Assembly: GCA_033549025.1 (NCBI GenBank)
Contig: JAWSUS010000001.1
Coordinates: 171,685-235,684 of the forward strand
DNA length: 64,000 nucleotides
Reading direction: 5' to 3'
Source of the DNA: Desulfuromonadales bacterium
GTDB taxonomy: Bacteria; Desulfobacterota; Desulfuromonadia; Desulfuromonadales; SZUA-540
The notes beneath the pieces were generated by a model. The model saw only the letters and a list, made by a program, of their open reading frames with translations. It ran no database searches and was not told the origin of the DNA. Numbering within the stretch: the stretch's first letter is position 1; the number at the start of each line of letters is the position of its first letter. The translations under genes were made by a program, and so were the position numbers. Positions 1 through 64,000 of this stretch are shown here, in pieces.

Positions 1-341
1 TCCTCGAGGATGGCGGAAGGGTGAATCCAGGCTCCTTCCATCACCCCTTTGGGCTCCGGATGAACGACCTTCAGGCGGGTCAGAATCTTGGCAAAGGCCA
101 GATAAGGGTTCTTGACCACCAGCAGGTTGAGTCCCGGCATCTCTACACCAGGCCCCACAATGACAGCCGAGGCACGGGTTGCCTTGGCCTTGGCGGCGTA
201 TTTGGGGTTGGCGAGAAAAGTGATATCGCCTTCACGGGCGGCATCGATGGGCGCGACCTGGCCGATCCGGATCGATTCATCCCCGAGAACAGAGCCTCCA
301 ACCAGATCGGCAAGCTCTCGAAGAGTTGCCGTCGTCGCCAT
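1..341 (-). CDS. lpxD: UDP-3-O-acylglucosamine N-acyltransferase, 5' part (runs off window start)
   Basis: Manual translation from ATG at 341: MATTATLRELADLVGGSVLGDESIRIGQVAPIDAAREGDITFLANPKY...KNPYLAFAKIL...IHPSAIL, the typical LpxD N-terminus. Follows bamA-skp as in the canonical operon. Confidence 0.93.
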   Translation of the reverse strand, partial: MATTATLRELADLVGGSVLGDESIRIGQVAPIDAAREGDITFLANPKYAAKAKATRASAVIVGPGVEMPGLNLLVVKNPYLAFAKILTRLKVVHPEPKGVMEGAWIHPSAILE

Positions 342-343
342 GA

Positions 344-871
344 TTACTTGCCACCCTGCTTTTTGAACTGGGCGTTGTAGCGCTCAATGACCTTGTCGGT
401 CAGATCGGCCGATTTATCGGCGTAAAGAACCGAGCTTTCAGATTTTTCAAAGACCATGGACATCCCCTCGCTGGCGCCGATTTCCTGCACGATCTTGAGC
501 AGATCTTCGATAATCTGGCGGGTGAAGTCGGCGTCTTTCTGCTGCAATTCTTCCTGAATGTCTTTGGTGAAACGCTGGAACTCCTTGAGCTTCTGCTGAT
601 AGTCGCGCTCCTTGGCGGAACGGGCATCGGCACTTAAAGCCATGGACTGTTTTTCCAACTCATCCTTGAGCTTCTTGATCTCTTCCTGGCGGACCTGGAT
701 CGTCCCTTCATAGTTTTTCACCGAGGCGGCGATTTTTTCCTTGGCGGCCTTGCCGGACTCGGAGAGGTTCAGGGCTTTTTGCAGATCGACATAGCCGACC
801 TTGACCTCAGCGAAGGCAGGGGCAGCAATCAGGGCAAAAACCAGCAGAAAGGGCACGAGCAATCTTTTCAT
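344..871 (-). CDS. skp: OmpH/Skp periplasmic chaperone
   Basis: Signal peptide, KVGYVDLQKAL motif, coiled coil, C-terminal DLTDKVI; between bamA and lpxD. Confidence 0.92.
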   Translation of the reverse strand: MKRLLVPFLLVFALIAAPAFAEVKVGYVDLQKALNLSESGKAAKEKIAASVKNYEGTIQVRQEEIKKLKDELEKQSMALSADARSAKERDYQQKLKEFQRFTKDIQEELQQKDADFTRQIIEDLLKIVQEIGASEGMSMVFEKSESSVLYADKSADLTDKVIERYNAQFKKQGGK

Positions 872-897
872 GTAAAACTCCTTTTTAGATAATAGGC

Positions 898-3141
898 TTA
901 AAAAAACCGACCGATGGAAAACTCAAACCGTGAACGATCCTCATCCTCTTTCGGATCCAGATTGTAGCCCCATTCAAGCCGCAAAGGCCCCATGGGGCTG
1001 TTCCAGCGAATTCCCCAGCCGGCGCTGTAGCGCATGCTGGAGAAATACTCTTCATCCTTGCTCCAGGCGTTGCCGATATCGAAGAAGAGCAGACCCTTAA
1101 AGCCGAGGTCCCGAATGAGCGGGAAGGTATATTCGGCATTGAAGAAAGTCTCTTTTTCGCCGCCGATAAAGTCACCGTTTTCGTCCTGCGGACCGACTTC
1201 CCGCGTTGAGAAGCCCCGCAGGGTGTTGATGCCGCCCAGAAAGAACTTTTCGTCGATGGGGATCTCTTCGGTGCTGCGCAGCTTGTGGACATAACCGACC
1301 TGCCCGTGGAGAGAGAAGACCGAACCCCATTTCCAGGGGAAGAAGACCCGGTGGTCGGCGATGTACTTGCTGAAATACTCTGTCCCCCCCAGACCGGCAA
1401 TTTCCCAGGAGATCTCCCCAAGGTGACCGCGGGTCGGATCGGGCCGATAGTCCGTCGTATTGAGGGAAAAGGAGGAAAAGAGGGACGACAGCGTGGAGCG
1501 GCCAGCTTGATCCTGCCAGTAAATGCTGGCAAAGGGATCGATATCGTATATTTCTTTCTCTTCGTAGCGATAGACGAAAAAGAGGCGGGTGTTTTCGGTC
1601 AGCGGGATGCCGAGCTTGATATCGCCCCCCGTCGTTTTTTTGGAGAAATCCGTATATTCGCGGTCGGTGTTATAGATGTCGCCGCCCAGGGCGAAATCCG
1701 TATCGAGAAAATAGGGGTCGAGGACCCCGAACTGATAGGTGGTCGTCGTGCCCCCCAGCGAAGCGGAGAGGTTCATGCGTAGCGCCCTCCCCAGAAAATT
1801 CTCCTGGGAAACGGAGCCCTGGGCGATAAAACCATCGACGGACGAGTAGCCGCCACCGATACTGAAAGTACCCGTCGGCTTCTCCTTGACCTCCACGTCC
1901 ACATCGAGATGAGCTTCGTCCTTACCCTTGCTGGTAGAGACATTCACCTCTTCGAAAAAGCCGAGGTTGTTGATCTTGCTCCGGCTCGACTTGATCAGGC
2001 TGGCGTTGTACAGCTCGCCTTCGAGCAGATGCATTTGCCGCCGGATGATCTTGTCCCGCGTCCTGGTATTGCCGGTAATGCGGATGCGGTCGATGCTGAC
2101 CTGAATCCCCTGCTCGATATCATAGAGAATATTGACCAGGCGCTCCTCATGATCAAGCCGGGTAACGGGCGAGACATTCACGTAGGCATAACCCTGATTG
2201 GCGTACAGATCGTTGAGGACCGTCACGTCGCCACGCAGGATTTCGCGACTGAAGACATCGCCCTGTTTGAGTTTGAACAGAGAAAAAAGTTCCCCTTTTT
2301 CGCGAAGGAGATCCCCCTGCAGCCTGATCTCGCCCACCCGGTACTGCTCGCCTTCCTCGATCTCAATCAGCACGTCCATGTACTCTTTGTCGTCGCTGAA
2401 GGTGATCTGGGGCTGCATGACCTTCACTTGGACATAGCCCTTGTTGTAATACTGGTCGGCGATGATTTCCAGGTCGATCTGTAGAACTTCTTCTCGGTAG
2501 GTGCCCCGATCGGTCAGCCAGGAAAGCCACCATTTTTCTTTGGTCTGGATGGCTTTCTTGAGTTCCTTGTCGGTAAAGACAGTGTTCCCCTGCAATTGAA
2601 TATTGCGAACCAGAACTTTCTGTCCTTCGGTGATCTCAAAGTGGACCGTGGCCTCATTGCGCTCGCCCGTTTCCACCCGAGGCTCGATGCGCACCCCGTG
2701 ATAGCCCTCTTCAATATAGGCGTTGCGAATGGCTTCGACGCTTTTCTCCAGAGTCTTGGGATGGAAGATGCTGGCCGAGCGAAAGGTAACCAGGGGGCGC
2801 AGTTTTTCTTCTTTAAGCTTCTTGTTGCCTGAAAAGACGACGCGCCGAACCAAGGGGCGTTCGACCACCCGGAATGAAAGAATCTGGCGATTACCTTCCT
2901 GTTCCAGTTCCGCGGCAATGTCGGAGAAGTGCCCCAGTTTGAAAATGGCCTTGACATCCCGGTCGATCGTCTCGGCGGACACGGTGCTACCGGCCTGAGC
3001 CGAGAGAACGGCCGTGATCGTCGAAAGCTGCACCCGCTGGTTTCCGCTGACGGCTACCTGATCGACCCTGTAATCCTCAGCCCAGCCTGCCATCGGCAAC
3101 AGAAACAACAGGACAAGTCCGATCAGCACTCTTCTGGTCAT
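898..3141 (-). CDS. bamA: Outer membrane protein assembly factor BamA
   Basis: Signal peptide (start chosen at MTRRVL), POTRA repeats (GN.. motifs), FFLGGINTLRGF loop motif, C-terminal FEFSIGRFF. Confidence 0.96.
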   Translation of the reverse strand: MTRRVLIGLVLLFLLPMAGWAEDYRVDQVAVSGNQRVQLSTITAVLSAQAGSTVSAETIDRDVKAIFKLGHFSDIAAELEQEGNRQILSFRVVERPLVRRVVFSGNKKLKEEKLRPLVTFRSASIFHPKTLEKSVEAIRNAYIEEGYHGVRIEPRVETGERNEATVHFEITEGQKVLVRNIQLQGNTVFTDKELKKAIQTKEKWWLSWLTDRGTYREEVLQIDLEIIADQYYNKGYVQVKVMQPQITFSDDKEYMDVLIEIEEGEQYRVGEIRLQGDLLREKGELFSLFKLKQGDVFSREILRGDVTVLNDLYANQGYAYVNVSPVTRLDHEERLVNILYDIEQGIQVSIDRIRITGNTRTRDKIIRRQMHLLEGELYNASLIKSSRSKINNLGFFEEVNVSTSKGKDEAHLDVDVEVKEKPTGTFSIGGGYSSVDGFIAQGSVSQENFLGRALRMNLSASLGGTTTTYQFGVLDPYFLDTDFALGGDIYNTDREYTDFSKKTTGGDIKLGIPLTENTRLFFVYRYEEKEIYDIDPFASIYWQDQAGRSTLSSLFSSFSLNTTDYRPDPTRGHLGEISWEIAGLGGTEYFSKYIADHRVFFPWKWGSVFSLHGQVGYVHKLRSTEEIPIDEKFFLGGINTLRGFSTREVGPQDENGDFIGGEKETFFNAEYTFPLIRDLGFKGLLFFDIGNAWSKDEEYFSSMRYSAGWGIRWNSPMGPLRLEWGYNLDPKEDEDRSRFEFSIGRFF

Positions 3142-3218
3142 CCAGATCACATCCTCACTAAAAACCTTCGAAAAATAGAGCATTATAGATTAAGTCCAAA
3201 AAGGGTGTAAATCAAAAA

Positions 3219-3908
3219 CTATTCCCGTATGCGGCCGTCTTCCATGCAGACCACGCGGTCAAGACGCGAGGCCAGCGTCTCGCTGTGGGTGACAATAATC
3301 ATGGTCAATCCTCTGGTCTGGTGCAGATGATTGAGAAGCCGGTAAATTTCATCGCTGGTGCCGCTGTCGAGATTACCGGTAGGCTCATCAGCCAACAGAA
3401 GACGGGGGCCCATGACCAGCGCCCGGGCAATGGCCACCCGCTGCTGTTCCCCCCCGGAGAGCTGGCCCGGCTTGTGCGTCAACCGATGAGACAGGCCAAC
3501 CTCTTCCAGCAGCCCCGCCGCCAGAGTTCTGGCTTCAGCCTTGGATCGACGGGCGATAAGCGCGGGCATCATGACATTTTCCAGGGCCGTGAATTCGGGA
3601 AGCAGTTGATGAAACTGAAAGACGAATCCCGCCGTCTGGTTCCGGAAGGCATCGAGGTCGCCGCCCTTGAGAGAAAAGACGTCGCGCCCTTCAACGGCTA
3701 CCCGTCCGGCAGTCGGCTGGTCGAGACCGCCGAGAATATGCATGAAAGTGGTCTTGCCGGCCCCCGAGGACCCGACAATGGCCACCCTTTCGCCCCGATG
3801 GATCCTCAGATCGATGCCGCGCAGGACATCCACCCGGCCACTGGCGGTCTGAAACGATTTCTGCAGACCGTCGACCTGGATCAATACGTCCGACTGCAGA
3901 TCATTCAT
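3219..3908 (-). CDS. lolD: Lipoprotein-releasing ABC transporter ATPase
   Basis: Walker [42 protein letters not shown]; overlaps the lolC/E stop. Confidence 0.92.
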
Positions 3909-5154
3909 AGCGCAGAGCCTCCGCCGGATCCATTCGGGCCGCCCGCCAGGCCGGATAGATCGTGGCCAGCAACGAAATGGTCATGGCTACCAGGACCACA
4001 GCCGTCACATCGGCGGAATGAACCACGGATGGGAAGCGGTCCATACCATAGACCGACTGATCGAAAATCTTCACCTTAAAGACCTGTTCGCACCATTTGA
4101 TGATCGGATCGGCGTTTTTGGCCAGAAAGAGCCCCAGCATGGTCCCCAGGGCAGTGCCAACGGTCCCGACGATGAGGCCTTCTAAGACAAAGATCTTCAT
4201 AATGCTGTGAGAGGTGGCGCCCATGGCCCGCAAGACAGCGATATCCTTGTGTTTTTCCATAACCACCATAATCAGGGTGGTGGCGATATTGAAGGCCGCA
4301 ACCAGCACGATGATTCCCAACACAATGAAAAGTCCGAGTTTTTCCAGCTTGAGGGCCGAGAGAAAGGAGCCGAACAGCTCCTCCCAGGAACGCACCATGT
4401 AGGGATAGGTAAAATCCTGGCGCAGCTCCGAGGCCACCAGGCGGGCGTTGTCGAAACTGTCGACCTCAACTTCGATGCCGCTCGCACTTTCCGGCAGATC
4501 GAAGAAGGTCTGGGCCTGGCCAAGGGAGACGTAGGCGAAGTAGGTATCCATGAAGCCGCCGCGATGCCGGAAAATGCCGACGATCTCAAAGGGCTTCATT
4601 TTGGGAATCATGCCGAAGGGGGTGATGGTGAACATCGGCGGAATGACGTTGAGCCGGTCACCGACGGCCACCCCCAGGGAAGTGGCGGTGTCGAGACCGA
4701 TGACGATGCCGGGGATGGAACGGTCACCCTGGTAGAGGAGATCTTCCACATCCTGGTCATCGACCGTGAGAAATTTCTGCACAAAAATCTTGTTCCCCGG
4801 TTCGATCCCCTTGACGTTGACGGCGGCGACGTTCCCGCGGGCCAGCAGCATGGCCTCCTTCGACACGAAAGGCGCCGCGCTGACCACGTGCGGTGAGACC
4901 GAAAGAGCTTTTTCGGTGATCTGGTCGTAATCCCGAATCTCCTTGCCGTGCGACTGGATAAGCACATGGGGAACATTGCCCAGGATCTGCTGACGGACAC
5001 CGTCGTGGAAACCGGTCATGACCGCCAGCACGACAATAAGGGCCGCCACGCCCAGCGTGACGCCGGCGATGGAGATGAAGGAGATGACCGAGATGAAGGT
5101 CTGTTTGCGCTTCGCCCGCAGATAACGCAGACTGACAAACCATTCGTAGCCCAT
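3901..5154 (-). CDS. lolC: Lipoprotein-releasing ABC transporter permease LolC/E
   Basis: [17 protein letters not shown]...AVMTGF N-terminus and [19 protein letters not shown]-terminus; start at MGYEWF. Confidence 0.9.
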
Positions 5155-5164
5155 GAGGAATTCC

Positions 5165-5236
5165 GTGAGGGGTAAGGAGTAAGGAGCAAGGCGGCCGGGG
5201 CGAGATTCACACCTCGGCAAGGGCCTTGCTCCTCAC
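5165..5236. repeat. Intergenic heptamer-based inverted repeat
   Basis: Heptamer-like run GAGGGGT-AAGGAGT-AAGGAGC. GTAAGGAGCAAGGC (5179-5192) is 13/14 complementary to GCCTTGCTCCTCAC (5223-5236). Confidence 0.65.
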
Positions 5237-5240
5237 TGGA

Positions 5241-6725
5241 TTACTTGCTTTCCCGCCGCAGTTGGGGGAAGAGGATCACGTCGCGGATCGAGGCGGAGTC
5301 GGTGAGCAGCATCACCAGGCGATCGATGCCGATCCCTTCACCGGCCGTGGGCGGCAGGCCGTATTCGAGGGCACGGACATAGTCTTCGTCCATGGCATGC
5401 GCCTCTTCGTCGCCCGCCTCTTTTTCGGCAAGCTGTTTGGTGAAGCGATCCTTCTGATCGACCGGATCGTTGAGCTCGGAGAAGGCGTTGGCCAGCTCAC
5501 GGCCGACGATGAACAGTTCGAAGCGGTCCACAACTTCGGGGTTCTGCTCGTTTTTCCGGGACAGGGGCGAGACCTCGGTGGGGTACTCGGTGATAAAGGT
5601 CGGATTCCACAGATTGGGTTCGACGACCTCGTCAAAAATCTCGGTCAACAGCTTACCGAAGCCAATATGGTCGTCGAGTTCAAGGCCCAGACTCTTGGCG
5701 TAGGCCAGGGAACGATCCCGATCCTCAAGAATGGCTGGATCGATCTTTCCGTACTTGACAATGGACTCCTTCAGGGTCAGACGATCCCAGGGAGCCGTCA
5801 GATTCACCTCACGGCCGCCGTAGGTGAAAACCTGGCTGCCGACCACTTCCTGAGCCACGTGGCAGATGAGTTTCTCGGTGAAATCCATCAACTCCCGGTA
5901 GGTGGCATAGGCCTGATAGAACTCCATCATGGTGAACTCGGGGTTGTGCTGGATGGAGATTCCCTCGTTGCGGAAATTGCGGTTGATTTCAAAGACGCGC
6001 TCGAAACCACCGACCACCAGACGTTTGAGATAGAGCTCGGGCGCGATGCGCAGAAAGAGATCCATCTTGAGGGTGTTATGGTGGGTGACGAATGGCTTGG
6101 CCGTGGCGCCGCCGGCAATGGGCTGCATCATGGGGGTTTCGACTTCGAGGAAGTCGTGCTCTTCCATGTATTCACGGATAAGGCGGATGATGCGCGTGCG
6201 CTTCTGGAAAACCTCCCGGACCTCGGGGTTGACCATGAGGTCAAGGTAGCGCTGGCGATAACGGGTTTCGACATCGGTCAGGCCATGCCACTTTTCCGGC
6301 AAGGGCAGCAGGGATTTGGTCAGGATGCGAATCTGCTCGGCGCGAACAGACAGTTCGCCGGTCTTGGTGCGGAAAGGCTTGCCGGAAAAGCCGACGATAT
6401 CGCCGATATCGAGGCGCCGAAACTGTTCAAAGGCCTCATCCCCCACTTGATCGCGACCGACGTAGACCTGCAGGCGGCCCTTGCGATCCTGAACCTGGAT
6501 AAAGGCAGCCTTGCCGAAATCGCGGCGGGCCATGATGCGGCCGGCAAGCGTGTAATGATGCGGGCAGTCTTTCAACGCCTCGGCATCCTGGGTTTCGTGG
6601 GCGGCCATCACATCGGCGGAGGTGTGGGCCACCGGAAAATCATTGGCGTAGGGGTTGACCCCCTGCTGGCGCAGGTCGTCTATCTTGGTACGCCGCTGAA
6701 GCAGCAGATCGTTCAGTTCTTCCAT
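5241..6725 (-). CDS. lysS: Lysine--tRNA ligase (class II)
   Basis: [50 protein letters not shown]. Confidence 0.98.
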
Positions 6726-6763
6726 GAAATTCAACACCTTTCATCCCGGTTTGGCGAGGGGGT

Positions 6764-6792
6764 ACGATATACTCAGGGCGTCTTCAAGTCAA
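6764..6792 (-). promoter_or_regulatory. Candidate sigma70 promoter for lysS
   Basis: TTGACT-17 nt-TATCGT on the minus strand upstream of lysS. Confidence 0.45.
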
Positions 6793-6874
6793 GGAGCAAG
6801 GGCCAGTCGCCCCACTACATCCAAAGACCACTGAAATCTCCCCAGAAAATGCGCCACCCTCTGCCTGAGCCGGC

Positions 6875-7970
6875 TTATTTTTTACTCAAAAGATAGGCTT
6901 CGATAAAGTCGTCTAGTTCCCCATCGAGAATCGCGTCGGTATTGCCCACCTCGTAGCCGGTTCGATGATCCTTGACAAGCCGATAGGGGTGCAGCACATA
7001 AGAGCGGATCTGGCTCCCCCAGCCGATTTCCTTCTTTTCGCCGGCAATGACCGAGGCCTCCTCTTCCTTCTTGCTCACCTCCATCTCATAGAGACGGGCC
7101 TTGAGCTGCTTGAGAGCCACGGCCCGGTTCTTATGCTGGGAGCGTTCGTTCTGGCAGGCCACGACAATACCGGAAGGGATGTGCGTAATGCGGATGGCCG
7201 AATCGGTCTTGTTGACGTGCTGGCCGCCCGCGCCGCTGGCCCGGTAGGTGTCGACCTTCAGATCTTTTTCGTTGATCTCGATCTCGATATCGTCGGAGAG
7301 CTCGGGAAAGACAAAGACCGAACAGAAGGAGGTATGACGACGGGCGTTCGCATCAAAGGGTGAGATGCGCACCAGGCGGTGGATCCCCATTTCGGCCCGC
7401 AGGTAGCCGTAGGCGTATTCCCCCTCGACATTGAAAGTGGCCCCTTTGACCCCGGCTTCATCGCCGGGTTGATAATCGGTGATCTCGGTGCGGAACCCCT
7501 TGCGTTCACAATAACGAAGGTACATGCGCAGCAGCATCTCGGCCCAATCCTGGGCTTCGGTGCCGCCAGCGCCGGCATTGATGCTGACGATGGCGCTGTT
7601 GGCGTCATGCTCGCCGGAAAGCATGCGGGCAAATTCCATCTTGGCGACTTTTTGCTGCAGATCAGGGAGAATCCCCTTGATCTCCTGCAGGGTCGCCTCG
7701 TCCTCCTCGGCTTCGCCAAGCTCGACCAGCACCTGCAGGTCCTCCAGTTCCTGGGCCGCTTCGTCCCAGGCGTCGACCCATTTCTGCAGGGAGGTACGCT
7801 CCTTGAGACGTTCCTGGGCCTGTTCCCCCCGGTTCCAGAAATCGGGATGGGCTATTTCCGCTTCCAGCTCGGCAATACGTTCTTTCTTGGTGTCAACGTC
7901 AAAGATACCTCCTCAGCTCTTCGAGCTTGAGCTTGATCTCTTTGAGTCCCTCTTTTTCATCACGAAACAT
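6875..7970 (-). CDS. prfB: Peptide chain release factor 2 (programmed +1 frameshift, ~364 aa)
   Basis: Segment 1, 7970-7902, is MFRDEKEGLKEIKLKLEELRRYL followed by in-frame TGA. The +1 frame continues DVDTKKERIAELE... into the ORF with the SPF tripeptide and GGQ motif. Confidence 0.97.
7898..7913 (-). promoter_or_regulatory. RF2 autoregulatory +1 frameshift site
   Basis: Minus strand AGGAGG-TAT-CTT-TGA-C: internal Shine-Dalgarno plus the CUU UGA C slippery stop, as in the canonical prfB signal. Confidence 0.96.
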
Positions 7971-8001
7971 GGTAAACCCCTTTTAAAAATTCAGGAGGGG
8001 G

Positions 8002-8030
8002 ATTATAGCGGCTGATGATCATTTCCACAA
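8002..8030 (-). promoter_or_regulatory. Candidate sigma70 promoter for prfB
   Basis: TTGTGG-17 nt-TATAAT on the minus strand, about 30 nt upstream of the ATG. Confidence 0.55.
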
Positions 8031-8056
8031 GGTTTCTTTCCCGGTTTCCAGACTGC

Positions 8057-9586
8057 TCAACCGCGCAATCTTCGGCGGGTACGCAAGAGCCAGAAAGTGC
8101 CGAGAATCAGGGCGAGAACGGGACCGACATCGCCGTAGCGGGTGTAGATGGTCGGCGTACTGCCCAGACCGACCTCTGCATTAAGATAGCCCCTTTCGAA
8201 AATCGGGGTCTGCCGGTCGATGACGCCGAGGGGAGAGATTACCGCCGAGATGCCGGTGTTGGCGGCCCGCGCCACCCAGACGCGGTTTTCGATGGCCCGG
8301 AAACGGGTCATGGCGAGGTGCTGATAAGGGGCGGAGGAACGGCCGAACCAGGCGTCGTTGGTAATATTGACCAGCAGGTCGCTGCCTCGGCGGACATAGT
8401 CGCGGGCCAGTTCGGGGAATATCCCCTCAAAGCACACAAGGGTGCCGAGTCGGGCACCGTTCATGGGCAGGGGGCTGATGAGGCCGGGGGAGAAATCGCC
8501 GACGCCCACCACCAGCTTGTCGATGAAAGGCAGGTAGGCGCCAAAGGGGACGTACTCCCCGAAGGGCACAAGATGGACCTTGTCGCTGCGCCCAAGAGTG
8601 TTGCCTTGCGCATCGAGCAGAAAAGCGCTGTTGAGATAGCGGAAAGAGCGATTGACAACCTGATAGGCAGGACTGCCGAAAAGCAGGAAGGCCTCGGTGT
8701 CCACCGGCACCGCCGCGACCTGCCCTGCCAGCTCCTCCCCTTCCTGAAAATAGAAGGGGGTGGCGCTTTCAGGCCAGAGGATCAGGTCAAGGTCGTCCTT
8801 GGCTGCCGCCTGCCGGGACAGCTGGCCGTACAGGGCCACCGTTTCAGCCTGATAGGCCGGGTCCCACTTGAGAGACTGGTCAATGTTCCCCTGAATCAGC
8901 CCGACACGCAACACCTTCTCGGGCGGGCGGTCAAAGGTTTGCAGGCGAAAATAGCCGTACCCCAAATTCAGACCCAGCAGCAGGAAAAAGACGCCCCACG
9001 CCCGCCAGGGCAGCGCAGGAATGAGGCCGATGCCCCGACGGCGCAAGGTCTGCGCCAGCACGGCATTGCTCAAAACAAGCAGAAAGCTGAGTCCATAGAG
9101 CCCGAAAAGATCCGCCGACTGCAGGACAAGCAGATGGTTCTGGGAATAACCGAGGGAGGCCCAGGGGAAACCGGAGAGCATAAAAGAGCGGGCAAATTCC
9201 AGCGCCACCCACAGCACAGGCAGGGTCAGGGTAATCGACAAGTTGCTCTTTTCACGCAGGCGGCAGGCCGCCCAGGTGACGGTCGCAAAAAAAAGGGACA
9301 GGTAGGCGACGAGCAGCAGATAGGCGACCAGGGAAAAAACAGGAGCCAGCCTTCCGTAGGTCGTCATGACGATATTGAGCCAGTAGAGCACCACCCCAAA
9401 AAAGGCCATCCCTGCGGCAAAACCACTGCGGAAGGGCCTTTTGTCCATGACCAGAAAGAGCGGCACCAAAGCCACCCAGGCGAGCAGAGACAGGGAGGGG
9501 CGGGGAAAAGACAAAGCCAGCAGACCACCGGAAAGCGCCGAAATGGCCGTCACCCGATCGGGCAACAGGTGCCTCATCCTGCTCAT
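8057..9586 (-). CDS. lnt: Apolipoprotein N-acyltransferase
   Basis: Multiple TM helices, WPESA, KVHLVPFGEYVP, CFEGIFP, TNDAWFG, RAANTGISA. The start ATG overlaps the corC stop (ATGA). Confidence 0.95.
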   Translation of the reverse strand: MSRMRHLLPDRVTAISALSGGLLALSFPRPSLSLLAWVALVPLFLVMDKRPFRSGFAAGMAFFGVVLYWLNIVMTTYGRLAPVFSLVAYLLLVAYLSLFFATVTWAACRLREKSNLSITLTLPVLWVALEFARSFMLSGFPWASLGYSQNHLLVLQSADLFGLYGLSFLLVLSNAVLAQTLRRRGIGLIPALPWRAWGVFFLLLGLNLGYGYFRLQTFDRPPEKVLRVGLIQGNIDQSLKWDPAYQAETVALYGQLSRQAAAKDDLDLILWPESATPFYFQEGEELAGQVAAVPVDTEAFLLFGSPAYQVVNRSFRYLNSAFLLDAQGNTLGRSDKVHLVPFGEYVPFGAYLPFIDKLVVGVGDFSPGLISPLPMNGARLGTLVCFEGIFPELARDYVRRGSDLLVNITNDAWFGRSSAPYQHLAMTRFRAIENRVWVARAANTGISAVISPLGVIDRQTPIFERGYLNAEVGLGSTPTIYTRYGDVGPVLALILGTFWLLRTRRRLRG

Positions 9587-10470
9587 TCGCCGCTTTCCTG
9601 CAAAAACTCGGGAGACTCCCGGTGAACGCGTACCTTGCCGATCTTGCGCGAATCGCACTCGACCACCGTCATGTGCAGATCGCCGTCCCGCAACGCCTCC
9701 CCGCGCACCGGGATACGCCCAAGCAGATTGAAGACATAGCCGCCGACAGTATCGAACTTGTCCCGGGCTATCTCGATATCGAAATGCTCTTCGATTTCCT
9801 CTATATTCAGGCGGCCGTCAACGAGGACTGTCGACTCATCCTCTTCGACCAGCCATTCCTCTTCCAGGTCATACTCGTCCTGGATGTCTCCGACGATCTC
9901 TTCCAGCAGGTCTTCGATGGTAATCAGTCCGGAGGTCCCGCCATATTCATCGATGGCGATGGCAATATGGACACGCCGCGAGCGGAAATCCTGCAGCAGA
10001 TCTTCAATGTTTTTGGTTTCCGGCACGAAAAAGGGTGTGCGCATGACCTGCGCAATGTCGAGATCTTCGCTGCTACGACCCCAAAAACGTAAAAGGTCTT
10101 TGGCGTAGACCATGCCGACGATGCGATCGTTGCTCCCTTCGTAGATGGGAATACGCGAATGCCCTGAGGAAATGATGGCCTCCAGCAATTCATCGAGGCT
10201 GGCCGTCAGGCTGCAACAGACCATATCGGTGCGCGGCACCATGACCTCACGCACAATGGTGTCGCCAAACTCGAAGATGGAGTGGAGCATGTCCCCCTCC
10301 CCTTCGTTGATCAGCCCTTCTTCTTCGGACTGTTCGATAATATCCTGCAAGTCTTTTTCGGTCATGGGCCGCCGGCGACCGAACAGCAGGCCGCGAAGGC
10401 CTGTCATCCACGAGGGCGGTTTGTCATGGGGACTGTCATCGTCCACGGAAATTCTCCTTGAATCTGTCAT
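9583..10470 (-). CDS. corC: CBS/CorC-HlyC domain protein (Mg/Co transport-associated)
   Basis: VREVMVPRTDM, GHSRIPIY, IDEYGGTSGLITIEDLLEEIVGDIQDEYD, FDTVGGY; usual phoH-ybeY-corC-lnt context. Confidence 0.88.
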   Translation of the reverse strand: MTDSRRISVDDDSPHDKPPSWMTGLRGLLFGRRRPMTEKDLQDIIEQSEEEGLINEGEGDMLHSIFEFGDTIVREVMVPRTDMVCCSLTASLDELLEAIISSGHSRIPIYEGSNDRIVGMVYAKDLLRFWGRSSEDLDIAQVMRTPFFVPETKNIEDLLQDFRSRRVHIAIAIDEYGGTSGLITIEDLLEEIVGDIQDEYDLEEEWLVEEDESTVLVDGRLNIEEIEEHFDIEIARDKFDTVGGYVFNLLGRIPVRGEALRDGDLHMTVVECDSRKIGKVRVHRESPEFLQESGE

Positions 10471-10491
10471 GTTATGACCGCCTGCGGGCGG

Positions 10492-11190
10492 TCAGGAAAA
10501 AAGCCAAAACAGCAGCCAGGTTACACCAGCCCCCAACAGGGCACCGGCCACCACCTCGCGCAGCGTGTGAATTTTAAGGAGAAGACGGCTCTGGCTGACC
10601 ATGATCGCCAACCCCAAGGTCAGCAGGGCAATCACCGGACCGACCTGGGCCAGCACGATGGAGGTGGCAATGGAAAAGGAGATCGCGGCATGCCCGCTGG
10701 GCATGCCGCCGTGCAGGGGCGTTCCTTTGCCCAGAACAGCCTTGAGCAGAACCACCAGAATGGTGACCACCAGCACGGACACCACGGCCAGCTCTCCCGG
10801 AGGGTGTCCGAGCAGGCTCAGCCCCTGCCCCAGTATCGGGAAGAAGTAATGGGACAAGGCCAGATACCCCATGACCACCGCCCCGATACTGGCAATGAGC
10901 ACGGCGCCGGCGGCGACGTCCTTGACCCGGCCGGCCAGGGGATGATATTCGGGCGAGACGAGATCGACGAAAACTTCCAGGGCCGTATTGATCATTTCGG
11001 CGAAGAGCACCAGGGTGACGGCAAAGGCGAGCAGAATGAACTCAAGGGCCGTCACTTGAAAAAACAGGGCCAAAAAGAGCAGTACTAGCGCCGCGACAAA
11101 GTGATAGCGCATGTGCCGCTGGGAGCGGGCCGCCCAGATAATCCCTTCGATTGCGCAGTTGACGCTCTGAATCCACCCGGAAGGTTTCAT
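10492..11190 (-). CDS. dgkA: Diacylglycerol/undecaprenol kinase (DgkA family) fused to a PAP2-like phosphatase domain
   Basis: AEMINTALEVFVDL...KDVAAGAVL (DgkA) followed by GGMPSGHAA...SQSR...HTLREV (PAP2). Confidence 0.88.
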   Translation of the reverse strand: MKPSGWIQSVNCAIEGIIWAARSQRHMRYHFVAALVLLFLALFFQVTALEFILLAFAVTLVLFAEMINTALEVFVDLVSPEYHPLAGRVKDVAAGAVLIASIGAVVMGYLALSHYFFPILGQGLSLLGHPPGELAVVSVLVVTILVVLLKAVLGKGTPLHGGMPSGHAAISFSIATSIVLAQVGPVIALLTLGLAIMVSQSRLLLKIHTLREVVAGALLGAGVTWLLFWLFS

Positions 11191-11215
11191 CCCCTCTTTC
11201 AAACTGGCCCCCGCC

Positions 11216-11671
11216 TCACGCCGCCAGGAACTCTTCCCGGATGACGTCGAATATTTCCCGTTCTTTTGCTTCCATAAGTCTGGCCTGTTCCTCGGTGCCA
11301 CGCTCGTGATCGTAGCCGAGCAGATGCAGAATCCCATGGATCAGGAGGAAATACAACTCGCTCTCAAAACTCACGCCGGCCTCGGCGGCATCGCGGGCGG
11401 CCGTGTCGGCAGAGATGAGGACGTCGCCGAGCAACAGGGGATTCAGCCCGGCGCCCTCCCCCTCCTGCATGGCAAAAGAGATCACGTTGGTGGGGCGGTC
11501 CTTGTGCAGGTAATCGCGGTTGACCTCGCGGATCTCTTCATCCGAGAGAATGACGACGGAGAGTTCGGCGTCAGGACATCCCGAGACGCTTAAGATCTTC
11601 CGAGCCACCTTTCGCAGGTCCAGCTTCCTTATCTTTTGCCTCTTTTGGCGGTTCTCGATCTGAATCTTCAA
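11216..11671 (-). CDS. ybeY: rRNA maturation endoribonuclease YbeY
   Basis: NRDYLHKDRPTNVISF, LGDVLIS, HGILHLLGYDH zinc motif. Confidence 0.96.
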   Translation of the reverse strand: MKIQIENRQKRQKIRKLDLRKVARKILSVSGCPDAELSVVILSDEEIREVNRDYLHKDRPTNVISFAMQEGEGAGLNPLLLGDVLISADTAARDAAEAGVSFESELYFLLIHGILHLLGYDHERGTEEQARLMEAKEREIFDVIREEFLAA

Positions 11672-13946
11672 CGTTCTTCCTTTTGCTCGGATCTTTATCC
11701 CTCTCCTTAAACGCAGGCTCGGGATAGTCGATGCGATGGTGAAAAATGCCAGACAGTATGCGGTTGAAGCTCTTGGCGATGTTGTGGAGGTCTTTAAGGG
11801 TCAGCTCGCATTCGTCCAGCTGGCCGTCGATAAAAATGTTGTTGATAATCTTCTGCACCATCCCCTGAATGCGGGCCGGCGTCGGATCGGTCAGAGTGCG
11901 GCTGGCCGCCTCCACCGCGTCCGCCAGCATGATCAGGGCCGCTTCCCTCGTCTGCGGTTTGGGCCCGGGATAGCGGTATTCGCGCTCGTCCACCTGCTGC
12001 ACACCGGGGTCTTCCTTGCTCTTGGCCTTGTCATAGAAAAACTTGATAAGGGCGGTGCCGTGATGCTGGCGGATGATATCTACCAACGGATCACCCAATT
12101 TGATTTCGCGGGCCAGCTCGACACCGTCCTTGACATGGGCCATAAGGATCAGGGCACTCATGGAAGGAGCCAGCTTGTCATGCTTGTTCTCCAGGTTGCC
12201 GATATTTTCCACGAAGTAGAGCGGTTTGCGGATCTTGCCGATGTCATGGTAATAGGCGGCCACTCGGGCCAGCAGGGGATTGGCGTTGATGGCCTCGGCG
12301 GCAGCCTCCACCAGGTTGCCGACAATAATAGAGTGGTGGTAGGTTCCCGGCGCCTGAATCATCAGCTCCCGAAGGACCGGCGTATTCATGTTAGCCAGTT
12401 CCAGCAGCTTGATATCGGTCGTATATTTAAAAAGGTGCTCCACCAGCGGCACGGTGCCCGTCACGATCACCGCGCAGAAAAAGCCGCCGGCCAGGCCGAA
12501 ACCGAGTTTGTAGAGAAGCTGGATATCCATGGCCCGGCCCGCCATAAAATGCAGGGCCAGAATCATCAGGACATTGGCGATGGAGACCCACATACCGGCC
12601 CGATAGAGGGTCGTACGCTGCTTGCACTGGCGCACCCAGTGAGCGCCGGTAAGGCTGCCGACCAGGGTGTACAGGGTAATAAAGAGGCTGTTACCGAAGA
12701 GCAGGCCCATCAACACGGAAAAGACCAGCGTGAAAATCAAGGCGATTTCCGAGTTGAGAACGATGCGGACCAGAATGGCGCCGACGGCAAAAGGAAAGAC
12801 ATAGTAGTAGGTTGGCGACTCGATGTACGGAAAGGCCGTTTCGAGAGCGGTGGAAATAAAGATGGCGATCTTGATCAGGAGAAAAAGGCCCAGAAAAGCC
12901 GCCGTGAGAAAGAGAAAATCCCGTGTTCTGGGGCGGTATTTACGGATGTTGACCTGGGCGAAGCTGTGGGCGGCCACGATGAGCAGGGCGATCCCCCCCA
13001 ACATGCCGAGTCCCATGCGAAAAACGTTCAGATCTCCCCCAAGTTCACGCAGTGCTCGAAGTTTCTTGATCTGGTCGCTGGTAACCTTCTCTCCCTCGCG
13101 CACAATCATCTCGCCCTTTTTCATCTGAAAAAGAACGGGTTTGACCTCCTCGGCGGCCTTGCGTTTTATCGCCTCGGTCTCACTCTTGTTGAAGGTGAGG
13201 TTGGGACGCAGCAGTTTCTGAATAACGGCGAAAACCAGGGTTCGGTCTTCTTCCGACACACCCTCAAGGGTTTTGAGCTTGGAGCGCGCGAAATCCTGAG
13301 CCTCTCCCAACCCGATCACCTGATCGAGATTTTTCCCGGGCGCTTCCTTCTGAGTCTCCAGGTCGCGAATGACAATCCCCTTCTCCCGGTCCGCTTCAAA
13401 GAGCTGCAGATTACCGACGACCTGACGGTTCAGGGTCTGAATAAGGATGTTGCGCAGGGGAACCTGGTACACCTCCAAGGGAGAAAGGCGCCCCAGGGCG
13501 CGCACTTCATCGGCGGTCAGACTAACACCGACCAGCCCTTCGACCTCCTTGAGCAGGCTCTCGAATTCGCCCTCTTTGCCTTTGGCGCCCTGAATGGCCT
13601 TCAAGGCCTGCAAAAGGCGATCAAAAATCTCCTGGCCGGCCTTTGGGTCAAAGTCGTACAGAGCCAGGGTGGCATCATGGGCTTCCTGGCGCTTTTTCTC
13701 GGTCAACTCCAGGTCGGGGATCAGCATGTCCCGGGGCGCTTTGATATCCCGCGAAGCGATATCTCCCGGCGCATAGTAATCGGGGACGAATCCTCCCTTG
13801 GGAATAATGACCACGGTTAGCAATACGGCCAGCGTAAAGAGAAGCAGCAGACGAACATAGCGCTCCTCCAAGGAAAACCGGAATCCTGTAGTCAGCCCCT
13901 TCGCCTTTCGGGGGGTCGACTCGTTTTTACGTTCGTTTTTAGTCAT
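11571..13946 (-). CDS. 7TM-HD (HDIG) membrane phosphohydrolase, PgpH-like
   Basis: N-terminal TM, large extracytoplasmic domain, TM bundle, APGTYHHS, YYHDIGK, QHHGT, YPGPKPQTREAA, MLADAVEAA. Confidence 0.9.
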   Translation of the reverse strand: MTKNERKNESTPRKAKGLTTGFRFSLEERYVRLLLLFTLAVLLTVVIIPKGGFVPDYYAPGDIASRDIKAPRDMLIPDLELTEKKRQEAHDATLALYDFDPKAGQEIFDRLLQALKAIQGAKGKEGEFESLLKEVEGLVGVSLTADEVRALGRLSPLEVYQVPLRNILIQTLNRQVVGNLQLFEADREKGIVIRDLETQKEAPGKNLDQVIGLGEAQDFARSKLKTLEGVSEEDRTLVFAVIQKLLRPNLTFNKSETEAIKRKAAEEVKPVLFQMKKGEMIVREGEKVTSDQIKKLRALRELGGDLNVFRMGLGMLGGIALLIVAAHSFAQVNIRKYRPRTRDFLFLTAAFLGLFLLIKIAIFISTALETAFPYIESPTYYYVFPFAVGAILVRIVLNSEIALIFTLVFSVLMGLLFGNSLFITLYTLVGSLTGAHWVRQCKQRTTLYRAGMWVSIANVLMILALHFMAGRAMDIQLLYKLGFGLAGGFFCAVIVTGTVPLVEHLFKYTTDIKLLELANMNTPVLRELMIQAPGTYHHSIIVGNLVEAAAEAINANPLLARVAAYYHDIGKIRKPLYFVENIGNLENKHDKLAPSMSALILMAHVKDGVELAREIKLGDPLVDIIRQHHGTALIKFFYDKAKSKEDPGVQQVDEREYRYPGPKPQTREAALIMLADAVEAASRTLTDPTPARIQGMVQKIINNIFIDGQLDECELTLKDLHNIAKSFNRILSGIFHHRIDYPEPAFKERDKDPSKRKNVEDSDREPPKEAKDKEAGPAKGGSEDLKRLGMS

Positions 13947-13958
13947 AGAAAGATTGAA

Positions 13959-14939
13959 TCAGTCCTTTTCCGCGACACGTTGAGAAACGGCATCCCCGGT
14001 GGCCCGATCATAGGCCTGCACGATACTCTGCACGATGGGATGACGAACGACATCACGGTCTGAAAAATACTGCAGGAAGATACCGTCGATCCCCTGCAGA
14101 AAATCGGCAGCCTGCACCAGCCCCGAAAGACGCCCGGCGGGAAGATCGATCTGCGTTTTGTCGCCGGTGACCACCGCACGGCTGCCGAAACCCAGGCGGG
14201 TCAGAAACATTTTCATCTGTTCGGTGGTCGTGTTCTGGGCTTCATCCAGAATAACGAAGGCGTCATTGAGAGTTCTTCCCCGCATGAAAGCCAACGGCGC
14301 TACCTCGACAATCCCTTGCGCGATGAGCTCCTGCCCCTTGTCGATGCCCATCATATCGAAGAGGGCGTCGTAAAGGGGGCGCAGGTAGGGATTCACTTTT
14401 TCGGCCAGATCGCCCGGCAAAAACCCGAGCTTCTCACCGGCTTCCACGGCCGGGCGAACGAGCACGATGCGGCTGACTTCCTTCTTGAGCAGAAAGGAGA
14501 CCGCCATGGCCATGGCCAGATAGGTCTTTCCCGTGCCGGCCGGACCGATGCCGAAAACGATATCATTGGTCCGAATGGCGTCGATATACTGCTTCTGCGC
14601 CAGGCTCTTGGGGGAGATGATCTTTTTACGGGCGGAAACGAAAATGGTATCCAGGAAGATGGACTTCAAGGAAGCCTTGGAGTCACTGCTGAGGATACGG
14701 ACAGCGTAATCGATGTCCGTAGAGTACAGAGGATAGTCCTCCTGCAGCAGGGCATGCAGTTCCGCCATCAACCGGACAGCGAGGTCGACCTGAGACCCCT
14801 CCCCCTCGATGGTGAGCTCCAGCCCCCGGGAGCCGATACGGACCCCCAGAGAACGCTCTACCTGCTTCAGATTCTTATTCTGTTGACCGAACAAGAGGTT
14901 CGCCAAGCGCTGATCCTCAGCGACGAACCTCTTTCGCAT
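13959..14939 (-). CDS. phoH: PhoH-family ATPase
   Basis: GPAGTGKT, RPAVEAGEKLGFLPGDL, RGRTL, DEAQN, DVVRHP. Confidence 0.95.
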   Translation of the reverse strand: MRKRFVAEDQRLANLLFGQQNKNLKQVERSLGVRIGSRGLELTIEGEGSQVDLAVRLMAELHALLQEDYPLYSTDIDYAVRILSSDSKASLKSIFLDTIFVSARKKIISPKSLAQKQYIDAIRTNDIVFGIGPAGTGKTYLAMAMAVSFLLKKEVSRIVLVRPAVEAGEKLGFLPGDLAEKVNPYLRPLYDALFDMMGIDKGQELIAQGIVEVAPLAFMRGRTLNDAFVILDEAQNTTTEQMKMFLTRLGFGSRAVVTGDKTQIDLPAGRLSGLVQAADFLQGIDGIFLQYFSDRDVVRHPIVQSIVQAYDRATGDAVSQRVAEKD

Positions 14940-15136
14940 GTTGCTCTTATCCAAAAAATGTCCCTTTGCTGGCACATATATTCGAACGCGCAGAATATCA
15001 CCGGGTCAAAATAAAATCAAATCATTTCAGCAAACCCGACTGGTGCCGCGCTGGTGGAAAAAGGGGTTTCAAATTAACTCCATTGTGCTATATAAAGACC
15101 CTGTCGCCGGCACGCCGGCCCATCTCATTCTTTTGA

Positions 15137-16444
<1,308 letters not shown>

Positions 16445-16461
16445 TTGAAAGATCGTTAGAA

Positions 16462-16505
16462 AAACAGAAAGGGCCCGCGGCATGATGCGCGGGCCCTTTC
16501 TGTTT
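16462..16505. terminator. Bidirectional intrinsic terminator
   Basis: AAACAGAAAGGGCCCGCG / CGCGGGCCCTTTCTGTTT inverted repeat between convergent genes. Confidence 0.88.
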
Positions 16506-16528
16506 GGGTTCTGAACCACGCTCTATTT

Positions 16529-16909
16529 TCAGGGCACAAAGAGCCGGTAGGTGCTCCCTTCCTTTTCCCGCCGCAGCAGGCCGCCGCGAGCCATCTCCAG
16601 CAGAATCCCCTGCATGGTCTTGCGATCCTGCTCGGGAAAGTAGCCATAAAGCTCCGTCTGGAGCATCCCCTGGCGCCCGGCCAGGCACTGGAGGATTCGG
16701 GTTTCCATGGAGAGGCCCTCCTCGGTCTCGACATGGAGAGGCGCCGGTTCCGGTTCGGCCTGGACATCCGGTGGACGCTTCTCCTGGCCAGGTTCGGTGA
16801 CAGACCCCACCTCCTGGCGAATCTCCCGCTCGATTTCCTTGAGTTTTTTGACACCCAGATAGCCCGCCGCAGCCGCACCGGCCAGAAACACCATAAATCC
16901 CAACCCCAT
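16529..16909 (-). CDS. Hypothetical membrane-anchored protein, possible C-terminal winged helix
   Basis: N-terminal hydrophobic segment, low-complexity linker, compact C-terminal domain (GMLQTELY...LLRREKEGSTYRLF); GGAGG RBS upstream. Confidence 0.65.
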   Translation of the reverse strand: MGLGFMVFLAGAAAAGYLGVKKLKEIEREIRQEVGSVTEPGQEKRPPDVQAEPEPAPLHVETEEGLSMETRILQCLAGRQGMLQTELYGYFPEQDRKTMQGILLEMARGGLLRREKEGSTYRLFVP

Positions 16910-16953
16910 GAGCTCGCCTCCCTTCAGGATAAAGTCTCGTCTTTGCGTCGATT

Positions 16954-18843
16954 TCAGCCTGACGGATCATCCTGCTCGTCCGTTTCGGCCAATTTCAGGA
17001 TGTCATCCACCCGGACCCGCTCCAGCACCTCTTCCTCCAGCAGGGCCGCGGCCAGTCGCTCCAAGGCGGGTCTATGCCCTTCCATGATTTCTTCGGCGAC
17101 CCTTTCTCCCTCTTTGATGATCTTTTCGATCTCCTGATCGATCAGCCAGGCCATCTGTTCGCTGAAGGTCTTCTCGACCGCCAGCTTGCGCCCCAGAAAA
17201 GGGTGCTCTTCGCCCCGGCTGAAAGTAACCGGGCCGATCTTGTCGCTCATCCCCCACTGGCATACCATTTTTTCGGCCAGGTCCGTCACCTGTTTGAGAT
17301 CGCTCTGCGCCCCCGTCGACACCACACTGAAAACGGCCTTTTCCGCCGCCCGCCCGCCAAGGCTCACGGCGATGCGCGTCATCAGGTAATCCCGGGTATA
17401 GTGATAGCGGTCATCCTCGGGTAACTGCTGGGTGACACCCAGCGCATGCCCCCGCGGGATGATGGTGACCTTATGAATGGGATCGGCGCCGGGCAGCAGT
17501 TTGGCCACCAGCGTATGCCCGGCTTCATGATAGGCCGTAATTTTCTTCTCTTCTTCCGAGAGAAAAAGTTTGCGCTCGGCCCCCATGAGAATTTTGTCCT
17601 TGGCCGTTTCCAGGTGGGCCATACCGACCTGATCACGATCCTGCCGGGCCGCAATGAGAGCCGCTTCGTTGACCAGACTTTCCAGATCCGCTCCGCACAT
17701 CCCCGGTGTGCCGCGCGCGATGACCTGCAGGTCGACATCATCGGCCAGCGGCACCTTGCGGGTATGCACCTTCAGGATGGCTTCACGGGCCCGCCAGTCG
17801 GGGCGTTCCACCACAACTTGGCGATCAAAGCGGCCTGGCCGCAGCAGGGCGGGGTCAAGCACATCGGGCCGGTTGGTCGCCGACATGATGATGACTTCCT
17901 CGTGGGGCTCAAAACCGTCAAGCTCGGCCAGCAGCTGATTCAGGGTCTGTTCCCGTTCGTCATTGCCGCCCCCCAGGCCCGTACCCCGCGATCGGCCGAC
18001 GGCGTCGAGTTCATCGATAAAGATGATGCTGGGCGCGTTTTTCTTGGCGTTGGAGAACAGATCGCGCACCCGGCTGGCACCGACACCGACAAACATTTCG
18101 ATAAACTGTGAAGCCGAAATGGAGAAGAAGGGAACCCCGGCCTCACCGGCCACTGCCCTGGCCATAAGTGTCTTGCCCGTCCCCGGCGGGCCGACCAGCA
18201 GTATGCCGCGAGGCACCTTGCCGCCGAGTCGGGCGAATTTCTTGGGGGAGCGCAGAAACTCCACCACCTCCATAAGCTCCTGCTTGGCTTCGTCCAAACC
18301 GGCAACATCATCGAAGGTAACGCGCGAATGCTCCTGCGAATAGAGTTTGGCGCCCGACTTGGAGAAATTTCCCATCAAGCCACCGCCGACGCCGCCGCCC
18401 CGGTTGCGCAGCCCCTTGATTATAAACCACCAGAAGCCGATGATGAGCAGCCAGGGGATCAGGTACACAAGAACAGAAGACCAGGCCGAGGGTGTCTTGT
18501 CGGGGAGGATGTGGATCTCGACCTGACCCTTCTGCAGAAGCTCAAGCAGTTCGGGATCATCGAAAGGAGGCAGGGTGGCAGAAAATCGCGGGTAGAGGAC
18601 AGCTGAATCTGGGGCCGTTTTTTCCCCATTCAAAGCAATGGGCTCTCTGAAAACGCCCTCGATTGTCTTGTCCTGAAAGGTTATTTCCTGGATATTGCTC
18701 CGACGGGCTTCCTCCTTGAGGAGACTATAGCTGACGGCCGCAACCCGTTCCGGTTCAACCGGCGCCCGATAGATCAGATAGGCGTTGAAGACAAAGGCCA
18801 CCAGGGCCAGGATAAGAATCTGACGCCAGACAAGCTTGGGCAT
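16954..18843 (-). CDS. ftsH: ATP-dependent zinc metalloprotease FtsH
   Basis: Two TMs, [42 protein letters not shown]. Confidence 0.97.
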
Positions 18844-18951
18844 GGTGTTCCCCGAGACTAAGCAAAAGGCAGCCAGTCAATGCGGCCTGACCTGGGCGGC
18901 AACCTTCACCCCAGGCCGACAAACAACTGGTTTCGCCTTGCAGCAGCCGTG

Positions 18952-19251
18952 TTATTCTTCTTCCGACTTGAACCAGTGTTCAAACCAAGTGCGATGGTCC
19001 TTCTCAGCCAGAATCTGCAAATCTTTGGGTCCCAGCCAGACACCGCCGCACTTTACGCATTTATCGAGCGGGACACCGCGAAATTCCATGGGAACAATTT
19101 CATGACCGCATTTGGGACAGCGATTTCGGCACAGTTCCCGAATGAGTTGTTCGCGATGCTCCTCACGCATCTTTTCAATCAATTCTTTTTCGTGTTTGTA
19201 GAAATAACTGTTCTCCAGGGCCTTTTTTCGCTCTTCCCACAGATCTGTCAT
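18952..19251 (-). CDS. Small zinc-ribbon (zf-TFIIB-like) protein
   Basis: Charged helical N-terminus, CPKC...CVKCGGVWL. Confidence 0.8.
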   Translation of the reverse strand: MTDLWEERKKALENSYFYKHEKELIEKMREEHREQLIRELCRNRCPKCGHEIVPMEFRGVPLDKCVKCGGVWLGPKDLQILAEKDHRTWFEHWFKSEEE

Positions 19252-19285
19252 AGCGCACCCCCCCAGAATCATTGGATTTTGTAAA

Positions 19286-19313
19286 AGTATAACCGAGGGG
19301 AGGTGCTTGGCAA
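19286..19313 (-). promoter_or_regulatory. Candidate sigma70 promoter for the zinc-ribbon gene/ftsH
   Basis: TTGCCA-16 nt-TATACT on the minus strand. Confidence 0.5.
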
Positions 19314-19332
19314 GGCACGCGGGACTGGAACA

Positions 19333-20274
19333 TCACTCCAGCAGACGATAATGGCCCTGCCCAAAGGAAGCACTCTTGCCGATGTTCATGAGGGCGCCAA
19401 GGCGCAGCACCCAGGCAAGGTGATTGAGAGGTGCGCCGGTCAAGGTGGTAGTGCCGACCACGCCGCCAAGATCAATAGCATGGTCCTGCCCTTCGAGCGT
19501 ACGCCAATCCTCCCAACACAGGGAAGAGTCAGACTCTTGCACCAGAGACGCCTGAGCGAGCAGCTCCCGAGGATCGTCCTCAAGTTCAACGCCGCAGTGG
19601 GAAAAAAGCATTGAGGTCACCCGACGCAGCACAAAAGGGAAAACACGGGCGAACTCCGGCCGAAACAGGGGCCGTCCACCGGAGAGCAGCCGGGCCGGCG
19701 TCAACAACTGCAGAGTGAGAGTTTGCGGCACCGCTCCAAGGCGGTCCAGCTCCCAGGCCGCCGAAGAAATAGCGGGGCACAGGGGTTCGATCGGCTGTCC
19801 CTCCCGCCAGATTTTTTTAAAATGGCCGGCCGGATCGGCCGTCTCCAAGGCAATCACGTCAAAGCTCCCCTCCCCCCGACTGATCCCCTGTCGCCCCAAC
19901 TCCTGCAGCGCCCGCAGAAAATCCCCCATGGCCGCAATCCCCTTGCCCCAGAAAACCACCGGCAGACGCAGGAGGTCACCCGCCTCATAAAGCGAGGCCT
20001 GAGTTTCTTCAGGCAACAGGGCAAAGGGGGGAGTGGGTTTCTGGTGCCGGCGACGCCCCTGAACATCGGGGCTGACGTTGGGCGAAAAGAGTTGACGAAA
20101 ACGTTCGGCCGAGCCCTCGACAGCCGCAAGGACGGAAGTCGCCTGCAGAAGTTCCCGGCGCAGTCGCAGCAGATGGGCGATAGCCAGATCGCAGGGATCC
20201 TGAAATTCCAGGACAAATATCGCCCTAGTGAATTCAGCCCTCTCCAATCCAGTGGGAATTTCCGGCAGAAACAT
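19333..20274 (-). CDS. cas6: Cas6-family RAMP protein (DUF2276/Cas6b-like), stand-alone
   Basis: C-terminal G-rich loop GALMNIGKSASFGQGHY, plus LLTPARL, LRRVTSM, WEDWR, LGGVVG and PTPPFAL segments typical of this Cas6 subfamily. Confidence 0.82.
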   Translation of the reverse strand: MFLPEIPTGLERAEFTRAIFVLEFQDPCDLAIAHLLRLRRELLQATSVLAAVEGSAERFRQLFSPNVSPDVQGRRRHQKPTPPFALLPEETQASLYEAGDLLRLPVVFWGKGIAAMGDFLRALQELGRQGISRGEGSFDVIALETADPAGHFKKIWREGQPIEPLCPAISSAAWELDRLGAVPQTLTLQLLTPARLLSGGRPLFRPEFARVFPFVLRRVTSMLFSHCGVELEDDPRELLAQASLVQESDSSLCWEDWRTLEGQDHAIDLGGVVGTTTLTGAPLNHLAWVLRLGALMNIGKSASFGQGHYRLLE

Positions 20275-20513
20275 GGTTCATCTCCTGTTAGTCGTCGAAC
20301 CCAGAATGGCCAATCATACCCGCAACCGCCGGGCATTCCAAGCGGGAAGCACGGGAAGGGGTCTGGTGGAAACACCGTAAAGCATTTGGTTGCGCCTCCA
20401 TCTTCCTTCTGCTAAAGTTGGCCCCAAAATGAACCGGAATAGGCTCCTTTTAAAAAACCGACGACCTGTTTCCCACACGACACCATACTTTTCCCAAGGA
20501 CAACACGCATACC

Positions 20514-21632
20514 ATGCTGCAATTTGAGCTTCTGGCCCAGGACAAGCAGACGGCGGCCCGACGCGGCCGCGTCACCACCCCGCACGGCGTCATCGAGACG
20601 CCCATCTTCATGCCCGTGGGGACCCACGCCGCCCTCAAGGCCATGACGCCGGCCCAGGTCGAAGAGACCGGCGCCCAGATCATCCTGTCCAACACCTACC
20701 ACCTGCACCTCAAACCCGGCGAAGGCCTAGTGGAAAAAGCGGGCGGGCTGCACACCTTCATGAACTGGCACAAGCCGATCCTCACCGACAGCGGCGGCTT
20801 TCAGGTCTTTTCCCTGCCCAAGAAAAAAATCACCGAGGATGGCGTCTTCTTTCGCCATGAATATTCCGGTGATGAGATATTCCTTGGACCGAAAGAGGCC
20901 ATGGCCATCGAGAATGCTCTCGGCGCCGACATTATTATGGCCTTCGATGAGTGCATCCCCTACCCGGCCACCCACGACTATGCCGCCCGATCCATCAAGA
21001 AGACCCTGCGCTGGGCCGAACAGTGCCTGCAGAGCCACGGGCGCGCCGACCAGGCTCTCTTCGGCATCGTACAGGGGAGCGTCTATGAGGATCTGCGCCG
21101 TGAGTGCGCCAAAGCCCTGACGGCCATGGACTTTCCAGGCTACGCCATTGGCGGCGTCAGTGTCGGAGAGGGGCTGGAACTGCTGAAAAAGGTCGTGGAC
21201 TATACGGCTCCTTTCCTGCCGGAGAACAAGCCGCGCTACCTCATGGGGGTCGGTCTGCCCGAGGATATTTTGGAGAGCATCGAGCGCGGCATGGACATGT
21301 TCGACTGCGTCATCCCCACCCGCTACGCTCGCAGCGCCACCCTCTTTACCAGCCGCGGCAAGATACGCCTGACCAACCGCCGCTACCGCCGCGACTTCTA
21401 TCCGGTGGACCGCGCCTGCGACTGCTACTGCTGCCGCAACTTCACCCGGGCCTATCTGCACCACCTGTATAACGCCAACGAAATTCTGTCAGCGATCCTG
21501 GCGGCCATCCACAATGTCCGCTTCTATCTGACTATGGTCGAAGGTGCCCGAAAAGCGATTGAGAAGGGGGAATACCTCGATTACAAACGTGAATTCCTCG
21601 GACAGTACGGATTTAACGAAGACGGGGAATAA
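20514..21632 (+). CDS. tgt: tRNA-guanine transglycosylase
   Basis: TPIFMPVGT, NTYHL, TDSGGFQVFSL, AFDEC, GIVQG, PRYLMGVG, DMFDCV, zinc motif CDCYCC...H. Confidence 0.94.
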   Translation: MLQFELLAQDKQTAARRGRVTTPHGVIETPIFMPVGTHAALKAMTPAQVEETGAQIILSNTYHLHLKPGEGLVEKAGGLHTFMNWHKPILTDSGGFQVFSLPKKKITEDGVFFRHEYSGDEIFLGPKEAMAIENALGADIIMAFDECIPYPATHDYAARSIKKTLRWAEQCLQSHGRADQALFGIVQGSVYEDLRRECAKALTAMDFPGYAIGGVSVGEGLELLKKVVDYTAPFLPENKPRYLMGVGLPEDILESIERGMDMFDCVIPTRYARSATLFTSRGKIRLTNRRYRRDFYPVDRACDCYCCRNFTRAYLHHLYNANEILSAILAAIHNVRFYLTMVEGARKAIEKGEYLDYKREFLGQYGFNEDGE

Positions 21633-21654
21633 CCGGAGCGGATAGACGGAAAGG

Positions 21655-22440
21655 ATGAGCAGCCTGGATGCGAACAAGGCCATAAGGCTCCGGCAAGCGT
21701 TGACAGCTGCGGCAGACGAGCTTTTTGCGTTGCTGCAGGAGGCCGATGGAGAGGTACTGCGCGCCACCCTCAAAAACCCTCGCCTGACAGAAGAACACCT
21801 GCTGGTTCTCCTCAAGAGACGAGATCTGCCGGAAGAGCTTCTCCAAGTAGTTTATCAGCACAAACACAGCGCCGAAAGTCATCGACTCAAATTGGCTCTG
21901 GCCCAGAACCCGGCCACACCGGGGCACCTGATGCAGACCCTGCTGCCACAGCTCTTCACCTTCGAACTGCTCAACCTCTGCGTGCTGCCGGGCACAACCA
22001 GCGACCAGAAACTGGCGGCGGAACGGGTCATCGTGCAACGGCTGCCCACTATGCCGCTGGGCCATAAAATGACCCTGGCCCGCCGGGGGACGGCTCTCAT
22101 TGTCGGTGAACTGCTCAAAGAGGGGGATACCCGACTGCTGGAGGCCTGCCTGGCCAATGCGCGCTTAAAGGAATCTGCGATTTTTCAGTTTCTGAACGGC
22201 GCCAAGGCCACGGCCGAGACCATCTCCTGCGTGGCCCGTCATCCGCGCTGGAAAAACCGCCCCAATCTGCAGATGGCTATCCTGAAGAACCGCAAAACCC
22301 CACCCATCTGGTACACGGTGCTGCTACCCCGCCTCCGGCCGACGGAGATCCGGCAGCTGCGGACCAACCCCAGCCTGAGCCCCGCCCAGCGCACCCTCAT
22401 TCAGGAAGAGATGAACAGGCGCCAAAAACGCTCTTCCTGA
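21655..22440 (+). CDS. Conserved hypothetical helical-repeat (leucine-rich variant-like) protein
   Basis: Repeated LxxNPxT/L motifs (LKNPRL, AQNPAT, LANARL, LKNRKT, TNPSL). Confidence 0.7.
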   Translation: MSSLDANKAIRLRQALTAAADELFALLQEADGEVLRATLKNPRLTEEHLLVLLKRRDLPEELLQVVYQHKHSAESHRLKLALAQNPATPGHLMQTLLPQLFTFELLNLCVLPGTTSDQKLAAERVIVQRLPTMPLGHKMTLARRGTALIVGELLKEGDTRLLEACLANARLKESAIFQFLNGAKATAETISCVARHPRWKNRPNLQMAILKNRKTPPIWYTVLLPRLRPTEIRQLRTNPSLSPAQRTLIQEEMNRRQKRSS

Positions 22441-22452
22441 TTCTTCCCCTTA

Positions 22453-23211
22453 TCAGTCAAACGCCACGATAAATCCGCTGCCGTACCCCTGTGCCACAAA
22501 ATCCCGCTGGGCCGCTTCCGCCGCCGGCAGCGTCTTGTACTGGCCGACCCGCACCCGGTAGAAGCGCTGCCCCTTCACCACCGTTTCAGCCACCGTCGCC
22601 ACGCCGTAGCGACTTTTCAGCTCGGCGGCGAACCGGCGGGCGTTCTCCGGCTGGGTGAAGGCGCCCAGCTGCACGGCATAGCTCGCCGGGGCATAGCTCA
22701 CCGGTTCACGGTACGTCACCTGGCCGGATGAACCCTTGACCTGGTAACCCAGCGCCTCGATGCGCACCGGCGCCGTGCCCGGCCCCACCACTTCCAGCTC
22801 CTTGGCGGCCGCAAAGGAGAGATCGATAATGCGACCCTTGACGAAGGGCCCGCGATCGTTGACCCGTACCACCATCTGTCGGCCGTTGTTTTTATTGTGA
22901 ACCCGTACGTAGACGCCCAGGGGCAGGGTCTTGTGGGCCGCGGTCATGGCGTACATGTCGTAGATTTCGCCATTGCTGGTCTTTTTACCGTGAAAATCCT
23001 TGCCGTACCAACTGGCCAACCCTTCTTCGATGAAACCGTGATGGGAGCTCAGGGGATCGTATCTCTCCCCGTTGACCGTGTAGGGTTTCTGATGCCCCTT
23101 CAATTCACGGGTCTGCGGTGTGTCGATCACGCGGGTATCGTAGATCGGCTGACCGGCACAGCCGGCCAACAGCCACAGGGCACCCAAAACAACAAAGAGT
23201 TCTTTCCTCAT
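22453..23211 (-). CDS. rlpA: Septal ring lytic transglycosylase RlpA with SPOR domain (lipoprotein)
   Basis: Lipobox LAGC, GLASWYG, MTAAHKTLPLG, VNDRGPF, IIDLS, SPOR VQLGAF...YRVRVG. Confidence 0.94.
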   Translation of the reverse strand: MRKELFVVLGALWLLAGCAGQPIYDTRVIDTPQTRELKGHQKPYTVNGERYDPLSSHHGFIEEGLASWYGKDFHGKKTSNGEIYDMYAMTAAHKTLPLGVYVRVHNKNNGRQMVVRVNDRGPFVKGRIIDLSFAAAKELEVVGPGTAPVRIEALGYQVKGSSGQVTYREPVSYAPASYAVQLGAFTQPENARRFAAELKSRYGVATVAETVVKGQRFYRVRVGQYKTLPAAEAAQRDFVAQGYGSGFIVAFD

Positions 23212-23242
23212 GAAAACCTCGCCAGCGTGAGTCAAATAAGGA

Positions 23243-23276
23243 ACAGGGCGGTGGCCTCTGTGGCCTACCGCCCTGT
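23243..23276 (-). terminator. Hairpin after accA, possible weak terminator
   Basis: ACAGGGCGGT / ACCGCCCTGT 10-bp stem; only a weak T tract (TCCTTATTT) on the minus strand. Confidence 0.45.
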
Positions 23277-23323
23277 GTATTTAGCATGCTTTTTAACGGA
23301 TGGTGCTCCCCCGACCGGCCAGG

Positions 23324-24277
23324 CTATTCTACCACGCGGCTCATGGCGCGGAATTTCTGGTAGCGCTGTTCCACCAGTTCCTCCGGTGAAAGCTGGTTGA
23401 GCTCATCCAGGTGTTTCTTCAGGTATTTCTTCAGATTCTCGGCGGTGGCCTGGTGATCGTTGTGCCCCCCGCCGACGGGCTCTTCCACCACATCGTCGAT
23501 GACACATCCGAGCTCGGCGATGTCCGTCGCTGTCAGCTTCAACGCTTCGGCCGCCTGCGGTCCCTTGGTACCGTCACTCCACAGGATGGCGGCGCAGCCC
23601 TCGGGGGAGATAACGGCGTAAACCGAATATTCCATCATCAGTACCCGGTTGCCGACGGCGATGGCCAGCGCCCCGCCAGAACCCCCTTCACCCGTGATGG
23701 TGACGATAACCGGCACGGTCAAGGCCGCCATTTCCCTCAGATTGCGGGCGATGGCCTCGGCCTGGCCCCGCTCTTCGGCACCTATACCAGGAAAGGCCCC
23801 GGGCGTGTCGACGAAAGTGAAGATCGGCAGGCCGAACTGTTCCGCCATCTGCATGACGCGCAGGGCCTTGCGGTAACCTTCGGGATTGGGCATGCCGAAG
23901 TTGCGATAGACCTTTTCCTTGGTGTCCCTCCCCTTCTGATGGCCGATAACGGCACAGGGCTGTCCCTCGAACCGGGCAAAACCGCAAACCAGGGCCGGAT
24001 CGTCACGGAAATTGCGATCGCCGTGGACCTCGAACCAGTCGGTAAAAATATGCTGCACATAGTCGAGGGTAAAGGGGCGGTTGATATGCCGCGCCAACTG
24101 CGTGCGCTGCCAGCGGGTCAGATTGGAAAAGATCTCTTCGCGTAGTTTCTGGGCCTTTTTTTCCAGCTTTTTCAGATCGCTGGAAAAATCGACCTTGTCG
24201 GTGGAGTAATCACGCAGTTCGCGGATTTTCTGTTCCAGGTCGACAAGGGGCTTTTCAAAATCAAGGTAGAATTGCAT
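23324..24277 (-). CDS. accA: Acetyl-CoA carboxylase carboxyltransferase alpha subunit
   Basis: [54 protein letters not shown]. Confidence 0.97.
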
Positions 24278-24412
24278 AGCCACATCTCCTGACTTGTCCA
24301 TTTGGGTCGCAAGCGTCTATGTATATACCAACAAGGCCAAAATAACAATGCCTTATCGCCCGCCGGCACCAAAACCCGAGTAAAAGCCTGGATTTTCCCT
24401 AAAATTCGATCC

Positions 24413-27886
<3,474 letters not shown>

Positions 27887-27907
27887 AAATCCTCTGGTGC
27901 TAAATAG

Positions 27908-27984
27908 GTGAGGCGTGCGGTAGAGACTGAGGTGCGAGACGGCGGAATGAAGCGTTTACCTCAACCTTACTCCTGACGCCTCAC
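27908..27984. repeat. Intergenic heptamer-based inverted repeat
   Basis: GTGAGGCGT (27908-27916) / ACGCCTCAC (27976-27984). The reverse complement of 27965-27984 matches 5165-5184 at 18/20 nt. Confidence 0.6.
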
Positions 27985-27988
27985 AGGC

Positions 27989-28570
27989 TCAGATCACTTC
28001 CACGCCGAACTGGCCGAGCAGATCGACCAGCTTGATGAGCGGCAGGCCGATGAGGCTGGTGTAATCCTCCCCTTCCACCTTCTGCATGAGGGCAATGCCG
28101 AGCCCTTCAATCTTGAAGGAGCCGGCGCAGTCCACGGGATTTTCCCGCTGCACATAGCGGCTGATTTGCTCGTCGGTAAGGGTTTTGAGGGTCACCGTGC
28201 AGGTGGCGAAATCGGAAAGGGACTGGCCGTTGCTGGCATCAAAAACCGTCACCCCGGTATAAAAGGTGTGGCTGCGGCCGGCCATGGCTCGCAGCTGTTC
28301 CACCGCCTTGGCTTGGGTCATCGGTTTGCCGAGCACCTGATTGCGCGGATCAACAAAGATCTGATCCGAACCGATGATGAGCGCTTCCGGGTAGCGCTCA
28401 CGCAGGCTGTGCGCCTTGTGGTAGGCCAGGTGCTTGACCAGCAGCTCCGGCGCGATGCCTTTGTGCATCTCCTCCTTGTAGAGGGGCGCATCGGCCACAA
28501 AGGGGATTTCCAGTTGGCGGAGCAGTTGACGGCGGTAAGGGCTGGTGGAGGCCAGAACGATGGATCGCAT
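27989..28570 (-). CDS. maf: Maf-family nucleoside triphosphate pyrophosphatase (YceF-like)
   Basis: LASTSPYRRQLL, IGSDQ, CAGSFKIEGLG, LIGLPL. Confidence 0.92.
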   Translation of the reverse strand: MRSIVLASTSPYRRQLLRQLEIPFVADAPLYKEEMHKGIAPELLVKHLAYHKAHSLRERYPEALIIGSDQIFVDPRNQVLGKPMTQAKAVEQLRAMAGRSHTFYTGVTVFDASNGQSLSDFATCTVTLKTLTDEQISRYVQRENPVDCAGSFKIEGLGIALMQKVEGEDYTSLIGLPLIKLVDLLGQFGVEVI

Positions 28571-28659
28571 GGAGATTCCTCAGGGTAAAAATTCCTCCCC
28601 TTTTTACTCCAGCTACCGCAGAATTGCAATGGTTGAACCGGCCATTCGCGCCAATCCAA

Positions 28660-29049
28660 TCAACCCTGCCGGCACCAGCCTGGCACGTCCTCCGCGATCA
28701 GGCCCGCTGCCGAAAAGAGGGGCAAATGCACATGGGGCAGGGGCTGGCGGCCGCCTTCATCGGACCGCATCCCCCGCACCAGGGGCAGATCAAGGGCAGC
28801 CTCCACCAGGGCGGCGCGCAGCCTGTCGGCACCGCAGCGCGACAGAAAGGAAGCCGCCTCCCGGCACCCCAGCCACTGGTCGACAAAAGTCACCTCGGCC
28901 TCGCCGCCAACCTCGATAAGCACCTCCCCTTCATAGCAGCCGTCCCCCACCGTACCGCATACGCGCACGCCACGCCCGCTGCGCTCCACCGAACGAGTAT
29001 CAAAATAGACGCCCCGGCCTTCCATCTCTTCCGTCGCAATGTAAATCAT
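28660..29049 (-). CDS. Hypothetical protein (~129 aa) downstream of the WYL regulator
   Basis: Strong RBS AGGAGG 5 nt before the ATG at 29049; own -10 box and operator; no recognised family. Confidence 0.65.
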   Translation of the reverse strand: MIYIATEEMEGRGVYFDTRSVERSGRGVRVCGTVGDGCYEGEVLIEVGGEAEVTFVDQWLGCREAASFLSRCGADRLRAALVEAALDLPLVRGMRSDEGGRQPLPHVHLPLFSAAGLIAEDVPGWCRQG

Positions 29050-29076
29050 CCTGTCCTCCTTCTCGGTTATGATTCC

Positions 29077-29108
29077 ATCATACCGAGCTGAGTGACAGAA
29101 TGTGTCAC
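29077..29108 (-). promoter_or_regulatory. Palindromic operator plus -10 box (candidate WYL-factor-activated promoter)
   Basis: GTGACA-N5-TGTCAC perfect palindrome at 29092-29108, then 9 nt, then TATGAT (29082-29077) on the minus strand. Confidence 0.7.
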
Positions 29109-29148
29109 ACAGTTTCGACCACACAAAAAGGGAAAAAACTGTTGATTC

Positions 29149-30141
29149 CTACCTTTTCGCCATCGTCTTCAGCCCCTGCCGCAGCCCCGCCACAAAGGTC
29201 TTGCGCAGGCCTTCCGGCGCCAGTACTTCCACGTGCGGCAGGTAGGAATAGAGCCAGGAGAGGATCTCCTGCTCACCTGCCGCCTCAAAGGAGAGGATCA
29301 CCGAGCCGTCCTCCTGCTCGTCCAGCTGCTGAGCCGGGTGCCAGATGCGCTCACGGATCAGGTGGGCCACGGCCGGGCCGAAACGGACCTTAAGAGCCAG
29401 CGGTTGGTCGTTGATCAGACCGAAGGCGTTGCCGGTGAGATCCTCCAGGCGGAAGTTTTCGGGAATCTCGAAACGCGTATCGCTACAGTGAAGCTCCTGA
29501 ATCCGGTCGACCAGAAAGAGGCGCAAATCCTGGCGGTTATGAGCGTAACCGCCCACATAGAGGGAATCCTTGTAGAAGAGCAGTGTGTAAGGGTCGAAGA
29601 GATATTCCTGACCGGAGCGGTGGGGCGGCGCGTAGATCAGGGTGCAGCGGTACTGATAGAGCAGGGCCTCGCGCAGGCGACGCAGGATTTCCTTTTTGCC
29701 GCTGTAGTCCCGTATTCCCTGAAAACGGGGGGCTGCCGCTTCGGCCAGGCGTTCGAGATGGGCGACGCTACGCGGCGGCAGACTGGAGCGGATGCGGCCA
29801 AAAATGGCGTCGAGATCATCGGAAAAAGGCGTTCCCTGCAGAAAGGAGAGTTGCCCCCGACAGAAATAGAGGGTCATCAACTCCGGTAGGGAAAACGTGA
29901 TGGGTGGGATATTCTTGAAGCCGGTGATGAATCGATAAAGGGTGCGTCCATCGGCCTCGCGCTCCCGCACCAGCGGATAACCGGCATCGGCTATTGCCTG
30001 CAGGTCGCGGTAGATGGTGCGCCGATTAACCTGGCACTCCTCGACCAGTTCCTCCACCGTGGCGCCGTACCGGGCTTCGAGCAGGCGGATGACATCATGC
30101 AGTCGGGCGGCCTGGCTGTATTTCTTGGCCGGCTTGGTCAC
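29149..30141 (-). CDS. HTH-WYL-WCX transcriptional regulator (YafY/DriD/PafB-like)
   Basis: wHTH VNRRTIYRDLQAI, WYL domain FDPYTL...SLYVGGY...LRLFLVDRI, WCX EILSWLYSYLPHVEVLAPEGLR. Confidence 0.93.
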   Translation of the reverse strand: MTKPAKKYSQAARLHDVIRLLEARYGATVEELVEECQVNRRTIYRDLQAIADAGYPLVREREADGRTLYRFITGFKNIPPITFSLPELMTLYFCRGQLSFLQGTPFSDDLDAIFGRIRSSLPPRSVAHLERLAEAAAPRFQGIRDYSGKKEILRRLREALLYQYRCTLIYAPPHRSGQEYLFDPYTLLFYKDSLYVGGYAHNRQDLRLFLVDRIQELHCSDTRFEIPENFRLEDLTGNAFGLINDQPLALKVRFGPAVAHLIRERIWHPAQQLDEQEDGSVILSFEAAGEQEILSWLYSYLPHVEVLAPEGLRKTFVAGLRQGLKTMAKR

Positions 30142-30144
30142 ACC

Positions 30145-30519
30145 TCACTCTTCATTGGTCACATAATAGGTGTACTTGTGGGCCTTTCCGCGGACCTGCT
30201 CGCTGGGGTACTTGCGGATGTTCTTCTCCATCTTGGCCAGCACCGTATCGGCCATGTCCAGCCCCAGTGTATTGGCCAGCGAGAGCGCATAAATGACGAT
30301 ATCGGCGAGTTCTTCGCCGATATCCTGGAGTGCTGCAGGAGACAGATTTTTCGACTGCTCCACTGTCAGCCACTGAAAATGCTCCATCAGTTCGCCCGCC
30401 TCGATGGCAATGGACATGCTCAGGTTCTTCGGGGTATGAAATTGCTCCCAATCCCGCTCCCGCACAAAGTCCGCCATCTTCTCCTTGAGGTCCTGCAAGG
30501 TGGTCTGGTTGTCGCTCAT
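30145..30519 (-). CDS. MazG-like nucleotide pyrophosphohydrolase (dCTP diphosphatase type)
   Basis: ERDWEQFHTPKNL, EAGELMEHFQW, EELADI, KMEKNIRKYP. Confidence 0.92.
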   Translation of the reverse strand: MSDNQTTLQDLKEKMADFVRERDWEQFHTPKNLSMSIAIEAGELMEHFQWLTVEQSKNLSPAALQDIGEELADIVIYALSLANTLGLDMADTVLAKMEKNIRKYPSEQVRGKAHKYTYYVTNEE

Positions 30520-30558
30520 GGATATCTCCTTGAATGCCTTTAGCGCAATTTCTCTTGA

Positions 30559-32254
<1,696 letters not shown>

Positions 32255-32280
32255 AGACTTGTCCAACATCTGCTCCCGGT

Positions 32281-33840
32281 TTATTCCCATTCAATGGTTG
32301 CAGGGGGCTTGCTGGAAATATCATAGACGACGCGGTTGATGCCCTTGACCTCGTTGATGATGCGGTTGCTGATGCGGGCGAGATCGGCGTAGGGCATGGG
32401 GTACCAGCCAGCGGTCATGAAATCCTTGGTTTCGACCGCACGCAGGGCCACCACGTACTCGTAGGTGCGGCCGTCGCCCATGACCCCGACACTCTTGACG
32501 GGCAGAAACACGGCGAAGGCCTGGCTGATCTTGTCGTAGTGCCCGCTGCTGTAGAGCTCTTCAATGTAGATGGCGTCGGCACGGCGCAGGATGTCGGCGT
32601 ACTCTTTTTTGACCTCGCCGAGAATGCGCACGCCCAGACCGGGCCCCGGGAAGGGGTGACGCCAGACCATCTGCCGGGGCAGGCCCAATTCCTCGCCGAT
32701 GGCGCGGACTTCATCCTTGAAGAGTTCACGCAAAGGCTCCAGCAACTGCAGCTTCATGTAGTCGGGCAGACCACCGACGTTGTGATGGCTCTTGATATTG
32801 TGGGCCTTGCCCGTTTTCGCCCCGGCCGACTCGATGACGTCGGGGTAGATGGTCCCCTGCGCCAGCCATTTGGCATCGCTGAGTTTGCCGGCTTCCTCTT
32901 CGAAGATGTCGACAAAAAGGCCGCCGATGATCTTGCGCTTGCGCTCGGGGTCGCTCACCCCGGCCAGGCCAGCGAGGAAACGGTCCTCGGCATCGACGCG
33001 GATGACCTTGACGCCCATGTTCTCGGCGAAAGTGGCCATGACCTGATCCCCCTCGCCCAGCCGCAGCAGGCCGTTGTCGACAAAGACGCAGGTGAGCTGC
33101 TCACCGATGGCCCGGTGAATGAGGGCGGCGGCTACAGAGGAATCGACGCCGCCGGAGAGGCCGAGGATGACGCGATCGCGGCCGACCTGCTCGCGGATGC
33201 GGGCAATGGCGTCTTCGATGATGTGCCCCGGGGTCCAACTGCCGCTGCAGCCGCAGATCTTGCGCACGAAGGTGTCGACGAGAATTTCGCCGCGGGGGGT
33301 GTGGTTGACCTCGGGATGGAACTGGACGCCATACAACCGGCGGTCCACGTTCTGAATGGCGCACACCGGCGCGTTATCGGTGTGAGCAACGACCTCGAAA
33401 CCCGCGGGAAGGCGCGAGACGTGGTCGCCGTGGCTCATCCAGACCGGGCTGCTGCCTTCGACGAAGAAACCGTCAAAGAGCGGGCCGGGCTGGCCCTGAC
33501 TGTGCAGATCGGCATGGCCGAATTCCCGCTTGCCCGCCGGCACCACCTCCCCGCCGAAATGACGGGACATGAGCTGCATGCCGTAGCAGATGCCGAGGAC
33601 GGGAACGCCCAATTCGAACAAGGCCTCTTCCACGGCCGGTGCCCCCTGGTCGTAGACGGACTTGGGCCCGCCGGAGAGGATGATCCCCCGGGGCGCGAAA
33701 TCGCGGATGGCCTGCAGGTCCATGTCGTAAGGATGCAGTTCGCAGTAGACATGGGCTTCACGCACCCGGCGGGCGATGAGCTGCGTGTACTGGGAGCCAA
33801 AATCGAGAATGAGTATCTTTTCGCTATGAATATCGGACAT
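32281..33840 (-). CDS. guaA: GMP synthase (glutamine-hydrolysing)
   Basis: [56 protein letters not shown]. Confidence 0.98.
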
Positions 33841-33881
33841 GTTGACTCCGTATGGGGCACGAGGCGTGGCGCCTATCTGCC

Positions 33882-35390
<1,509 letters not shown>

Positions 35391-35400
35391 TTAATCGATG

Positions 35401-35430
35401 ATGCTATGCAATCTCGGCGGTCTGAGTCAA
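35401..35430 (-). promoter_or_regulatory. Candidate sigma70 promoter for guaBA
   Basis: TTGACT-18 nt-TAGCAT on the minus strand. Confidence 0.45.
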
Positions 35431-35444
35431 GGAAAAATACCACG

Positions 35445-36515
35445 TCAACTGGGGATGAACATGTTGCGGTCGGCGATGCGGTCGAGAAGCCCGACGAGCA
35501 GGCGCACCGTGTTCTCCAGATCGCTCAGGGACAGCAATTCCACCGGGGTATGCATGTAACGCAGCGGCACGCTGACCAGGGCCGCCGCCACCCCGCCGCG
35601 GGAGAGCTGGATGACATTGGCGTCGGTGCCGGTGGCCCGGGGAGCGCCCATGACCTGATAGGGGATATTCTCGTCGCGGGCCGTCTGCACCAGCAGCTCG
35701 AAGAGGACGGGATTTATGTTGGCGCCGCGGGCGAGGATCGGCCCCTTGCCGACGCGAAAGTCACCGATCTCCTTCTTGTCGACATCGGGATAGTCGGTGG
35801 AATGCCCTACCTCGATGGCGATGCCCACGTCGGGGTTGACGCCGTAGGCGCTGGTGGTGCCGCCGCGCAGGCCGATTTCCTCCTGCACCGTGGAGACGCC
35901 GAAGAGATCCACGGGCGAGCTGCCGCGCCGGCGCACTTCCTTGAGAACCTGGGCGACGATGAAGGCGCCCATTTTGTCGTCAAAGGCGCGGGAGGTGACG
36001 CGGTCGCCCTGCAGCCGCTGCAGTCCCACGGCAAAGGTGGCCGGATCGCCGACGGCGACCAGGGCCTCGGCCTCCTGCCGGTCGCTGCAGCCGATATCGA
36101 TGAACATGTTCTTGAACTTGGCCACCGTATCGCGCTCTTTGGCCTCGATGAGGTGGATGGGCTTTTTGCCGATGACACCGGGAATGCTACCGGCAGCGGC
36201 ATGCACCCACACCCGCTGGCCGGGGACCAGATGCGCGTCGACACCGCCGATGGGGCCGAAATAGAGGAAACCGTTGTCGTCGATATACTTGACCATCAGG
36301 CCGATTTCGTCGCAGTGGCCGGCCAGCATGACACGCGGAGCATCCTCCCGGCTGGCCCGCACGCGCGCCATGACATTGCCCATGACGTCGGTTTCGACGG
36401 TATCGGCTACGTCCGCCAGCTCCTGGCGGAAAACCCGCTGGGCCGGCTGTTCGAACCCGGAAGGACTGGGGGCTTCGACAAATCGCTTGAAAAAATCAAA
36501 ATCCTGCTCGTTCAT
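35445..36515 (-). CDS. M42-family metallopeptidase
   Basis: PSPSGFE, GHCDEIG, AFDDKMG, QEEIGLRG, GTDA, PLRYMHTPVE. Confidence 0.92.
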   Translation of the reverse strand: MNEQDFDFFKRFVEAPSPSGFEQPAQRVFRQELADVADTVETDVMGNVMARVRASREDAPRVMLAGHCDEIGLMVKYIDDNGFLYFGPIGGVDAHLVPGQRVWVHAAAGSIPGVIGKKPIHLIEAKERDTVAKFKNMFIDIGCSDRQEAEALVAVGDPATFAVGLQRLQGDRVTSRAFDDKMGAFIVAQVLKEVRRRGSSPVDLFGVSTVQEEIGLRGGTTSAYGVNPDVGIAIEVGHSTDYPDVDKKEIGDFRVGKGPILARGANINPVLFELLVQTARDENIPYQVMGAPRATGTDANVIQLSRGGVAAALVSVPLRYMHTPVELLSLSDLENTVRLLVGLLDRIADRNMFIPS

Positions 36516-36544
36516 AAAAAACCTCACTTTTTAGGCTTCAGGTC

Positions 36545-37219
36545 TCACTCACCATTTCTGACGGCCATCACCCCCAGGGCCTTGCGCACCAACTGGTCAC
36601 TGTTGCGGCGGGCCTGTTCAAACTGCTCTTCGGTCAGGCCGGCACCCAGGGCAATCTTGCGGGCCATGGCCAGAGGCGTCAGATCTCCCGGCGCGTGGCT
36701 GTCCGTATTGACCACCAGAGGCGCGCCCTGTTCCAGAGCCAGACGGGCGACATGACCATTGGTCAGGCTGTGCCCCTTGCGGGTGGTAATTTCCAGACAG
36801 ATACCCCGGCGGGCCGCCAGCGTGGCCTCTTCGGCTGTGATCAGGCCGGGATGGGCCAGAATGTCGACGTCTGCCTCCAGAGCCGCGCGGTTGGTACCGG
36901 GCGCGACCGGCTCGACGATCGTTTCGCCATGGCAGACGACAATCTGGGCACCGAGGCGACGGGCCTCCTGCACGGCGGTCAGAATCATGGGCGGTGGCAC
37001 GTGGGTCAATTCGATGCCGGCCAGCACGGTAAAGCCCCAAGCCTTGCCCAGGTCGGCAGCGACGCGGACAAGACGGGGGATGATGAGATCCATATTGGAA
37101 AAATCGCCATGGTCGGTGATCGCCAGGGCGCGATAGCCAGCGACGGCCGCCCGCCGGGTCAGTTCGGCAGGAATCAGTTCGCCGTCGCTGTAGATGGAAT
37201 GGGTGTGCAGATCGATCAC
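36545..37219 (-). CDS. PHP-domain phosphoesterase
   Basis: DLHTHSIYSDG, ITDH, HGETIVEP, LAHPG, NTDSH. Confidence 0.9.
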   Translation of the reverse strand: MIDLHTHSIYSDGELIPAELTRRAAVAGYRALAITDHGDFSNMDLIIPRLVRVAADLGKAWGFTVLAGIELTHVPPPMILTAVQEARRLGAQIVVCHGETIVEPVAPGTNRAALEADVDILAHPGLITAEEATLAARRGICLEITTRKGHSLTNGHVARLALEQGAPLVVNTDSHAPGDLTPLAMARKIALGAGLTEEQFEQARRNSDQLVRKALGVMAVRNGE

Positions 37220-37221
37220 GA

Positions 37222-38676
37222 TTAATCCTTTTCAATAGACTGTCGAAAGGGCGCCGCCAGCTGCTGGAGACAGCGAAGCAGGCTCTGACGCCGGTTGTCG
37301 GTCAGGGCGGTGGAATCGAAAGGGAGAACCTGAACCCCGAACCGCCCGGTGAAGAAGCGCTCCGCCTCAGTAAAATCTCCTTCGCCGTCAAGAACGATGA
37401 CGCCGAAAAGACGGCGAGCGAAAGAATGCCACAGGGGAGTTGCGTTGGCCAATGAGGGAAGCGCAACGAGCCTGAGATAAAAGGCCTCATTGAGGTTGAG
37501 GCGACCGGCGTCGCCCAGAGGCAGCCCTTCCCCCAGATCGAGAAATTCCCGGCGCGCCTCGAACTCCTCCAGCCCCTGCAACGCCTGCAGAAAGCTGACT
37601 ATCCTTTGTTGCGAACGGGCCAGCAGAATCAGCTTGCCACTGGCGCGTTCGGGAAGCGTATCGGCCGGCACCAGACGATTCCTGACCGCCAGAACATCCT
37701 CGCTGCTGAGCAGGGGTTGACCGGCCGTCTTGGCAGCAGCGGAAGACCGCACCTCGATCAGACCGCGATCCAGGAGGCCCTGGAGAATCTGCAACACCTC
37801 AAAGTCGGGCCGCGAGCAATGGTCGACGAGATCACCGCAGCGCGGGTAGTAAGCGAGCAGATCGAGGATTTCCCAGGTGACGGGCCGCAGATCTTCGGAT
37901 ATCCGCTGCCGAGGCACTTTCAAACCCAGCAGAAGATCGGGCGCCGGCAGGGATTGCCTTTGCTGCACCAGTTCATCGTTCTGCCGAAGACCCTCCATAA
38001 GGAGATGATCCATGGGCAAATGGATACTGGCTTCCACATCGACCCGGGTGGGTGAAAAAGCAAAGCGGCCATCACCCCAAGTGAGCAGACGATAAAAAGC
38101 TTTTTCACCGCTGACCTGCCCGGTTTGCGCATGAATGACGCAGCCGTCCAGCAGATAGATCGTCCCTTGGCCCTGCGGGCGAGTAAGGGTCAGAACGCCC
38201 TCTTTCTGATTGAGACTCAGAACCTGAAGGAGATCAATCAGCGACAGCCGGCTGAGGCTCCCTTCAAAGTCGGTCTTCTTGCGGCTGACTTGGCGGGCCT
38301 GACCGGCCCGGCGAAAGAACGCGTGAATATCGGCCAGCAGCTGCTCGGCGTTGAAAGGACACGGGACAAAACGATCTTTGTGCCGCCGGAAGCCATCGAC
38401 ATTTTCTCCCTCTTTACCGACATAGAAGATCGGAATTCCCTCGGTGCGACCGTTTCCCCGCAACAGCTGGCCGAAACGGCTGGCTGAAAGCCCCGGCAGC
38501 CGGGTATCGACCAGGATAAGCTCCGGCGGCGTCTTCAGGGCCTGTTCCAGGATTCTGGCACTGTCCCCGTCACATGTCACCTGGTAGCCCTGCTGTGACA
38601 GCAGAGGGACCAGGGGAGAAAGGTCGTCCGCGGACGAGGCAATCAGGATTTGGGCGGTCGGAGAGGCCATGGTCAT
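37222..38676 (-). CDS. Pseudo-receiver + DUF4388 (PatA-N-like) domain protein
   Basis: Degenerate REC (conserved Lys absent), FEGSLSRLSLIDLLQVLS...GEKAFYRLLTWGDGRFAF...LLMEGLRQNDE. Confidence 0.82.
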   Translation of the reverse strand: MTMASPTAQILIASSADDLSPLVPLLSQQGYQVTCDGDSARILEQALKTPPELILVDTRLPGLSASRFGQLLRGNGRTEGIPIFYVGKEGENVDGFRRHKDRFVPCPFNAEQLLADIHAFFRRAGQARQVSRKKTDFEGSLSRLSLIDLLQVLSLNQKEGVLTLTRPQGQGTIYLLDGCVIHAQTGQVSGEKAFYRLLTWGDGRFAFSPTRVDVEASIHLPMDHLLMEGLRQNDELVQQRQSLPAPDLLLGLKVPRQRISEDLRPVTWEILDLLAYYPRCGDLVDHCSRPDFEVLQILQGLLDRGLIEVRSSAAAKTAGQPLLSSEDVLAVRNRLVPADTLPERASGKLILLARSQQRIVSFLQALQGLEEFEARREFLDLGEGLPLGDAGRLNLNEAFYLRLVALPSLANATPLWHSFARRLFGVIVLDGEGDFTEAERFFTGRFGVQVLPFDSTALTDNRRQSLLRCLQQLAAPFRQSIEKD

Positions 38677-38677
38677 C

Positions 38678-40525
38678 CTAGATCAGAGCTTGCAGACGGT
38701 ACTGCTCCTGGAGTTTGGCAATCAGGTTTTCGACAAAAAAGAAGTCGCAGCTGTGAAAACCGGCCACTTTGCCCTCAGCCTGCCGGGTAAAGAGGGCATA
38801 GGCATGGTCTTCGTTGAGGTAAAGCAGAAAATCGACCTGCGAAAAGCGCGGGTCGTCGATGTAAATGGGATGGATGCGCTGGTAGTCCCAGGTGACCCGC
38901 CCCGCGCCCCCTAAGAGGAAAAGGGAGGTCGCCGACTGCTCAAGGCCATCGATTTGACCAAGGGCTTGGCGGGCGGCCTCAAAATCAGCACATCCCCGGT
39001 AAACGATGCCTCGCACCCGGTTCGATTCGACCACCTCGCGGCAAAAGGCCTCCATCAGCGCATTCACCCGGTCGCGATCCAAACAAAAAGGGCTGCTCTC
39101 CGTATTGGATGTAACGGTGACAGAGGACTTTTGATCGAGCAAGCCGTCGACGATATCCCAGAAGGAGAGCGATTCCATGTCGGCGCGCCGGAAAAGGCTG
39201 TCGGGCAGCTGGGCGATGTTTTTTTCCACCGTGGCACGAAGAGCGGCAAAAGAGGTGCCATCGACAGGAAAGGAAGCGGAACGCATGTACACGTCCAGAT
39301 CGACCTGTTTTTTCGGTCCGACCACGCAGAGCTGCCCGGCCAGCGCCTTGCGGATGCGTTTCTGGGCCACCAGCGCCCCCCAGTAGTCCGTTTCGGGCAG
39401 CAGAATAAAATACTGATCGGGCGATTCCATGGCCAGAATGTCGGCATCCCGCAGGACGGACTGCACGGTGTCAGCCAGACGCTCCACCACGTCACCGAGC
39501 TCCCGATCGAGAAACCGGCAGGCGACCTCCCGGTAATTGGCGACAACCAGCTTGATCAGCGACAGGTTTCGGCCATAGCGGTCGCAGCGCCGCAATTCAC
39601 GCTCGAGGGTGTCGGTAAAAAAGGCCATGGTGTAGCCGCCCCCCGGCCGCACCCGAAAACATTGTCGGTCAAAACGACGACGCTGCAGGCTGCCGGCAAG
39701 GGCGCTGGCAGCGAACTCGCCGACGGCATCGGCAACAGCCTGATCCTCACGGCTGAAGTCGGGCCTCTGCACAGGGCGCTCTACCCGAACAAAGGCCAGA
39801 GGCTCCACGCCGGCTAGCAGGGGGAGCCAGAGAGCGGCGCCATGATCCATAGTGACCGCCTTGCCCCCGTGAATAAGCCGGCGTTCTACTTCGTTGGGGC
39901 GAAAGACCTCATCCCCTGCCGGGGGAACGGAGCGCCCACGACCGCTCTGTAAGCGATATTGCCGACCACCGTCCTCGGCCAGCCAGAGGACGGCTCCTTG
40001 CGCTTTAAGCAACTCCATGAGGGTGTCGAGAATCAGATCGCCCAGACGATCCGGATCATTCACCTTCAAAAAAACGAGACATTTGCGATACGCCAGGAGA
40101 ATGGAGAGAAATTCGAGATTTTCGCTGAACAGCTTGGTCCGCTCGACGTGGAGCGCTTGCCGGAAGAGGACGCGGTTGATGAGCAGAAGGAATTCCTCGG
40201 CATTGACCGGCTTGAGAATATAATCGGCGACGCCACGCTTCATGGCTTCTACGGCCAGGGTCACGTCATGCTGGGCCGTTACCACGATCACTTCCTGTTC
40301 CGGATACAGCCGCTTGATAGCCTCCGTGGTCTCGACACCGTTCATACCCGGCATTTCCATATCGGTGATGACCAGATCGAAGCCCTTCTCCTCACGGAGG
40401 ATATCCAAGGCCTCCTCGCCGCTAGCGGCCACACGAACCTCGTAACCCTCGTTGCTCAGAAGGTCCCGGTAAAATTCGCGGAAGAATTTTTCGTCGTCTA
40501 TAGCGAGAAGTCTGCCTTTGGCCAT
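38678..40525 (-). CDS. Response regulator with GAF-like and degenerate GGDEF domains
   Basis: Intact REC (IDDE, ITDMEMP, VTA, LKP) and GAF-like middle. The GGDEF-fold region (LERELRR...LRDADIL) has ESPDQ where the signature would fall. Confidence 0.8.
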   Translation of the reverse strand: MAKGRLLAIDDEKFFREFYRDLLSNEGYEVRVAASGEEALDILREEKGFDLVITDMEMPGMNGVETTEAIKRLYPEQEVIVVTAQHDVTLAVEAMKRGVADYILKPVNAEEFLLLINRVLFRQALHVERTKLFSENLEFLSILLAYRKCLVFLKVNDPDRLGDLILDTLMELLKAQGAVLWLAEDGGRQYRLQSGRGRSVPPAGDEVFRPNEVERRLIHGGKAVTMDHGAALWLPLLAGVEPLAFVRVERPVQRPDFSREDQAVADAVGEFAASALAGSLQRRRFDRQCFRVRPGGGYTMAFFTDTLERELRRCDRYGRNLSLIKLVVANYREVACRFLDRELGDVVERLADTVQSVLRDADILAMESPDQYFILLPETDYWGALVAQKRIRKALAGQLCVVGPKKQVDLDVYMRSASFPVDGTSFAALRATVEKNIAQLPDSLFRRADMESLSFWDIVDGLLDQKSSVTVTSNTESSPFCLDRDRVNALMEAFCREVVESNRVRGIVYRGCADFEAARQALGQIDGLEQSATSLFLLGGAGRVTWDYQRIHPIYIDDPRFSQVDFLLYLNEDHAYALFTRQAEGKVAGFHSCDFFFVENLIAKLQEQYRLQALI

Positions 40526-40618
40526 ATGCTCACAGAGGACTGCTGGCTTTTCAGACGTGGTCTTTCAGGGTTGCAAAAAGATCGGACGGCTGGTCAAAGG
40601 CCGAGCCGTCCGGATTCT

Positions 40619-41950
40619 TCAGGAAACCTGCAGGTCGCCTAGATGGGAATTTTTATACACGCGCTTGATGCGGACCGGCACGATCTGGCCGATCAGGTCG
40701 CGGCTGCCATGAAAGTTGACAATGCGGTTCCAGGTCGTGCGGCCGAAAAGCTGCCCGCCGCCCTGGCGGCTTTCCCCTTCGACCAGCACATCGAGCACGT
40801 TGCCCTGATCGGCCGCCCAGATCGAGGCGGAGGCCGACTCCTGCAGCGTGATGAGGCGCCCGAAGCGCTGCTGCTTGATCTCCGGGGTCAGATCGTCTTT
40901 GAGCTTGGCGGCGGCGGTTTCGGGGCGGCTGGAATAGAGGAAGGAGAAGACGTCGGCGTAGCGCACCTCCTCCATGAGCGACAGGGTATCGGCGAAATCG
41001 GCTTCGCTCTCTCCGGGAAAACCGACAATGATATCGGAGGTGATGCGAATCTCGGGACAAACTTCCCTGAGGCGGCGGACGATGCGCAGGTACTGTTCCC
41101 GGGTGTAGCCCCGGTTCATGCTGTGGAGGATGCGATCGGAACCGCTCTGTACCGGCAGATGCAGGTGCCAGCAGAGCTTGTCGAGAGCGCCGAAACAGTC
41201 GATCAGCTCGTCGGACAGATCTTTGGGATGCGAGGTGGTAAAGCGGATGCGCTCGATCCCCTCGATCTCCTGAACGCGGTGCAGCAGCTGGGCGAAGGAA
41301 ATTTCGCCCTCTTCCTTGCGCCCATAGGAATTGACATTCTGGCCGATCAGGGTCACCTCGCGCACACCCTGCCCAGCCAGATGCCGGACCTCGTCGAGAA
41401 CCTCGGCACTGGGGCGGCTGACCTCGCGTCCCCGCACATAAGGAACGATACAGTAGGAGCAGAAGTTGTCGCAGCCCTGCATGACGGTAACGAAACGGCT
41501 GACCGACTCGCCCGGAGCACGGTCGGGAAAGAGACGCAACCGGGTGTCGCGGTCGAGAAATTCCGTTTCGAGACAGCGGGCGCGATTCTCTTCCACATCC
41601 CGCACCATGTCCGGCAGCTTGTGCACATTATGGGTGCCGAAGACCAGATCGAGATAGGGCAGCTTGTCGAGCAGGCGCTGCCCTTCCTGCTGGGCGACGC
41701 AGCCGCCGACACCGATGATGAGGGCAGGGTTTTCTTCCTTGATGGGCTTGAAGCGCCCCAGATGTCCATAGACCTTGCGTTCGGCCTTGTCACGGATGGA
41801 ACAGGTGTTGAGCAGCACCAGATCGGCGCTTTCGGGCGCTTCGACCTGCCGGTAGCCGATCCCTTCCAGCAGAGCGACGATCCGCTCCGAGTCCACCACG
41901 TTCATCTGGCAGCCGAACGTTTCGAGATAAAAGCGTTTTTCCAAAGTCAC
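40619..41950 (-). CDS. miaB: tRNA-2-methylthio-N6-dimethylallyladenosine synthase
   Basis: TFGCQMN, NTCSIR, GCDNFCSYCIVPYVRG radical SAM motif, DIIVGFPGE, TRAM domain. Confidence 0.97.
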   Translation of the reverse strand: MTLEKRFYLETFGCQMNVVDSERIVALLEGIGYRQVEAPESADLVLLNTCSIRDKAERKVYGHLGRFKPIKEENPALIIGVGGCVAQQEGQRLLDKLPYLDLVFGTHNVHKLPDMVRDVEENRARCLETEFLDRDTRLRLFPDRAPGESVSRFVTVMQGCDNFCSYCIVPYVRGREVSRPSAEVLDEVRHLAGQGVREVTLIGQNVNSYGRKEEGEISFAQLLHRVQEIEGIERIRFTTSHPKDLSDELIDCFGALDKLCWHLHLPVQSGSDRILHSMNRGYTREQYLRIVRRLREVCPEIRITSDIIVGFPGESEADFADTLSLMEEVRYADVFSFLYSSRPETAAAKLKDDLTPEIKQQRFGRLITLQESASASIWAADQGNVLDVLVEGESRQGGGQLFGRTTWNRIVNFHGSRDLIGQIVPVRIKRVYKNSHLGDLQVS

Positions 41951-41985
41951 GCGATCAACAATCCTTCGGGAAATAGGTGTCCGGG

Positions 41986-42015
41986 ATGGTAATCAATCGA
42001 ACCGTCAAATGTCAA
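41986..42015 (-). promoter_or_regulatory. Candidate sigma70 promoter for miaB
   Basis: TTGACA-18 nt-TACCAT on the minus strand. Confidence 0.5.
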
Positions 42016-42036
42016 ACGCTAAAACGCAAAAGGGAC

Positions 42037-42513
42037 TCAGCCCCTATCTGCGCCACGTTCACACAGGGGCTCGAGCAAGGTTGTAAGCGTTTCGGGATGT
42101 TCGAGGCAGAAAAGCCGTCGAGGACGCGCGTCAGGGTGAAAGTACAATCTCACGCTAGCGAGCTGGGAGCCATGCCGATCCATCCTGAAGTCGGCGAGGT
42201 CGGCAAGCTCCCGCGCACTGTGGTCACACAGCAGGCCGCCGCGCCAGTGCAGACGGCGATCCGTCAGGATGTAGTCGACGCGCCCCCAGAGGCACCGGTT
42301 AAATACCGGCAGCCCGACGGTCAGCAGCAGCCCTGCGAGCAGCGGAAAAAGGCTCAACCAAATGGGCCAAAAAGGCCATCCGGCCAGGCCGAGACAGATA
42401 AGTAGCACGCCCAACCAGTTCAGGCGCCAGTGCCGAAAGGTATAGCAGCGGGGAGCCGGACGGCCTCGCCAGAGAATCTGCTCGCCCTCGTACAACGGGG
42501 GTTGCCAGCTCAC
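42037..42513 (-). CDS. Membrane protein with bacterial PH-like domain
   Basis: LYEGEQILWRGRP, two TMs, YILTDRRL; GTG start overlaps the upstream stop. Confidence 0.7.
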   Translation of the reverse strand: MSWQPPLYEGEQILWRGRPAPRCYTFRHWRLNWLGVLLICLGLAGWPFWPIWLSLFPLLAGLLLTVGLPVFNRCLWGRVDYILTDRRLHWRGGLLCDHSARELADLADFRMDRHGSQLASVRLYFHPDARPRRLFCLEHPETLTTLLEPLCERGADRG

Positions 42514-43823
42514 TGCCTCCCACCCAGAGCCTGTATCCGTCCGGCAGCCGCCTGGCCGAGCTTGCCCTGAGGATCGGCCTTGGCGACCGCCTGGTAAAGT
42601 TCCAGAGCCTTGGCGGTCTGCCCCGTCTTCTCGTAAGCCTCCGCCAGCAGATAGGCCCCCTGCAGACCGGGCATCAGTTCCATGGTCTTTTCCAGCTCCG
42701 CAACGGCAGCCTGGTTTTCGTTACGCTGGAGATAGACGTAACCCAGCCCCATACGCGATTCATAGTAGTTGCCATCGAGGCGGATGGCTTCCTGCAGGTA
42801 GCGCCGGGCCGGCGCCAGATCGCCCATGCGCAGCGAGGCCAGTCCCAGACCGGTGTAGATGAGGGCTTCCCCCGGCGCCGCGTCCAGAGCCTGCAGATAG
42901 GTCTCGATGGCGGCGGGCATATTGTTCTGGGCTTCAAGCTGCTGGGCGGCGTCATAGAGTTCATAGGCTTTTTTCTTGGCGCGGATGCCGACCGTGGCCT
43001 TCAGGAAGGGGTCTTCCCGGAAGGAAAAATCACCGGCCGTCAAGGTAGCGGCGTAGTGCGAGCGCACATAATCCTGGTTGGCGAGCATACGCTCCTTGGA
43101 AAAAGGGTGGGTGCGAAAGAGGCCGCTAAGCCACATGGGCTCGGAACTCCCCTCGATTTGGCGGTAGAAGAATTCCTGCAGCTGCACGCTGCCCAGCGGG
43201 TTATAGCCAGCCCTGACCATGTAATCGATCCCCAGGCGGTCGGACTCGCGCTCCTGTTCACGGCTGTAGGAGCTGTCCAGCAGTTGGGCGGCGATCTGCC
43301 CCGCCTGCTGGGCCGCAGGTCCGTACGCGGACTGTCCTGTCACGCCGGAGAGCACGGCCATGCCCACGCCCAGCAAGGTGCCGCGCTGCATCCCCGACAC
43401 GGAATGACGAGCCGTCACATGCCCGATCTCATGCCCCAGCACGGCGGCCAGCTGGGCCTCGTTTTCCAGCTCTACCAGCAGGCCGCGGGAGATGGCGATA
43501 TACCCCCCGGGCAAAGCGAAGGCGTTGGGAGAGGAATCGTTCACCACCTTGAACTGATAGGGCAGCTCGGGGCGCTCGCTGTAGCGACCCAGCTTGGCGC
43601 CAACCTCCTGAACATAACGGCCCAGAGCCGGATCGGGATACTCCCCTTTCATCTGCTGAACAACCTGGGGATAGCTTTTTTGGCCCATGGCGATTTCCTC
43701 TTCGGTCGAAACCTGAAAAAGGGCCAGCTCTTTTTTGCCGGTGACGGGATTGACGGCACAGCCGCCCAGCACCAGGGAAAACAGCAGCGAGAGAAGAATA
43801 ACCGTGTGGATGAGCGGTTTCAT
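42510..43823 (-). CDS. M48-family metalloprotease lipoprotein with TPR repeats (BepA-like)
   Basis: Lipobox LGGC, PNAFALPGG, HEIGH, YSREQERESD, RTHP, C-terminal TPRs. Confidence 0.92.
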   Translation of the reverse strand: MKPLIHTVILLSLLFSLVLGGCAVNPVTGKKELALFQVSTEEEIAMGQKSYPQVVQQMKGEYPDPALGRYVQEVGAKLGRYSERPELPYQFKVVNDSSPNAFALPGGYIAISRGLLVELENEAQLAAVLGHEIGHVTARHSVSGMQRGTLLGVGMAVLSGVTGQSAYGPAAQQAGQIAAQLLDSSYSREQERESDRLGIDYMVRAGYNPLGSVQLQEFFYRQIEGSSEPMWLSGLFRTHPFSKERMLANQDYVRSHYAATLTAGDFSFREDPFLKATVGIRAKKKAYELYDAAQQLEAQNNMPAAIETYLQALDAAPGEALIYTGLGLASLRMGDLAPARRYLQEAIRLDGNYYESRMGLGYVYLQRNENQAAVAELEKTMELMPGLQGAYLLAEAYEKTGQTAKALELYQAVAKADPQGKLGQAAAGRIQALGGRQ

Positions 43824-44051
43824 GGCAGAGGACCTCCTTGTCGCAAGATATCCATGGAAATTTAAATATTAATGCGGATATTCCAGTCATGCAACCCTTC
43901 AATCGCAAGGAGGTCTGCTCCGAAGCACCCGCGGCAACCCAATATTTTTTTCTGGCTTTTACTGAAAACATCCCCTACAATTGGAGGGTTTTCCCGTCAG
44001 CCGCAATCAAAGAGAGTCGCAGAACTCAAAAGAGGAGTCACAGAGAATCGT

Positions 44052-45863
44052 ATGCCTGAAAAAATTCGCAATATCGCTATTATCGCCCACGTTGACCATG
44101 GCAAGACAACCCTGGTGGATGCCATGCTCAAGCAATCCGGGGTGTTTCGTGAGAACCAGGTCATTACCGAAAGGGTCATGGACAGCAATGATCTGGAAAA
44201 GGAACGGGGCATTACCATTCTCTCCAAAAACCTGTCCATCCACCACGGCGGCCTGAAAATCAACATCGTCGACACCCCCGGCCACGCCGATTTCGGCGGT
44301 GAAGTGGAGCGCGTCCTCAAAATGGTCGACTCGGTTCTGCTGCTCGTGGACGCCTTCGACGGCCCCATGCCCCAGACCCGCTTTGTCTTGAAAAAATCCC
44401 TCGACCTCGGGCTCAAGCCCATCGTGGTCATCAATAAGATCGACCGCCCCGGCGCCCGCCCGGTCGAGGTGGTCAATATGGTCTTCGATCTCTTCTGCGA
44501 ACTGAACGCCGACGACAAACAGCTCGACTTCCCCATTGTGTACGCCAGCGCTAAAAACGGCTATGCCATGCGCGAACTCGAAGACGAGTCCAAGGACCTG
44601 GAACCCTTGTTCCAGATGATCGCCGAGCGCGTGTCGGCGCCGGAGGTCAACCCCGACGCGCCCTTCCAGATGCTGGTGACCAACATCGACTACAACGACT
44701 ATATCGGGCGCATCGCCACCGGCAAAATCTTCAACGGCCGCATCAAGGCCGGCAGCACCATCGCCGCCATCGACCGCGAAGGCAAGATCACCCGTGGGCG
44801 CGTCAGCAAACTGCTGGGCTACGAAGGCCTCAAGCAGGTCGAGCTGGAAGAGGCTTCGGCTGGCGACATCGTCACCATCGCCGGTTTCGACGACGTTGGT
44901 ATCGGCGAAACGTTCGCCGACGCCGCCAACCCCATCGCCCTGCCCTACGTGGCCATCGACGAGCCGACCCTGTCGATGAATTTCATCGTCAACGATTCCC
45001 CCTTTGCGGGTCTGGAAGGCAAATTCGTCACCTCCCGCAACATTCGCGAGCGCCTTATGCGCGAACTGCGCACCAACGTCTCTTTGCGAGTGGAAGACAC
45101 GGACAACACCGACACCTTCAAGGTGTCCGGGCGCGGTGAACTGCACCTCTCCATCCTCATCGAGAACATGCGCCGCGAAGGCTACGAACTCTCTGTCTCC
45201 AAGCCCGAGGTCATCTTCCGCGACATCGACGGTGTGCGCTGCGAGCCGATGGAATACCTGGTTATCGACGTCCCCGAGGAGTTTCAGGGCACCGTCATCG
45301 AAAAGCTCGGCACCCGCAAGGCCGAAATGGTTTCCATGCAACCCATGGAAGGCGTCAACCGCCTCGAATTCGTCATCCCCGCCCGGGGGCTTATCGGTTT
45401 CCGCAGCGAGTTCCTCACCGACACGCGCGGCACCGGCGTCATGAATCACACCTTCCACGAATACGCCCCCTACAAGGGCCCCATCAGCAGCCGGAAGAAC
45501 GGCGTCCTTATCGCCCTGGAATCCGGCGAAACCGTGGCATACTCGCTCTTCAACCTGCAGGATCGCGGCATTCTTTTTGTTGCACCGGGGGTCAACGTCT
45601 ACGAAGGCATGATCATCGGCCAGCACGCCAAGGAAAACGATCTTATCGTCAACGCCTGCAGAGGCAAGAAGCTGACCAACGTACGCGCTTCCGGCTCCGA
45701 CGACACCGTCCGCCTGACGCCGCCGCGCATCCTAACCCTTGAGCAGGCGCTCGAATATATCGATGACGATGAACTGGTGGAAGTAACGCCGAAATCAATC
45801 CGGCTGCGCAAAAAATATCTCGACGCCAACGATCGCAAAAAACACGAGAAGAAAAACAAATAA
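44052..45863 (+). CDS. typA: Translational GTPase TypA/BipA
   Basis: [55 protein letters not shown]. Confidence 0.98.
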
Positions 45864-45893
45864 AAAATCTTTGCTTCGCGTTAGCCAGCGACA

Positions 45894-45920
45894 AAAAGGC
45901 CCCGAATTTCGGGGCCTTTT
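45894..45920 (+). terminator. Intrinsic terminator of typA
   Basis: AAAAGGCCCCGA-ATT-TCGGGGCCTTTT followed by T-rich sequence. Confidence 0.88.
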
Positions 45921-46122
45921 CTGTTTCTTTTTCGGAAGAAGCTATCCGTTCCCCTGCCAGGCATAATAGTGGTTTATTCTGAAAATATCCCTTTTATTTC
46001 AACCGGTTAATGGCGCACCCCTCCTCTTTTGCCCAACCTTCCCCGGTAAATATAAACAAACGGTATGGCCAATAAAACAAACAGAACGCTAACATATTGT
46101 TTTAAAAAAGTTTTTTTGCATT

Positions 46123-46156
46123 TTTGCCTTGCATTAAGGCAAAGAGTTCTTATAAT
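46123..46156 (+). promoter_or_regulatory. Sigma70 promoter overlapped by a palindromic operator
   Basis: TTGCAT (46129-46134)-16 nt-TATAAT (46151-46156). TTTGCCTT-N5-AAGGCAAA (46123-46143) straddles the -35. Confidence 0.65.
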
Positions 46157-46210
46157 GGACAGAACTTTTGGTAAAAAAAACCAAATAACACCAGACGAAG
46201 GAGAAAAGAG

Positions 46211-46381
46211 ATGGAATGCCCCATCTGCAAGAACACCAAGCACATTGAACTGAACTCTCACCCCGATGGTTTCGCCAAAAATCTGCAGGAATGCGGCGAC
46301 TGCGGCCTGCTGTGGATTCGAAACGGCAAAGACGCCATCATCGTTCGGGACCCCTCCCAGAAACTGGCAGCCAACCAGTAA
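46211..46381 (+). CDS. Small zinc-ribbon protein (56 aa), missing from the ORF track
   Basis: MECPICKNTKHIELNSHPDGFAKNLQECGDCGLLWIRNGKDAIIVRDPSQKLAANQ; two CxxC motifs, AAGGAG RBS, own promoter and terminator. Confidence 0.82.
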   Translation: MECPICKNTKHIELNSHPDGFAKNLQECGDCGLLWIRNGKDAIIVRDPSQKLAANQ

Positions 46382-46410
46382 GAGGCCCCAGATACAGCTC
46401 TCCCCCACAG

Positions 46411-46463
46411 AAAACGCCACCAGGCTCCCGCTGTAACGGGAAAATGGTGGCGTTTTTTATTTT
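46411..46463. terminator. Intrinsic terminator (probably bidirectional)
   Basis: AAAACGCCACCA / TGGTGGCGTTTT stem with inner TCCCG/CGGGA pairing and a T tract. Confidence 0.8.
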
Positions 46464-46487
46464 CTGTTCCATCCTGCCGATCGGCCG

Positions 46488-47498
46488 CTACCGGGACGGT
46501 GACGTACCGATAAACCCCAGCCGCTCAATCAGAATCTGGGCAAGCTTCTCACCCAGCTTTTCCCGCGCCAGAGTATCGGCCCGGGAGGCAATCTGCGAGC
46601 CTTCGCGCACGTTCACCCGCACGGCGTCGAGAATCCTGCCATCCGGCTCGACAAACTCCACCTGGGCCGCGGCGGCAACCCAGTTCCAGGGATCCGAGGC
46701 CTTGTAGGCATCGACGCTGATATGCCCCAACAGCCGCACGTCGCCGGCAATCGAAGGGGCCAGCTGAATGCCCAGCCCGGTCAACGACTGGATGACCGCC
46801 CCCCGCACAATGCCGTCGCGGTCATCCTGAAGATCGATGCCGACCTGAATCGTGCCGGCCACTTCATCGGCTTTGGCCGCAATGGCGGCAGGGGAGTAAG
46901 GGGGTTCCGCCACCCAGCCGGAGGGATCGGTGATGCGCAGGTCGGCGGCCAGAGCGCTCCGTAGCTCCAGGGCTTTCAGAGCCTGCAGATAGTGGCCCAG
47001 CGCCCTGAAACGCGTGCTGGCCTGTTCCGCCTGACGGACCTGGGTCATGGCGCTCTGGTCGGCTTCGTTCATCTCGGCGCGCAACGCCTGGCTGGCCTTC
47101 AGACTATCCAGCACAGCGAGGGCATGCCAGGTGCCGGCCTTCTCATTCTGCCAGACCTCGGCGATGTGAACTCCAGAGAGGACTTTGTCGCTGGTGGCGA
47201 CCAGGTCGGCCTGCATCGCCTGCCGGTAGCCGGTACCGGCGACGTTGCCGGCACGGTTGAGCCACTCGGACTCAGTGCTGACTTCCCGTGAGGCAATATG
47301 CACCGTAAATATCTTGGCCAGCTCCGAGCGGGCACGGTTTTCAGCTTCCGCCCGGGTGGAGGCCATCCCCACCCCCACCAGATAGGCCTGCTCAGGATAG
47401 AGCGCGCTTTTTCCCAGGGTCCACTCGGGGGGTTTGGGCGCACAGGACGCCAGCAGCACCAGGGTCAGCAGACCCGCCAGCACACCAGTCCATCTCAT
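46488..47498 (-). CDS. LPP20-family lipoprotein
   Basis: Lipobox LASC, PPEW, YLVGVG, AENRARSELAK. Confidence 0.78.
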   Translation of the reverse strand: MRWTGVLAGLLTLVLLASCAPKPPEWTLGKSALYPEQAYLVGVGMASTRAEAENRARSELAKIFTVHIASREVSTESEWLNRAGNVAGTGYRQAMQADLVATSDKVLSGVHIAEVWQNEKAGTWHALAVLDSLKASQALRAEMNEADQSAMTQVRQAEQASTRFRALGHYLQALKALELRSALAADLRITDPSGWVAEPPYSPAAIAAKADEVAGTIQVGIDLQDDRDGIVRGAVIQSLTGLGIQLAPSIAGDVRLLGHISVDAYKASDPWNWVAAAAQVEFVEPDGRILDAVRVNVREGSQIASRADTLAREKLGEKLAQILIERLGFIGTSPSR

Positions 47499-47528
47499 GA
47501 TGAAACCTCCTTGAAATACTTGATTGCC

Positions 47529-48812
47529 TCAATAAATCCGTAGCGTCACAAAGCGAACGTCCGCTTCGGCCGATCGCACCTCGCAAATCCAGCTGTCTTG
47601 ACCATCCCGTATTTTGATCTGGCGACCACCATCCGGATCAGGCAAAAGCGCCAGGTAAATTTCAGCCGGCAGCATCGACCAGGACCTCAAATCAGCCTGT
47701 TCCGTGATCAGCGCCGTGATCTGCATGGCCAGGCCGGCCAGCGGACCGTTATCTTTTTCGATCTGGCGGGCCGCCACCTGCTTGGCCGTCGCCCGGGCAA
47801 TGGCCTTGGCGAGGATGCGGCCGTTGTGATCCTCCAGACTGGCCCGGGCCACTTTTTCCACATCCTCAACCCGCTCGGGCCTCACCCAGCCATCGCCCTC
47901 AAGGGAGACTTCCAGCCGCCGTGCCGGCTGAGGACGATCGACAAACTCGGGCAAGGCCAGCTTGACGGGAAAACCTTGCGACGTGGGAAAGAGGGCGAAG
48001 ACCTCCTGCTTGACCGGCACCAGCCCAGAGGCAACGATAACAGCGATGACCGGCCGCTCATCTTCCTCGGCCAGCTCGAGCGCCTCAGCCTGTTCCCGGT
48101 AGTGGTGATATTCCTCCAGCAGGCCCGAGCGTCTCGCAGTAAGTAACAGGCGGTTCCAGAGAAAAACGGGTGCCCTCACCCCATATTTCGGATAATTGCT
48201 TTGATAGAGTTCGAGGCTTTTGCGGTAAGCGATGAAGGCATCGTTATGTTCCCCCAGAGCCTCGTAGATCAGGCCGGTGAGCAGCCGCAGATAGGCACTC
48301 TCCTTGAACCGGTCCCCGCCGCCGAACGTGTCGGCAAAATAGTTCAGCTTCTGGTCGATCTTGCGGCTCTCGATGCGGGCGCCCTCAAGGTCGCTCAGGT
48401 TCAGAAAATTCAGGGCCTTGTAGTAGTTGAGGTAGACCGTTTCGTAATCGGCCCCGCTGTAGGCGATAAGATGATCGTTGGTGACAAAGCTGAGGGTTTC
48501 GGCCGACAGACTGCGGGTAAACAGCTGTTCGACCAGGCGATCGGCCTCCTCGAAGACCTCGTTGCTGCGCCTGTACTCGCCCTCAAGGTGCAGGAGGAGG
48601 CCCTTTTCCATCAGAAACAACAGGCGGTTTTTGTCACTACGGGCCAGCGAGGACTTCTCCAGAACAGTCAGGGCGCCGTCGTACTCACCCGACAGAGCCA
48701 GGGCAGAGCTGCGCTCCAGCGCTCTGCGGTAATCAGCGCAGCCTGTCAGGGCAGTCAGAACCAGCACGCCAGCCAGCAGTGCCCTTCCCCACCCCATTTG
48801 TCCTCGTGTCAT
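47529..48812 (-). CDS. COG3014-like TPR lipoprotein
   Basis: Lipobox LTGC, SNEVFEEAD, YSGADYE..YLNYYKALN, EQADLRSWSMLP; start uncertain (48812 or 48797). Confidence 0.78.
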   Translation of the reverse strand: MTRGQMGWGRALLAGVLVLTALTGCADYRRALERSSALALSGEYDGALTVLEKSSLARSDKNRLLFLMEKGLLLHLEGEYRRSNEVFEEADRLVEQLFTRSLSAETLSFVTNDHLIAYSGADYETVYLNYYKALNFLNLSDLEGARIESRKIDQKLNYFADTFGGGDRFKESAYLRLLTGLIYEALGEHNDAFIAYRKSLELYQSNYPKYGVRAPVFLWNRLLLTARRSGLLEEYHHYREQAEALELAEEDERPVIAVIVASGLVPVKQEVFALFPTSQGFPVKLALPEFVDRPQPARRLEVSLEGDGWVRPERVEDVEKVARASLEDHNGRILAKAIARATAKQVAARQIEKDNGPLAGLAMQITALITEQADLRSWSMLPAEIYLALLPDPDGGRQIKIRDGQDSWICEVRSAEADVRFVTLRIY

Positions 48813-48838
48813 CGCCACCAATACCGCCGCCGGGCCGA

Positions 48839-49441
48839 TTAGAGTTTGAAGCGGGCCCGCTCGACGAACTTCTTGATTTTCTTCTCGCCCAACCACACCT
48901 TGCGGTTATCGGCCATGTCGATCAACTCAAGGTTCACCTGGTAGAAGACGACCATCTCCTTGCCTTCACGATCGACAATGGAGTTGATGGAGCCGATGAG
49001 CATGAAATCCGCGCCGGCTTCCATGCCCGGTGCCTTGCGCGTCTCCGGCGAGGCGTGAATATCCTGGTCGAGACGCTCCTCGCGCACCCCCTCGCGCTCT
49101 TCAGAAGAGGCGACAAAATTGGCCCGGCCCGAGTTGATCAGCGCCCTTTCCAGGTCTTTGGTGAAGGTTTCCGTGCTGATATGTTCCGACGAACGATTGC
49201 GAACCTGGCCGACGATAATGTCGGGGGTCTTGCCGGTGCGGGTCACAAATTGCGACAGCCAGGGCCTGTTCAGGCAATCCTGCACCATGGCTTCGGCCAC
49301 CAGACGGCTGTCCGTATCGTTCCAGCGACCCGACAGGTCCCGTACTTCATCCGTATCGATGCGGGTCACCTTGGTGCCGCAGCCGACCAGTCCCAGAAAC
49401 AACACCAGCAGAATAAAGTGAAAAAAGCGCCATCGAATCAT
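48839..49441 (-). CDS. lpoB: Penicillin-binding protein activator LpoB-like lipoprotein
   Basis: Lipobox LVGC, DLSGRWNDTD, VRNRSSEHI, GADFMLIGSI, FYQVNLELID...KVW. Confidence 0.8.
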   Translation of the reverse strand: MIRWRFFHFILLVLFLGLVGCGTKVTRIDTDEVRDLSGRWNDTDSRLVAEAMVQDCLNRPWLSQFVTRTGKTPDIIVGQVRNRSSEHISTETFTKDLERALINSGRANFVASSEEREGVREERLDQDIHASPETRKAPGMEAGADFMLIGSINSIVDREGKEMVVFYQVNLELIDMADNRKVWLGEKKIKKFVERARFKL

Positions 49442-49446
49442 TTATT

Positions 49447-50004
49447 CTATCTCCTTCCCTCTTCCAGACGGATCTCGTCAAAAGCCTTCTCGGCATTGGA
49501 ATGGACAAATCCCCGCAGGTCGGGATCCATCTCCTTCATCTGCTCCAGGGTCGCCTTGACGCCATCCAGATCGAGGCGGACCAGGGAGTAGATGGTGTTG
49601 GTCTCGGGGTCCTTCCAGCGGTCAACGACCTTCGCCCCCTTGACCGACACCTGGGTAAAGGTCTTGAGACTCTGCTCCACGTGCTGGGACTCCATCTCCT
49701 GCCGCCCCATGGCCGCCGCCGTCGAAGTCTGATAATCGCGATAGAGGTTGGCTACATAGGTATCGAGCTGCTTGGCGATATCGGCCCGAGCCCGCTGATC
49801 GGCGGTCTGCACCGCCAGCGTCTGGCTGGAAATGCCGGCCACGGCGCCGACACCGTAGAAGACCCGGTCGCCTTCCTTCTCAAAGGCGCCGCTCCCCTGG
49901 TTGACCCAGTCGGGACCACCGGCCACGAGTTTGTGTTTGCTGCTGCAGGCGACCAGTGACAGCAACGCCAGAATAACCACCATTGTCCTGAGAAAAATTT
50001 TCAT
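49447..50004 (-). CDS. LPP20-family lipoprotein
   Basis: Lipobox LVAC, GPDWV, FYGVG, ADQRARADIAK. Confidence 0.8.
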   Translation of the reverse strand: MKIFLRTMVVILALLSLVACSSKHKLVAGGPDWVNQGSGAFEKEGDRVFYGVGAVAGISSQTLAVQTADQRARADIAKQLDTYVANLYRDYQTSTAAAMGRQEMESQHVEQSLKTFTQVSVKGAKVVDRWKDPETNTIYSLVRLDLDGVKATLEQMKEMDPDLRGFVHSNAEKAFDEIRLEEGRR

Positions 50005-50194
50005 CCTGATAACTCCTTTTACCCTTAAAACGAACCACGGCTGAAAAACATCCGCAACAGGGAGTATCCCTTTGACATTATGGAAGTCTAGCAGGAATAC
50101 CTGGAATTATCATGGGAAAAATGGTATGACACCCTACCAGAAATTGATGCCCGCCCCGTCCTCACAGACCTTTTCACCCCGAGGAGATTACGCC

Positions 50195-51322
50195 ATGACC
50201 GCTGCCTTTTTTTCGCCATTTCGCCTTAAAAACCTGGAGCTCACCAACCGCTTCGTCCGCAGTGCCACATGGGAAGGGATGTGCGACGAAAAGGGCGAGC
50301 CTGGCAAGAAGCTGGAAGATTATTACCGGCAACTGGTACGTGGAGGCGTTGGCCTGATTATCTCGGGATACACCTTCGTCCGGGCCGACGGCAAACAGCT
50401 GCCGGGCAAGATGGGCATCGACCGTGACGCCCTGCTGCCGGCGCTGCGAAGCCTTACCGATGCCGTGCATGACGAAGGTGGTCTGCTGCTGTGCCAGTTG
50501 GTTCACGCCGGTGGGCAGACCAGCAGCAAGACCATCGGCACCATGCCGCTAGCACCTTCAGCCATCGATTTTCCCAGCTACGGCGAGACGCCGCGTGAAA
50601 TGACCCAGGCAGATATCCGCAGCCTCGTGACGGCTTTTGCCGAGGGAGCGACCCGGGCCCAAAAGGCCGGCTTTGACGGCATTCAACTGCACGGCGCCCA
50701 CGGCTATCTCATCCACCAGTTTCTTTCCCCCCTGACCAACCAGCGCCAGGACGAATACGGCGGCGACCTGGAAAACCGCAGCCGTTTCCTCTTTGAAGTC
50801 TATGCGGCGGTGCGTGAGGCCGTGGGGGTTGATTTCCCGGTAACCATCAAGCTGACGGCGGCGGACAACCTCCCGGAGGGCTTTACGGTTGAAGACGCGG
50901 TGAAGGTAGCTCAAAAGCTGGATTCCCTGGGCATTGACGCCATTGAGGTCAGCTCCGGCAGCGCCGCATCCGGAGCCGAATCCCCCGTGCGTCAGGGAAT
51001 CGACACACCAGCGGACGAAGCCTACAACGCTTCCTTCGCCCGCCGCATCAAAGAGGGTGTTTCCGTTCCCGTCATGGTGGTTGGCGGCCTGCGCTCCTGT
51101 GCCGTCATGAAACACCTCCTGGAAAATGGCGACGCTGATCTCTTTTCGCTGAGCCGCCCCCTGATCCGCGAACCCGCTCTGATCCGGCGCTGGCAGCAGA
51201 ACGAGGACCACCGGGCCACCTGCATTTCGTGCAATGGCTGTTTTCGTCCCGGCCTCAAGGAAGGGGGCATCGACTGTGTCGTCGAGAGGATCGAAGAGAA
51301 AAATCGTAGCCCCGTCATCTGA
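50195..51322 (+). CDS. NADH:flavin oxidoreductase (Old Yellow Enzyme family)
   Basis: NRFVRSATWE, QLVHAG, GFDGIQLHGAHGYL, DEYGGDLENR, CISCNGC; GAGGAG RBS. Confidence 0.93.
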   Translation: MTAAFFSPFRLKNLELTNRFVRSATWEGMCDEKGEPGKKLEDYYRQLVRGGVGLIISGYTFVRADGKQLPGKMGIDRDALLPALRSLTDAVHDEGGLLLCQLVHAGGQTSSKTIGTMPLAPSAIDFPSYGETPREMTQADIRSLVTAFAEGATRAQKAGFDGIQLHGAHGYLIHQFLSPLTNQRQDEYGGDLENRSRFLFEVYAAVREAVGVDFPVTIKLTAADNLPEGFTVEDAVKVAQKLDSLGIDAIEVSSGSAASGAESPVRQGIDTPADEAYNASFARRIKEGVSVPVMVVGGLRSCAVMKHLLENGDADLFSLSRPLIREPALIRRWQQNEDHRATCISCNGCFRPGLKEGGIDCVVERIEEKNRSPVI

Positions 51323-51350
51323 ACCGCATCATGCGACCGTGGCTTTGGAC

Positions 51351-51379
51351 TTGAAAAAAGGGAAGGTTGCGACTATATT
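51351..51379 (+). promoter_or_regulatory. Candidate sigma70 promoter
   Basis: TTGAAA-17 nt-TATATT. Confidence 0.5.
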
Positions 51380-51429
51380 GGCGCCGACTTTGACGCCCAA
51401 AACGATGATTCGGTTTGTCGGGAGGTTAT

Positions 51430-51981
51430 GTGGAAAAAGAACTCAATGCCAAAGAGAAAGAGACCTTGCTTGCCATCGCCCGCAAGGCGATTGAAACCTA
51501 TGTCCGCACCGGCGAAACCTACGTCGAGCCCCGCGAGGAAAAGATTCTCAATCGGCGCAACGGCTGTTTTGTCACCATCAAGCAGAAGGGCCAGCTAAGG
51601 GGCTGTATCGGCAACTTTCAATCCGAGTTGCCCCTTTTCAAGGAAGTTGTCGAAATCGCCATCTCTTCGGCGACCCGCGATCCCCGTTTCTATCCCATTA
51701 AAGAAGAGGATCTTGACGATTTCTCCCTGGAAATCTCGGTGCTATCTCCCTTGAAAAAAATCGAGGATATTTCGGAAATCGAAGTCGGCAAACACGGCAT
51801 CTACCTGGAAAAAGGCTACTATCGGGGGGTCCTGCTCCCCCAGGTGGCAACTGAGCATGGCTGGGACCGCGATACTTTCCTCAAGCAGACCTGCATCAAG
51901 GCGGGCCTGCCGCCGGAAGCCGCCAAAGCCGAAGACACCGAAATCTACATCTTCAGCGCCCAGGTTTTCGGCGAAGACTAA
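51430..51981 (+). CDS. amrA: AMMECR1-domain protein (AmmeMemoRadiSam protein A)
   Basis: GCFVTI, LRGCIG, DPRF, EISVLSP, LLPQVA, KAGL; GTG start after GGAGG. Confidence 0.92.
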   Translation: MEKELNAKEKETLLAIARKAIETYVRTGETYVEPREEKILNRRNGCFVTIKQKGQLRGCIGNFQSELPLFKEVVEIAISSATRDPRFYPIKEEDLDDFSLEISVLSPLKKIEDISEIEVGKHGIYLEKGYYRGVLLPQVATEHGWDRDTFLKQTCIKAGLPPEAAKAEDTEIYIFSAQVFGED

Positions 51982-51985
51982 ACGC

Positions 51986-52021
51986 AAAAAAACGGCCTCT
52001 TAAGTGGGGCCGTTTTTTTTT
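51986..52021. terminator. Bidirectional intrinsic terminator
   Basis: AAAAAAACGGCCTC-TTAAGT-GGGGCCGTTTTTTTTT between convergent genes. Confidence 0.9.
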
Positions 52022-52038
52022 GCAACACCTCAAAACCA

Positions 52039-52587
52039 TCAACCATCCTTGAACAGGTCGCTGGGAGCAGCCTTCTGCTGTCCCTTCTGCACGCCGGGCG
52101 AACTCGAAGCCCTGTAAACGAATTCCCAGTCCCGGTATGCCGCCTTCCCCTTGAACCCGCTGTTCTCTTCTGAAAAGTTGTCCTGCTGGAAGGGCTTCAG
52201 GCTGCTGGAACTGCGCACCCCCATGATGCGACCGCCGGGATCTCTGATCAGCACCCATTCCCCCCCTGTCATCGGCTCCGGATAGAGCCGGCGGATGTGG
52301 CGCCGGATTTCGAGGCTGCGCGGATCTTTGAGCAAATCGTCCAGCGTATTGGGATAACTTCTCGCCTGCGGCCTCTGCCCTGCTCCGCTGGAAAAGAGGT
52401 AATAACTGCCAATCGCCTTACGGTACTGCTCCCCCCGCCACAGCAGCTCTTTTTCCCGCGCCTGCTGCACAACCGTCTTCCAGCTTGAGCCCGCCAGGCC
52501 GGCGGTCAATCCCACCACCGTCACCATGACCAGAACCATCATCAGCGTCAGGCCGCGCTGGTTTTTCAGAGGCTGCAAAAAGATCAT
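52039..52587 (-). CDS. Type II secretion pseudopilin-like protein
   Basis: Class III signal KNQRG|LTLMMVLV (no Glu5), REKELLWRGEQYRKAI, YPNTLDDLLKDPR, RRLYPEPMTG. Confidence 0.85.
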   Translation of the reverse strand: MIFLQPLKNQRGLTLMMVLVMVTVVGLTAGLAGSSWKTVVQQAREKELLWRGEQYRKAIGSYYLFSSGAGQRPQARSYPNTLDDLLKDPRSLEIRRHIRRLYPEPMTGGEWVLIRDPGGRIMGVRSSSSLKPFQQDNFSEENSGFKGKAAYRDWEFVYRASSSPGVQKGQQKAAPSDLFKDG

Positions 52588-52605
52588 TCTTCGCTCACCA
52601 GGTCA

Positions 52606-54462
52606 TCATTGCAGAGTAAAAGTCCAGACGTCACTTTCGCTGACAGCACCGTGGCTGTCCTCGGTGACGACTTTCCAGTAATACGTCCCCGGCGCCAGAC
52701 CGTCAACCTGATATTTCACGATCTCAACAGGTGTCGGCGTGACGCTTCCCGAACTGCCACCGCCCCCACCTCCGCCACAGGAAACCAGCAACCAACCAGC
52801 CGCCACCAGACATAGCAGCAACGATATCGCGCCATGGCGTCGTTTTGACCACAGGCCCGCGCCCAGCAAGAGTCCGGTCCCCAGTAAAAGGATCGTCGAT
52901 TCAACAAGTGACGTGTCAACGTAAGTATACGGTGAAAATTCAGCATTTTCAGCATAAACAAGGGTTTCTGTCAAAGGGTCGCCATTGGCATCCGTTCCCC
53001 TCGCCCACTCGAACACCACCGAGGAACCGACAAGATCAGCGCCATTTGCCGGGGCGCGAAGCTGGGCGGCGACGGGGGGAACGTTGAGCTGCTTGTAGGC
53101 GGCGAGGGCGTTGACCAGGCCGTAGCCGTAGTAATTATCTGGACCTGCCTCGCCGAGATCCGTTGCCCCGCCTGTCAGGGCCCTTTCCAATTCAGCGGAG
53201 GAAGCGTTGGGAAAAGCATCGAGCAACAAGGCCATGACACCTGCCACATGAGGCGTGGAGAACGAGGTGCCGGAGTAAAGCGCGTACGGAAAAGAAGGGT
53301 CGTTGGTAGAGGTCTCGATATATTCGCCGGGGGCGGTCAGCTCGGGATAGATGGAGCCATCACAGGTCGAAGGCCCGACAGCGCTGAAGGTCGAGACGAC
53401 CAAGGTCTTGCTGACACTTCCCACAGCCACCGACTCCGGGTAATTTGCCGGACTGATGTCACCCGTTTGTTCTGTATTGCCTGCGGCAAAAACCACCGCT
53501 ATCCCAAAAGACTTAAGCGCGCTGACAGCTGGTTGGAAGTCAAGAATACATCTATTGACTTCGTCATCAAAGCCCCAGGAATTATTGACAATATCGGGAG
53601 CGTCATCGGTTGAATCTACCCCGTCAGGGTTAAGCATCCATTGAAAGGCCAGGAGTATCTTGGAGTTATCCGCATTCCCCTCGTCATCGAAAATTTTAGC
53701 TGCAATCCACTGGGCCGCCGGAGCAACACCAATACCGTTGTCACCCAAGATAACACCAGTGACAGCCGTTCCGTGCCCTGAAGCTTCAGGATCTGCGGGA
53801 TACAAGGGGTCATACGGAAGTGTCGTGTTTTTATACGGGTCAAACCAGCCGCCGTTTTCACGCCACTTGGCTGCCAGGGCCGGATGCGTCACATCAACGC
53901 CGCTGTCCATCACGCCCACGACGACACCTTCCCCTTCGTATCCTTTGGCCCACAAATCCGGGACCTTTACGGCGCCCAGGTTATCCCAGGCACTAGTCAT
54001 GGCAATGGCCTGAGGCGCAGGCGAACTCAGGCGAATGACCTCGTCATAGCGGATGGATTCCACCTCGGGCAGTGCGGCGAGGTCTTCTACTTGGGCAGCG
54101 GTCAACTGCACCGCCAGCGCGTTGATAAGCCAGAGGGGACGCTCTCCCGTTACCCTCTGCTGACGGAGATAGCGGATAACGTTCTGCTGGCTGCCGACGG
54201 CGTGGCTCCGGAGATAACGGATGAGTTTGGCGCGGGCGGCGGCCCGCTCTTCACATCGCCTCATCCCGCGCACCGCGAAAGACTCTACCTCCGGCGGCGC
54301 CGCAAATTGGATGATGACCGGAACAACCTCGTCCGCGGCTGTGGATTTCAAAGTACCCTGAAGCCTTTGATCCAGAACCGCTCCGGAGGCGCCGCCGATC
54401 ATGAAGCTCGTCATGAAAAAAAGAAGCAGCAACGCCGGGCCACTGTATTTTTTTAAATTCAT
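52606..54462 (-). CDS. S8 (subtilisin-like) serine protease with C-terminal membrane segment and Fn3-like domain
   Basis: Signal peptide, propeptide, triad VMDSG / GHGTAVTG / GTSFSTPHVAG, oxyanion AAGN, GPDNYYGYG. Confidence 0.93.
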   Translation of the reverse strand: MNLKKYSGPALLLLFFMTSFMIGGASGAVLDQRLQGTLKSTAADEVVPVIIQFAAPPEVESFAVRGMRRCEERAAARAKLIRYLRSHAVGSQQNVIRYLRQQRVTGERPLWLINALAVQLTAAQVEDLAALPEVESIRYDEVIRLSSPAPQAIAMTSAWDNLGAVKVPDLWAKGYEGEGVVVGVMDSGVDVTHPALAAKWRENGGWFDPYKNTTLPYDPLYPADPEASGHGTAVTGVILGDNGIGVAPAAQWIAAKIFDDEGNADNSKILLAFQWMLNPDGVDSTDDAPDIVNNSWGFDDEVNRCILDFQPAVSALKSFGIAVVFAAGNTEQTGDISPANYPESVAVGSVSKTLVVSTFSAVGPSTCDGSIYPELTAPGEYIETSTNDPSFPYALYSGTSFSTPHVAGVMALLLDAFPNASSAELERALTGGATDLGEAGPDNYYGYGLVNALAAYKQLNVPPVAAQLRAPANGADLVGSSVVFEWARGTDANGDPLTETLVYAENAEFSPYTYVDTSLVESTILLLGTGLLLGAGLWSKRRHGAISLLLCLVAAGWLLVSCGGGGGGGSSGSVTPTPVEIVKYQVDGLAPGTYYWKVVTEDSHGAVSESDVWTFTLQ

Positions 54463-55820
54463 AGAACCCTCGCAAGGAAACCTCTGGTTTCAACCGGGGG
54501 AGGAATTGCGATCCGTCGTGAGACGGAAGGCTTTGGTTGATAGGTGTAGCCGTCAGCCTGATGCACGATCCGGCAGTGCCGGTAAGATATGCCCTGGATC
54601 GTTCCGAAGGCCGTCGCGATATTGAATCTGCCGCTGGTTCTAACGGCGACACGGCCCAAGTGCAGACCGGCTCTTTTGCCGGAGGGAACGACGGCTTTAA
54701 CCTGGTCACCTGTGCGAAACCCCTGCACGAAGCGAGCACTCTTGGCGCTGGTGCGGGGGATGCCGAAGCGATCCATACGGCACATCTGACGGCTGCCCCG
54801 TCCCGTGGCGGTGATGGATAAAGGGGCCTGGTCGGGTTTCAGTCGCACGGTATCTCCAGACTCACCCACACATGCCGCGTCAATCCAGTGGGCCTTGGGA
54901 TAGTGCAGCCCAGTGCGGTTGTACTTGGTCCGACCGCCAGACCAGAAAGAGACGGGTAGCCCCAGCGTTTTAACCGCATGGCCGATGGCGTAGCGGGTGG
55001 CGTTGACGGCAGCGGAATCATTGAGCGGTCGCTTTAATTGACCAAGGATCTTTTGGAGCTGTTCCGGCCGGTCAGCCAGAAATTCCTGCACGGGCCGATT
55101 GCCTTTGCGTTCGTTGCAGTCCCGACACGACAGGGTAAGATTACTGATCCGGTTGGAGCCGCCTTTGCTTCTGGGAACGACATGCTCGATCTCCAGCGGC
55201 ACATTCTCGTCCCCACAATAAACACAGCGTCGCTGCCATTTTTCCAACAGATACTCGCGAACCTCGTAACCAAATAGCGTCCCTTGCTGGTATTCCACGC
55301 CACTAATCTCCGGGTTCTCGGCTTTCTGCAAATCAAACCTCACCGTTTCGACCGCAACGCTGGTGATCGGGCAGAGTCGTTGCAGCCGCTTTGCCAGCGT
55401 CAGGACGTTGTTGACTCTGGACTGCAGTGACGGTGGCAACCAGCCTTGTGGCCGAGTCCGGTTATCGAACCGGGGCGCACGGTAGCGGGTCTTGCGATGA
55501 CGCCGTGAACGCCGGATCGCCCGACGGCTTTCGAGGGCTTTTTTGATGGCTGCGCCTCGGTGGTGCAGTTCCGCGCACCAGAGAACGGTATTGGCGGAGT
55601 CGTGGTTGCCTACGAGGGCAACACCGGTGGTCTTGCTGCCCGGATCGAGCTTGAGTTCGACCGATTGCACATCCCCGCCGGTGCGGTGCTTCAAAACAAT
55701 AGTGAACGGGTAGCGGCGATACACCGCCGCCTTTCCGTTTCGCAGGAGCATTCTGGCCCGTGCCGGCGAGCAAGGGGAAAGGGGTTGTTTGGTATTGTCG
55801 AGTACAAAGACTCTCTGCAT
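54459..55820 (-). CDS. iscB: RNA-guided endonuclease IscB (453 aa)
   Basis: PLMP domain (VFVLD...PLSPCSPARAR...PFTI), RuvC-I LDPGSKTTG, Arg-rich bridge helix RRAIRRSRRHRKTRYR, RuvC-II VETVRFD, HNH CVYCG...IEHVVPRSKGGSN...CRDCN, RuvC-III HWIDA. Confidence 0.96.
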   Translation of the reverse strand: MQRVFVLDNTKQPLSPCSPARARMLLRNGKAAVYRRYPFTIVLKHRTGGDVQSVELKLDPGSKTTGVALVGNHDSANTVLWCAELHHRGAAIKKALESRRAIRRSRRHRKTRYRAPRFDNRTRPQGWLPPSLQSRVNNVLTLAKRLQRLCPITSVAVETVRFDLQKAENPEISGVEYQQGTLFGYEVREYLLEKWQRRCVYCGDENVPLEIEHVVPRSKGGSNRISNLTLSCRDCNERKGNRPVQEFLADRPEQLQKILGQLKRPLNDSAAVNATRYAIGHAVKTLGLPVSFWSGGRTKYNRTGLHYPKAHWIDAACVGESGDTVRLKPDQAPLSITATGRGSRQMCRMDRFGIPRTSAKSARFVQGFRTGDQVKAVVPSGKRAGLHLGRVAVRTSGRFNIATAFGTIQGISYRHCRIVHQADGYTYQPKPSVSRRIAIPPPVETRGFLARVL

Positions 55821-56097
55821 CGTTGTACCTTTTAAGTACCGGGTTACCCCGGCTTTCTCGCCTTGCGGCGGTAAAGTCTCCCTCGGCAAGGTTGTGAAAC
55901 GGTTTAACGTAGACGGCACCGACGCTTTACCCAGAACGTCTTTTAACCGGCTACCGCAGAGCCTGGAACTGGGAGGGCATTCCAGGGTGCCTATTTCGTT
56001 TCCAACGTAGCCCGTCAGCGATCTCTCGCTGGTGGCTGTGCCCGGTCAATCCAGACTTGTTGCTACAAGCCTCTGACTTCAGTCAGGGGTGATTGAC
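54463..56097. mobile_element. Non-autonomous IS200/IS605-family iscB (OMEGA) element, ~1635 bp
   Basis: Bounded by TTCAT (54458-54462) on the left and ...GATTGAC on the right. Near-identical subterminal hairpins CCTCTGGT-TTCA-ACCGGGGG (54481-54500) and CCTCTGAC-TTCA-GTCAGGGG (56070-56089). Contains iscB and an omegaRNA; no tnpA, no target duplication. Right junction uncertain by about 2 nt. Confidence 0.9.
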
Positions 56098-56117
56098 CGT
56101 CTGTGACCTCGCTGTTT
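55821..56117 (-). ncRNA. omegaRNA (HEARO-like scaffold) with predicted 5' guide
   Basis: Scaffold begins GTCAATCACCCCTGACTGAAGTCAGAGGCTTG at 56097. Closing stem GTCAATC/GATTGAC; hairpins CAGCGA/TCGCTG, CTGGAA/TTCCAG, CGCC-GCAA-GGCG, CCGGG/CCCGG; potential CTCCC/GGGAG pseudoknot. Guide inferred as flank 56117-56098. Transcript ends are inferred. Confidence 0.85.
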
Positions 56118-56544
56118 ACGGATTACTATACATTCTACTGCACTGTGCTCTCCAAGAACAGCCATCAAAATCATCTGACCAGGCGATACGGGACATCCGC
56201 TTTGCGATTTAACCGGATTGTTTCCAGCAGTTCGGGCAATTGACCAGTCGTTGGCTCATTCGAATGGCCTTCTTCACCTTCTGAAAAAGTCCGAGCAACC
56301 TCAATACTTTCTCACCCGTTGGGGCATTTCCCCTATGGCCTTTCAGCCAAACGGCAGACAGTTCCTAACCGCCGTCAGAAAAATCATCCTAAAAACCTCA
56401 ACAAAGATCTGTTAAAATAGACCCTGCCTTAAAAAGTTCGCGAATCCCCCCATTTCGACCTAGGGCAAACCCCCTTACCTGAGCATGTGGTCGATCAGCT
56501 AGGCAACCGTGCCTGACAACCCCGCCGAAAGAGCAGATCACCCT

Positions 56545-56560
56545 TGGTGCAGCTCTTGCA
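56545..56560 (+). promoter_or_regulatory. Candidate sigma54 (-24/-12) promoter for the secretion operon
   Basis: TGGTGCAGCTCTTGCA: GG-N10-GC with TTGCA, about 70 nt upstream of the gspF-like ATG. Confidence 0.5.
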
Positions 56561-56628
56561 AACAAGCCTTTCGGCGCTATTATTTCAGGGTCATGCCCCT
56601 TTTTTAATGTAAGTATATTGGCGACATC

Positions 56629-57837
56629 ATGGGCACTTTTCGATGCAAAATAGGGACCGCTGACGGGCGGATCCTGGAAAAAGACCTGGATGCCGCCAGC
56701 AAGGGGATCCTGAAGGAGAGCCTTGAGGATCAGGGCTTCCATGTCTTTCGCATCCAAAGACGCGGGCTGCCCCTCTCAGGGGCCCTCAGCGGTCAGCAAG
56801 GGCGTCTGAGCAGCAGCCGCTTTCTCTCTTTCAATCAGGAATTCCTGGTTCTGCTGCGGGCCGGGCTGCCCATCCTGCAGGTACTGGACACCATCATGGA
56901 GCGGATGGAGTCAGGGCGCCTGCTGGAAATCCTGCGGGAAATCCGCGAGGATGTCAAAGGAGGCAGCTCCATCAGCGAGGCCTTCAACAGATTTCCCACC
57001 GTCTTTCCTTCCCTTTATATCGCCTCCATCCGGGCGGGGGAACGCACGGGTGAACTCCCCGTGGCCATCGAGCGTTTTATCGCCTACCAGAAACGGGTGG
57101 AGGCCATCAAAAGCAAGGTTCGCAACGCTTCTTTCTACCCGATCCTGCTATCGACGGCGGTGATTGCCGTGGTCCTTTTTCTCATGCTGTTCGTCATCCC
57201 CCGTTTCACGCAGGTCTACGCTGATGCCCAGGTAGAGCTGCCCCTGATGACCCGTTTTCTCATCACCGTCTCTCAGGGCATGGGAAAGGCAGCACCCCTG
57301 CTGGTGCCGCTTGTCATCCTGCTGGCTTTCATGGCCCGGGGATTTCTGCGCACCGAAAAGGGATATTGGCTGCGCGACAGGCTCAAACTGGTTCTTCCCT
57401 TTTTCGGTCAGCTTTTTAAAGACTATGCCCTGCTCAGTTTCTGCCGCACACTCGGCACCACCCTGGCCAGCGGCATCCCGGTGGTGCAGGCGATGCAGAT
57501 GTCCCGTGGCACCCTGAATAACCGCCTGCTGGAAGAGCGGCTGAGCCTGGCTGTCCGCCGGGTCCAGGAAGGCACCTCGCTGTCGGAAGCCCTGGAGGAG
57601 ACCGGTTTCTTTCCCAAACTGGCTCTGCGCATGATCGGCGTGGGCGAAACAGGCGGTTCTCTTTCTTCCATGCTGGAGGATGTCGCCATGTATTACGAGG
57701 GCGAGGTGGAAAAGAGGCTCGACCGTCTGACCACCCTCATCGAACCGGCGATGATGATGACCATAGGCCTGCTGATTGGGGCTATCGTCGTCGCCATGTA
57801 CCTGCCCATTTTCCAGCTTGCCGGCACGGCCGGCTGA
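56629..57837 (+). CDS. Type II secretion/type IV pilus inner-membrane platform protein (GspF/PilC family)
   Basis: LLRAGLPILQVL, AGERTGEL, YPILL, GVGETGGSL, LIEPAMM...AMYLPIF. Confidence 0.93.
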   Translation: MGTFRCKIGTADGRILEKDLDAASKGILKESLEDQGFHVFRIQRRGLPLSGALSGQQGRLSSSRFLSFNQEFLVLLRAGLPILQVLDTIMERMESGRLLEILREIREDVKGGSSISEAFNRFPTVFPSLYIASIRAGERTGELPVAIERFIAYQKRVEAIKSKVRNASFYPILLSTAVIAVVLFLMLFVIPRFTQVYADAQVELPLMTRFLITVSQGMGKAAPLLVPLVILLAFMARGFLRTEKGYWLRDRLKLVLPFFGQLFKDYALLSFCRTLGTTLASGIPVVQAMQMSRGTLNNRLLEERLSLAVRRVQEGTSLSEALEETGFFPKLALRMIGVGETGGSLSSMLEDVAMYYEGEVEKRLDRLTTLIEPAMMMTIGLLIGAIVVAMYLPIFQLAGTAG

Positions 57838-57856
57838 CGATATCGGGAGTTCGCGG

Positions 57857-59590
57857 ATGAATTTTGAGCGCAAAAAGATCGGGGAAATCCTGGTGGAGAT
57901 GGGGAACCTCACTCCTTCAGAGGTTAATCTGATCCTCGAGGAGAAGGGCGACAGCTACCGGCGTTTCGGCGAAACGGCCATCGCCAAAGGGATGCTCAAA
58001 GAGGACATTCTCGCCCAGGCTCTGGCCCGCCAGTTCCGCATGGAGTATCTTGATCCCGATTCGTTCAGCCTGGATGCGCAGCTCTATGCCGCCATTCCCA
58101 CCGGCCTGCCCGCCCGCTTCAATTTTCTTCCGATACGGCAACAGGGGGATGCCCTGGTGGTGGCCGTGGGCGACCCCACGGACGTAGCGGCTCTGGACAA
58201 TCTCGAGGTTATTCTCGGGCGTCCGCTCATACTGCAGGTGGCGCCGGCCGAAAGAATCCATCTTTTTCTCGAGCGCGCGGACGGGGGCTCCAAGCATGTC
58301 CTCAAGGAGGTGTCGGAAGACTTCAAGCTGCAGCTGGTAAAGGAGACGGACAAGGGGGAGGAAGTGCTCTCCATCGAGAAGCTGACGGCGGACACCAGCC
58401 CCATCATTCGCCTGATCGACTCGACCCTCTACGACGCCCTGGGCAAACGGGCCAGCGACATTCACATTGAGGCCAGCCACGAAGGGGTGATCATCAAATA
58501 CCGCGTCGACGGCGTGCTCTACCGCGCCACCGAGCCTCTCGACGGCCGTTTCCAGAGCCCGATCATCTCCCGCATCAAGGTCATGAGCGAACTCGACATC
58601 TCCGAGCGCCGCGTCCCCCAGGACGGCCGCTTCAAGGTGCGTCTGGGCGGCAAGTCCATCGATTTCCGTGTCTCCATCATGCCCAGCAGCTTTGGCGAGG
58701 ACGCCGTCATCCGTATTCTCGACAAAGAGGCCATCGCCTCCGACCTCAAGGGGCTGACGCTGGAGGCCCTGGGCATCAGCCCGCGAGAGATAGAACGTCT
58801 GCGCCGCATGATCCGCGAGCCCTACGGCATGGTGCTAGTCACGGGGCCGACGGGCAGCGGCAAAACGACCACCCTCTATGCCGCCCTGTCTGAAATCAAC
58901 AACGATCAGGAGAAGATCATCACCATCGAGGATCCGGTGGAATACCAGGTCTCCGGTGTGGTGCAGATCCCCGTCAACGAGAAGAAGGGGCTGACCTTTG
59001 CCCGCGGCCTGCGCTCCATCCTGCGCCACGACCCCGACAAGATCATGGTGGGCGAAATCCGCGACCCGGAGACGGCCCAGATCGCCGTGCAGTCGGCACT
59101 GACGGGACATCTGGTTTTCACCACAGTGCATGCCAATAACGTCTTCGACGTACTCGGCCGTTTTCTGCACATGGGTATCGATCCCTACAACTTCGTCTCC
59201 TGTCTCAACTGCGTCGCCGCCCAGCGCCTGGTGCGACGCATCTGCCCCAAATGCAAAAAACCCGTGCACTATGATCGTCAAACCCTTGAGCAGTCGGGCC
59301 TGAGCTTTGAGCAGTACGGCGATTTCACCTTCTACGAAGGAGCCGGCTGCGAAGACTGTCACGGCATGGGCTACAAAGGGCGCAGCGCCATTGTCGAACT
59401 GCTCGATCTCAACGATGAACTGCGGGAGCTGATCGTCCAGAAAGCCCCGGTCACCCAGCTGAAGAAGGCCGCCAGAGAGGCGGGCACCATCTTCCTGCGG
59501 GAAGCGGCGCTGGAAAAAGTCTTTGCCGGCCTGACCAGTCTGGCGGAAATCAACCGGGTAACCTTTATCGAACAGGTGGAGCCATCGTGA
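57857..59590 (+). CDS. Type II secretion/pilus assembly ATPase (GspE/PilB family)
   Basis: N-terminal RKKIGEILV (MshEN-like), ASDIHIE, PQDGR, GPTGSGKTTTLY, TIEDPVE, LRHDPD, CPKC/CEDC. Confidence 0.95.
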   Translation: MNFERKKIGEILVEMGNLTPSEVNLILEEKGDSYRRFGETAIAKGMLKEDILAQALARQFRMEYLDPDSFSLDAQLYAAIPTGLPARFNFLPIRQQGDALVVAVGDPTDVAALDNLEVILGRPLILQVAPAERIHLFLERADGGSKHVLKEVSEDFKLQLVKETDKGEEVLSIEKLTADTSPIIRLIDSTLYDALGKRASDIHIEASHEGVIIKYRVDGVLYRATEPLDGRFQSPIISRIKVMSELDISERRVPQDGRFKVRLGGKSIDFRVSIMPSSFGEDAVIRILDKEAIASDLKGLTLEALGISPREIERLRRMIREPYGMVLVTGPTGSGKTTTLYAALSEINNDQEKIITIEDPVEYQVSGVVQIPVNEKKGLTFARGLRSILRHDPDKIMVGEIRDPETAQIAVQSALTGHLVFTTVHANNVFDVLGRFLHMGIDPYNFVSCLNCVAAQRLVRRICPKCKKPVHYDRQTLEQSGLSFEQYGDFTFYEGAGCEDCHGMGYKGRSAIVELLDLNDELRELIVQKAPVTQLKKAAREAGTIFLREAALEKVFAGLTSLAEINRVTFIEQVEPS

Positions 59591-60492
59591 TTCGACGCAC
59601 CTATCTGGGACTGGACCTGCATGCCGGCCAAATCGCCGCCGTCGCCCTGCGTCGCCAGGGCAAAGGCTCCCTGTTGACGGGATCGGCCACCTCCCCCTTG
59701 CCCATGGACATCCTGAAGCCGTCCCTGCGCGATCCCAACATTCTCGACCCTGGGGCCTTTCAGAATAAAATCCGCCAGGCTCTGGGGCCATTGGCCGGGC
59801 GGGAGGACCGCATCGCCCTGTCTCTGCCTGAAGGATCGGGAAGGCTGCTGCTGACGGACACGGATACGGCTTTTGCCTCCCACGAAGAAGGGCGTGACAT
59901 CCTGCGCTGGCAGCTTAAAGCCCAGTTTCCCGCCGACCCCAAAGAAATTCAGCTGGACTACCAGGTGGTTGGAAAAACCGAGGGCGGGCGATACCGGCTG
60001 GCCGTTGCCTTTGCGACCCAAAGGGTCCTGAGTCAGTATGAAGAAGTCCTGTCACAGATCGGCTTCAATCCGGCCCATATCGATTTTCACACCCTGAACC
60101 TCTACAACTACTACCGGCCTCGCATCGATCTGGGGGAAGATTTTTTTCTCGTCGCCATCGAAGAAAATTCCTTGAGCCTGCAGTTTTTCCAGGGGCACCA
60201 CCTCGGTTTCCATCGCAGCCGCGACATCGAACCTTCCACCGAAGCCCTCTTTCAGGAACTGCTCAGAACCCTGGTCGGCTGCGCCAAAGATTTCCCCAAA
60301 TCCAGCCGGGCTGCCGTTTATCTGCACACCAACTGGCCGAACCGGGATGAGTTGTCCGACCCTCTCCGCTCAGCCTTTGGGCGCGAGCCGATACATCTCG
60401 ATCCCCATATCGATCGCATGGGTTCCGTTTCGGCCCTCATCCGCCCCCAAGATCTGGCCGCCGCTATCGGCGCGGCCGAACGTATGATGTGA
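59587..60492 (+). CDS. PilM-like cytoplasmic assembly protein
   Basis: YLGLDL N-terminal strand, IALSLPE, IQLDYQ, AAAIGAA; GTGA overlap with the ATPase. Confidence 0.78.
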   Translation: MIRRTYLGLDLHAGQIAAVALRRQGKGSLLTGSATSPLPMDILKPSLRDPNILDPGAFQNKIRQALGPLAGREDRIALSLPEGSGRLLLTDTDTAFASHEEGRDILRWQLKAQFPADPKEIQLDYQVVGKTEGGRYRLAVAFATQRVLSQYEEVLSQIGFNPAHIDFHTLNLYNYYRPRIDLGEDFFLVAIEENSLSLQFFQGHHLGFHRSRDIEPSTEALFQELLRTLVGCAKDFPKSSRAAVYLHTNWPNRDELSDPLRSAFGREPIHLDPHIDRMGSVSALIRPQDLAAAIGAAERMM

Positions 60493-60500
60493 GGCTTTTG

Positions 60501-61061
60501 ATGAAACCACAAATCAATCTCGCCAGCCGTTCTTATATCAATCGCCGGGGCCTTAATGCGCTGTACGCCGTACTCACGGTTCTCTTTCTTCTCCTGCTGA
60601 TTCTCAGCGGGCGCACTCTATTTTCGCTGCAGGCAAGACAGAGCCAGACCGAAACACACCTGGCCGAAGTCAGACAGACCCTGGGTTACCTGAAAAACGA
60701 TAAAAACGCCAAGCAGACCACCAGCGAGCTGGCGGCTCTGCGACAGGAAATCGCCTGGGCCAACGCCATACTGCTGCAGGATAGTTTCCGGTGGACCGCC
60801 CTGCTCGGCCACCTGGAAGAAGTCATCACGGAGACCACCCGCATCCGGGCGATTCAGCCCCAATTCAAGGAAGGGTCTCTCAAAATCAGCGGCGTGGCAA
60901 AGAACGTGACGGCTCTGCAGGATTTTCTCGATCGGATCGTCGCCTCGCCCCATTTTACCAGCGTCTATCTCTTCAGTCAGAGTCGGGTGGAAATCAAGGA
61001 TGCCGGCGGGCGCCCCCGCGAGGCGTTGAATTTTTCTCTCGAACTCAAGGGGGCCTTCTGA
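60501..61061 (+). CDS. PilN-like protein
   Basis: QINLA motif, single TM, coiled coil, WTALLGHLE, LKISGVA. Confidence 0.8.
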   Translation: MKPQINLASRSYINRRGLNALYAVLTVLFLLLLILSGRTLFSLQARQSQTETHLAEVRQTLGYLKNDKNAKQTTSELAALRQEIAWANAILLQDSFRWTALLGHLEEVITETTRIRAIQPQFKEGSLKISGVAKNVTALQDFLDRIVASPHFTSVYLFSQSRVEIKDAGGRPREALNFSLELKGAF

Positions 61062-61062
61062 T

Positions 61063-61638
61063 ATGAGCAGAGAGCACCTGATTCTGACTGCCTGGAAGCA
61101 GAATAAATTGTGGCCAAGCCTTTTGATGGTGCTGCTGCTGGCCAATGTCGCCCTTTTTGTGGTGGGAAACCAGGTCATCGCCCCGAAGGTGATGCGCCTG
61201 GAAGAACAGCTGGTAAAAAACCAGGCGGAAGCCCGGCTTGCCCGCCAGCAGGGAACCAACGCCGCTACTCCTGAAAATATTCTGATCCGCGGCAGGCAGG
61301 ATCTGCAATCCTTCCGCGAGGCGATACCGGGTAAGGAAACATTCAGCGAGTTGATCGGCGATGTGTCCCTGCTCGCCAACCGCGCCGGCCTGGAAATTGA
61401 CCAGATCACCTACGCCCCCGAGGAAAAACCGGAAGAAAAGCTTCTGGTCTATTCTCTATCCTTTACCGTTTCGGGAAGTTACCGACAGCTCAAAAAATTC
61501 ATTCATTCCCTGGAGCACTCCCCCCGGCTGATTGCCATACAGGAGCTTTCCCTGAGCGGCAGCAGTGAAAAACAGCAGGAAGGTGTCAGGATGCAGATAC
61601 GCCTTTCCACCTACTTCACTTCGGAGGTGGAACGATGA
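61063..61638 (+). CDS. PilO-like protein
   Basis: Single TM, coiled coil, VSGSYRQLKKFIHSLEHSPRLIAI. Confidence 0.82.
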   Translation: MSREHLILTAWKQNKLWPSLLMVLLLANVALFVVGNQVIAPKVMRLEEQLVKNQAEARLARQQGTNAATPENILIRGRQDLQSFREAIPGKETFSELIGDVSLLANRAGLEIDQITYAPEEKPEEKLLVYSLSFTVSGSYRQLKKFIHSLEHSPRLIAIQELSLSGSSEKQQEGVRMQIRLSTYFTSEVER

Positions 61639-62366
61639 ATAAAAAAAATCTGCTCGTGCTGCTGCTTGCCCTGCTCGGCCTCTCAGTCGCCTACGCGATT
61701 ATTCAATACCCCCGCCAGCAGAAAATCGCCCAAGGAAAATCGCCTGCCGCCAGAACCGCGAAGGATGACCTTTCGACCAGGGTGAGCGCCGATCCCGATC
61801 GCGTCCGACTCGATTTGCTGACCCCGGCCGATGAGTCTTTTGCCGCCCCCCAAAAAGATCTCTTCGGGCCTTTGTACCGCCCGGTGGCCCGCACCTCAAA
61901 GCCGGCGGCTCGCCCCCAGGTGAAGACGCCCGCGCCACCCCCTCCCCCACCACCGCAGCCCGTCCAAAAACCGCTGGCGCCCCTGCCTCGTTTTACTGTC
62001 CTGGGCTCGCTGGAAAAGGCCGGAGATAAACAGGTTTTTCTCTCTCTCGGTTCCGAATTGTATCTGGTCAGGCAAGGTAGCCGTTTTGGTCCTGGAGAAA
62101 AATTCCGTGTCGTCGACATGACTGACCGTCAACTGAGCATTCGCATGACCGGCGAAGACCGACTGATCACGTTGCCGCTGGTGGACAAAACGGCGGGGAA
62201 ACCCCTGGGGATCAAACGCAAGGTTTCAGCGCCCCTGCGTGAGCCGCTGCCGGCTACGGCAGAGCCGGTGGAACTGACCCTGCCTGAGAGCCCGACCCCG
62301 CAAGAACCACCGCCCGAGACTCCCATGGAAAGCGGCTCGGTTCCGTATCTGAAAATGCCCGAATGA
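61635..62366 (+). CDS. PilP/GspC-like proline-rich protein
   Basis: N-terminal TM, KDLF, Pro-rich linker, FTVLGSL...VFLS...LYLVRQG; between pilO-like and secretin genes. Confidence 0.7.
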   Translation: MNKKNLLVLLLALLGLSVAYAIIQYPRQQKIAQGKSPAARTAKDDLSTRVSADPDRVRLDLLTPADESFAAPQKDLFGPLYRPVARTSKPAARPQVKTPAPPPPPPPQPVQKPLAPLPRFTVLGSLEKAGDKQVFLSLGSELYLVRQGSRFGPGEKFRVVDMTDRQLSIRMTGEDRLITLPLVDKTAGKPLGIKRKVSAPLREPLPATAEPVELTLPESPTPQEPPPETPMESGSVPYLKMPE

Positions 62367-62389
62367 CGCCTGCCAAGAAGAGGTGCTTT

Positions 62390-64000
62390 ATGATGAGATA
62401 TATCCACAAAACCATCGCCGTCACCGTGCTGACTTCCTTCCTTCTGGCCGGTTGCGCTGGCCGCCAGGCTTTCCGGGATGGTGAACAACTACTGAATGAA
62501 GGCCGCTACGATCAGGCGGTGGCCAAATACGCCGAAGCCGTGGCCAAAAAACCGGACCGGCAGGAATACCGGATGAAACTCTTCACCGCCCGCGCCGAAG
62601 CCGGGCTCTGGTACCTGGAACAGGGGCAGAATCATCTGGAGAAGGAACGCTATGCCGAGGCAGTGGTCGCCTTTCAGCAGGCAGCTGCCCTCGATCCCAG
62701 CCTGGAAACGGCCAATCAGAAGCTCAAACTGGCCGCAACCCGTCTCAAAGCCCAACAGGCAACAGCGGAGGCCCGCCAGTTCTTCGACACAGACCGCCTG
62801 CCGCAGGCCCGCAAGAGCATCGAATTGGCGCTCCAGCTCGATCCCGACAACCAGGAAGCCAGGGCACTTCAAGAAGAAATCACCGCCGTGCGAATGACCG
62901 TCATCGACGGCTTTGAATTGGCGATAGCTTCCTCAGAGCCTCTCACTTTACGCTTCTCGGACACCAATATTCGCGATGCTTTCGGGATTCTCAGCCGACT
63001 GTCAGGCATCAACTTCATCTTCGACGAGGATATTCGCAGTCAGAAAGTCACCCTCTTTCTTGAAAAAGCCACCTTTGCCCAGGCCCTCGAACTCCTACTG
63101 ACCATGAACGACCTGAACAAGAAGGTCCTGAATCCCAAAACCCTCATCGTCTATCCCAAAACCCGCGACAAGCTCAAGCAATACGAAGAGCAGATTATCC
63201 AGACCTTTTACCTGTCTAACATTGAAGCCAAAAAGGCCGTCAACCTATTGCGCACCATGCTGCAGCTGCGCAAGATCTACGTTCACGAAGAACTCAACGC
63301 CCTGGTCATCCGCGATACGCCCGATGTCATCCGCCTGGCGGAGCAGGTTATCGCCGCGTCGGACCGACCGGATGCCGAAGTCGTTTTTGATCTGGAATTG
63401 ATCGAGGTGAAGCATGACGATACCATGACTCTCGGCCCAAAACTGAAGAGCTACCAGGTCGCCGGCGGCCTGGCCAAAGAAGGCGTCGATACAATTTCAG
63501 ATTCGATCACCCTGCGCAACTTCAACAACCTGGATTTTCTCTACACCATCCCCAGTGCCACTTTCGACTTTCAGAAGCAGCTGACCGATTCGGAGACCCT
63601 GGCCAATCCTAAAATCCGGGTCAAGAACAAGCAGAAAGCCAAGGTTCATGTCGGCAGCCGGGATCCGATAATAACGGCCACGATTTCCGACAATGGTGTG
63701 GTTTCGGAGAACATCCAGTATGTGGATACCGGCGTCAAGCTCGACGTCGAGCCCCTCATCAATCTGGACAACTCGGTCACCACGAAAATCACCCTGGAAC
63801 TCAGCAATGCCCAAAAAGGGTCGGCCACCCCCAACGGCACCGTTCCCCTCATTATTACCACCACCAACGCCCAGACGGTGCTGAGTCTGAGCGACGGGCA
63901 ACGGACCATCATCGGTGGTCTGATCAAGGATGATGCCTCCAAAACCAAAACCACCTTCCCCTTTATCGGCGCCATTCCCATCATAGGCGACCTGATTTCG
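62390..64000 (+). CDS. TPR-containing lipoprotein secretin (GspD/PilQ family), runs off window end
   Basis: Manual translation MMRYIHKTIAVTVLTSFLLAGCAGRQAF... (lipobox LAGC, TPRs), then LSGINFIFDEDI, IQTFYLSN, LANPKIRV, VHVGSRDPI, YVDTGVKLDVEP, IIGGLI, PLIGAIPIIGDLI. Confidence 0.92.
   Translation, partial: MMRYIHKTIAVTVLTSFLLAGCAGRQAFRDGEQLLNEGRYDQAVAKYAEAVAKKPDRQEYRMKLFTARAEAGLWYLEQGQNHLEKERYAEAVVAFQQAAALDPSLETANQKLKLAATRLKAQQATAEARQFFDTDRLPQARKSIELALQLDPDNQEARALQEEITAVRMTVIDGFELAIASSEPLTLRFSDTNIRDAFGILSRLSGINFIFDEDIRSQKVTLFLEKATFAQALELLLTMNDLNKKVLNPKTLIVYPKTRDKLKQYEEQIIQTFYLSNIEAKKAVNLLRTMLQLRKIYVHEELNALVIRDTPDVIRLAEQVIAASDRPDAEVVFDLELIEVKHDDTMTLGPKLKSYQVAGGLAKEGVDTISDSITLRNFNNLDFLYTIPSATFDFQKQLTDSETLANPKIRVKNKQKAKVHVGSRDPIITATISDNGVVSENIQYVDTGVKLDVEPLINLDNSVTTKITLELSNAQKGSATPNGTVPLIITTTNAQTVLSLSDGQRTIIGGLIKDDASKTKTTFPFIGAIPIIGDLIS

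Follow-up and report, generated by a model that had tools for sequence, protein, structure and literature searches.

A non-autonomous IscB-type IS200/IS605 element lodged at the start codon of an S8 peptidase gene in a Desulfuromonadales bacterium

The window, a stretch of 64,000 nucleotides from a Desulfuromonadales bacterium (contig JAWSUS010000001.1), carries on its minus strand an omegaRNA scaffold, an iscB gene and an intact gene for an S8 (subtilase) peptidase (Table 1). The scaffold and iscB belong to an element inserted exactly between the ribosome-binding site and the start codon of this host gene. The locus is confirmed as a real, apparently intact and ordinary member of the known IscB class; class, target motif and mechanism are already published, and this copy is of a known kind.

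Table 1. Features of the IscB locus, in positions of the window
Feature	Position	Strand	Basis and remarks
S8 (subtilase) peptidase gene	52606..54462	-	PF00082 171 bits; 618 aa, intact; insertion target, outside the system
TAM and transposase target ATGAA	54458..54462	-	ATGAA follows both copies; the peptidase gene starts at its ATG
iscB	54459..55820	-	NF040563 459.9 bits; PF14239 and HNH; translation 453 aa plus stop
Whole non-autonomous IS200/IS605-type (ISC) element, 1635 bp	54463..56097	-	second copy; empty alleles in G001 and G002; no target duplication
SD-like GAGGG in element end	54467..54471	-	4 nt before ATG; -6.4 kcal/mol; candidate replacement ribosome-binding site, putative function
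Left-end subterminal hairpin	54477..54500 (hairpin 54481-54500)	+	four-base DNA guide GAAA directly before; predicted pairing with target TCAT
Two terminal hairpins past the model match	55838..55870	-	sequence and fold; probable omegaRNA 3' end, RNA end predicted
omegaRNA scaffold (HEARO match)	55871..56097	-	RF02033 134.7 bits, model 1-211 of 211
Right-end hairpin	56066..56097 (hairpin 56070-56089)	+	four-base DNA guide CAAG, cleavage motif TGAC at 56094-56097; predicted pairing
Guide flank	56098..56117	-	host DNA, displaced leader of peptidase gene; differs between the two copies
Native Shine-Dalgarno-like GAGGT	56106..56110	-	8 nt before junction; duplex with anti-SD motif -7.2 kcal/mol

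IscB is an RNA-guided DNA cutter and the ancestor of Cas9. The 453-aa open reading frame, which the earlier note had read as IscB from the letters, was recognised by the NF040563 family profile (cut-off 175 bits), by PF14239 (250 bits) and by an HNH profile. Its catalytic motifs, previously described as apparently intact, could be read from the translation as D59 (DPG), E158, H311, D314 and E212-H213, with CxxC pairs at residues 199 and 232; alignment to solved chains placed D59, E158, H311, D314 and H213 on D61, E193, H340, D343 and H247 of OgeuIscB, catalytic residues as named by Kato et al. (2022, PMC9640706). The N-terminus also aligns with solved IscB chains and includes the PLMP domain, of which the motif reads PLSP at residues 13-16. 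The likeness to OgeuIscB (PDB 7XHT, 7UTN; PMC9640706, as far as drawn on here) and TbaIscB (PDB 9K30) comprises the PLMP domain, split RuvC, arginine-rich helix and HNH, whereas the sequence is distant (E 3e-30 and 7e-49), the length is 453 aa against 496 aa, and the PLSP motif and an HNH with two CxxC pairs are found here. An upstream GTG start (486 aa) was dismissed: it falls within the RNA scaffold, and the alignment to the solved chains begins at residue 3 of the protein read from the ATG. Cas9 profiles remained far under their cut-offs on this frame (52 of 375 and 32 of 100 bits), and no CRISPR repeat array was found in 54300-56300. The orthologue is one more compact candidate nuclease with a predicted ATGA TAM, which tested enzymes already represent.

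The 277 nt upstream of the iscB start begin with GTCAATCACCCC at 56097. The proposal of a structured region of about 275 nt at this position was upheld by a covariance-model search, in which the HEARO RNA of Rfam (RF02033) matched over the whole model (E 8.6e-28, threshold 83 bits) and was the sole Rfam match at gathering score within the 64 kb. Compared with the model, the hairpin after the 5' stem is 14 nt longer and nothing else is unusual. HEARO was also found at the iscB position in 19 of 20 related loci scanned.

The guide had been placed at 56117-56098, directly before the scaffold, and this position agrees with the empty alleles of two congeneric genomes, in which the flank is continuous with ATGA: the 20-mer is identical at 20/20 bases in G002, where it joins ATGA directly, and at 17/20 in G001. 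Three different flanks precede one scaffold start, at the present copy (copy 1), at a second copy and at a third insertion. The guide length of 20 nt is an assumption. No full target for the guide of either copy was found among the 27,955 ATGA sites of the genome, the best seed match being 8 nt. The RNA libraries X2 and X3 yielded assembled contigs spanning flank and scaffold, which carry no information on strand or ends and may derive from DNA. At copy 1 these contigs leave 56123-56425 uncovered and do not bridge the guide flank, which is uninformative either way. A weak promoter-like site (9 of 12) ending at 56125, consistent with a guide some 20 nt long, was dropped, its -10 hexamer not being conserved in G001 and G002.

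The limits of the element were obtained by comparison. The second copy, at G000:C2:278595-280229, shares the 1635 bp with 25 aligned differences (23 substitutions and 2 single-base indels), and the two copies diverge exactly before GTCAA and after ATGAA; both keep an open iscB frame, and they are the only two in the genome. The empty alleles in G001 and G002 fix both ends of copy 1 and show a scarless junction, and copy 2 has empty alleles in the same genomes. The element was not found in 59 of the 60 other genomes searched. The twin subterminal hairpins were found on the plus strand exactly as the earlier note had written them, and across the 3.39-Mb genome a loosened form of their pattern matched 4 times, each time at an end of one of the two copies. 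The bases of the right-end hairpin double as the 5' stem of the omegaRNA. The omegaRNA-side end folds far more stably than its shuffles (z -4.2, 0/200 as stable); for the opposite end by itself this does not hold (z -0.18 and -1.36, with 80/200 and 17/200 as stable). No inverted repeat pairing the two ends occurred among the matches listed (25 of 28 pairs). In relatives, the count of a GANA four-base guide (57/63) is circular, as the search pattern favoured or required it, and the same holds for counts of the ATG part of the TAM. The system had been called complete, which is correct for the nuclease module and not for the element; since it is without tnpA, it is not autonomous. IS200-type tnpA genes lie elsewhere in the genome, one of them complete (NF033573 146.6 bits), and the hairpins of these tnpA elements, read by eye, share the TTCA loop with those of the element.

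The TAM had been given as ATGA(A), and ATGAA indeed follows the end of both copies and is the predicted TAM; the third site reads ATGAC, because of which the fifth base may be flexible. TTCAT, which is ATGAA read on the other strand, is the TAM of the tested relative GstIscB (PMC10055086), and the target N/ATGA is already on record for ISC transposons (PMC4810608). As described there, ISC1-1_MA, ISC2-1_HM and ISC2-1_MS (Kapitonov, Makarova and Koonin 2016, PMC4810608) are likewise IscB-only, with a 5'-GT(CA) terminus, precise insertion before ATGA and ends fixed by empty orthologous sites; the present element differs as a new family member in another host. ISGst5 of Geobacillus stearothermophilus, which encodes GstIscB (Meers et al. 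2023, PMC10055086), resembles it in the TAM on the other strand and in an omegaRNA scaffold derived from the right end. For ISGst5 the flank-derived 5' guide, TnpA in trans and donor-joint cleavage were assayed in that study, whereas at this locus the position of the guide is read from the sequence and the helper TnpA and the cleavage are predicted.

The position of the element in the host gene is precise. The ATG of the TAM is the start codon of the peptidase gene, the guide flank is its displaced Shine-Dalgarno leader, and the TGA within the same ATGA serves as the iscB stop codon, overlapping the peptidase start; the peptidase orthologues in G001 and G002 are 76-80% identical to it along their whole length. 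Copy 2 is docked likewise at the start of a transketolase gene, the leader of which is joined to the scaffold in a contig of RNA run X3. A third insertion, at argJ, is seen in one metatranscriptome contig of run X2; the site is empty in this genome, and its start matches the flank in the contig at 30/30 bases. At 3/3 sites in this lineage the element thus separates a Shine-Dalgarno motif from a start codon, the third site being known from one contig of one run. Among relatives, 14 of 28 two-ended loci have a host Shine-Dalgarno motif and a long reading frame, against 5% of ATGA sites. No description of such docking was found in the literature searched, a search outside which most subscription journals lie; in the main text of PMC4810608 'start codon' and 'translation' occur 0 times, and the part of PMC10055086 drawn on here reports an upstream-gene orientation bias, not SD-ATG docking.

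The locus is best read, with a probability of about 0.9, as an IS200/IS605-family element of the IscB (ISC, OMEGA) kind, non-autonomous and recently mobile, that would work as follows. By analogy with known IS605 biology, a Y1 transposase encoded elsewhere would bind both subterminal hairpins on the plus strand, and insertion and excision directly before ATGA would be scarless. A host transcript would run from the peptidase leader into the scaffold, with the host leader as omegaRNA 5' guide; the position of the leader is observed and the transcript start is presumed. Excision would rejoin the guide sequence and ATGA, IscB would then cut the empty site, and a filled copy would serve as repair template to put the element back, steps which we infer for this locus; donor-joint cutting and element restoration have been reported for GstIscB/TnpB. 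Since ATGA is the target, copies often come to lie with a Shine-Dalgarno motif before them and a start codon behind, as at the 3/3 sites here. The peptidase gene stays intact and is probably still translated, via the SD-like motif in the element end and via the overlap, within ATGA, of its start codon with the iscB stop codon.

It is improbable that the copy, intact in sequence, has an inactive nuclease or has lost its mobility. The genome has just two copies, the analysis identified no element with a TnpA that shares the ATGA target, and PLSP stands in place of PLMP, mutations of which lower cleavage according to Kato et al. (PMC9640706); however, none of the five mapped catalytic residues is missing, PLSP is likewise found in L032, a relative with 73% identity, and the third site is polymorphic, which points to recent movement. 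The co-orientation of iscB with the peptidase gene and the overlap with its start could also suggest that the host has domesticated IscB to partner or regulate the peptidase and the type II secretion / pilus genes nearby. This was rejected as highly implausible, because the empty alleles contradict it: congeneric genomes carry the locus without IscB. The search of 60 other genomes, 59 of which gave no sign of the element, and the unrelated genes behind the other copies also speak against it.

For the mobile element preferred here, the cause of the docking can be discussed. The chances appear about even that ATGA-targeting IscB elements exploit start codons as a niche, in which they would gain a host promoter and, as guide, a 5' leader, the element's own end would replace the ribosome-binding site, in some families with a stop/start overlap, and downstream genes, even housekeeping ones such as the transketolase gene and argJ, would stay translated. 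Somewhat short of even odds, and different in cause only, is the explanation that docking is what survives, insertions at ATGA within genes being lost, and that the SD-like motif is a side effect of the left-end stem and no adaptation. Here this motif comes straight after the CGCAA/TTGCG stem at the left end; in relatives it is patchy (29/32 rows in the two largest element families, 13/29 in the others), and a stop/start overlap occurs in just 16 of 59. Meers et al. (PMC10055086) also left open whether insertion or retention gives rise to the orientation bias. On the other hand, an SD-like motif at SD spacing is present in 40/59 relatives, a count inflated by kinship, against 12% of ATGA sites, which suggests that survival alone is insufficient. 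If the start-codon niche is real, harmlessness would be achieved without splicing, and the nuclease TAM would double as a start codon. Within one lineage the three sites make up a clean natural series; every one has its empty counterpart and lies between a Shine-Dalgarno motif and ATG, and the niche idea is therefore directly testable with simple reporters.

The IscB element in the window (copy 1) was found to be docked between the Shine-Dalgarno (SD) motif and the ATG of a host gene. The ATG of its TAM is the start of a 618-aa S8 peptidase, whose orthologues start at the same place; the guide flank contains GAGGT, 8 nt upstream of the junction, which is the peptidase gene's own SD-like motif, and the TGA of ATGA is the iscB stop codon. 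The final bases of the element contain GAGGG, 4 nt upstream of the peptidase ATG, the anti-SD duplex energies being -7.2 kcal/mol for the host GAGGT and -6.4 kcal/mol for the element-end motif. The earlier note, in which the IscB-omegaRNA system is real and correctly named, overlooked that the TAM is a host start codon and the guide a host SD-bearing leader. The only other copy found in a search of the genome (copy 2; L008, L031) is intact and lies between the SD and ATG of a 663-aa transketolase gene (duplex energies -8.0 and -6.8).

A third site emerged from metatranscriptome data (four runs from two studies, contigs only). The transketolase leader was joined to the scaffold in one contig of run X3, and a third flank in one contig of run X2; these contigs lack strand and ends and may derive from DNA, and therefore do not demonstrate expression. 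The third flank matches, over 30/30 bases, the sequence of the source genome immediately upstream of the ATGAC that starts an uninterrupted argJ; thus every known site of the element, three in all, is an SD|ATG junction, the third being polymorphic. A second in-frame ATG of argJ occurs 14 codons upstream, and the ArgJ profile starts at residue 7 from the junction ATG.

Coordinates of the features (window positions unless a locus or genome is named; G000, source genome)
Feature	Position	Strand	Remark
IscB element, copy 1	56097-54463	-	1635 bp
iscB ORF	55820-54459	-	453 aa
HEARO match	56097-55871		
Proposed guide	56117-56098		20 nt
Twin hairpins	54481-54500; 56070-56089	+	
Peptidase start	54458-54462		ATGAA
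Copy 2	G000:C2:278595-280229		
Third site, argJ start	L139:1634 (G000:C1:341633)	-	empty in G000, scaffold-joined in one X2 contig
tnpA-tnpB IS605 elements, two kinds	L001:184-1890; L002; L003		same genome; L002, L003 cut by contig ends
Sigma-70-like site	56125-56154	-	weak
119-aa ORF	56398-56757	-	
Peptidase C-terminal part	52606-52900	-	
Secretion/pilus-like cluster	56629-62366; 52039-52587	+; -	
GspF/PilC family gene	56629-57837		
Group II intron domain	L061:2422-2506		

The protein is as the earlier note had read it: the NCBIfam guided_IscB profile scored 459.9 bits (cut-off 175), the Pfam RRXRR and HNH domains are present, and alignment to chain 7XHT placed D59, E158, H311, D314 and H213 on D61, E193, H340, D343 and H247, listed as catalytic in OgeuIscB in the available text of Kato et al. 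(PMC9640706). Two CxxC pairs occur at 199 and 232. The motifs appear intact, and the enzyme probably cuts DNA. The upstream region proposed as a structured omegaRNA matched the full length of the Rfam HEARO model (134.7 bits, threshold 83), the sole Rfam hit within the window, and the twin subterminal hairpins were located as described. The omegaRNA-side end folds more stably than shuffles (z -4.2); the other end, folded alone, does no better than shuffles. The start of the weak sigma-70-like site would sit about 20 nt before the scaffold, and its hexamer is not conserved in relatives.

The two copies have 1635 bp in common, with 23 substitutions and two single-base indels in the aligned count, and their similarity ends directly before GTCAA and directly after ATGAA. 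Neither IscB protein is truncated, and none of the 11 residues at which they differ is catalytic; four of these 11 lie in the last eight residues, a stretch overlapping the left-end hairpin. Both sites are empty in the two congeneric genomes, G001 and G002. At the peptidase locus, the empty allele of G002 joins all 20 bases of the proposed guide directly to ATGA, in agreement with the guide position and TAM put forward earlier; that of G001 is identical at 17/20 bases. No target duplication was seen at the element. Both empty peptidase alleles (L010, L011) carry ATGAC at the start. Among 60 other genomes searched, one (G052) contains the element, in two copies with 73% protein identity; these (L030, L032) lie about 60 kb apart on a second replicon, G052:C2, with phage- or plasmid-like genes around them, and one has an SD upstream of the scaffold and an end that precedes ATGGA.

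No tnpA occurs within the element. Six Y1 transposase matches were found in the genome, three of IS200/IS605 type, of which one is complete (133 aa), adjoining tnpB (NF033573, 146.6 bits), and two are interrupted by contig ends. The TTCA loop of the end hairpins is common to the IscB element and to L001-L003, with boundaries set by eye in the latter. These tnpA-tnpB elements are, as a lead only, candidates for moving the IscB element in trans, and the putative helper is a tnpA of this genome. At the left end GAAA precedes the hairpin and the target is TCAT; at the right end CAAG precedes the hairpin and the terminal motif is TGAC. Both ends fit one pairing register, which we take to hold from IS608 and from the ends themselves, with guide bases 1 and 2 opposite motif bases 2 and 1, and base 4 opposite base 4; L001-L003, by the same eye-set boundaries, can be read likewise. 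Such pairing of four-base DNA guides with target and cleavage motifs is described in the available text of Meers et al. (PMC10055086), where the measured TAM of GstIscB is TTCAT, the motif predicted here (ATGAA on the opposite strand). Since both copies end before ATGAA, the proposed ATGA(A) TAM agrees by position. Kapitonov et al. (PMC4810608, text available in part) established N|ATGA as the target of ISC elements whose 5' terminus is GT.

Two scans supplied 23 loci from genomes and the best 80 of 145 from metagenomes; adding both copies of this genome and both of G052 gave 107 loci to score. No end pattern was found in 22 of these, and others had no 3' end or repeated a junction already counted. 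Of the 63 distinct junctions kept, 59 rows remained once L070 and L110, both doubtful, and this genome's own copies were taken out. With a search pattern that demanded ATG or GTGA at the junction, and backgrounds from this one genome, an ORF of at least 80 aa begins at the junction in 37/53 informative rows (29% of 27,679 ATGA sites), a host SD motif precedes the opposite end in 19/32 (12%), and both occur in 14/28 (5%). A Pfam family was matched at E 1e-8 by 26 of the 37 ORFs; in 20 of the 26, counted by hand, the first domain begins inside the first 40 residues and at profile position 10 or lower, which is what genuine start codons should give. The fifth target base is A in 43/59 rows (27% across the genome's ATGA sites). 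An SD-like motif occurs at the element's own end in 40/59 rows and a stop/start overlap in 16/59; in the present element the motif or the overlap may keep the downstream gene translated. Two element families make up 32/61 rows and 29/42 end motifs, the motif occurring in just 13/29 others. The pairs L036/L064 and L123/L126 have a common 5' flank and differing 3' flanks, and may be chimeric assemblies or products of inter-copy recombination. At L061 a group II intron domain match lies about 750 bases downstream of the IscB element.

Docking could arise because start codons are targeted or because insertions there survive, and the two cannot be told apart from genomes; in the available text of Meers et al. 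the same question is left undecided for orientation bias (PMC10055086). For the family, that text describes a guide derived from the flank and dependent on outside transcription, cleavage of the donor joint, and TnpA acting in trans. Among 27,955 ATGA sites (78-contig assembly less 9,464 bases) no full self-target for the guides was found, the best seed being 8 nt.

The class, target and mechanism are already in print. No description of start-codon docking by IscB elements was found in the literature searched: within the portions available, the term "start codon" is absent from Kapitonov 2016 (PMC4810608), a 2026 OMEGA review (PMC13565253), the HEARO enzyme paper (PMC9755519) and an IS ecology paper (PMC13548323), and appears once, in a figure legend, in the bioRxiv version of Meers 2023 (PMC10055086); the IsrB structure paper mentions SD, in the portion available, only ahead of isrB itself (PMC9581776).

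Around the insertion, the 119-aa ORF had no family hit and is probably not a gene, because the matching DNA has single-base indels in G001 and G002 and an in-frame stop in G002. The C-terminal part of the peptidase weakly matched NF058595, a lipo-invert anchoring domain (23.9 bits, below the cut-off of 37); in relatives this tail is also found by itself, attached to other proteins. The type II secretion/type IV pilus-like cluster is divergent from the peptidase gene; its GspF/PilC family member was confirmed and the other genes were named by eye.

Follow-up and report, generated by a model that had tools for sequence, protein, structure and literature searches.

The window, a stretch of 64,000 nucleotides, contains on its minus strand a gene for a 618-residue subtilase (52606..54462; Pfam Peptidase_S8, 4.4e-50) with a signal-peptide-like N terminus and, directly upstream of its start codon on the same strand, a 1,635-bp IscB element of the ISC/IS200-IS605 family (54463..56097). 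On the iscB strand, the host leader is followed by GTCAA, with which the omegaRNA scaffold begins, then by iscB, a subterminal hairpin, GAGGG, and TTCT, and the element ends there against the host sequence ATGAA. The scaffold (55871..56097) lies immediately ahead of iscB in the same orientation and is a full-length, above-threshold member of the HEARO RNA family (RF02033), since 56097..55871 matches the complete model (positions 1-211) with 134.7 bits (gathering score, 83); R1, a model of the 5′ end built within this analysis, scores 73.6 bits at 56097..56036. The 5′ terminus of the element, GTCAATCA at 56097, is of the GTCA type and falls in the P1 stem region of HEARO, and the 5′ end of the scaffold is both the RE-side end of the element and the insertion junction. 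The iscB coding sequence (54459..55820, with its ATG at 55820 and its stop at 54461..54459) specifies 453 residues with matches to Pfam RRXRR (1.6e-74) and HNH (1.3e-13), in keeping with the arginine-rich N terminus and the RuvC domain split by an inserted HNH domain that characterize IscB; among IscBs of solved structure, it is matched by phmmer to TbaIscB (6.6e-49) and OgeuIscB (3.2e-30), and the catalytic residues of its RuvC and HNH columns, Asp59, Glu158, His213, Asn236, and Asp314, are invariant among eight relatives.

At the opposite, TAM-side end (LE), a subterminal hairpin region (54476..54504), of the kind that takes the place of terminal inverted repeats in this superfamily, has a 6-bp stem visible in the sequence and is recognized by a covariance model, R2, which was built from 25 ends, has a 7-bp consensus stem, matches 80 related ends, and gives 41.2 and 38.8 bits for the two copies of the element in this genome. 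An element-borne, Shine-Dalgarno (SD)-like GAGGG (54467..54471) is located 4 nt ahead of the host ATG. The TAM, ATGAA (54458..54462, its first base directly 3′ of the element), is host DNA outside the element and comprises the subtilase start codon and the next two bases; the last sense codon of iscB straddles the element end and its stop codon, TGA, lies wholly within the TAM, with the result that the end of iscB and the start of the subtilase gene overlap as ATGA. There is no tnpA inside the element, and six Y1_Tnp matches, one of them in a tnpA+tnpB IS605 element, are present elsewhere in the genome; neither blastn-short searches with both ends nor the LE model, with 150 of 1,281 candidates scored, found ends resembling those of the element elsewhere in the genome. 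The element belongs to the ISC/IscB type of IS200/IS605-family transposons, is non-autonomous, and uses the N|ATGA target already published for such elements; its mobilization would need a Y1 (HUH) transposase acting in trans, and these searches yielded no such partner.

The site at the subtilase gene can be compared with its uninterrupted state in two congeners. The host leader (56098..56117, minus strand, 20 nt being given here), which is the would-be guide, includes the host SD, GAGGT at 56110..56106, and an 8-nt spacer, CACAGACG at 56105..56098. In congener G002, the left flank ...AGCGAGGTCACAGACG runs straight into ATGACTTTAAAAAAATAC, and in G001 the site reads ...GAGGCCACAGATG|ATGACTTT; in both, GAGGT and the 8-nt spacer directly abut the ATG, which is the well-spaced translation start that had been reconstructed in silico in the original prediction. 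The subtilase N terminus is kept in both congeners, and upstream of the ATG there are only six in-frame codons before a stop. The boundaries at 56097 and 54463 are proven by these empty sites and agree with the limit of likeness between the two copies, and comparison with the G001 and G002 sites reveals neither extra sequence nor a target duplication. The element therefore entered exactly between the SD with its 8-nt spacer and the subtilase ATG, as had been predicted, to the base. The empty-site junction that had been expected holds in its exact join and freedom from added sequence but not in its TAM: ATGAC stands at both empty subtilase sites and ATGAA at the occupied one.

The genome has just one further copy (C2), also of 1,635 bp, which lies between AAGGAG plus 5 nt and the ATG of a transketolase gene. 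Its empty site is likewise present in both G001 and G002, so that site-specific insertion without duplication is documented by empty sites at both loci in both congeners, four in all. ATGAA flanks both copies, and the empty sites of the subtilase and transketolase loci carry ATGAC and ATGAA, respectively. When start-likeness is scored with intentional leniency, no more than 7-10% of the genome's 7,585 ATGAA sites qualify, and the location of two of two copies at starts therefore has p ≤ 0.005-0.011. RRXRR matches are found in none of the three congeners, G001-G003, and HEARO is present in just 2 of 150 further genomes from the phylum, so that the element is a recent arrival. The iscB genes of the two copies differ by 11 non-synonymous and 6 synonymous changes, a ratio that shows no sign of strong purifying selection.

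The closest experimental counterpart is the IscB element of Geobacillus stearothermophilus, GstIscB, for which a TAM of TTCAT was measured 5′ of LE (Meers et al. 2023, bioRxiv 10.1101/2023.03.14.532601). Read on the iscB strand, this TAM is ATGAA, the sequence common to both present copies. In both systems the element is non-autonomous, the omegaRNA lies upstream of iscB at RE, and the RE motif differs from the TAM at two positions (GTCAA as compared with ATGAA in the present element); in the GstIscB element the guide is located outside the element, 5′ of the scaffold, and transcription from outside is required. The proposal that the start codon serves as TAM and the leader as guide is borne out by these parallels as far as they are described in that preprint. 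The present focus differs from that of Meers et al., who, in the parts of their report considered here, describe only a bias in orientation relative to the upstream gene, without mention of start codons, ribosome binding sites, or translation. Earlier, the transposons ISC1-1_MA, ISC2-1_HM, and ISC2-1_MS were assigned an N|ATGA target and a 5′-GT(CA) terminus (Kapitonov, Makarova, Koonin 2016, PMC4810608). As they are presented there, these transposons resemble the present element in their terminus, in their subterminal hairpins, in having inserted just ahead of ATGA without duplicating the target, as judged from empty orthologous loci, and in mostly being without a transposase gene. A link of the target to gene starts, or of the element end to restart signals, is not stated in the main text of that paper. 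Thus, the N|ATGA target was already published in 2016, and docking on start codons was not found in the literature searched.

Relatives of the element were surveyed at 23 genome loci and 80 metagenome loci, with IscB identities of 46-69% and with ends placed by R1 and R2. GTCA is present at 61 of 65 left ends, and 75 of 77 unique right flanks start with ATG, the TAM being ATGA in 68 of the 77 ends, ATGG in 7, and different in 2. An SD, for which the survey accepted only the three 4-mers GGAG, GAGG, and AGGA, ends 2-12 nt ahead of the scaffold in 30 of 65 unique left flanks, as compared with 112 of 907 shifted control windows (p 2e-11). At 18 of 44 unique two-ended sites, an SD in the guide is combined with an ORF of at least 100 codons from the TAM ATG, a combination that the remaining ATGA sites of these flanks show in 33 of 1,371 cases (p 4e-18); when the two copies of the present genome and one near-duplicate are left out, the count is 16 of 41. 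Sixteen of the 18 ORFs have Pfam matches and, in 11, the domain begins within 12 residues of the TAM ATG at profile positions 1-3 (transketolase, LepA, ThyA, CofD, and MerR are examples), so that by these domain matches the ORFs are taken to be real genes. Both comparisons support the earlier proposal that an ATGA-type TAM draws elements of this kind toward gene starts. The habit, which these flanking sequences indicate to hold among relatives, is yet not universal: 13 of the 44 sites lack both an SD and a long ORF, some sites, across all site classes, lie inside long ORFs (L062, L095, L106, and L077) or on 4-nt gene overlaps (L043, L086, L111, and L093), and two further HEARO loci of the phylum have no SD in the guide. 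It should be noted that insertion preference and retention are inseparable by these counts.

A second set of regularities concerns the element end that faces the host gene. Among 77 related ends, 35 carry an element-borne SD at 3-9 nt from the host ATG, as compared with 76 of 1,361 control positions inside elements, an approximately 8-fold difference. In 32 of the 77 ends, the stop codon of an iscB-side frame of at least 100 codons overlaps the host ATG, in the form ATGA in 22 and TGATG in 10; by the criteria of this survey, 26 of the 77 show no SD and no stop/start overlap. The subtilase copy has both, with GAGGG 4 nt ahead of the ATG and the ATGA overlap, and, judged from its sequence, the element appears to replace the ribosome binding site that its insertion displaced. 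The restart feature at the 3′ end of the element had no place in the original prediction.

Two candidate −10 boxes had been proposed ahead of the leader, TATAGT (56125..56130) and TAGAAT (56132..56137), both on the minus strand. Both are present at these positions, and TAGAAT is conserved in the two congeners; TATAGT, which a promoter scan pairs with TGGAGA at an 18-nt spacing (9 of 12 matches), is not conserved in G001 and G002, and inspection of the sequence ahead of TAGAAT disclosed no good −35 element. One RNA-library contig bridges the end of iscB and the subtilase gene (54099-54571), and another bridges the leader of the second copy and its scaffold, running 101 nt upstream of the scaffold, although either contig may contain DNA. 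If the second represents RNA, the length of the guide would be set by trimming rather than by a transcription start 20-27 nt away. The RNA-library data do not extend over the subtilase leader, and no empty joint is present among the contigs.

We consider it probable, taking the explanation as a whole, that an IscB transposon has docked on a start codon, employs the host leader as its guide, is retained or homes through cleavage of empty alleles, and allows translation to restart at the host ATG. From the anatomy and the work on GstIscB, the promoter of the host gene would transcribe through the leader into the scaffold to give an omegaRNA with the leader as guide, and IscB with this RNA would recognize the leader followed by ATGAA. 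That combination is confined to an empty allele, whether excised or never occupied, since an occupied one has GTCAA after the leader; a cut empty allele would be repaired from the occupied copy, so that the element would be kept or would home. Single-base changes in the TAM abolished cutting by GstIscB (Meers et al. 2023, 10.1101/2023.03.14.532601), and the natural subtilase alleles of the congeners, which read ATGAC, may therefore not be targets. The survey suggests that start codons may be favored or retained for two reasons: transcription crosses them in the right direction, and insertion there need not harm the gene. The last bases of the element would provide the host ATG with a new SD, and iscB ends on that ATG through the ATGA overlap, so that ribosomes could start or restart there.

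The bias toward gene starts might instead be pure survivorship, in which any single-stranded ATGA(A) is open to the transposase, only low-harm, transcribed copies persist, and the SD-like bases of the end belong to a structure recognized by the transposase and have no role in translation. The sites inside ORFs, those with neither SD nor ORF, and the ends without SD or overlap are in keeping with this, as is the conserved hairpin-plus-foot structure of the element end, which a Y1 transposase could read. However, the SD-like motif is placed at a ribosome-like distance from the ATG in ends that otherwise differ, it is enriched over the element interior, and ends that lack it often carry the stop/start overlap instead; we regard survivorship as the entire cause as rather doubtful, and survivorship as the basis of retention is compatible with a translational role for the end. 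It is less likely still that the insertion is polar, shutting the host gene off or down, and persists only because the host can spare the affected genes or has duplicates of them. A structured RNA and a foreign ORF, together 1.6 kb, now stand between the subtilase gene and the promoter, the host could probably do without a secreted subtilase, and the genome has a second, split-type Transketolase_N match on C13, but the host ORFs at both copies are intact (618 residues for the subtilase and at least 501 for the transketolase), relatives also precede genes for a class I Glu/Gln tRNA synthetase, thymidylate synthase, LepA, and an acetolactate-synthase-like TPP enzyme, the RNA-library contig crosses the iscB-subtilase junction, and restart signals are enriched at element ends. 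TnpB-derived RNA-guided repressors are known, and the guide matches the 5′ leader and ribosome binding site of the host gene, as would be expected of a domesticated element that regulates its host gene in the manner of nuclease-dead TnpB derivatives; such a role is very improbable here, since the catalytic columns of both RuvC and HNH are preserved, two recent copies missing from all three congeners lie at unrelated genes, and the guide match in the occupied allele precedes GTCAA rather than the TAM.

Docking on a start codon with restart at the host ATG may extend from this locus to the ATGA-target branch of IscB elements, a generalization to which we give slightly less than an even chance. 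The TAM-side end would then be an evolved translation-restart module, consisting of an SD at ribosomal distance or of an iscB frame that borrows its stop from the target as ATGA or TGATG, and the TAM would have come to match the start context most frequent in bacteria. The start codons of genes, housekeeping genes among them, would serve as safe harbors: they would provide the guide with a promoter at small cost to the host, and their loss by deletion would damage the gene, the element being in effect a small gene drive parked on the 5′ ends of genes. The HEARO RNA with its ORF was reportedly treated as a mobile element by Weinberg et al. in Nature in 2009, and ATGA/GTGA may have been named there at insertion sites; if so, part of the link to start codons predates the literature found.

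IStrons, which combine a group I intron with an IS605-type element and splice themselves out of RNA, are likewise IS200/IS605-type elements that limit the harm of insertion to a host gene; the present element differs in having no intron, and harm would be limited by its position before the ATG and by translation restart. IscB is the transposon-borne ancestor of Cas9, and the sites that IscB elements occupy and the source of their guide transcription bear on the first use of RNA-guided cutting. The locus described here illustrates this cleanly in nature, sister species supplying the empty sites: the target is a start codon, the guide is the leader of the gene, and the displaced translation signal has apparently been repaired. 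If the restart function is true, it would account for the orientation bias already known for iscB and for the presence of these elements ahead of essential genes, and the element end would be a compact natural module for insertion without gene breakage, which would be of interest for genome engineering.

The bounds of the element, a non-autonomous IscB (ISC) transposon, follow from empty sites in related genomes. When the 403 bases to its left were searched in 40 relatives, this flank was present in two congeners, G001 (88% identity) and G002 (78% identity), and in both it joins the subtilase ATG directly, as AGCGAGGTCACAGACG/ATGACTTTAAAAAAATAC in G002 and GAGGCCACAGATG/ATGACTTT in G001 (the slash marks the junction). 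Because these empty sites run the leader straight into the ATG, they prove that the element comprises 56097..54463, 1,635 bp, and that there is no target duplication. The original prediction, which had reconstructed the empty joint by removing the element, was exact in both genomes as to the position of the junction but not as to the fifth base of the TAM, the host motif 3' of the element, which reads ATGAC in both rather than ATGAA. This base is A in the occupied allele (54458) and C in both empty alleles (1907 in empty locus L012, and the matching base in L013), and residue 2 of the subtilase is Asn in the occupied allele vs Thr in the empty orthologues.

Along the − strand, the order is host leader, omegaRNA scaffold, iscB, and host subtilase gene. 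The scaffold (56097..55871) is a full-length match to the Rfam HEARO model, RF02033 (134.7 bits vs a gathering score of 83), and the 453-aa iscB ORF (ATG at 55820, stop at 54461..54459) has Pfam matches to RRXRR (1.6e-74) and HNH. Its protein matches the solved structures of TbaIscB (6.6e-49) and OgeuIscB (3.2e-30), and the RuvC and HNH catalytic columns Asp59, Glu158, His213, Asn236, and Asp314 are invariant among the 8 relatives compared. The subtilase gene (54462..52606, −; Pfam Peptidase_S8) encodes a signal-peptide-like N terminus, and its ATG overlaps the TGA stop of iscB as ATGA. The host Shine-Dalgarno (SD) sequence GAGGT (56110..56106, −) precedes the scaffold with an 8-nt spacer; both, and the candidate −10 boxes TAGAAT and TATAGT, lie on the sequence where they had been placed. 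It should be noted that a 119-aa ORF without Pfam matches (56398-56757, −), between the subtilase leader and a T2SS-F-type gene (56629-57837, +), is probably not a gene, because it overlaps the start of the latter.

The genome contains exactly one further copy, likewise of 1,635 bp, on contig C2, where it lies between AAGGAG plus ACGCC and a transketolase ATG. To the left the two copies diverge at GTCAATCA, to the right past ATGAA, and the empty site in G001 and G002 reads GCAAGGAGACGCC/ATGAAAAACC; at this site ATGAA is found in all alleles, empty and occupied alike. The copies have about 22 real differences, of which 6 synonymous and 11 non-synonymous ones fall in iscB. In the omegaRNA, two 1-nt indels that compensate each other lie at element positions 88 and 111, a distance of 23 nt (55987-56010 here; 1595-1618 in the copy-2 locus, L002); they keep the predicted local fold and shift the register of the stretch. 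Contig C13 of the same genome has a second Transketolase_N match (11742-12530, 219.9 bits), in a frame of 310 aa interrupted by a single in-frame TGA; it may represent either a split-type or a damaged paralogue, and matters for the question of whether copy 2 precedes the genome's sole transketolase. Because an RRXRR protein is found in none of the three congeners, and the Rfam model finds HEARO in just 2 of the other 150 genomes surveyed from the phylum, the element is a recent arrival, and it has moved at least once within this genome.

The element lacks tnpA. The genome has six Y1_Tnp matches, including one next to a tnpB (contig C8) and two of a long, RAYT-like form. The first belongs to an IS605-type element (about 111361-111723, L003) in which a 141-aa IS200-like TnpA is overlapped by a TnpB-like ORF; the proteins of RAYT-like size, 231 and 277 aa, are on C2 and C13. 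None of the Y1_Tnp elements of C8, C2, and C13 has IscB-like ends, and no ends like those of the element were found beyond the two copies, either with the covariance model of the 3' (LE) end, for which 150 of 1,281 candidates were scored, or by blastn-short with both ends.

The subtilase promoter must lie in the 530-nt intergenic stretch before the divergent T2SS-F-type gene, in which a consensus scan gave three weak sigma-70-like candidate sites on the − strand. The two candidate −10 boxes had been proposed to start transcription close to the scaffold; TAGAAT is conserved in G001 and G002, but TATAGT is conserved in neither, and inspection by eye revealed neither a good −35 ahead of TAGAAT nor a spacing like that of sigma-54 sites. 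Expression data consisted of contigs from four metatranscriptome runs of two studies, in which DNA carry-over is possible, and none of these contigs covers the subtilase leader (56098-56165) or came with reported starts, ends, or joints. One of 475 nt reaches from the end of iscB 364 nt into the subtilase gene. Another, of 373 nt, extends from the scaffold into 101 nt beyond it, the first 30 of which match the copy-2 leader in reverse complement; if this contig represents RNA, the guide comes from trimming of a longer leader and not from a nearby transcription start. The copy-2 form of the indel pair is carried by RNA-library contigs. In a further contig (run X2, record 11) the same omegaRNA 5' end (56097) adjoins another left flank, whose last bases are GGGAG followed by 8 nt; it represents a third site of insertion, once more next to an SD-like motif, in a related population.

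Both copies stand at start codons. Under generous criteria, 540-789 of 7,585 genomic ATGAA sites resemble gene starts, which gives p ≤ 0.005-0.011 for two of two. The relatives surveyed comprised 23 genome loci and the best 80 metagenome loci (IscB identity 46-69%), with 5' ends set by a covariance model (R1) built on the scaffold's first 64 nt and 3' ends by one (R2) of the last 65 nt with the TAM at its end. With 6 duplicate-flank loci and 3 loci with ≤30 nt upstream (L069, L052, and L057) set aside, GGAG, GAGG, or AGGA ends 2-12 nt 5' of the scaffold in 30 of 65 unique left flanks, with a peak at 4-10 nt, vs 112/907 in shifted control windows (p 2e-11). After removal of 4 duplicates, the TAM in 77 unique right flanks is ATGA in 68, ATGG in 7, and another sequence in 2, the commonest form being ATGAA (36 of 77). 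ATGA or GTGA at HEARO insertion sites may be mentioned by Weinberg in 2009. Of the 77 unique ends, 44 have a left end, at least 303 nt downstream, and an ATG; among these, an SD is combined with an ORF of ≥100 codons from the TAM ATG at 18, with SD only at 4, ORF only at 9, and neither at 13, whereas the combination occurs at 33 of 1,371 other ATGA sites in the same flanks (p 4e-18). The proposal that an ATGA-type TAM biases such elements toward gene starts is supported by this comparison. Without the two copies and one near-duplicate, the count is 16/41 (p 7e-16). Chance placement at start codons is rejected by the genome test and the family survey, also when the present copies are omitted.

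The ORFs that start at the TAM ATG are real genes. Among 18 ORFs scanned (the 17 at SD-plus-ORF sites other than that of the window, and L032, placed by eye), 16 have Pfam matches, and in 11 the domain starts no more than 12 residues from the ATG, with the match beginning at position 1-3 of the profile; these include transketolase, sulfatase, TPP enzyme, LepA, CofD, SDR, IndA-like, ThyA, and MerR, and one further ORF is a class I Glu/Gln tRNA synthetase. At both placeable loci of the two further HEARO genomes in the 150-genome phylum survey, a number too small to weigh, the guide has no SD. The protein alignment omits three loci with in-frame stops: L017 (3001-4156), an iscB pseudogene with 18 such stops that retains both element ends before a 60-codon ORF, and L015 and L018, in which the tblastn match crosses one stop near the C terminus and iscB therefore ends earlier. 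Weak matches to the omegaRNA 5' model are present about 1.4 kb downstream of the full elements of L079 (4136-4199) and L080 (4958-5021) and, in opposite orientations, in L029 (160-218, −, and 2159-2217, +); they may represent adjacent elements or remnants that consist of scaffold alone.

The original prediction missed the putative restart signals at the 3' end. The element moves the host SD 1.6 kb from the subtilase ATG, and it has a GAGGG of its own 4 nt 5' of this ATG; the iscB frame traverses the terminal hairpin, and its stop codon is supplied by the target. Among related elements, an SD 4-mer ends 3-9 nt before the ATG at 35 of 77 ends vs 76 of 1,361 positions inside elements (p 1e-23). 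In a frame-free count, a frame of at least 100 codons ends in an ATGA overlap at 22 of the 77 and in a TGATG overlap at 10; 26 have neither SD nor overlap. The last bases of the element look built to restart translation, a role that their sequence suggests.

ISC transposons have been described as having 5'-GT(CA) ends and inserting at N/ATGA with no duplication, with empty orthologous loci as proof (Kapitonov, Makarova, and Koonin 2016, PMC4810608). TnpB partners with the same end and TAM, such as IS605B-1_MA, are reported in that work; such TnpB elements do not depend on transcription from outside. For GstIscB, with the omegaRNA at the right end, the guide is outside the element, and therefore transcription must come from outside; iscB orientation tends to match the upstream gene's, TTCAT serves as TAM, 5' of the left end, and the element is restored when the excised donor joint is cut (Meers et al. 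2023, preprint). Read on the iscB strand, TTCAT is the ATGAA present at this locus, and, as in GstIscB, the bases after the guide in the occupied allele (here GTCAA) have two mismatches to the TAM. The mechanism of the original prediction, in which IscB would cut excised or empty alleles, is therefore the published GstIscB one applied to this locus. The element type is already known. In the portions of full texts that the search took in, including those of Kapitonov 2016, Meers 2023, and Goltsman 2022, no statement was found that IscB or HEARO elements lie at start codons or replace the RBS, that the ATGA target is tied to start codons, or that the ends carry restart signals.

Some of the surveyed sites fall on 4-nt gene overlaps (L043, L086, L111, and L093) and others within long ORFs (L062, L095, L106, and L077). 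Because these coexist with the enriched sites that combine an SD and an ORF, the start-codon habit of the family is strong, although not universal, and the survey fits choice of site and survival after insertion alike.
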